From positions 1 to 25,101 of the forward strand of contig JAPYVP010000008.1 of assembly GCA_028276785.1 (NCBI GenBank): a stretch of DNA of 25,101 bases. Direction: 5' to 3'. The notes under the pieces are model-generated. The model did no database searches and had not been told where the DNA came from. It saw only the letters and a list, made by a program, of their open reading frames with translations. Shown piece after piece: positions 1 through 25,101 of the stretch (positions are counted from its first letter, which is position 1; the number at the start of each line of letters is the position of its first letter). The position numbers and the translations under genes are program-made. Source of the DNA: Candidatus Nanopusillus sp. (GTDB lineage Archaea > Nanobdellota > Nanobdellia > Nanobdellales > Nanobdellaceae).

Positions 1-383
1 TGTCCACTTATTTGGAATGATCCAGATCCTACTTGTAATACTGGATATGTTTTGTTTATATTATCACCTAAGTAAAGTGGTGCTTGTGATGAATAAAATA
101 GATATGCACCAGATGGAACTTGAGATGTAGTTTGTGAACCTACGTTAACTGTAACTGTTACATTTTGGGTAGATGGTACGGTAAATGTTTCTAAAGCTGC
201 AATTATGTTTGAGGCCCCAACAACATCCGCTGCATTGGCATTTGCTCCTACTACTACTGTCCATGATGTTGGTTGTGATTTCATAGATTGAGCCAATTGA
301 CCTATTGGTGCTCCCGCAGAATATGCCGCTACTCCTAATACTCCTAACGCTCCCAAAGCTGCCAAGGTCTTACCTTTCATCAT
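1..383 (-). CDS. S-layer-type secreted protein, N-terminal part (partial; continues beyond window start)
   Basis: Absent from the ORF track because the window edge cuts it. The reverse complement from ATG 383-381 (second ATG at 380-378) is open to base 1. It reads MMKGKTLAALGALGVLGVAAYSAGAPIGQLAQSMKSQPTSWTVVVGANANAADVVGASNIIAALETFTVPST... This is a signal-peptide-like basic plus hydrophobic start followed by a VVVG-A-A-DVVGA-I-AAL motif, as in archaeal S-layer N-terminal domains. GC is locally higher than the window. Confidence 0.6.
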   Translation of the reverse strand, partial: MMKGKTLAALGALGVLGVAAYSAGAPIGQLAQSMKSQPTSWTVVVGANANAADVVGASNIIAALETFTVPSTQNVTVTVNVGSQTTSQVPSGAYLFYSSQAPLYLGDNINKTYPVLQVGSGSFQISG

Positions 384-536
384 AAAATATCTATATGTGT
401 TTTTCCCTTTATATTTGTTTTTCATGATTTATTTTATTATGATAGAATTTAAAAAGTTTTCTACTTTTGATTAAAATCAACCATAACCAACAAGTAACAA
501 CTTTATCATAAAACCTCAAAATATTAAAAAATATAT

Positions 537-1268
537 TTATAGTTCCTTAGCCTTTAATAAAGCTACCAAATTTACCATTGATTCTACAAATATACTAAAT
601 AAAGTAGTTAATAAAATAGTATTAATGGCCATTGAAACTTCATTATATTCGGTTATTATAAATGGTGAATCCATTAAGGTGTATGTTGTTACAGATGGTG
701 AGACCATTAAAGTGTGTAATATGTATATTACAAATATAGCAGTCCATAATAGTACCAAAATTATTAAACATACTAATATATAAGCAAATAATTTCAATGA
801 TTTGCTAAAATGTATTGATAATTTATTTACTTTTCCTAAAATAGCCCCATAGAAAGTATATAAAAGTAGTGTACCAACTGTTGCTGCTATTATTAAAATT
901 ACCACTCCAACAATTGCTAATATTGGATTATCCGGTCCATAATATTGATAACCCGTTGAGTCTGTATATTCAACTTTTATTAGATAAGAACCGCTATATT
1001 GAATAAGCATTGTTCCCATTGACATTAGTAAAGTTGGTATTAATAATGCTTTAAATGCTGTTTTATAATCTGGATTAATATCTTCTCCCGTAACTTTCGT
1101 ATAATACCAAGCTATTAAGTTGGGATAGAAATATGATAATATAATTGCTCCTAATATTGGCAATATTGCAAATACCCCTCCCAACAATAATGCTGACATT
1201 CCAAATAATACGCTCTCTGCAAAATTTTTTCTCATATAGTCAAAAGATTTTCTATATATTTCTACCAT
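537..1268 (-). CDS. Multi-pass membrane protein, paralog A of a 3-member family (function unknown)
   Basis: 243-aa ORF with several long hydrophobic segments. It shares WYYTKVTGEDINPDYKTAFK-LLIP and YG-ILGKVNKLSI motifs with 1299..2012 and, more distantly, with 9035..9667. Confidence 0.75.
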   Translation of the reverse strand: MVEIYRKSFDYMRKNFAESVLFGMSALLLGGVFAILPILGAIILSYFYPNLIAWYYTKVTGEDINPDYKTAFKALLIPTLLMSMGTMLIQYSGSYLIKVEYTDSTGYQYYGPDNPILAIVGVVILIIAATVGTLLLYTFYGAILGKVNKLSIHFSKSLKLFAYILVCLIILVLLWTAIFVIYILHTLMVSPSVTTYTLMDSPFIITEYNEVSMAINTILLTTLFSIFVESMVNLVALLKAKEL

Positions 1269-1298
1269 AAATGATATATCCTAAAAAGACATAAAAAA

Positions 1299-2012
1299 CT
1301 AAAATTCTTTAGCCCTTAATAGTAATATTAAATTCATTGCTGGATATACAATAATTATATTTAAAATTAGTACAATAATACTTCCCAATAGGGGAAATAT
1401 TAATGAAAATATTTCACTAATTATTAACAATATTATACCAGCAATAATATTAAATATAAACCAATATGCGAATAATATAAATGATTTCTCAACATCTATT
1501 GATAATTTATTTACCTTTCCCAAAATAGATCCATAAATACTATATAATAATAATAACCAAATTACTCCACTAGCTATTATAATTATTATACCAATAATTG
1601 TACCTATAAGAACATATGTAAAAATATGGAAACTTGATAAACCAATTGATATTAATTGTTGAAGACTAATATTACTAATCTCATTAATATTTACAAAATT
1701 TGGTGATAAATTTATTAAAATGCTAATTAATATTGCTAATATTACAATTATACCAATAGATATTAATAAACTTGGTATTAATAACGATTTAAATGCTGTT
1801 TTATAATCTGGATTAATATCTTCTCCTGTAACCTTTGTATAATACCATTTAGTTAATCTTGGATAAAAATATGAAAACAAAAATGCTCCTATTATTGGTA
1901 TTAAAAATAATGTCTTCCACAATATATAAAATAATGCTCCATATACCAAACTCTCCGTTATATGATTCTTTACTAAATCAATGGATTTTTTATATGTTTC
2001 TAGAATACCCAT
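1299..2012 (-). CDS. Multi-pass membrane protein, paralog B (tandem to A; function unknown)
   Basis: 237-aa ORF, hydrophobic throughout, with the same two conserved loop motifs as paralog A. It lies 30 bp from A on the same strand. Confidence 0.75.
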   Translation of the reverse strand: MGILETYKKSIDLVKNHITESLVYGALFYILWKTLFLIPIIGAFLFSYFYPRLTKWYYTKVTGEDINPDYKTAFKSLLIPSLLISIGIIVILAILISILINLSPNFVNINEISNISLQQLISIGLSSFHIFTYVLIGTIIGIIIIIASGVIWLLLLYSIYGSILGKVNKLSIDVEKSFILFAYWFIFNIIAGIILLIISEIFSLIFPLLGSIIVLILNIIIVYPAMNLILLLRAKEF

Positions 2013-2042
2013 AAAAAATTTTTCTTAATAAAATTTAAAATA

Positions 2043-3566
2043 TTATCTTTTTGCAAACTTTATACCCTTCTTCTCATATTCAATAATATTCATTAATAAC
2101 TCATCCTCACTTTTATATTCTTTCTTTAATAAAAATCTCGCAGATAAATAACTTATACCTTTACCAGCGTAAATAAATACAAACTTTTTACCATAATTTT
2201 TTAATAATTCTGCAGTTATATTCATTTTTTTCTCATCTTCTAAATCCTTTTCACTTTTTGCAACACCAAAATATTGACCTCCACATTTTTTACATTCTAA
2301 TTTTTCATCATAATCTTTTACCTTTATTTTATATCTTGTTCCGCAAGCCATACAAACAAATATTAATTCAGTATTTTCAATTCTTTCCTTTACCAATTTC
2401 AATACTTCTCTCCATTTATCAGAAATTAATACATCAGATACATATTCCTCCAATCCTAAAATTGCTAAAGGTGATATATTTTCCCTATCAACAATATTTA
2501 CTTTTATTTTTTTCTCCTTTATTTTCTTTAATATTGTCTTTAAATTTTTCACATCTAACTTTTCAATAAATAATTCATTTAATGTTTCTCTATATACTGG
2601 TGTATTAATTAAATGATCTAGAATTCTTCTTAAAGTAGATTTTGAATAATCAGCATCTTTTCTAATTACTCCAAACCTCTTTGCAACATGTGAAAATTTC
2701 CATAAAAATAAATCTGTATTAACTATTGCTTTCTCTAATATACTTTCTATATTATCTAAATCAATATTTTCAATTACTTCCTTAATATTTTCTTTTGTAA
2801 TATATCCAGCTTTTAACATTATTCTATAAGGATCTGTTTTTATCCCGACAACAATCCCATATTTTTCAGATAATATTTGGGAAATTAACCTTGACAATGC
2901 ATCATTTATTTTACTTCCAAATGGAGAATGAATAATAAACCAATCCCTATATTGTTCAATGTAAATATTATTTTTACTTGGGTAAAAATATAGTTCTTGA
3001 TTTTTTAGTTCATCAAAATTTAATAGTTCTTTCTTTATTTCCTGAGCTTCTTGTGCAACTTCTAATGGTACAGGTAACAATTCACCTTCCCAAGAAGGTA
3101 TTGCAGATTCAAAATCTTTTTCCAATCCAACCAAAATCTTATTTTTTTCAATTTTTTCAATCTTCCATGGTAAACCCCTTAATATAAATATTGTACCTGG
3201 ATTTCCATGTTTTGCAACAAATTCTTCATGCAATATACCAATCTTTTGACCAGTTGTTATATCATATACATCATATGATTTTTCATCTGGTATCATTGAA
3301 ATATTATCTAAAAAATAGAATAGGCCTTTTCTTGTTTTAATTAATTTCTTATTTTCTTTATCGTATATTAAAATCTTTATTGAATCTAAGAAATTTATTA
3401 TTTCCAAAAATTCTTCATATGTTAAATCTTTATATATATACGATCTTTTTATTGTATTCCATACAAGATCTATATCAACTTCTCCATATTCCAAAGTCAT
3501 TCCAACAATTTGATTGGCCAATACATCAAAAGCATTATAATGAATCTCTGGTTTTTCAATTTTCAT
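2043..3566 (-). CDS. Lhr-type helicase C-terminal module (winged-helix / DEAD-associated region plus Zn ribbon) without a helicase motor
   Basis: The 507-aa ORF starts at ...IHYNAFDVLANQIVGMTLEYGEVDIDLVWNTIKRSYIYKDLTYEEFLEIINFL. This resembles the segment that follows RecA2 in Lhr-like helicases (PLDVLAQQIV...Y..L....F..v). A CMACG...CKKCG zinc ribbon lies near the C-terminus. No Walker A/B or DEAH motifs occur in this ORF. Upstream is an 87-bp divergent intergenic region, not a helicase core. Confidence 0.55.
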   Translation of the reverse strand: MKIEKPEIHYNAFDVLANQIVGMTLEYGEVDIDLVWNTIKRSYIYKDLTYEEFLEIINFLDSIKILIYDKENKKLIKTRKGLFYFLDNISMIPDEKSYDVYDITTGQKIGILHEEFVAKHGNPGTIFILRGLPWKIEKIEKNKILVGLEKDFESAIPSWEGELLPVPLEVAQEAQEIKKELLNFDELKNQELYFYPSKNNIYIEQYRDWFIIHSPFGSKINDALSRLISQILSEKYGIVVGIKTDPYRIMLKAGYITKENIKEVIENIDLDNIESILEKAIVNTDLFLWKFSHVAKRFGVIRKDADYSKSTLRRILDHLINTPVYRETLNELFIEKLDVKNLKTILKKIKEKKIKVNIVDRENISPLAILGLEEYVSDVLISDKWREVLKLVKERIENTELIFVCMACGTRYKIKVKDYDEKLECKKCGGQYFGVAKSEKDLEDEKKMNITAELLKNYGKKFVFIYAGKGISYLSARFLLKKEYKSEDELLMNIIEYEKKGIKFAKR

Positions 3567-3608
3567 GATTTTTTATATATTACTATAATATTTTATATTA
3601 TGTTCTAA

Positions 3609-3653
3609 GTGTAAAAATTTATAAAATTTTCCATAAATATTATTATCATTGGA
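3609..3653 (+). promoter_or_regulatory. Archaeal promoter of 3654 gene (TATA TTTATAAAA at 3618-3626)
   Basis: TTTATAAAATTTTCCA at 3618-3633 differs at one of 16 positions from TTTATAGAATTTTCCA upstream of the 4692 gene. It also resembles the TATA and downstream region of the 16.1-18.3 kb family promoters. Confidence 0.45.
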
Positions 3654-4529
3654 ATGGGCGGACAAAACCAAAACAAAAAATTTTATAAAACGGGTTTGGA
3701 GGGGCTTCTAGAGGGAACATTGGAGGTTATGAGGGATGAAAGTAAATTCCCATACTTTAGCCTATTGCTAGGGTCTATAGGAAAATTTAATAAACTATTA
3801 AGGGGTGCAAAACATGACCGACACCCAATAGTAGACTTTGAAAGGCAACAATTATTAAAAGAAATAATAAAATTGATAGAAAAGTATTTAGATATAGAGC
3901 CTGATCCGCTAACATTCATAGCAGGTCTATCAATAATAGGATATGCACAAAATGGGTATAAAGTCGAAGTAATGAGCTGTCGTCAGCGTCGTGACGATGA
4001 TGAGTGTTGGTATGAGACAATCTCATATACAAAAGGAGAACTAGCTGAAGAGATAGGAAAGATATTAATAGAATATGCTACAAATATGCTAAGAGATAAA
4101 TATTACAGTAGAAGGGAAATAGAAAACATAAGAAGAAATCTAAACGAAATTGTAAATACAATTGAAGGATGGAAGCCATACGATATAGATTGGGCATTGG
4201 GATTACTATACAGATCAATAGGACTAATGTATATAGAAAAACTAAAGAAATTGGGAATAGCAAAGGAAGAATCTGGAGAACCATATAAAATAATAATAGA
4301 TGAAAAGAAATTAATGGAAATGTATAAACCATTAATACAATCAATAGGATTGACTGATGAAATAATAGAGGCATTCAAATATACAATAGCTGAGGGATCG
4401 TCTTCCAAAGTTACAGATATGAGAGAGATATATGAAGCAATAGAAAGAGAGTTGAAGAAAGATCCAAAATATAAAATGTGTATGGAAGCCATGCCAAAAT
4501 GTAGGATAAATGTATGGGAAAGATACTGA
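3654..4529 (+). CDS. Hypothetical protein (ORFan); helix / beta-meander / GELAEEIGK segment plus C-terminal winged-helix-like motif
   Basis: 291-aa ORF with no family motif I recognise. Residues ~193-218, YIEKLKKLGIAKEESGEPYKIIIDEKK, match a motif in the two downstream ORFs. ISYTKGELAEEIGKILIEY resembles IRYKVSGELAKELAMGIGKHF in the 18345 gene. Confidence 0.7.
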   Translation: MGGQNQNKKFYKTGLEGLLEGTLEVMRDESKFPYFSLLLGSIGKFNKLLRGAKHDRHPIVDFERQQLLKEIIKLIEKYLDIEPDPLTFIAGLSIIGYAQNGYKVEVMSCRQRRDDDECWYETISYTKGELAEEIGKILIEYATNMLRDKYYSRREIENIRRNLNEIVNTIEGWKPYDIDWALGLLYRSIGLMYIEKLKKLGIAKEESGEPYKIIIDEKKLMEMYKPLIQSIGLTDEIIEAFKYTIAEGSSSKVTDMREIYEAIERELKKDPKYKMCMEAMPKCRINVWERY

Positions 4530-4553
4530 AAAGGCTGGAAAATCTAATTTTTT
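4530..4553 (+). terminator. Oligo-T terminator region with shared AAGGC...ATCTAATTTTT motif
   Basis: AAAAGGCTGGAAAATCTAATTTTTT lies immediately after the stop codon. Related strings follow bcp, the 16193 gene and the 17343 gene. Confidence 0.35.
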
Positions 4554-4654
4554 ATAGATAATTCTATCTTTAATAATTATTAAATAATTATGAAATATTT
4601 TAAAACGTGTAAAAAACTAAAAAAGTTGGCATTAAATATAAAAATTTTTAAAAT

Positions 4655-4691
4655 AAAAAAATTTTATAGAATTTTCCAGCAATCATAACTT
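4655..4691 (+). promoter_or_regulatory. Archaeal promoter of 4692 gene (TATA TTTATAGA at 4663-4670; leaderless spacing)
   Basis: The TATA box starts 29 bp upstream of the ATG. The core TTTATAGAATTTTCCA is nearly identical to the 3654 promoter core. Confidence 0.45.
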
Positions 4692-5306
4692 ATGATTCCT
4701 AATAGTTTAGACGAAATTATATTACGTGTTTCAGAACCTACAATAAAAGCTAGTATAGAGCTTAGTAAGATGCCAAATGATCCAAAATATGAACCATTAA
4801 AAGAAATGATATTAAACAAATACCGTGAAGAAATAAAAAAGATAATAAATGAGTTTAAACTGTCTGCAGATGATCTTTCACAAGTATATCCTATGCTTAT
4901 TGATGACTTACTTTGGTACTGCCATACCAAATTAGATGTAAAATGTTCAGATAAAAAAATAGATGAAAAATATAAAGCTAGTGGAAAACTTAGATATTTA
5001 TCTCCAAATGAACTCCAAAATTATTTAGCATTTAAAGTAATAGGCGGCAGGTGGTATGAGTTAAATGACCTAAAGAATGATAATCCAAAAGCAGAAGAAA
5101 TACTTGAAAAATATAATGTAATTCTTAATCTTAGATATAAAAATCCTACTTTAGGGGATATTTTATATCCACAAATAGGACAATTGATTGTTAAGATACT
5201 AAAAGAAAAAGGTATTCTTATTCAAAAAGAAGAGTGCGGTGAATATGTAATATTAACAGACCATCCAGAAGTACAAGATGTAATGAAAAAGTTCCATAAA
5301 TACTAA
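4692..5306 (+). CDS. Hypothetical protein (ORFan), 204 aa, C-terminal winged-helix-like motif
   Basis: The ORF has typical local composition. Residues ~162-192, IGQLIVKILKEKGILIQKEECGEYVILTDHPE, look like a recognition helix plus beta wing. Confidence 0.7.
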   Translation: MIPNSLDEIILRVSEPTIKASIELSKMPNDPKYEPLKEMILNKYREEIKKIINEFKLSADDLSQVYPMLIDDLLWYCHTKLDVKCSDKKIDEKYKASGKLRYLSPNELQNYLAFKVIGGRWYELNDLKNDNPKAEEILEKYNVILNLRYKNPTLGDILYPQIGQLIVKILKEKGILIQKEECGEYVILTDHPEVQDVMKKFHKY

Positions 5307-5339
5307 ATATTTTTAAAACTTTTTTTTAATCATAATTTA

Positions 5340-5954
5340 ATGGAGAATATAAACACACATCTATTAGATTTAGATGGTGTAATAAAAAATTTAAAAAATT
5401 ATATAAGGGAAATAGGCTATAAATTGGGCGATAAGAATATTGAAGATGCTATGTATATTGGACTCATTATATTAAAGAAATTATGTGAGAAGAGTGCAAA
5501 CGTAGAGTGTAAATATGACTTATCAGAAAAACCACCCATATTATATAATTTAAGGGAAAATGATCTTAAAAAAATAGTCGGTAAAGCATTTCTTGGTATA
5601 GCACCTTATTTTGAATCTCGTTCTCGCATTCCTTACGATCATATTCGTTATTTAGAATATAAAGTAAATTTAATAATTGATGACTTTTCTGATGAACTTT
5701 CCCATTACAAAAGTTTAGAAAAAAGAAAAATAGAAATAGAAAATAAATTGGGAGAGATATATCAAACTGTTGGATCTGAAATCTTGAGAAAATTAGAAGA
5801 AATGAATATGATAGAAATAATAAAAACAAAAAAGCATGAAAATCCTCCAGTATATGTAAAAATATTGGATAATGCATATAAATTTATGGAAAAATATGAA
5901 GAATATAGGACAACGGATTCAGAATATGAATATAAAATAATGGAATATGACTGA
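5340..5954 (+). CDS. Hypothetical protein (ORFan), 204 aa, C-terminal winged-helix-like motif
   Basis: It lies 33 bp downstream of the previous gene and is probably co-transcribed. Residues ~144-180, VGSEILRKLEEMNMIEIIKTKKHENPPVYVKILDNAY, parallel the motif in the two upstream ORFs. It has the same length as its neighbour. Confidence 0.7.
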   Translation: MENINTHLLDLDGVIKNLKNYIREIGYKLGDKNIEDAMYIGLIILKKLCEKSANVECKYDLSEKPPILYNLRENDLKKIVGKAFLGIAPYFESRSRIPYDHIRYLEYKVNLIIDDFSDELSHYKSLEKRKIEIENKLGEIYQTVGSEILRKLEEMNMIEIIKTKKHENPPVYVKILDNAYKFMEKYEEYRTTDSEYEYKIMEYD

Positions 5955-5963
5955 AAATAAGTA

Positions 5964-7838
5964 CTATTGAATATTTTTTAATCCCAAATATTTATCTAAA
6001 CTTTCTTTAAATCTTTTCCACCATTCAACATAATCTTCATATCTTTCAAATTTCCAATCTTTAGAATTTAATTCTCTACACATCGTAGATACAAGATCCA
6101 TTGCCCTTTTACTTTCCCATAAAACAGGTTCTGCATTTGCTTTTATTGAATATTCAACAATTTCCTTATATAAATTTTTATCCAGATCTTTTCCTGTAAT
6201 CTCTTTATATAATCTATCTAATACAGGTTCATAAACACCCCTATAAAATCTACATATTCCAAGATCTTCCACCAAAGATTCATTTATTGCCCTTCCATAT
6301 GAAAATCTTGCAAAGTCTTCTGGTCTTGCAAATGAATTTGAATAATCTGTCCAATATTTTCCTAAGATATACATTGGAGCAACTACACCAGGACCCCAAT
6401 ATAAATTTGGGGTTATATATCCTTCATTTCCAAAAGATGCATATACAACATAATCATTAAATTTATTATCTTTAATTCTTTCCTTATATTTTTCATTTAA
6501 TATCTTTGAAGATACTCTTATCCCTCTTTCTGATATTAATGATAATATTTCATTATTTTTCTTAATTAATCCTTCAATAATTTTTTCTGCAATTTTTGAA
6601 TTTTTATATGAATCATTTTTTGGATCAAAATTCTCAAAATTAAATATTGGATAATCATTTAATCCAACTTCTCCAGGTTCTAATAACTTATTTTCAATCA
6701 AATCAAATAACCATGAAATTACATACCCAACTTCAATTGCATCCATTCCATACTGATCTACTAAATCCACTAATTTCAATGCTTCTTCAAATATATAATT
6801 ACCAATAAACGGACCTAAAGAATGGAAAGGTTCATAATCTACTTTTTTACCTTTATATACTTTTTTACATGCTACATTGCATAAATCTCCACACGTAAAC
6901 CATGATTTACTTTTTATAAATACCTCTTCCTGGAAAGGTTTCCAGAATAGTTCAATAATGTTTTCATAATGTTTTCTCCTTAATTCTTTCGAATAATATA
7001 TTGATTTATATCCAAATAAAGGTAAAAATTCTTTATATAATAAGTAATTTTCTCCAAAAGTCCCACCAGATCCTGTTTCTGGATCATATTTATATTTCTT
7101 TGTTTTTTCATTAATAACTTCTATATAACTTTTCCCAAATTTTTCTAAAAATATTTTATTTATTAATTGAAAATCATTTACTTTTTCATATCTATATTTA
7201 TAATTACCGCCAGAAACTATACCTAGAATATTATGTCCTTTAAATAATGAAGATCCTACACCACCCCTTCCAGAGAAATCTTCAGATCCAATTCTAAATT
7301 CCCCATTAACTATATCAAATGAAAATAAATTTCCATTATATGTATACATAGCTCCTTCCCCAACAACAACTGCTCTAGCATTATAATTTGAAAAGAAATC
7401 ATTATATTTTTCTAATAGATATCTTGAAAATGCATATACGCCTTTATAATTTTTATATGAATTTACATAATTTACAGATTCAATTTTTACATTATCTGGA
7501 GAAATAAAAATTACAGATGGTTCTTTTAAATATCCAATAATTACAATTGCATCAATTCCAGATCCCATAAATTTATACCCAACACCACCAATTGAAGAAA
7601 AATGCAATGTTCTTGTTAATGGACTTTTAAATATTGCAATCATTCTATGAACACCGAACAATTTCCCTCCGACAAATGGACCTAAACCAAATATAAATGG
7701 AACTGAAGGATCATAAATATCTTTTTTCCATGATTCATATTCGTTATGTATTTTTACTCCTAAGGAAATAATACCTTGAGAATCTATATTAATAATTTTA
7801 TATTCTAACTTATCTAAATTTATAAATAGTACTTTCAT
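5964..7838 (-). CDS. Aldehyde:ferredoxin oxidoreductase (AOR) family protein, divergent member
   Basis: The 624-aa ORF aligns by eye to Pyrococcus-type AOR. GLGPFVGGKLFGVHRMIAIFKSPLT...GIDAIVIIG corresponds to AAGPLTGT...RYNVVTKSPLTG...GYDAIVVEG, and SGRGGVGSSL to AGRGGVGAVM. There is a Cys cluster TCGDLCNVAC plus a distal LGICRF. Confidence 0.8.
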   Translation of the reverse strand: MKVLFINLDKLEYKIINIDSQGIISLGVKIHNEYESWKKDIYDPSVPFIFGLGPFVGGKLFGVHRMIAIFKSPLTRTLHFSSIGGVGYKFMGSGIDAIVIIGYLKEPSVIFISPDNVKIESVNYVNSYKNYKGVYAFSRYLLEKYNDFFSNYNARAVVVGEGAMYTYNGNLFSFDIVNGEFRIGSEDFSGRGGVGSSLFKGHNILGIVSGGNYKYRYEKVNDFQLINKIFLEKFGKSYIEVINEKTKKYKYDPETGSGGTFGENYLLYKEFLPLFGYKSIYYSKELRRKHYENIIELFWKPFQEEVFIKSKSWFTCGDLCNVACKKVYKGKKVDYEPFHSLGPFIGNYIFEEALKLVDLVDQYGMDAIEVGYVISWLFDLIENKLLEPGEVGLNDYPIFNFENFDPKNDSYKNSKIAEKIIEGLIKKNNEILSLISERGIRVSSKILNEKYKERIKDNKFNDYVVYASFGNEGYITPNLYWGPGVVAPMYILGKYWTDYSNSFARPEDFARFSYGRAINESLVEDLGICRFYRGVYEPVLDRLYKEITGKDLDKNLYKEIVEYSIKANAEPVLWESKRAMDLVSTMCRELNSKDWKFERYEDYVEWWKRFKESLDKYLGLKNIQ

Positions 7839-7849
7839 AAATTAAGAAA

Positions 7850-8851
7850 CTATTTTATCCCTTTTAAAATTTCCGATATTTTTTCTTTAACATATAATCC
7901 TTTAGGTTCACCAAAAGCCCTTTTTGTTATTCTACAAAATTCACATATGTCTTTTGATGTTGGCATTCCACAATATTTACATTTATTTAATTTTATTTCT
8001 TCTTCTTTTTCATAAAATTTAATATTTCTCGCAATAGCTCTTGCCAAAGATATTTTAAATCCAGGATTTTCTTTTTCCATTTTATCTAAAAATTCTCTAA
8101 TTTTTGTTTCAATTCTTTTACTACTAGATTTGAATGGACATTGATCCTCTAGATATGGGATATTTAATAATTTTGCATATAATTTTGTTTCTTCTTCAGA
8201 TATTTCATATAATGGTCTAATTCTTCCAACTAAAGAATCTTTTCTTTCTGTTTTTGGACCCAGCTTACTTATTGAATGTAAATCCTGTAAAAAGAAATTT
8301 TTAATTATATAAGGTAATAAATCGTCCATGTGATGTCCTAGAGCAATATAATCTACATTTAATTCATTTGCAACAATATTTAGTATATATCTTTTTAATG
8401 ATCCGCATATACTACATGCGGGTCTTATATATTTTACCTTATAATTTGGCAATATCTTTGCACCTAATTTTATTAATGTTTCTGGTAAATATGCTCCAAT
8501 AATTTCTTTAGAATCCAAAATTATGAATTCTGTATTATACTCTTTACTAAAATTCTTTATAGCATCTAAAGATTTTTTAGAAAAATCATATATTCCTAAA
8601 TTTATATGTAATCCAATTAATTCAAAACCAATTTCATCTTTTATATTTAATAACATATGATATAATGATGTGCTATCCTTACCTCCAGAAACTCCTACCA
8701 ATATTTTTTGTCCTTTTTTAATTAATTTATATCTTTTAATTGTTTCCAATACTCTTCTTTGTATATATTCTATATAATGATCTTTACATAACCATAATTT
8801 TGAATATGGAATTTTTACAATTGCATCTTTTTCACAATAAAAGCATTTCAT
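7850..8851 (-). CDS. ttuA: tRNA 2-thiolation PP-loop ATPase (TtuA / Ncs6 family)
   Basis: PP-loop SGGKDS sits in VGVSGGKDSTS. Flanking Zn-finger Cys pairs are CFYC...C at the N-terminus, CSIC in the middle, and CKYCG...CEFC at the C-terminus. Confidence 0.8.
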   Translation of the reverse strand: MKCFYCEKDAIVKIPYSKLWLCKDHYIEYIQRRVLETIKRYKLIKKGQKILVGVSGGKDSTSLYHMLLNIKDEIGFELIGLHINLGIYDFSKKSLDAIKNFSKEYNTEFIILDSKEIIGAYLPETLIKLGAKILPNYKVKYIRPACSICGSLKRYILNIVANELNVDYIALGHHMDDLLPYIIKNFFLQDLHSISKLGPKTERKDSLVGRIRPLYEISEEETKLYAKLLNIPYLEDQCPFKSSSKRIETKIREFLDKMEKENPGFKISLARAIARNIKFYEKEEEIKLNKCKYCGMPTSKDICEFCRITKRAFGEPKGLYVKEKISEILKGIK

Positions 8852-8885
8852 GAGATAAATAAAAAATAAATACTTAAAAAATTTA

Positions 8886-8992
8886 TATAAAAGACTTCGT
8901 TCATGTAATTATATTATTACCCCTCTGATATTATTGTGGGATAAATATTCATATTTAAACAATGTAAAGCATGTATTATTAAATATCCATAA
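8886..8992 (+). repeat. Decayed duplicate of the 5' end of the GT-C gene (left copy of a direct repeat, offset 910 bp)
   Basis: 8921-8990 aligns to 9831-9900: CCCCTCTGATATTATTGTGGGATAAATATTCATATTTAAACAATGTAAAGCATGTATTATTAAATA versus CCCCACCAATATTGTTTTGGGATGAATATTCATATTTAAACAATGTAAAGCGTGTATTATTAAATA. This includes a 27-bp perfect run. A weaker match (AAAAGACT...) extends toward the start codon, with an internal deletion in the left copy. Confidence 0.8.
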
Positions 8993-9034
8993 TTTCAATT
9001 ATATAAAATGTTGATAAATATGGCTTTTTAATAT

Positions 9035-9667
9035 TTATGATTGCATATTTTCAATGGCAACTGCATATAAAGTAAATAGATAAGGTGGATAAAATATCCC
9101 CACTAATATATCTAATATAAACAATAATATTGGACCGATGAGTGGTACAAATAAAAAGAAGATAATATAAAATATAAGAATTATAAAGGCTGGAATAAAA
9201 CCTATTAAAAGTAAATATATGGATTTTTTGGCATAGATCTTAAATTTATCTACTTTGCCAATTATACTTCCAAACAGTGTATAAAGTAATAATATATACA
9301 ATATTAAACCTATTATCATTATTATTAAACCTATAATAGTAGAATTTATTAAAAACTCTTCAGATTCTATCATAAAGAAATATAAAAGAACTCCAACGAT
9401 CATTATTATAAAACCAATCATTGTAACCAATAATGGAATCATTATTGACTTAAATGCTATATCATACTTTGGATCTACCTTTATATTAAGTTTATTATAA
9501 TACCATACAACCATCTTTGGAAATAATTTAGCATATAAATACCATCCTATAACAGGTATTAAAGCTATGAATGATAGAAAGTTCATTACCACACCTACAA
9601 TAAATGCCTCTAACAATTTTTGTTTATATATTTTATATGAATCAATAATATAATCTAATGCTTTCAT
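9035..9667 (-). CDS. Multi-pass membrane protein, paralog C of the 537/1299 family
   Basis: The ORF is open to 9715, but paralogs A and B align from MKALDYIIDSYKIYKQKLLEAFIVG (ATG at 9667). The extra 48 bp contain a TATA-like CTTTAAAAATATAT. Shared motifs are VVWYYNKLNIKVDPKYDIAFKSIMIP and FGSIIGKVDKFKIY. Confidence 0.7.
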   Translation of the reverse strand: MKALDYIIDSYKIYKQKLLEAFIVGVVMNFLSFIALIPVIGWYLYAKLFPKMVVWYYNKLNIKVDPKYDIAFKSIMIPLLVTMIGFIIMIVGVLLYFFMIESEEFLINSTIIGLIIMIIGLILYILLLYTLFGSIIGKVDKFKIYAKKSIYLLLIGFIPAFIILIFYIIFFLFVPLIGPILLFILDILVGIFYPPYLFTLYAVAIENMQS

Positions 9668-9762
9668 TAATACTATCTTATCAAAATATATTTTTAAAGC
9701 TACTAAAAATAACAAATGCTTATAATCTAAAAATTTTAAAAGAATTATAATAATAATCCTTC

Positions 9763-11076
9763 ATGAAAAAAGACTATATTTATATATTTCTTATATCATT
9801 TATACCACAACTAATTATTTTATTATTATCCCCACCAATATTGTTTTGGGATGAATATTCATATTTAAACAATGTAAAGCGTGTATTATTAAATACACCA
9901 TATTTTGAATATTATAGATTTCCATTATTGTGGTGGATGTTAATCCCAATTTCTTATATTACAAATTTCAATATATTTCTTATAAAATTATTTTTAATTT
10001 TCGTTTTTTCTTTATCTGTAGTAGTTTTATATAAAATATTAGAAGAATACGATAATAAATATATAAACTATATTTTGATTTTATTTTATTCATTAAATGG
10101 TTTATTTTTAATTTGGGCATCAAGGATTTATCCAGACATTTTAGCATCTTCTTTATTAGTATTTTCTATATATTTCTACATAAAATATTTTAAAGATAGC
10201 AAAGAAAAGAATTTAATTTCGTATTCGTTATTTTCAGTTTTATCAACTCTTTCAAAATATGAATATGGTCTATGGTTAATTTCTTCAATGATCTTTTTAA
10301 ATAATAAAGATAAATTAAAAACAATAATTTATTCTTTACTATTTTTAACTCCCTACTTTTTATATAACTTAATATTGTACAATAATCCAATATTTATATT
10401 TATTGAACAGGCCGAAGTTGTTTATAAATATACATCTTATCAACCTATCTCCTTATTTTTATTTAGCCTATTAATATCTTCCTCTGCATATTTATTTTCC
10501 CTATTACAGAATCCAAAGAAAATTGAAAATTATAACAAGTCTATATATTTATATATAATATTATCAATAATATTTCTTGCATTTTTTGTTAAGTCAAAGG
10601 ATCCAAGATATATTTTAATGATATTACCCCCATTTTTAATATTAACTAGAATATTTATTAATAAAATAAAGGGTTTACAATTTCCATATTTATTCCTATT
10701 TTCTATATTAAATATTGTATCAATGTATTACGGTATAATATTTCTAATAAATTATAATACAAATCTTGGAAACACATATTTAAATTATATATACAGAGCT
10801 TCAGATTATTTAAAACAATATAATCCAGAAGTGATATTAACAAATGATAATTGGCCAATGATTGCATATTATACAAATTCCCAAGTTTATATAATGTACA
10901 ATGCTACTTATTTAATCCCAAGAGTTTACCCACAATTTATTGTATATTCCCCAAATTGTGGAGTACCTTTCCCATTTAATCCGAATGATTATAATATATC
11001 ATTAATATATTATTATATAGATCCAAATGGTTGTCAAATATATGTTTATAGAGTAAATGATTATTTTGTTAAATAA
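9763..11076 (+). CDS. GT-C fold glycosyltransferase (ArnT / PMT-like, family-39-like) integral membrane protein
   Basis: 437-aa ORF with more than 10 hydrophobic segments. The first loop after TM1 carries an acidic WDEYSY motif, as in Dol-P/undecaprenyl-P-sugar-dependent GT-C enzymes. It neighbours a GT2 gene. Confidence 0.5.
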   Translation: MKKDYIYIFLISFIPQLIILLLSPPILFWDEYSYLNNVKRVLLNTPYFEYYRFPLLWWMLIPISYITNFNIFLIKLFLIFVFSLSVVVLYKILEEYDNKYINYILILFYSLNGLFLIWASRIYPDILASSLLVFSIYFYIKYFKDSKEKNLISYSLFSVLSTLSKYEYGLWLISSMIFLNNKDKLKTIIYSLLFLTPYFLYNLILYNNPIFIFIEQAEVVYKYTSYQPISLFLFSLLISSSAYLFSLLQNPKKIENYNKSIYLYIILSIIFLAFFVKSKDPRYILMILPPFLILTRIFINKIKGLQFPYLFLFSILNIVSMYYGIIFLINYNTNLGNTYLNYIYRASDYLKQYNPEVILTNDNWPMIAYYTNSQVYIMYNATYLIPRVYPQFIVYSPNCGVPFPFNPNDYNISLIYYYIDPNGCQIYVYRVNDYFVK

Positions 11077-11720
11077 CTCTTCAATTCATCTAAACTTGCA
11101 AATCCTCTAATTGTGTATGTTTCATTACGTTTATATATAATAATAAATGGCCAGATCGTAATATTATAATTTAAATTATAATAACTTATGAAATAATTTG
11201 GATAACTTGAATCAAATGAATATATATACAAATTATCTTTATTTTGTACATATAAATAAGTTAAAATATTCCCTTGCATAGCACATTCATCACTACAATA
11301 TTGATTGTTATAGAAATATAAAATCAATGTGAAATTTGTTATATTACAATCTTCTATATATTTCTTAGTTAATAAAAAATGCAAATATTGCATATTAAAA
11401 TATTGAGATTTTAAATATTTTACTTCTCCTTCATTATAGTATATATTTTCCTTTGATTCTAAATATGTCAATTCCTGTCCAACCTGGGCAATTCTTGATT
11501 TTAAATATTCTAAAAAAGATAAATAATTATCACTACACTCTAAACTTTGGGAATTTGCCAAGTATTGAGCTGAAATTACCAAAGAATTTATTTCATTAAT
11601 TTTTAATACACTCTGTTGGAATGAATATTGATATAATAAATAACCTAGAATTATTCCTAAGAAGAAAGATAGTACGGATATTATTACCGATATTGTTATT
11701 ATGTTCTTAGGCTTATCCAT
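11061..11720 (-). CDS. N-terminally membrane-anchored protein, possible thioredoxin-like fold (tentative)
   Basis: 219-aa ORF with a single N-terminal TM (IITISVIISVLSFFLGIILGYLL). The C-terminal half reads LILYFYNNQYCSDECAMQ...WPFIIIYKRNETYTIRGFASLDELKSYL. This resembles a Trx-fold layout with a cis-Pro, but carries C-x3-C instead of C-x2-C. Its start overlaps the GT2 stop by 8 bp, suggesting an operon. Confidence 0.6.
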   Translation of the reverse strand: MDKPKNIITISVIISVLSFFLGIILGYLLYQYSFQQSVLKINEINSLVISAQYLANSQSLECSDNYLSFLEYLKSRIAQVGQELTYLESKENIYYNEGEVKYLKSQYFNMQYLHFLLTKKYIEDCNITNFTLILYFYNNQYCSDECAMQGNILTYLYVQNKDNLYIYSFDSSYPNYFISYYNLNYNITIWPFIIIYKRNETYTIRGFASLDELKSYLTK

Positions 11721-13020
11721 ATTTTCTATTTAACAGTTTATTTATTAAACTATTATTCCACACAATCCCACCCCATCTTAGATTTCTACCAAATAGTTTA
11801 TAGTATATTGCTACAATTATAAAGATTGCATTAAAGTATATTGAAAAAAACAGATATATAACTGAATAATAAATTATTGATAACCAAGATTTTGATTTAT
11901 CATACCTTTTATATATACTAATAAAAAGAAGAAAGTTTATTAATAAAATAATTGAAAATGTTATTAAAATTAATTGAGATGTAGATAATAATTGAAAAAT
12001 ATATGTATTGATATCAAAAGAAAATGAATTTTTGATAAAATAATATATATCATAATTTATAGAAGACAAATATTTTAGAAAATCATAAAATTGCTTTCCA
12101 TGCATATATAATATTATTAAAAATGATAATGGCAATAGAACATATAAAATTATATTAATGCCAAAAACAATTTCTCTCAAATATATATTTTCTATATCTC
12201 TATATTTCGTATAATTATCGATAAATCCAAGTGTCCACCTTACCCTTTGCTTTAATAATGATTTAAAATTATCTGGAGGAACTGTTTTTATAATAACCTC
12301 TGGACAAAACTTTATTTTAAAATTATTTTTTTGAGCTCTTAATGCAATTTCCATATCTTCACTTATATTTTTTTCATCAAATAATCCAATTTTTTCAAAT
12401 ACAGATCTTTTAAATACAGAAAATGGGCCTGACGCTATAAATACAGAATTCATTTTATCAATAACTATACCAGAAAAATTATGTATAGCATAATCAATAT
12501 ATTGATACTTTTCAATTAATTTTTTTGTATTAATTGTTTGAATTGCTGGAACAACAATATCTACATTATAGTAGTACATATATTTTAGCATTTTTATTAA
12601 AGAATCTTTTTCTGGAATTGAATCTGCATCTAATGTAACAATTATTTCTCCACTAGATCTACTTATTCCATAATTTAATGCTGAAGATTTTCCACCATTT
12701 TCCTTTTTATATACTTTTATAAAATTATACTTTTCTTCATATTCTTTTGCTATTTCATATGTATTATCTTTTGATCCATCATCTACAACAATTATTTCTA
12801 ATTTATCTTTTGGATATTCTAAATCTATCAATCTTTCCAATGTATTTTTTATATTTTTACCTTCATTATATGCTGGTACAATTATTGATACTTTTGGATA
12901 TTCTTTTATTTCATAATTAATTTCTTCCTTATCATACGATAATAAAAATATTAGGGTGTATATTGACATTAACAGTTCTACAAATATTATTATTAATATT
13001 ATATAGGGAATTATGGACAT
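11713..13020 (-). CDS. Family 2 glycosyltransferase, processive-synthase type (membrane-embedded)
   Basis: Motifs present: SIIVPAYNEG, VVDDGSKDNT, TLDADS (DxD) and QRVRW (the Q-x-x-R-W motif of processive beta-glycan synthases). One TM segment lies at the N-terminus and several at the C-terminus. Confidence 0.85.
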   Translation of the reverse strand: MSIIPYIILIIIFVELLMSIYTLIFLLSYDKEEINYEIKEYPKVSIIVPAYNEGKNIKNTLERLIDLEYPKDKLEIIVVDDGSKDNTYEIAKEYEEKYNFIKVYKKENGGKSSALNYGISRSSGEIIVTLDADSIPEKDSLIKMLKYMYYYNVDIVVPAIQTINTKKLIEKYQYIDYAIHNFSGIVIDKMNSVFIASGPFSVFKRSVFEKIGLFDEKNISEDMEIALRAQKNNFKIKFCPEVIIKTVPPDNFKSLLKQRVRWTLGFIDNYTKYRDIENIYLREIVFGINIILYVLLPLSFLIILYMHGKQFYDFLKYLSSINYDIYYFIKNSFSFDINTYIFQLLSTSQLILITFSIILLINFLLFISIYKRYDKSKSWLSIIYYSVIYLFFSIYFNAIFIIVAIYYKLFGRNLRWGGIVWNNSLINKLLNRKYG

Positions 13021-13062
13021 ACTATAAAAAATATTCTAAAATATAATAAATATATTTACTTT

Positions 13063-13752
13063 ATGGTATACGTAAAATGGATAGGGCATGCATGTTTTTT
13101 AATTAAAGGTACGTATGGAAATATATTGATAGATCCATTTATTAAACAAAACCCAAAGGCAAAATATGAAAAATCCGATTTAGAAGATATAGATATTATA
13201 TTAGTGACACATGCTCACTTTGATCATTTAGGGGATACAATAGAATTAGCTGAAAATAAAGATGTAAAAGTAATTTCTGTCTTTGAAATAGCTAAATACT
13301 TAGAAAAATTTGGAATAAGAACAATAGGATTAAATTTTGGTGGTAGAACAGTTCATAATAATATAGAAATATATTTATTCCCAGCAGTGCATACTTCAAG
13401 CATAATTGATGATAGAGATAATATATTGTGGTTAGGAAATCCTGGTAGTTTTGTAATAAAGGTTGATGATAGAACAATATATCATGCTGGAGATACCATG
13501 GTATTTGAAGATATGAAATTAATACCAAGAATTGTTGGGAATATTGATCTAGCTTTATTACCAATTGGGGGACATTATACAATGGATATCAACCAAGCCC
13601 TAATTGCAATTGAATATTTAAAACCAAAAAATGTAATACCAATGCACTACAATACGTTTTATGCTATTGAAGCAAATCCAAAAATTTTAAAAGAAAAGGC
13701 AAAAAACACAAATGTAATAATATTGAATCCTGGAGAAGCAGTTGAGATATAA
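13063..13752 (+). CDS. UPF0173-type metal-dependent hydrolase (metallo-beta-lactamase fold)
   Basis: Motifs present: KWIGHACFLIKG...ILIDPF...DIILVTHAHFDHLGD...HAGDT...PIGGHYTM...IPMHYNTF. Confidence 0.85.
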   Translation: MVYVKWIGHACFLIKGTYGNILIDPFIKQNPKAKYEKSDLEDIDIILVTHAHFDHLGDTIELAENKDVKVISVFEIAKYLEKFGIRTIGLNFGGRTVHNNIEIYLFPAVHTSSIIDDRDNILWLGNPGSFVIKVDDRTIYHAGDTMVFEDMKLIPRIVGNIDLALLPIGGHYTMDINQALIAIEYLKPKNVIPMHYNTFYAIEANPKILKEKAKNTNVIILNPGEAVEI

Positions 13753-13768
13753 GAAAATATTCAAAAAA

Positions 13769-14464
13769 TTATTTCTTTAGCTCTTTATAAGCAAACCACC
13801 AATCTAGCATTTCTAATTCTTTCTTCTTTGCTTTCTCTTCTATTTCTTTCATTTTTTCAATTGTACGTGCTGGCGGTATTATTACTTTATTTCCAACTAA
13901 ACTAGATGATTTCCATTCTAATTTATCTACATACCAATTTGCTGGTAATGCAACTTTTTCTTTATCCGATACTTGTAATGCATATACCAATCTATATATT
14001 TCTATAATATTCCTTCCAACTTCTGGTGGGTAATATACAACCGCCCTTATAATTCCTTCTGGATCTACAACAAACACAGCTCTTACAGTATTTGTTCCGC
14101 CACTTACTGGTAACATACCCAACATAGATGCTAATTTGCCCAAATCATCTGCAATTATTGGGAATGGAATTTCTGTTTTTGCCTTTTCTTTTATCCATTC
14201 AACCCACTTTATATGAGAATATACTTGATCTATAGATAATCCTATTAATTCTACTCCAATTTCTTTAAACTTTGGATACATTCTTGCAAATTCTACAAAT
14301 TCTGTTGTACATACTGGTGTAAAATCTGCTGGATGGCTAAATAATATAAACCATTTTCCTTTATAGTAATCTGGCAATTTTATTTTTCCGTGTGTTGTAT
14401 GTACTTCTACTTCTGGAAATCTACTACCTATTCTTGGGATTCCATTAATTTTTTCTTCTTCCAT
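13769..14464 (-). CDS. Peroxiredoxin (archaeal Prx6-like; apparently 1-Cys)
   Basis: The peroxidatic motif [13 protein letters not shown] is present. The C-terminal [10 protein letters not shown] lacks the two cysteines that, as I recall, flank DWWF in Aeropyrum/Pyrococcus Prx. Confidence 0.85.
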
Positions 14465-14515
14465 AAGAAATATAGTTATATATTATTTTTATAAGGGTTA
14501 AAATTCGTACCTAGT

Positions 14516-14956
14516 TTATCGTGATTGATAATAATCTATTACAATTGTCGGCCATACAGATTTAATACCCTCAATACTTTGTAAATATTTTATATATTCA
14601 TCGAGTTCTTCTGGTTTAGAATATAAAAAATCTATTAATATATCATGATCTCCCCCAGTTAAATATATGTTAATTATATTTTTGTTCTTAGATATTTTTT
14701 CTAATATATTAAATATCTTATCTTTATCTATATTCAATCCTATAAATACTCTTTTATATCCTAATAAGTTATAATTTAATTCTACTGTGAATTTTTTTAT
14801 TATACCATGTTTCATTATCTTTTTAATTCTTTTTCTAACAGAAGCTTCCGATATATTTAATAATTTTGCTATTTTAGTGTTTGATATACGAGAATTATTT
14901 ATTAATATCTTAATTATTTTATTATCTATATCATCTATATACGATCTTCGTACCAT
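14516..14956 (-). CDS. Lrp/AsnC family transcriptional regulator
   Basis: The N-terminal HTH reads DDIDNKIIKILINNSRISNTKIAKLLNISEASVRKRIKKIMKHGIIKKFTVELN. It is followed by an RAM-like C-terminal domain. Confidence 0.85.
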   Translation of the reverse strand: MVRRSYIDDIDNKIIKILINNSRISNTKIAKLLNISEASVRKRIKKIMKHGIIKKFTVELNYNLLGYKRVFIGLNIDKDKIFNILEKISKNKNIINIYLTGGDHDILIDFLYSKPEELDEYIKYLQSIEGIKSVWPTIVIDYYQSR

Positions 14957-15007
14957 TAATAACTAATTTAATATAATAATTATAAAGTTTTTTATTTACT
15001 ATTATAT

Positions 15008-15457
15008 ATGGAGTCTATAGATTTTGAAGCTGAAAGTACAAATGGGAAGATAAGGTTGAGCAATATATTAAAGGAAAAAGATTTTGTAGTTGTATATTTT
15101 TATCCAAAGGCATTTACTAGCGGATGTACACAAGAATTAAAGAGGTTTGTAGAATTATATGAAGAATTTAAAAAATATAATACAGAAATAATTGGGATAA
15201 GTAATGATAAATTGGATACACAGAAAAAATTTGCTGAAAAATATGGTGCAAAATTTCCTCTGGTTGCAGATCCCGAATTAAAAATAATAAAATTATTTAA
15301 CGCAAAAAGTGCTAGAGGAAAAGGGGCAAGTAGAATTACTTTCATAATAGATAAAAATTTAAAGATTGTTGAAACATTAAAATCATTAAAAAATGCTGCA
15401 GAACATGCTGATAAAGCTCTAGAAAAAATTAAGGAATTACATAGCAAAGGCCTTTAA
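15008..15457 (+). CDS. bcp: Peroxiredoxin Q / bacterioferritin comigratory protein
   Basis: Motifs present: VVYFYPKAFTSGCTQE...GISNDKLDTQKKFAEKYGAKFPLVAD. The ATG is at leaderless spacing from a TATA-like AATTATAAAG. Confidence 0.85.
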   Translation: MESIDFEAESTNGKIRLSNILKEKDFVVVYFYPKAFTSGCTQELKRFVELYEEFKKYNTEIIGISNDKLDTQKKFAEKYGAKFPLVADPELKIIKLFNAKSARGKGASRITFIIDKNLKIVETLKSLKNAAEHADKALEKIKELHSKGL

Positions 15458-15472
15458 ATCTAATTATTTTTC
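15446..15472 (+). terminator. Oligo-T terminator region with AAAGGCCTTT palindrome and ATCTAATTATTTTT
   Basis: CAAAGGCCTTTAAATCTAATTATTTTTC spans the bcp stop codon. The motif recurs after three other plus-strand genes. Confidence 0.35.
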
Positions 15473-15557
15473 TTCTTTCTTATTCTTACTTTTTCCCCTA
15501 GTACAACCCATATTTAATTATAAATTTATTGGATAATATAAATTTTTCTAATAATAT

Positions 15558-16067
15558 TTGATAATGATAAAAATATTTGATTATGAACTATATTCTGGAT
15601 ATATAATGTTAAATGGAAAAATTGTCGCCTATTCCTTACATAATAATAAAGATATGCTAATAAAAAATTTAGCGAAAATTGCTAAATTTCATAATTTAGA
15701 TGGAGATCTTATTTTTGATGAAAATTTAGATAAATTTTTTCAAGAGAAGATAAATAAAGTATTAAATAATAAAGAGAAATTTAAATTAGATCTAAGCAAA
15801 TATAGATATAGAGATATATATGAAAAAATATTGGAAATACCTTTTGGAAAAACCATAACATATAAAGAATTATATAATAATCTAAATAAAAAATATAATA
15901 TGTTACAAATATTGAATGCTATAAAAAATAATCCATTTATTATTTTAATTCCATGTCATAGAATTATTAAAGAAGATAATATTTCTGGTTATACGCCTTT
16001 AGGAATTGAATTTAAAAGAAAATTGCTGGAATATGAAAATAATTTTTTGATTAACTATAAGCAATAG
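15558..16067 (+). CDS. ogt: Methylated-DNA--protein-cysteine methyltransferase (Ogt/MGMT)
   Basis: The active-site motif IPCHRII is present, with a helix-turn-helix TITYKELYNNL upstream. The track start at 15558 is TTG. ATG at 15564 is an equally plausible start. Confidence 0.8.
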   Translation: MIMIKIFDYELYSGYIMLNGKIVAYSLHNNKDMLIKNLAKIAKFHNLDGDLIFDENLDKFFQEKINKVLNNKEKFKLDLSKYRYRDIYEKILEIPFGKTITYKELYNNLNKKYNMLQILNAIKNNPFIILIPCHRIIKEDNISGYTPLGIEFKRKLLEYENNFLINYKQ

Positions 16068-16139
16068 TATGTTTAAATAATATTTCATAGATCTTTAAAG
16101 TTGATAAATATGAATTACTATGAAATTTATGTTATTATT

Positions 16140-16192
16140 ATGTGACATTTGTAAAAGAAAACTTTATAAATTTTGTTGTAAATATATATAAT
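16140..16192 (+). promoter_or_regulatory. Shared 5' module, copy 1: palindrome ATGTGACAT (16140-16148), BRE AGAAAAC, TATA TTTATAAA (16163-16170)
   Basis: The TATA box starts 30 bp upstream of ATG 16193, so the transcript should be leaderless. The string is nearly identical to copies at 16676 and 18292. Confidence 0.7.
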
Positions 16193-16525
16193 ATGGACAA
16201 CCTTGATAAAAAAGTTGGAGGTATAAACATAAAACAAAACCAGAAAATGTCTGTGGGGGAAGCAGCTAGTATATTACTTGAATACTTTAAAAAGTATGCA
16301 GACCAGCATGGTGGGATTGGATTTCGTTATGGAGGTACCAATAGAGATTTTAGCATAGAAAGTAGAGATGGATCTTTAAGGATCATTTATAACCCTGAGC
16401 ATGGTTTAAATATAAAAATTGGAAATACAGAATTTAGAGCTGGTAATGAACTATATATTGATATTAGACCGTTATTGAAGATATTGGGCTTCATAATAGA
16501 CAATTATAAAGAAAAGAGATTATAG
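16193..16525 (+). CDS. MD-family protein 1 (110 aa; single copy of the family domain; function unknown)
   Basis: The start is reassigned to ATG 16193 (MDNLDKK...), because the track ORF from GTG 16142 translates promoter DNA. The layout is helix VGEAASILLEYFKKYADQHGG, then beta-rich GIGFRYGG...LRIIYNPEHGLNIKIG, then a helix. FKKYADQHGG parallels NYFLEQHGV in the 17343 gene. Confidence 0.7.
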   Translation: MDNLDKKVGGINIKQNQKMSVGEAASILLEYFKKYADQHGGIGFRYGGTNRDFSIESRDGSLRIIYNPEHGLNIKIGNTEFRAGNELYIDIRPLLKILGFIIDNYKEKRL

Positions 16526-16526
16526 T

Positions 16527-16548
16527 CCAGGCCCTTAATCCAATTTTT
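16527..16548 (+). terminator. Oligo-T terminator region with CCAGGCCCTTAATCCAATTTTT motif
   Basis: It lies directly after the stop codon and is related to the motifs at 4530, 15446 and 18060. Confidence 0.3.
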
Positions 16549-16675
16549 AAAAATAATTTTTAATTTTTCTAGAATTTCCCACCAAAGATAATATATATAA
16601 CGTCATCATAACTAAATATTTTTCAACTATTATCTATATAATTATACTGTATCTATTACTTGATGTATTGTTATC

Positions 16676-16728
16676 TTGTGACAATTATAAAGAAAAATTT
16701 TATAAATTTTGTTGTAAATATATATAGT
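16676..16728 (+). promoter_or_regulatory. Shared 5' module, copy 2: palindrome TTGTGACAA (16676-16684), TATA TTTATAAA (16699-16706)
   Basis: The TATA box starts 30 bp upstream of ATG 16729. Across 86 bp (16676-16761) there are about 6 mismatches to 18292-18377. Confidence 0.7.
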
Positions 16729-17202
16729 ATGGACGGCAAATATACAAACCTTGACGAAAGATTACAAGAACAAAACTTAAGACATGGAAGGAAACCATCA
16801 GAACTGCTAGAACTTATAGTAAAGCATGATCCTTGTAAAATTCCGGGATATGCTTGCATTCCAGAAAGAGAATATAGAAGAAGAGACTCTACATTCCCAA
16901 TGCCAATAGTAGAACCAGATCCAAATAATAAAAATGATGGAATATATAGGATTCTACCAATAAATCCCGAAGATAAGCTTAAACAAGGAGAATATCATCT
17001 TCTACCAATAATGGAACCAAACCAAAATAAAAATCCGGGAGAGGGGTATGTTTGGATTCCAGAAGAAACAGTTTGGATTCCTGAAAGAGGACAAATCATG
17101 GTACCACATAAATACATCCATACTAAGATTCCAGGAGAAATAGTTTATATTCCAGGACTGGGATATGGCTTTATACCCTACAAATACACTCTAAAGCCAT
17201 AA
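16729..17202 (+). CDS. MD-family protein 2 (157 aa; Pro-rich IPE/LPI repeat protein; function unknown)
   Basis: The start is reassigned to ATG 16729 (MDGKYTNLDERL...). The body has internal repeats: GIYRILPINPEDK / GEYHLLPIMEPNQNK and YVWIPEET / VWIPERG. The latter is a 21-bp tandem at 17050-17091. YIPGLGYGFIPY follows. Confidence 0.65.
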   Translation: MDGKYTNLDERLQEQNLRHGRKPSELLELIVKHDPCKIPGYACIPEREYRRRDSTFPMPIVEPDPNNKNDGIYRILPINPEDKLKQGEYHLLPIMEPNQNKNPGEGYVWIPEETVWIPERGQIMVPHKYIHTKIPGEIVYIPGLGYGFIPYKYTLKP

Positions 17203-17296
17203 AAATTATTTGACTTTTTAAATATCTTTTTAAAATGTTTTCATATTATAAAGTGTTAAATACTTTTTAAAATATTTTAATCATTATCTAATTGTA

Positions 17297-17342
17297 TCTA
17301 TAAAAGAAAACTTTATAAATGTTTCATAACAACTTATATAAT
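17297..17342 (+). promoter_or_regulatory. Shared 5' module, copy 3 (diverged): BRE/TATA AAAAGAAAACTTTATAAA, TATA at 17312-17319; no TGTGACA palindrome
   Basis: The TATA box starts 31 bp upstream of ATG 17343. The 1-nt spacing difference and in-frame TAA codons upstream show this conserved block is non-coding. Confidence 0.65.
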
Positions 17343-18059
17343 ATGGACGGACCATATGAAAACCCTGACGAAAAAATAGAAGAATTTCAAAAACAAAAGA
17401 CAACTGGAGAAATGTTGAGAGATGTAATAAACGATATTCTAAAACAATACAATATAACAGCATATGAAAATGACGAAATTCGATACGTGGGAATTAGGGG
17501 TGGAAAAGCTTATCTACTACAAAAGAAAGCTGATGATGGGTACACTACAATATCTTCCGTTATTCCAAAGCCATTATTAGAGAAGGCAGCTACCACAATA
17601 GAAAAATATATTCCAATCAACGGCCTAGATAAGGCAATTGAAGGAGTAGAAAGAGCAAAAGCTGAATTGACTCTTAAAGGGGGAGAATATATTCTAAAAT
17701 TTGATATGAGACTGAAACAAGAAAATACACAAGCAAAAGAGACTCTTGAAGAATTATTTAGAAAGACGATGAATTACTTTTTAGAACAACATGGCGTTAA
17801 AATCGATGATATTTATGGAAAAGAAAATATAAAAATCGAAAATAGTAATTATCAAATAGTACACAGCAAGAATGGAGACACTATTATATACTCTACTATT
17901 CCAAAATCATTATTAAAAGAAATAGCCAATACTGTAGAAAAATGTCTTTCTCTCAAAAGTTTAGATAGTGCAATTGAAAAAGTAGATGAAGCAGGAATTG
18001 CAATGACCCATTCAGGAAAAGATTATACTATATATCTTATTATAAAAACAAAGAGATAA
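17343..18059 (+). CDS. MD-family protein 3 (238 aa; two tandem copies of the family domain; function unknown)
   Basis: The start is at ATG 17343 (MDGPYENPDEK...). There is an internal duplication. VIPKPLLEKAATTIEKYIPINGLDKAIEGVERA (aa 73-105) aligns with TIPKSLLKEIANTVEKCLSLKSLDSAIEKVDEA (aa 185-217), about 16 of 33 identical. Confidence 0.75.
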   Translation: MDGPYENPDEKIEEFQKQKTTGEMLRDVINDILKQYNITAYENDEIRYVGIRGGKAYLLQKKADDGYTTISSVIPKPLLEKAATTIEKYIPINGLDKAIEGVERAKAELTLKGGEYILKFDMRLKQENTQAKETLEELFRKTMNYFLEQHGVKIDDIYGKENIKIENSNYQIVHSKNGDTIIYSTIPKSLLKEIANTVEKCLSLKSLDSAIEKVDEAGIAMTHSGKDYTIYLIIKTKR

Positions 18060-18098
18060 GCAAGGCTTTAGCTTATATCTAATTTTTGCTTTTTTTTC
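18060..18098 (+). terminator. Oligo-T terminator region GCAAGGCTTTAGCTTATATCTAATTTTTGCTTTTTTTT
   Basis: Two T-runs lie directly after the stop codon. The string shares AAGGC...ATCTAATTTTT with three other 3' ends. Confidence 0.4.
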
Positions 18099-18190
18099 TA
18101 AAGTTAAGTTCAATTATAAAATTTATTATTATTCTAACTTCATGTTATAAAATTGTTAAAAAAACAATATTTTTAGTTACAATCATCAAA

Positions 18191-18249
18191 AGTTGTATTT
18201 AAAAGAAGATTATTGGAGTATGAATATATGCTGATTAATTATAAGCAAT
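18191..18249 (+). pseudogene. Relic of the ogt 3' end (duplicate of 16004-16065)
   Basis: AGTTGTATTTAAAAGAAGATTATTGGAGTATGAATATATGCTGATTAATTATAAGCAAT aligns with AATTGAATTTAAAAGAAAATTGCTGGAATATGAAAATAATTTTTTGATTAACTATAAGCAAT, roughly three quarters identical by eye. In-frame it reads LEYEYMLINYKQ versus ogt LLEYENNFLINYKQ-stop. Confidence 0.55.
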
Positions 18250-18291
18250 CTCTTATAGGTATCTTTTTAGATATATATTTGTATTATTATT

Positions 18292-18344
18292 ATGTGACAT
18301 TTATAAAAGAAAACTTTATAAATTTTGTTGTAAATATATATAGT
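18292..18344 (+). promoter_or_regulatory. Shared 5' module, copy 4: palindrome ATGTGACAT (18292-18300), TATA TTTATAAA (18315-18322)
   Basis: The TATA box starts 30 bp upstream of ATG 18345. The string is almost identical to copy 1 and copy 2. Confidence 0.7.
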
Positions 18345-19163
18345 ATGGACGGCGAATATACAAACCTTGACGAAAAAATGAAACAACCACCAAATAGAGC
18401 AATGTATGAAATATATACAAGCATACTGAAAGCAATGAAAGAAGGAGGAATTAAAATCGAAGAAGGAGATAATAGCATCGTTATAAATATTGGGAATCCT
18501 AACGAAGAAAGCTATCTAACAATACTACAGAAAGCAGCTGAAAATCATACAAAAATACGCTATAAAGTTTCAGGAGAGCTAGCAAAAGAATTAGCCATGG
18601 GAATAGGAAAGCATTTTCCAACATTTGAAGGACTTGATAAACTAGTCGATAATATAAGCTATGTAGGCGTTGAAACGTGTATCAGGGATAATGAAAAGAG
18701 ATGTGAAAGTGGTAGAGAATACTGCAGGAAAATTACTACAACAATTGAGATAATAAGAAAATCATACAGAAATCCAAAACAAGATGAAACACAACCACAA
18801 CAACCAACCGAACTAGGCGTAAAATTAGCCCAAAGCGCGCTAAGAGAACTAACAAATCTTGTAGCAAATTACAATATTAGTGCTTCTGCATTTGATGATG
18901 GAAGCACATATGTAAGTAGAAAAGATAACGAAGAACCCATCTTTATAGTGTGGCCACCTTACGAGAGGGGTTTGCAATCATTTACTGTATCAGGAAAGCT
19001 GGCAGAAGATTTAATCAGAGAAATAGGAAGATATATTCCTCTTCCAAGAGATCTAGAAGAGGCAAAAAATGTAAGAGTTATATGGGAGTATTACCCAAAT
19101 GGATACGCGATAACACTCAAAACGGAAACAGAACCAAGAAAACCTACCAACTTTTCTAAATAA
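18345..19163 (+). CDS. MD-family protein 4 (272 aa; two copies of the family domain joined by a Q/P-rich linker; function unknown)
   Basis: The start is reassigned to ATG 18345 (MDGEYTNLDEK...). The track ORF from TTG 18213 runs through the ogt relic and the promoter. The repeats are KVSGELAKELAMGIGKHFPTFEGLDKLVDNI (aa 74-104) and TVSGKLAEDLIREIGRYIPLPRDLEEAKNV (aa 214-243). K-H/Y-F/I-P...GLDK matches the 17343 gene. Confidence 0.75.
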   Translation: MDGEYTNLDEKMKQPPNRAMYEIYTSILKAMKEGGIKIEEGDNSIVINIGNPNEESYLTILQKAAENHTKIRYKVSGELAKELAMGIGKHFPTFEGLDKLVDNISYVGVETCIRDNEKRCESGREYCRKITTTIEIIRKSYRNPKQDETQPQQPTELGVKLAQSALRELTNLVANYNISASAFDDGSTYVSRKDNEEPIFIVWPPYERGLQSFTVSGKLAEDLIREIGRYIPLPRDLEEAKNVRVIWEYYPNGYAITLKTETEPRKPTNFSK

Positions 19164-19393
19164 TTTTTTTCTATTTTTTCTAATAGTATTATTATATAAT
19201 AATCAGCATTTTGAAGTCTTATTCGACAATTTCTATCTAAAGCAAATGTTTATATCTTTTTTAAATTTTTAGTTCTAGTAGGTAAGTCAATATAATCTTT
19301 ATAAATACCCAATGTGATAAATAATAACGCTTATATTAATATAGATCTTCTACAATTATTTACATAAAATATACAACTTTGATTTCAAAAAAT

Positions 19394-20011
19394 TTATACT
19401 TTCAATGCCTCAAATCTTTTTTCCACTACTGGCCAATCTATATTATCAAAGAATATATCTACATATCCTTTTCTATTACTTCCATAATCTAAATAATATG
19501 CATGTTCAAATACATCTAATGCTAATATTAATTTTGAATTTTGTACCATATATGTATTCTGTTCATCAGATATACTAATTACCAGTCTATTTAGATCATC
19601 TGACCATAATAACCATGCCCATCCCCTTGCACTCATAGCAGTTGCTTTCATCTCTTTAACAAATTTTTCAAATGATCCAAAATCTTTATCTATTTGTGAT
19701 CCCAATGTTGATCCTGGTTTTCCTCCTTCTCCACCCAAATGACCAAAGTATATTTCATGATTAATCATTCCTCCAAATGCTCTAGTCCATTCAACTTTTA
19801 ATTCTCTTATCAATGAATATGTTACATTTGCTGCATTATAATCCTCATCCGTCAAATTATTTAGCTTTTGTGTTATCTCATTAAATTTCTTTACATATCC
19901 TTCATATATCTTCAAATGTTCTTCTACTGTTTTTGCTGAAATACCTTTCATTTTAAACAATTGTGGTCTCTCTTTCTTAAAATCTACCGGTTTTCTTTCT
20001 AAATTTTCCAT
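19394..20011 (-). CDS. sod: Fe/Mn-family superoxide dismutase
   Basis: DVFEHAYYLDY (the D-x-W/F-E-H-A-Y-Y box) and NHEIYFGHL are present. The N-terminal His box is atypical: EEHLKIYEGYVKKFN. Confidence 0.85.
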   Translation of the reverse strand: MENLERKPVDFKKERPQLFKMKGISAKTVEEHLKIYEGYVKKFNEITQKLNNLTDEDYNAANVTYSLIRELKVEWTRAFGGMINHEIYFGHLGGEGGKPGSTLGSQIDKDFGSFEKFVKEMKATAMSARGWAWLLWSDDLNRLVISISDEQNTYMVQNSKLILALDVFEHAYYLDYGSNRKGYVDIFFDNIDWPVVEKRFEALKV

Positions 20012-20067
20012 TATAATATATTATAACAATGTTTTATAAAAATTAATAAGACCTAAAAAATATATTT

Positions 20068-20295
20068 CTATAGGCCTCTAAGTTCCCTAATTGCTAGCCT
20101 TATATCATCTTCGTGTACAGTTTTCCTTCCTGCGTGTTTTGCTAATTCTACTGCTCTAGCTGATATTGCCTCTGCTACTTGCAATACTGATTCTACCATT
20201 GCTAATTTTGCATCCTGTCCTACCCTTGATGCACCGGCCTTTCTTAATATTCTATATAGTGGTGCCACTGGAATTGGTGTTGTTCTCTTTGCCAT
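20068..20295 (-). CDS. Archaeal histone (HMf-type histone fold)
   Basis: 75 aa: PIPVAPLYRILRKAGASRVGQDAKLAMVESVLQVAEAISARAVELAKHAGRKTVHEDDIRLAIREL. This is the classic histone-fold pattern with the RKT-V loop. Confidence 0.9.
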   Translation of the reverse strand: MAKRTTPIPVAPLYRILRKAGASRVGQDAKLAMVESVLQVAEAISARAVELAKHAGRKTVHEDDIRLAIRELRGL

Positions 20296-20388
20296 AATAA
20301 TATTATCGACTAACTAATATAAAAACTTTTTGTTTTAACATTTGTTTAAGTCAATTTAACGCGACCATAATATAATATCCCTTAAATT

Positions 20389-21270
20389 TTAGTCCATCAT
20401 GTCATAAACTCTATCATAAATATAAAAAGTTGTTTCAAATTGAGTTACTATTCCATTAGATTGTTCTACTAATATTGGGTACTCATAAATATTTCCATTC
20501 TTTTTTAGATATTCTATAAACAATTTTAAGTTTATTTTATCATTATAATCCTTATATAACCACCTATATGCAAAAGGAAGAGTTTTATATTTATTATATA
20601 TTTCCTGGAAGAACTTCTTAATATTTGGATCTCTAATTGGTTTATTAGAAATTATTGAATATATACCAGATGGTTTATCCTCTTTTACAAGTCCAACACC
20701 ATTCGTAGCAAAAGGTTCAATCGCATATATTCCTTCAGATAATTTTGTTTTTGACTTATTATCATAATTCGGTATTGTAATCCCAGCATGTAAAACATAT
20801 TGTTCTATTTTATGACCAGATAAATTATATATCGGACTATAATTATATGATTTGATTGTATTTTCTATTACTCTTCCAATTTCTGATATTTCAATATCTT
20901 TTCTTATTATTTTCTTAACATTTTCTAATGCTTTTCTAGAAGCTTCAATTAGATCTTTATATTTATTATCATTTATTTCTACAGTAAATGCCGTATCTAT
21001 ACAATATCCATTAACATGTACACCAAAATCAACCTTTACAACATCTCCTTCTTTTAATATTGTACTATCATTTACTGTAGGTGTATAATGTGCCGCTATA
21101 TTATTTATAGATATATTAACAGGAAATGCTGGAAATCCTCCCAAATCTATTATTTTTTGTTCAATAGTTTCTGCAATATTATATATACTCTCTCCAGGTT
21201 TCAATAATCCTTCAACTTCTCTTTTTACTTTTTTTGCAATTTCAGAAGCCTTTTTTAAATCTTCAAGCAT
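20389..21270 (-). CDS. map: Methionine aminopeptidase, type 2 (archaeal)
   Basis: Motifs present: AAHYTP, VKVDFGVHVNGYCIDTAFT, SGHKIEQYVLHAG, AIEPFATNG. 293 aa. Confidence 0.9.
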   Translation of the reverse strand: MLEDLKKASEIAKKVKREVEGLLKPGESIYNIAETIEQKIIDLGGFPAFPVNISINNIAAHYTPTVNDSTILKEGDVVKVDFGVHVNGYCIDTAFTVEINDNKYKDLIEASRKALENVKKIIRKDIEISEIGRVIENTIKSYNYSPIYNLSGHKIEQYVLHAGITIPNYDNKSKTKLSEGIYAIEPFATNGVGLVKEDKPSGIYSIISNKPIRDPNIKKFFQEIYNKYKTLPFAYRWLYKDYNDKINLKLFIEYLKKNGNIYEYPILVEQSNGIVTQFETTFYIYDRVYDMMD

Positions 21271-21586
21271 TTTTTATTTTCTTTATAGATGTTTCTCTCT
21301 CTAACAAATCTAAGAAATCTTTATTTACATCTTCAACATTTATTGAATAAATTTCAATTATATTATTTTTATATATATCTTTTACTAATTCTTCTATTTT
21401 ATCAAACAATTCTTCTCTCGTCTTTATTATTAATAATTCTCTATCTTCTTGTTTAATATTATCTTTTTCTAAATACAATGTTTCAACTTTTTTTATATCT
21501 ATTGATATTGCATATTTTCTTTCCAATATTCTTTTAGAAATATTTATTCCATCTCCATATTTTACTGATAGAAAGATTACAATCAT
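21263..21586 (-). CDS. Hypothetical protein (107 aa)
   Basis: The ORF's stop overlaps the map start by 8 bp, suggesting translational coupling in the truA-map operon. It has no motif I recognise. Confidence 0.55.
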   Translation of the reverse strand: MIVIFLSVKYGDGINISKRILERKYAISIDIKKVETLYLEKDNIKQEDRELLIIKTREELFDKIEELVKDIYKNNIIEIYSINVEDVNKDFLDLLERETSIKKIKNA

Positions 21587-21616
21587 ATCAATATTATTAT
21601 AGAAATATTAAAAACA

Positions 21617-22381
21617 TTATATTTCAATAACATCTTCAATATATTTATATAATTCTTTCCAATCCAAGTAAACCTTTTTTAATGTTAAATATCTTGGGTC
21701 TGCAGGAAATGGTTTTGGTTCTAAATTATATATAAAAACTTTTTCAATTAAATCTAAAGGAAACAAATTATAACCTACAGAGATTAAAAATGTAATTATC
21801 CTTCTTATCATTTCATATAAAAACTTATTTCCTTCAATATAATTTATATAAAAATCTTTGTCTTCAATTACTTCAAACTTTGTTATATGACATACTGAGT
21901 CTTTTACTTTACCTTTTGCAAAATTGTGATAACTTTTCATACCTATAAAATGTCTTGATGCTTCTATATATTTATTTATATCAAATTCTTTTTCTTCAGA
22001 TTTTATTATTATTTTTTCATTGTTTATTAAATATTTTGGTGTATATTTTTTCTCAAACAATTTTTTAGGTAATTTATATTCATATAATTTACCTCTAGAA
22101 AATTTCCTAATATTAATAAATTCTTTTAATTTATATACATTCAATATTTTTATATCATTATTTTGAAAATTTGAAAAATCTATATTTTTATCTGAAGATA
22201 TAACAATATAATTTTCTTCCGCATTTACACCTTTATCAGTTCTTGAAACAATTGATAATTTAAATTCTTTTATATTAAAATAATTTAAAATTTCTCCAGA
22301 AATTGTTCTTACATTTTTTTGATATGCAATTCCATGATAATTTTCTCCATTATATTTTATTCTTAATAAATAGCTATACAT
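21617..22381 (-). CDS. truA: tRNA pseudouridine synthase A (TruA/Pus1-like)
   Basis: The N-terminal LRIKYNGENYHGIAYQ and the catalytic-Asp motif SRTDKGVNA are present. Its start overlaps the DUF72 stop by 8 bp. Confidence 0.85.
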   Translation of the reverse strand: MYSYLLRIKYNGENYHGIAYQKNVRTISGEILNYFNIKEFKLSIVSRTDKGVNAEENYIVISSDKNIDFSNFQNNDIKILNVYKLKEFINIRKFSRGKLYEYKLPKKLFEKKYTPKYLINNEKIIIKSEEKEFDINKYIEASRHFIGMKSYHNFAKGKVKDSVCHITKFEVIEDKDFYINYIEGNKFLYEMIRRIITFLISVGYNLFPLDLIEKVFIYNLEPKPFPADPRYLTLKKVYLDWKELYKYIEDVIEI

Positions 22382-23105
22382 TTTTTATTAATTCTAAAAA
22401 CTCTTTTGCATTTTCATACATCATTGAATTATTGAACATTACATAGCTATCTTTTTTATTATACTTTAATACTTTTTCTTTTATTTTATTCAACTCTTCT
22501 TTCGAATAATTATAATTATATATTAACCTATTACCCTCATGTAATCCATGTAATCTATAATATTTTATATCAGAATCGTATACCGGTTCTTCAACATTTA
22601 TATCTACAATATCTATTAAATTAAATTCTTTACATATCTTTTCTCTATTTTCTTTACTCCAACCCCTTAATTCTATTGCTATTCTATATTTTTTACTAAT
22701 CGAATTAAAGAAATTATACGCATTTTCAATATTTTCCTTTGTATCTTTAAATGAATTTGGCAATTGAATAACAATTATATTTGCTCTTAATATATCTGCT
22801 ATTTCTTCTTGTTTTTCCCAAAATTCAAATACCTCTCTAGTATTTCTCAAATATCCAACTTTTCCCTTCAATTCTTTATAATTTTCTATTTTTGATCTTT
22901 TCCATGTAAAAGAATTTACATCATGTGTAATACCTTGAAATGCCTTAAATGTAAATTCAAAATTTTTAGGTGCTTCTTTTCTTATTTTTTTTACCCATTC
23001 AATATCTGGTATTGAATAAAATGTACTATTTATTTCTATTACATTAAATTCTTCATAATATTTTTTCCTTGATATGGGAAATCCACAAGTTCCCACTTTT
23101 ATCAT
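22374..23105 (-). CDS. DUF72 (UPF0759) family protein
   Basis: MIKVGTCGFP...YYEEFNVIEINSTFYSIP is typical of DUF72. 243 aa. Confidence 0.8.
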   Translation of the reverse strand: MIKVGTCGFPISRKKYYEEFNVIEINSTFYSIPDIEWVKKIRKEAPKNFEFTFKAFQGITHDVNSFTWKRSKIENYKELKGKVGYLRNTREVFEFWEKQEEIADILRANIIVIQLPNSFKDTKENIENAYNFFNSISKKYRIAIELRGWSKENREKICKEFNLIDIVDINVEEPVYDSDIKYYRLHGLHEGNRLIYNYNYSKEELNKIKEKVLKYNKKDSYVMFNNSMMYENAKEFLELIKNV

Positions 23106-23140
23106 AAAATATTATTTCAAAAATTATGTATAAAAGAACC

Positions 23141-23213
23141 CGGGCCCGGGGGGATTCGAACCCCCGATCTTCGGGTTAAGAGCCCGACGCTTTACCGACT
23201 AAGCTACGGGCCC
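23141..23213 (-). tRNA. tRNA-Lys (anticodon CUU), 73 nt, no encoded CCA
   Basis: The minus strand folds as GGGCCCG TA GCTT AGTCGGTA AAGC G TCGGG CTCTTAA CCCGA AGATC GGGGG TTCGAAT CCCCC CGGGCCC G. This gives a full cloverleaf with an all-G:C acceptor stem and T stem and an anticodon loop C-T-CTT-A-A. TTTATAAT lies about 26-33 nt upstream on the minus strand. Confidence 0.95.
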
Positions 23214-23246
23214 AATATAAATTTTATGATAAAAAGAAATTATAAA

Positions 23247-23825
23247 TTATTCTATAATATAATCTTTTATTTCTGGTATGAAATTTTTTATAATTTCTTT
23301 CTGTTCCTTATTTAAATTTAAATCTTTAACATTTATTAATATCTTCTTATTATTCTCATCAATATTTACATCAATATTATTTTTAGAAATATTATGTGTT
23401 ATACTTAATATTCCTAAAATTTTTTCTTTTAAATCTGTAACTTCTCTATTCAATTTTATTACATATAATAAATCTTTACCAGCATATGGATGGTTAAAAT
23501 CTACAATAACTCTCCCACTATTTACAGATCTTATAATACCAACCATATTATCTACATTTACAACTAAATTTGGTATTGGATTTATATTTCTCTTATAAAA
23601 TTCGCTAATTGGTATTATTTTAATTAGGCTTGGATCTCTCTCCCCAAAAGGCCTTTTTAATAAAAAGTTATATTCTTTTCCATATTCTGCATTAATTAAC
23701 TTTTCCTCAATTTCTTTATTTAATATATTATATCCCAATGGTATTATTACTGGCTCATTTGTTTTTTCCAATAATCTATTATCTTGATCATATATTGAAT
23801 ACTCAATTTCAACCCACTTTACCAT
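23247..23825 (-). CDS. FKBP-type peptidyl-prolyl cis-trans isomerase (SlyD-like, with insert-in-flap region)
   Basis: Motifs present: VEIEYSIYDQDNRLLEKT...PVIIPLGYNILNKEIEEKL...PFGERDPSLI...GRVIVDFNHPYAGKDLLYVIKL. Confidence 0.85.
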   Translation of the reverse strand: MVKWVEIEYSIYDQDNRLLEKTNEPVIIPLGYNILNKEIEEKLINAEYGKEYNFLLKRPFGERDPSLIKIIPISEFYKRNINPIPNLVVNVDNMVGIIRSVNSGRVIVDFNHPYAGKDLLYVIKLNREVTDLKEKILGILSITHNISKNNIDVNIDENNKKILINVKDLNLNKEQKEIIKNFIPEIKDYIIE

Positions 23826-23921
23826 TGATGAAAAAATCTAAATAAAGTTTATATAAATTATTTAAAGTTTTTGATTATCTAAAAAAGATAATTTTATTAA
23901 TTTTATTTTCAAAAAAATTTA

Positions 23922-24995
23922 ATGGTTAATGATGCACATATTTTTGATAAAGAGCTAGAAGAATACCTAGCACAAGCAACAAAGAGGATAAAAGTTATTG
24001 GATGTGGTGGAGGGGGAAGCAATACAATTTCTACATTATATGGTATGGGAATTGAAGGTCCAGAACTAATAGCAGTAAATACTGATGTTAGACACTTATT
24101 AATAACAAAAGCACATAAAAAAATATTAGTAGGAAAACAATTAACAAGGGGTTTGGGTGCAGGAAAAGATCCTAAAGTTGGAGAAGAAGCTGCAAAAGAA
24201 TCTGAACAAGAATTGAAAAAAGCAATAGAAGGTTCTGATGTTGTATTTATAACCTGTGGTCTTGGTGGTGGAACAGGAGGTGGTGTAGCACCAGTTGTTG
24301 CTGAAATTGCAAAAAAGATGGGGGCATTGGTAATTGCTATATGTACATGGCCTTTCTCCGTAGAAGGTGCAAATATATGGGATAATGCTTTATATTCTTT
24401 AGAAAAATTAGAAAATCATGTTGATTTATTGGTAATTATTCCAAATGATAAATTGCAAACCCTATATCCAAATATTCCATTGATGCAGGCATTTAAAGTT
24501 GCAGATTCATTATTGGCAAATGCATTAAGAGATCTAACAGAACTATTAACAAAACCCGGATACATAAATGTAGACTTTGCTGACTTTAGATCAATTGTAG
24601 CTGGTTCTGGATATGGTGTATTTGGAGTTGGAGAATCAAATTCAGAAAATAAAGCAACAGAGGCTGTTCAGAGGGCATTAAACAATCCATTAGTTGATGT
24701 TGATGCTACAGGAGCAAAAGCAGCATTGGTAAGAATTGTTGCATCACCAGATGTAACACCTACTGATATAAATAAAATATTAGATACAGTAAAATCTGTA
24801 TTAGATCCAAAAGCAAAAATAATACAAGGTATTACATTTGAAGAAGATAAAAAGAATTATGTAAGAGTATCATTAACAATTACAAAATTAAAAGCTCCTC
24901 CATCATTTATATTAGGAATAAAATCAGGAGAGAAAGAATTAAAACCTGAGGAACAGAAAAAGCTAGAAAGAGATCTTGGAATTGAAGTTATTTAG
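23922..24995 (+). CDS. ftsZ: Cell division GTPase FtsZ
   Basis: Motifs present: IKVIGCGGGGSNT, tubulin signature GLGGGTGGG, NTD, PFSVEG, IPNDKL, and T7-loop INVDFADF. Confidence 0.9.
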   Translation: MVNDAHIFDKELEEYLAQATKRIKVIGCGGGGSNTISTLYGMGIEGPELIAVNTDVRHLLITKAHKKILVGKQLTRGLGAGKDPKVGEEAAKESEQELKKAIEGSDVVFITCGLGGGTGGGVAPVVAEIAKKMGALVIAICTWPFSVEGANIWDNALYSLEKLENHVDLLVIIPNDKLQTLYPNIPLMQAFKVADSLLANALRDLTELLTKPGYINVDFADFRSIVAGSGYGVFGVGESNSENKATEAVQRALNNPLVDVDATGAKAALVRIVASPDVTPTDINKILDTVKSVLDPKAKIIQGITFEEDKKNYVRVSLTITKLKAPPSFILGIKSGEKELKPEEQKKLERDLGIEVI

Positions 24996-25101
24996 ATTTT
25001 TCTATTAATTTTAAGCTATTTATAGGTACATTTAATTGTAAAGGAACTGGAACATCAATTAATTCTATTGTTACTTCCTTTTTCTTTTCATCTATATTTA
25101 T
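24988..25101 (-). CDS. C-terminal end of an unidentified protein (partial; continues beyond window end)
   Basis: The minus-strand frame is open for all 37 codons from the window edge (INIDEKKKEVTIELIDVPVPLQLNVPINSLKLIEKSK-stop). Its TAA stop (plus-strand TTA) is at 24988-24990, a convergent 8-nt overlap with the ftsZ stop. An open run of this length is unusual in such AT-rich DNA. Confidence 0.35.
   Translation of the reverse strand: MNIDEKKKEVTIELIDVPVPLQLNVPINSLKLIEKSK

What the first reader, a model, noticed from the sequence alone, without database searches (positions are those of the whole stretch)
16140..19163. Tandem array of four divergent ORFans that all carry the same promoter-plus-first-codons 5' module
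Four consecutive plus-strand genes start at ATG 16193, 16729, 17343 and 18345.

- Each is preceded by nearly the same string: [A/T]TGTGACA[T/A]T-TATAAAAGAAAACTTTATAAATTTTGTTGTAAATATATATA[A/G]T-ATGGAC.
- The string holds a 9-bp palindrome (ATGTgACAT, or TTGTgACAA in copy 2, where both outer arm bases change so the symmetry is kept), a purine-rich BRE and a consensus TATA box. The TATA starts 30-31 bp upstream of the ATG, which predicts leaderless mRNAs.
- Conservation continues into the first ~10 codons: MDG-[KEP]-Y-[TE]-N-[LP]-DE-[RK]. Copy 1 has a clean 12-nt deletion, giving MD-NLDKK.
- Copies 2 and 4 differ at about 6 of 86 positions (16676-16761 versus 18292-18377). Then they become unalignable: one encodes a Pro-rich IPE-repeat protein, the other a two-domain protein.
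- Copy 3 lacks the palindrome and has 1-nt different spacing and in-frame stops upstream. This shows the conserved block upstream of the ATG is regulatory, not coding.

A sharp identity boundary inside the coding region, joined to unrelated gene bodies, is what one expects from cassette-like recombination or gene conversion of a 5' expression module. Alternatively a common regulator and a common N-terminal tag are under strong selection. I do not recognise the proteins or the arrangement. This is the best candidate in the window for an undescribed system.
Basis: partly seen in the sequence, partly recalled or inferred. Interest (0 to 1): 0.85.

Follow-up and report, generated by a model that had tools for sequence, protein, structure and literature searches.

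The report
Recombining gene array in a nanoarchaeon
A tiny hot-spring symbiotic archaeon carries a strain-variable row of fast-evolving genes of unknown function that all share one promoter-plus-first-codons block, and recombination within that block has shuffled, copied and deleted the genes between strains.

Summary
Four plus-strand genes (ATG 16193, 16729, 17343, 18345) each carry a ~95-nt 5' block: a TGTGACA core, BRE/TATA starting 30-31 nt before the ATG, and the first 11-12 codons.

The contig is from a Nanopusillaceae nanoarchaeon (SOD 95-97% identical). TATA-to-ATG spacing without a Shine-Dalgarno is the rule for 20 of 25 other genes, so the leaderless design is generic. The full block occurs only in this array.

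The array sits at a variable spot between ogt and sod, holding 0, 1, 2, 4 or 5 genes in related strains.

Recombination within the block is shown two ways. Window g2 has a conversion tract (5 of 5 diagnostic sites inside -18..+30, 1 of 15 outside). Between lineages, spacers are re-paired with different gene bodies, with junctions inside the block.

The N-terminal peptide M-[DG]-G-x-Y-x-N-L-D-[EK]-[KR] is constrained as protein. The bodies are not all unrelated: g3, g4 and a g1 variant share a ~110-aa domain with no match in any searched library. dN/dS is 0.7-1.4 against 0.04-0.08 in neighbouring genes, yet the frames stay open.

Function is unknown. The closest analogue is the Borrelia erp family. 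I rate it a new variant of a known kind.

The parts
15558..16067 (+). ogt (O6-alkylguanine-DNA alkyltransferase). It is the conserved left border of the variable site.
   Evidence: Pfam DNA_binding_1, 1.7e-18. Syntenic in all Nanopusillaceae loci.
16132..16223 (+). 5' module, copy 1 (spacer type A). TGTGACA at 16141-16147, BRE/TATA at 16154-16171, ATG at 16193. Its N-terminal codons carry a 12-nt deletion.
   Evidence: nhmmer E 6.7e-18.
16193..16525 (+). g1, 110 aa, basic (pI 9.2), no detectable relatives outside the array.
   Evidence: dN/dS 1.3-1.4.
16668..16760 (+). 5' module, copy 2 (spacer type B). TGTGACA at 16677-16683, TATA at 16699-16707, ATG at 16729.
   Evidence: nhmmer E 3.2e-22.
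16711..16758 (+). Gene-conversion tract inside module 2 (-18 to +30). All 5 sites that distinguish g2 orthologues from g4 carry the g4 state here.
   Evidence: 5 of 5 converted inside the tract, 1 of 15 outside. Across the 118-nt region, 6 of 10 derived changes match g4, P about 8e-6.
16729..17202 (+). g2, 157 aa, 12.7% Pro, with short aromatic-x-x-[IL]-P repeats. Its body is unrelated to the others.
   Evidence: Repeats D4, D8 and D10. dN/dS 0.7-0.8.
17281..17373 (+). 5' module, copy 3 (spacer type C). No TGTGACA, TATA at 17312-17320, 1 nt longer spacing, ATG at 17343.
   Evidence: nhmmer E 1.6e-18.
17343..18059 (+). g3, 238 aa. Two copies of a novel ~110-aa alpha/beta domain (residues ~18-125 and 126-238).
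   Evidence: dN/dS 0.9-1.4.
18147..18250 (+). Decayed copy of the 3' end of ogt. It is a relic of the segmental duplication that created the g4 5' region.
   Evidence: Repeats D5 and D17. Alignment A2, conserved in L001 and L006.
18284..18376 (+). 5' module, copy 4 (spacer type D). TGTGACA at 18293-18299, TATA at 18315-18323, ATG at 18345.
   Evidence: nhmmer E 7.9e-24.
18345..19163 (+). g4, 272 aa. Two copies of the same domain, a Cys-containing insert and a Q/P-rich linker.
   Evidence: dN/dS 1.1.
19394..20011 (-). Fe/Mn superoxide dismutase. It is the conserved right border of the variable site.
   Evidence: Pfam Sod_Fe_C. 95-97% identical to Nanopusillus and Nanobsidianus.

Best explanation
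This is a lineage-specific, strain-variable tandem gene family in a Nanopusillaceae nanoarchaeon, lodged at the ogt-sod junction.

**Expression (inferred).** Each gene looks like its own transcription unit, built like most genes of this genome. A near-consensus BRE/TATA lies about 30 nt before the ATG, there is no Shine-Dalgarno, and a T-rich tract follows each stop. The mRNA is therefore probably leaderless.

**What is special (shown).** A ~95-110-bp 5' block stays at least 90% alike between most copies, while the bodies have diverged to 25% identity or less, or are unrelated. The block comprises a TGTGACA core, BRE/TATA, the initiator region and the first 11-12 codons (up to 17 between g1 and g2).

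**Why the block stays alike.** Two forces act:
- Purifying selection on the promoter (inferred) and on the peptide M-[DG]-G-x-Y-x-N-L-D-[EK]-[KR] (supported by the codon pattern).
- Homologous recombination between copies, shown by short gene-conversion tracts and unequal crossing-over. The same exchanges duplicate, delete and re-order gene bodies, so related strains carry 0, 1, 2, 4 or 5 genes in different orders.

**Origin (shown for g4).** The family grew by tandem segmental duplication. A decayed ogt tail survives upstream of g4.

**The proteins.** They are predicted to be soluble. g3, g4 and a g1 variant are built from one novel ~110-aa alpha/beta domain. They evolve at dN/dS of about 1 with frames kept open.

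**Function (inferred, roughly 0.3-0.4 on its own).** They are a co-regulated set of diversifying proteins engaged in a biological conflict, either with the host cell or with viruses. Biochemical activity is unknown.

The confidence given (0.7) applies to the architecture, origin and recombination account, not to the proposed function.
For: - **Organism and site.** SOD is 95-97% identical to Nanopusillus and Nanobsidianus. The flanks are syntenic, but the ogt-sod gap is about 20-30 bp in L009 and L013, and 1.6 kb with two unrelated genes in N. acidilobi. It holds 4 array genes here and 5 in L030.
- **Generic leaderless design.** 20 of 25 other genes have a TTTATAAA-like box starting at -33 to -26. 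In N. equitans, box A lies 26-27 nt upstream of the TSS (PMC3491384). Nanoarchaeota show a leaderless signature (PMC5397173).
- **The module is confined to the array.** The nhmmer profile hits only array genes among all held loci. The exact pattern gives 0 hits in 185,579 species genomes, 0 in viral contigs, and 5 metagenome contigs that are all this array.
- **Duplication origin.** An ogt-tail relic lies upstream of g4.
- **Gene conversion.** The window g2 tract has P of about 8e-6.
- **Unequal crossing-over.**
  - The window order is A-g1, B-g2, C-g3, D-g4. In L030, L031 and L032 it is A-g1', B-g3, D-g2', C-g4a, B-g4b.
  - Whole spacers stay attached to the preceding gene, and the junctions lie inside the module.
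  - L002 has A-g1, B-g4. L034 and L035 have ogt-g4-sod only.
- **Peptide-level constraint.** D9 is invariant but split 11 GAT to 15 GAC. G3 uses three codons. Positions 4 and 6 are free.
- **Shared domain.** hhalign with the first 20 residues removed gives g3-g4 E 4e-5 over 160 columns, and g1'-g3 at 7e-4 and 2e-3.
- **Fast evolution with open frames.** dN/dS is 0.7-1.4 against 0.04-0.08 in the flanking genes. The chance of no stop codon under random placement of the observed substitutions is 0.0006-0.03 for the divergent pairs.
- **No signal peptide or TM segment**.
Against: - There are no expression data, so TSS, co-regulation and translation from the MDG start are all inferred.
- Over the three closest genomes, orthologous modules are still more alike than paralogous ones: 3-11 differences against 9-14. 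Homogenisation is therefore patchy, not wholesale, and selection alone could explain much of the conservation.
- All comparison loci are metagenome contigs. The L002 junction lies in a short repeat and could be an assembly chimera. The other variant arrangements each recur in independent assemblies.
- dN/dS of about 1 by a simple Nei-Gojobori count in a 25% GC genome cannot separate positive from relaxed selection.
- The source genome is not complete, so further module copies elsewhere in it cannot be excluded.
- The conflict function has no direct evidence. There is no defence, phage or Pfam hit and no fold match.
Confidence: 0.7

Rival explanations
1. These are ordinary tandem duplicates that diverged vertically. 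The 5' block is alike only because promoter and N-terminus are under purifying selection, and recombination plays no role.
For: Orthologous modules are closer than paralogous ones in three genomes. There is peptide-level constraint. The promoter is near the genome consensus.
Against: - Window g2 has clustered derived states identical to the paralogue.
- g3 orthologue P0017 carries a g2/g4-type N-terminus, MESKYTNLDEK.
- Spacer and body units are re-paired between lineages, and copy number ranges from 0 to 5.
Confidence: 0.1
2. This is a programmed switching system (phase or antigenic variation) in which a dedicated recombinase moves gene bodies behind an expression module at high frequency.
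For: Recombination junctions map to the module. Strains differ in arrangement.
Against: - Every copy has its own complete promoter and start, so there are no silent cassettes.
- No recombinase or integrase was found in the 25-kb window.
- The same arrangement is recovered from independent samples: window = L028 = L029, and L030 = L031 = L032.
- The products lack export signals.
Confidence: 0.05
3. This is a stress regulon extension. The four genes are extra members of the local oxidative and alkylation stress cluster (Prx, Prx, Ogt, SOD), switched by the neighbouring Lrp/AsnC protein through the TGTGACA site.
For: The array is embedded between ogt and sod, next to two peroxiredoxins and an Lrp/AsnC gene. 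TGTGACA lies just upstream of BRE, where archaeal activators often bind (general knowledge). It is rare: 5 occurrences in 192 kb, 3 of them in the window's modules.
Against: - The stress cluster and Lrp are equally conserved in genomes without the array.
- TGTGACA is absent from the prx, ogt, sod and lrp promoters of the window.
- dN/dS of about 1 is unusual for stress enzymes.
- The same site holds unrelated cargo in N. acidilobi.
Confidence: 0.12
4. These are decaying or spurious ORFs: non-functional remnants of duplication that happen to remain open.
For: dN/dS is about 1. There are no homologues outside a narrow clade. Window g1 has an N-terminal deletion.
Against: - Frames stay open despite 14-24% nucleotide divergence in a stop-rich 25% GC genome, P 0.0006-0.03.
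- All length differences are in-frame.
- The promoters are highly conserved.
- An AF2 domain model reaches pLDDT 76 from a 24-sequence alignment.
Confidence: 0.05
5. This is cargo of a mobile element or virus integrated between ogt and sod.
For: The site is a variable hotspot with alternative cargo, and presence across strains is patchy.
Against: - There is no integrase, no flanking tRNA and no terminal repeats.
- No PHROG hit reaches significance (best E 0.003 for g3, to families of unknown function).
- The module is absent from IMG/VR.
- An ogt-tail relic shows in-situ duplication.
Confidence: 0.04

Closest known systems
Borrelia burgdorferi erp (OspE/F-related, 'upstream homology box') gene family
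   Same: Paralogues share conserved promoter and operator DNA plus the first codons. The rest of the ORFs are diverse or of independent origin and recombine often, and members are co-expressed (PMC10016077). The architecture here is the same: a conserved 5' block, a sharp identity boundary inside the coding region, and mosaic or recombinant alleles.
   Different: - Bacterial sigma-70 promoters with leaders, against archaeal BRE/TATA with probably leaderless mRNAs.
- The conserved erp N-terminus is a lipoprotein signal and sorting sequence. Here it is a hydrophilic acidic peptide with no export signal.
- erp loci are dispersed on cp32 prophages. Here there is one chromosomal tandem array.
- There is no sequence relationship.
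Mycoplasma variable surface lipoprotein loci (vsp, vlp, vsa); comparison from my own knowledge
   Same: These are clustered paralogues in a reduced-genome, host-dependent organism. They have highly conserved 5' non-coding and N-terminal coding regions and divergent bodies, and recombination generates chimeras and copy-number change.
   Different: Those encode exported lipoproteins and use site-specific inversion or promoter slippage for high-frequency switching. Here there is no signal peptide, no recombinase and no evidence of rapid switching.
Generic archaeal leaderless promoter (BRE/TATA about 26-30 nt upstream of the start)
   Same: The BRE/TATA sequence and its distance to the ATG match the other genes of the window and nanoarchaeal box A spacing (PMC3491384).
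   Different: The array module extends about 25 nt upstream (TGTGACA core) and 33-50 nt downstream into the coding region. In that full form it is found nowhere else.
Concerted evolution of tandem multigene families by gene conversion and unequal crossing-over (general population-genetic model)
   Same: Mosaic tracts, copy-number variation and block re-ordering with junctions in the repeated segment.
   Different: Homogenisation is confined to about 100 bp at the 5' end, while the rest of each unit diverges at dN/dS of about 1. Usually whole units are homogenised.

Membership tests
Archaeal BRE/TATA promoter driving leaderless mRNA | TATA box about 26-30 nt upstream of the transcription start, with a purine-rich BRE immediately upstream | tested here: met
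   TTTATAAAT starts at -30, -30, -31 and -30, preceded by AAAGAAAAC. The position is the same as in 20 of 25 other genes.
Archaeal BRE/TATA promoter driving leaderless mRNA | No Shine-Dalgarno between the promoter and the start codon | tested here: met
   The sequence between TATA and ATG is TTTGTTGTAAATATATATA[AG]T, with no GGAGG-like motif.
Archaeal BRE/TATA promoter driving leaderless mRNA | Mapped transcription start at or within a few nt of the ATG | not testable with these tools
   No transcript data are available.
Erp/UHB-type multigene family (conserved promoter and leader, diverse bodies) | Paralogues share conserved promoter or operator DNA | tested here: met
Erp/UHB-type multigene family (conserved promoter and leader, diverse bodies) | Conserved first codons followed by divergent or unrelated bodies, with recombination between members | tested here: met
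   The g2 body is unrelated; the g3 and g4 bodies are distantly related.
Erp/UHB-type multigene family (conserved promoter and leader, diverse bodies) | The conserved N-terminus is a lipoprotein signal peptide and the products are surface-exposed | tested here: not met
   Mean hydropathy of the first 20 residues is -1.0 to -2.0, and the maximum over a 19-residue window is below 1.0.
Erp/UHB-type multigene family (conserved promoter and leader, diverse bodies) | Sequence homology to Erp proteins, or location on cp32 prophages | tested here: not met
   No Pfam, NCBI-derived or PHROG relationship. The context is archaeal chromosomal.
Programmed cassette or phase-variation system | One expression site plus promoterless silent cassettes | tested here: not met
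   All copies carry a full promoter and ATG.
Programmed cassette or phase-variation system | An associated site-specific recombinase | tested here: not met
   None among the window's 29 ORFs by Pfam.
Known anti-phage defence systems (PADLOC) | Match to a defence-protein model | tested here: not met
   No hit below E 0.03.
Lrp/AsnC-controlled regulon | Co-occurrence of the regulator with its targets, and a shared operator at other regulon promoters | tested here: not met
   Lrp is conserved with or without the array. TGTGACA occurs only at three array promoters in the window. Binding itself is not testable here.

The most novel reading that the evidence does not exclude
The conserved hydrophilic peptide M-D-G-x-Y-x-N-L-D-E-K is a shared recognition tag. 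It hands a diversifying set of soluble proteins to one common machinery, for example for delivery across the nanoarchaeon-host contact.

On this reading the array would be an archaeal effector repertoire. Its 5' module would serve as co-regulation signal, targeting signal and recombination substrate for swapping effector bodies.
Probability: 0.1. Interest if true: 0.85.

Novelty: new variant of a known kind. Interest (0 to 1): 0.55.

Why it matters
Nanoarchaeota are obligate ectosymbionts with genomes of about 0.6 Mb, and almost nothing is known about how they adapt to hosts or viruses.

This array is an expandable family (0-5 copies) of proteins found only in one clade, evolving at dN/dS of about 1 next to genes at 0.04-0.08. 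It has a built-in 100-bp recombination and expression block. That is the kind of locus that marks host-interaction or conflict genes in reduced bacterial genomes such as Borrelia and Mycoplasma.

It gives a concrete handle for experiments. One promoter, one peptide tag and one new domain can be tested in the available Nanopusillus-Acidilobus co-culture. It is also a clean natural example of how short conserved 5' segments drive gene shuffling in archaea with leaderless mRNAs.

Tried and rejected
- **Methanogen origin.** I first assumed this from the 25% GC and the histone gene. The SOD synteny search rejected it.
- **Homology searches found nothing beyond the clade.**
  - Word-indexed searches with g4, g3 and a domain profile.
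  - An exhaustive HMMER search of 1.84 billion representatives with g3. The only outside hit is a bacterial Cna-B-type repeat protein at E 6e-4, judged spurious.
  - Pfam, PADLOC and PHROGs, and PDB sequences.
- **Structure.**
  - Full-length g3 gave a poor AF2 model, pLDDT 60.
  - A 24-sequence domain alignment gave pLDDT 76 and pTM 0.62.
  - Foldseek against PDB (best E 0.13, TM up to 0.34) and BFVD (best E 0.06) gave no credible match.
- **Wholesale concerted evolution.** Within-genome and between-genome paralogue distances are nearly equal, 10 against 12 differences for g2-g4. Conversion is patchy only.
- **RNA element.** Rfam finds only a tRNA in the window.
- **Viral origin.** The module pattern is absent from IMG/VR.
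- **9-bp palindrome with a compensatory pair.** Not maintained in other lineages.
- **A TGTGACA regulon.** Only one further promoter-proximal occurrence in 192 kb (L013:15359), which is too little to call.
- **Exact-protein look-ups.** Those for g4 and P0001 failed because gene callers used upstream GTG/TTG starts.

Full report

Yes. Four plus-strand ORFs start at ATG 16193, 16729, 17343 and 18345 and encode 110, 157, 238 and 272 aa.
- The repeat finder returns a four-copy family of 82 nt across the four starts, at 71-89% identity to copy 2.
- The 18-mer AAAGAAAACTTTATAAAT is exact in three copies. With up to 3 mismatches it occurs 8 times, against 1.2 expected.
- TTTATAAAT begins 30, 30, 31 and 30 nt before the ATGs.
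- Copies 2 and 4 differ at 7 of 86 positions. Identity then falls from at least 95% to the ~35% background within about 20 nt after +33.
- Copy 3 lacks TGTGACA and has 1 nt extra spacing. Its frame is closed upstream of 17319.
- The 12-nt deletion in copy 1 is confirmed by orthologues that keep the full N-terminus.

**2. What organism and what site?**

The window is 25.4% GC. Its SOD is 95-97% identical to Candidatus Nanopusillus and Nanobsidianus, and gene order is syntenic across Nanopusillaceae. These are thermophilic nanoarchaeal ectosymbionts with genomes of about 0.6 Mb.

The remaining window genes are ordinary chromosomal genes, and none is a recombinase. They include an Lhr fragment, AFOR, TtuA, glycosyltransferases, two peroxiredoxins, Lrp/AsnC, Ogt, SOD, a histone, MetAP, CutA, TruA, DUF72, tRNA-Lys, FKBP and FtsZ.

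The ogt-sod junction is a variable spot:

| Content between ogt and sod | Loci |
|---|---|
| About 20-30 bp, no gene | L009, L013 |
| Two unrelated reverse-strand ORFan genes | N. acidilobi (L012), L008, L010 |
| g4 only | L034, L035 |
| g1 + g4 | L002 |
| Four genes | window, L001, L006, L033, L037 |
| Five genes plus the reverse pair | L030, L031, L032 |

None of g1-g4 is detectable in the reference genomes.

**3. Which part of the module is generic and which is special?**
- **Generic.** Twenty of the 25 other genes have a TTTATAAA-like box (up to 2 mismatches) starting at -33 to -26. Control positions give 5 and 10. An A-rich BRE lies upstream and no Shine-Dalgarno is present. This fits box A lying 26-27 nt upstream of mapped starts in Nanoarchaeum equitans (PMC3491384) and the leaderless signature reported for Nanoarchaeota (PMC5397173). 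'Leaderless' and the BRE/TATA are therefore the house style.
- **Special.** The full block is confined to the array.
  - An nhmmer profile of -62..+33 hits only array genes among all loci held, about 300 kb including the reference Nanopusillaceae loci.
  - A 28-base degenerate pattern has no match in one genome from each of 185,579 species and none in IMG/VR.
  - The same pattern matches five JGI metagenome contigs, all of them this array.
  - TGTGACA occurs three times in the window, all in modules, and five times in 192 kb of Nanopusillaceae DNA.
- **Palindrome.** Only the 7-bp core is conserved.

**4. Origin**

Upstream of the g4 module lies a ~100-nt decayed copy of the ogt 3' end (18147-18250 against 15960-16067). 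It is conserved in L001 and L006. The g4 5' region therefore arose by duplication of a segment that began inside ogt and ran into the first array gene. The relic is visibly more diverged than the adjoining module, which is more than 90% identical between copies 1 and 4 (alignment A2).

**5. Recombination within the module**

(a) *Gene conversion.* Window g2 differs from three concordant g2 orthologues at 10 sites, and 6 of these carry the window g4 state. Inside -18..+30, all 5 g2/g4 diagnostic sites are converted, against 1 of 15 outside. The binomial P is about 8e-6. Other mosaics exist:
- L005 g1 and g3 orthologue P0017 carry g2/g4-type N-termini.
- L006 g4 has g2-type bases at -54, -53 and -18.

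(b) *Unequal crossing-over.* Call the spacers A (ogt to g1), B (g1 to g2), C (g2 to g3) and D (g3 to g4).
- The window order is A-g1, B-g2, C-g3, D-g4.
- Three independent assemblies (L030, L031, L032), and L004 in part, have A-g1', B-g3, D-g2', C-g4a, B-g4b.
- BLASTN of whole spacers shows that D still follows g3 and C still follows g2 at 84-97% identity, while the downstream bodies are exchanged.
- The junctions fall at different points inside the module. For B-g3 and D-g2' they lie in or near BRE/TATA. For C-g4a and B-g4b they lie at about codon 11-12, since both carry the g3-type MDGPYKN[LP]D start on a g4 body.
- This order follows from the window order by one duplication and two deletions, each a crossover between modules (inference).

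*Limits.* Among the three closest genomes, orthologous modules remain closer (3-11 differences, or up to 16 for window g1 with its deletion) than g2-g4 paralogues (9-14). Homogenisation is therefore patchy. The L002 junction lies in an 18-nt shared stretch and might be an assembly chimera.

**6. The N-terminal peptide**

In 26 distinct modules the pattern is M-[DGE]-[GR]-x-Y-x-N-L-D-[EKR]-[KR]-[LMI].
- D9 is invariant but split 11 GAT to 15 GAC.
- G3 uses GGC, GGG and GGA.
- L8 uses CTT and CTA.
- Positions 4 and 6 take four or five different residues.

This is what constraint on the peptide predicts, rather than constraint on DNA or RNA. The peptide is strongly hydrophilic. None of the four proteins has a signal peptide or a TM segment.

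**7. The proteins**

The family is confined to this clade.
- There are 8 and 11 relatives of g4 and g3 among 5.8 billion clusters.
- Four hits turn up among 1.84 billion representatives read exhaustively, three from the family itself and one spurious.
- A domain profile finds nothing further.
- No Pfam, PADLOC, PHROG or PDB-sequence match reaches significance.

With the first 20 residues removed, profile-profile comparison relates several bodies:

| Comparison | Result |
|---|---|
| g3 against g4 | E 4e-5 over 160 columns, plus a cross-domain alignment at 1e-3 |
| g1' (the 132-136-aa first gene of L030 and L004) against the two g3 domains | 7e-4 and 2e-3 |
| g1 against the others | no detectable relationship |
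| g2 against the others | no detectable relationship |

All five domain classes align colinearly around (I/V)SxxLAKxLxxxIGxYIP(L/I)xxLD. AF2 on that alignment gives pLDDT 76 and pTM 0.62, with topology alpha-beta3-alpha2-beta2. Foldseek finds no credible match in PDB or BFVD.

**8. Evolutionary rate**

Between the window and L001 or L006:

| Gene | dN/dS |
|---|---|
| g1 | 1.3-1.4 |
| g2 | 0.7-0.8 |
| g3 | 0.9-1.4 |
| g4 | 1.1 |
| Lrp, Prx, Ogt, SOD | 0.04-0.08 |

The frames nevertheless stay open. Placing the observed substitutions at random leaves no stop codon with P = 0.0006-0.03 for the more divergent pairs. All length variants are in-frame. The genes are therefore maintained as coding while their sequences change freely, a pattern typical of conflict or interaction genes (inference).

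**9. Interpretation and comparison**

The best-supported reading is a strain-variable tandem family. Its members share a promoter, a short peptide tag and a ~100-bp homology block that acts as a recombination substrate.

The closest described analogue is the Borrelia erp family. It has conserved promoter and operator DNA and conserved leader codons, joined to diverse, recombining bodies that are co-expressed (PMC10016077). Membership fails, because there is no lipoprotein signal, no homology, and the context is an archaeal chromosome. The locus works like that family without belonging to it.

Function remains unknown. I favour a conflict or host-interaction role at roughly 0.3-0.4. A stress-regulon role is less likely, because the stress cluster and Lrp are conserved without the array. 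A programmed switching system, pseudogenes and a mobile element are each unlikely, for the reasons given under the rival explanations.

**10. Verdict**

I rate it a new variant of a known kind. It is of moderate to high interest to people working on DPANN archaea and on multigene-family evolution. Expression, localisation and function are all untested.

Noticed in passing
L012:10627-12125; L030:4611-6112; also L008 and L010: A pair of ORFan genes (221/222 aa and 277 aa) lies between sod and ogt in N. acidilobi and relatives, and beside the array in L030. It is absent from the window without any remnant. The 277-aa protein has a D...E-L-K stretch reminiscent of a PD-(D/E)xK nuclease, but no Pfam or PADLOC hit.
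   Followed up: partly
window 16068-19393 against L009, L013, L012, L034 and L030: The ogt-sod junction is a hotspot for accessory genes in Nanopusillaceae. Its content ranges from about 20 bp to more than 5 kb.
   Followed up: yes
window 16193-18059 against the flanks: Synonymous divergence of g1-g3 between the window and L001 or L006 (0.05-0.10) is lower than in flanking Lrp, Ogt and SOD (0.25-0.27), although dN is 5-10 times higher. This could reflect recent exchange of the array between strains or a method artefact in a 25% GC genome.
   Followed up: no
window 2043-3566 (-): This ORF has only the DEAD_assoc and Lhr winged-helix domains, with no helicase core. It may be a split Lhr gene, as is known for other split genes in Nanoarchaeota.
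   Followed up: no
window 15549-15586: A 19-nt tandem duplication overlaps the start of ogt. The likely start is the ATG at 15564 rather than the TTG at 15558.
   Followed up: no
window 23140-23214 (-): tRNA-Lys (CTT), the only Rfam or ARAGORN hit in the window.
   Followed up: yes
L030:4332-4610: The region downstream of the last array gene in L030 is 90% identical to the first half of the window's g3-to-g4 spacer (18092-18223). This suggests a further truncated unit at the array end.
   Followed up: partly
L013:15359: This is the only promoter-proximal TGTGACA found outside the window's modules in 192 kb of Nanopusillaceae DNA scanned (ATGTGACAAATTTTACATTAATTTTATATTT). It may share a regulator or may be chance.
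   Followed up: no
window 13769-14464 (-) and 15008-15457 (+): Two peroxiredoxins (one of the 1-Cys type), Lrp/AsnC, Ogt and SOD form a conserved oxidative and alkylation stress cluster across Nanopusillaceae.
   Followed up: partly
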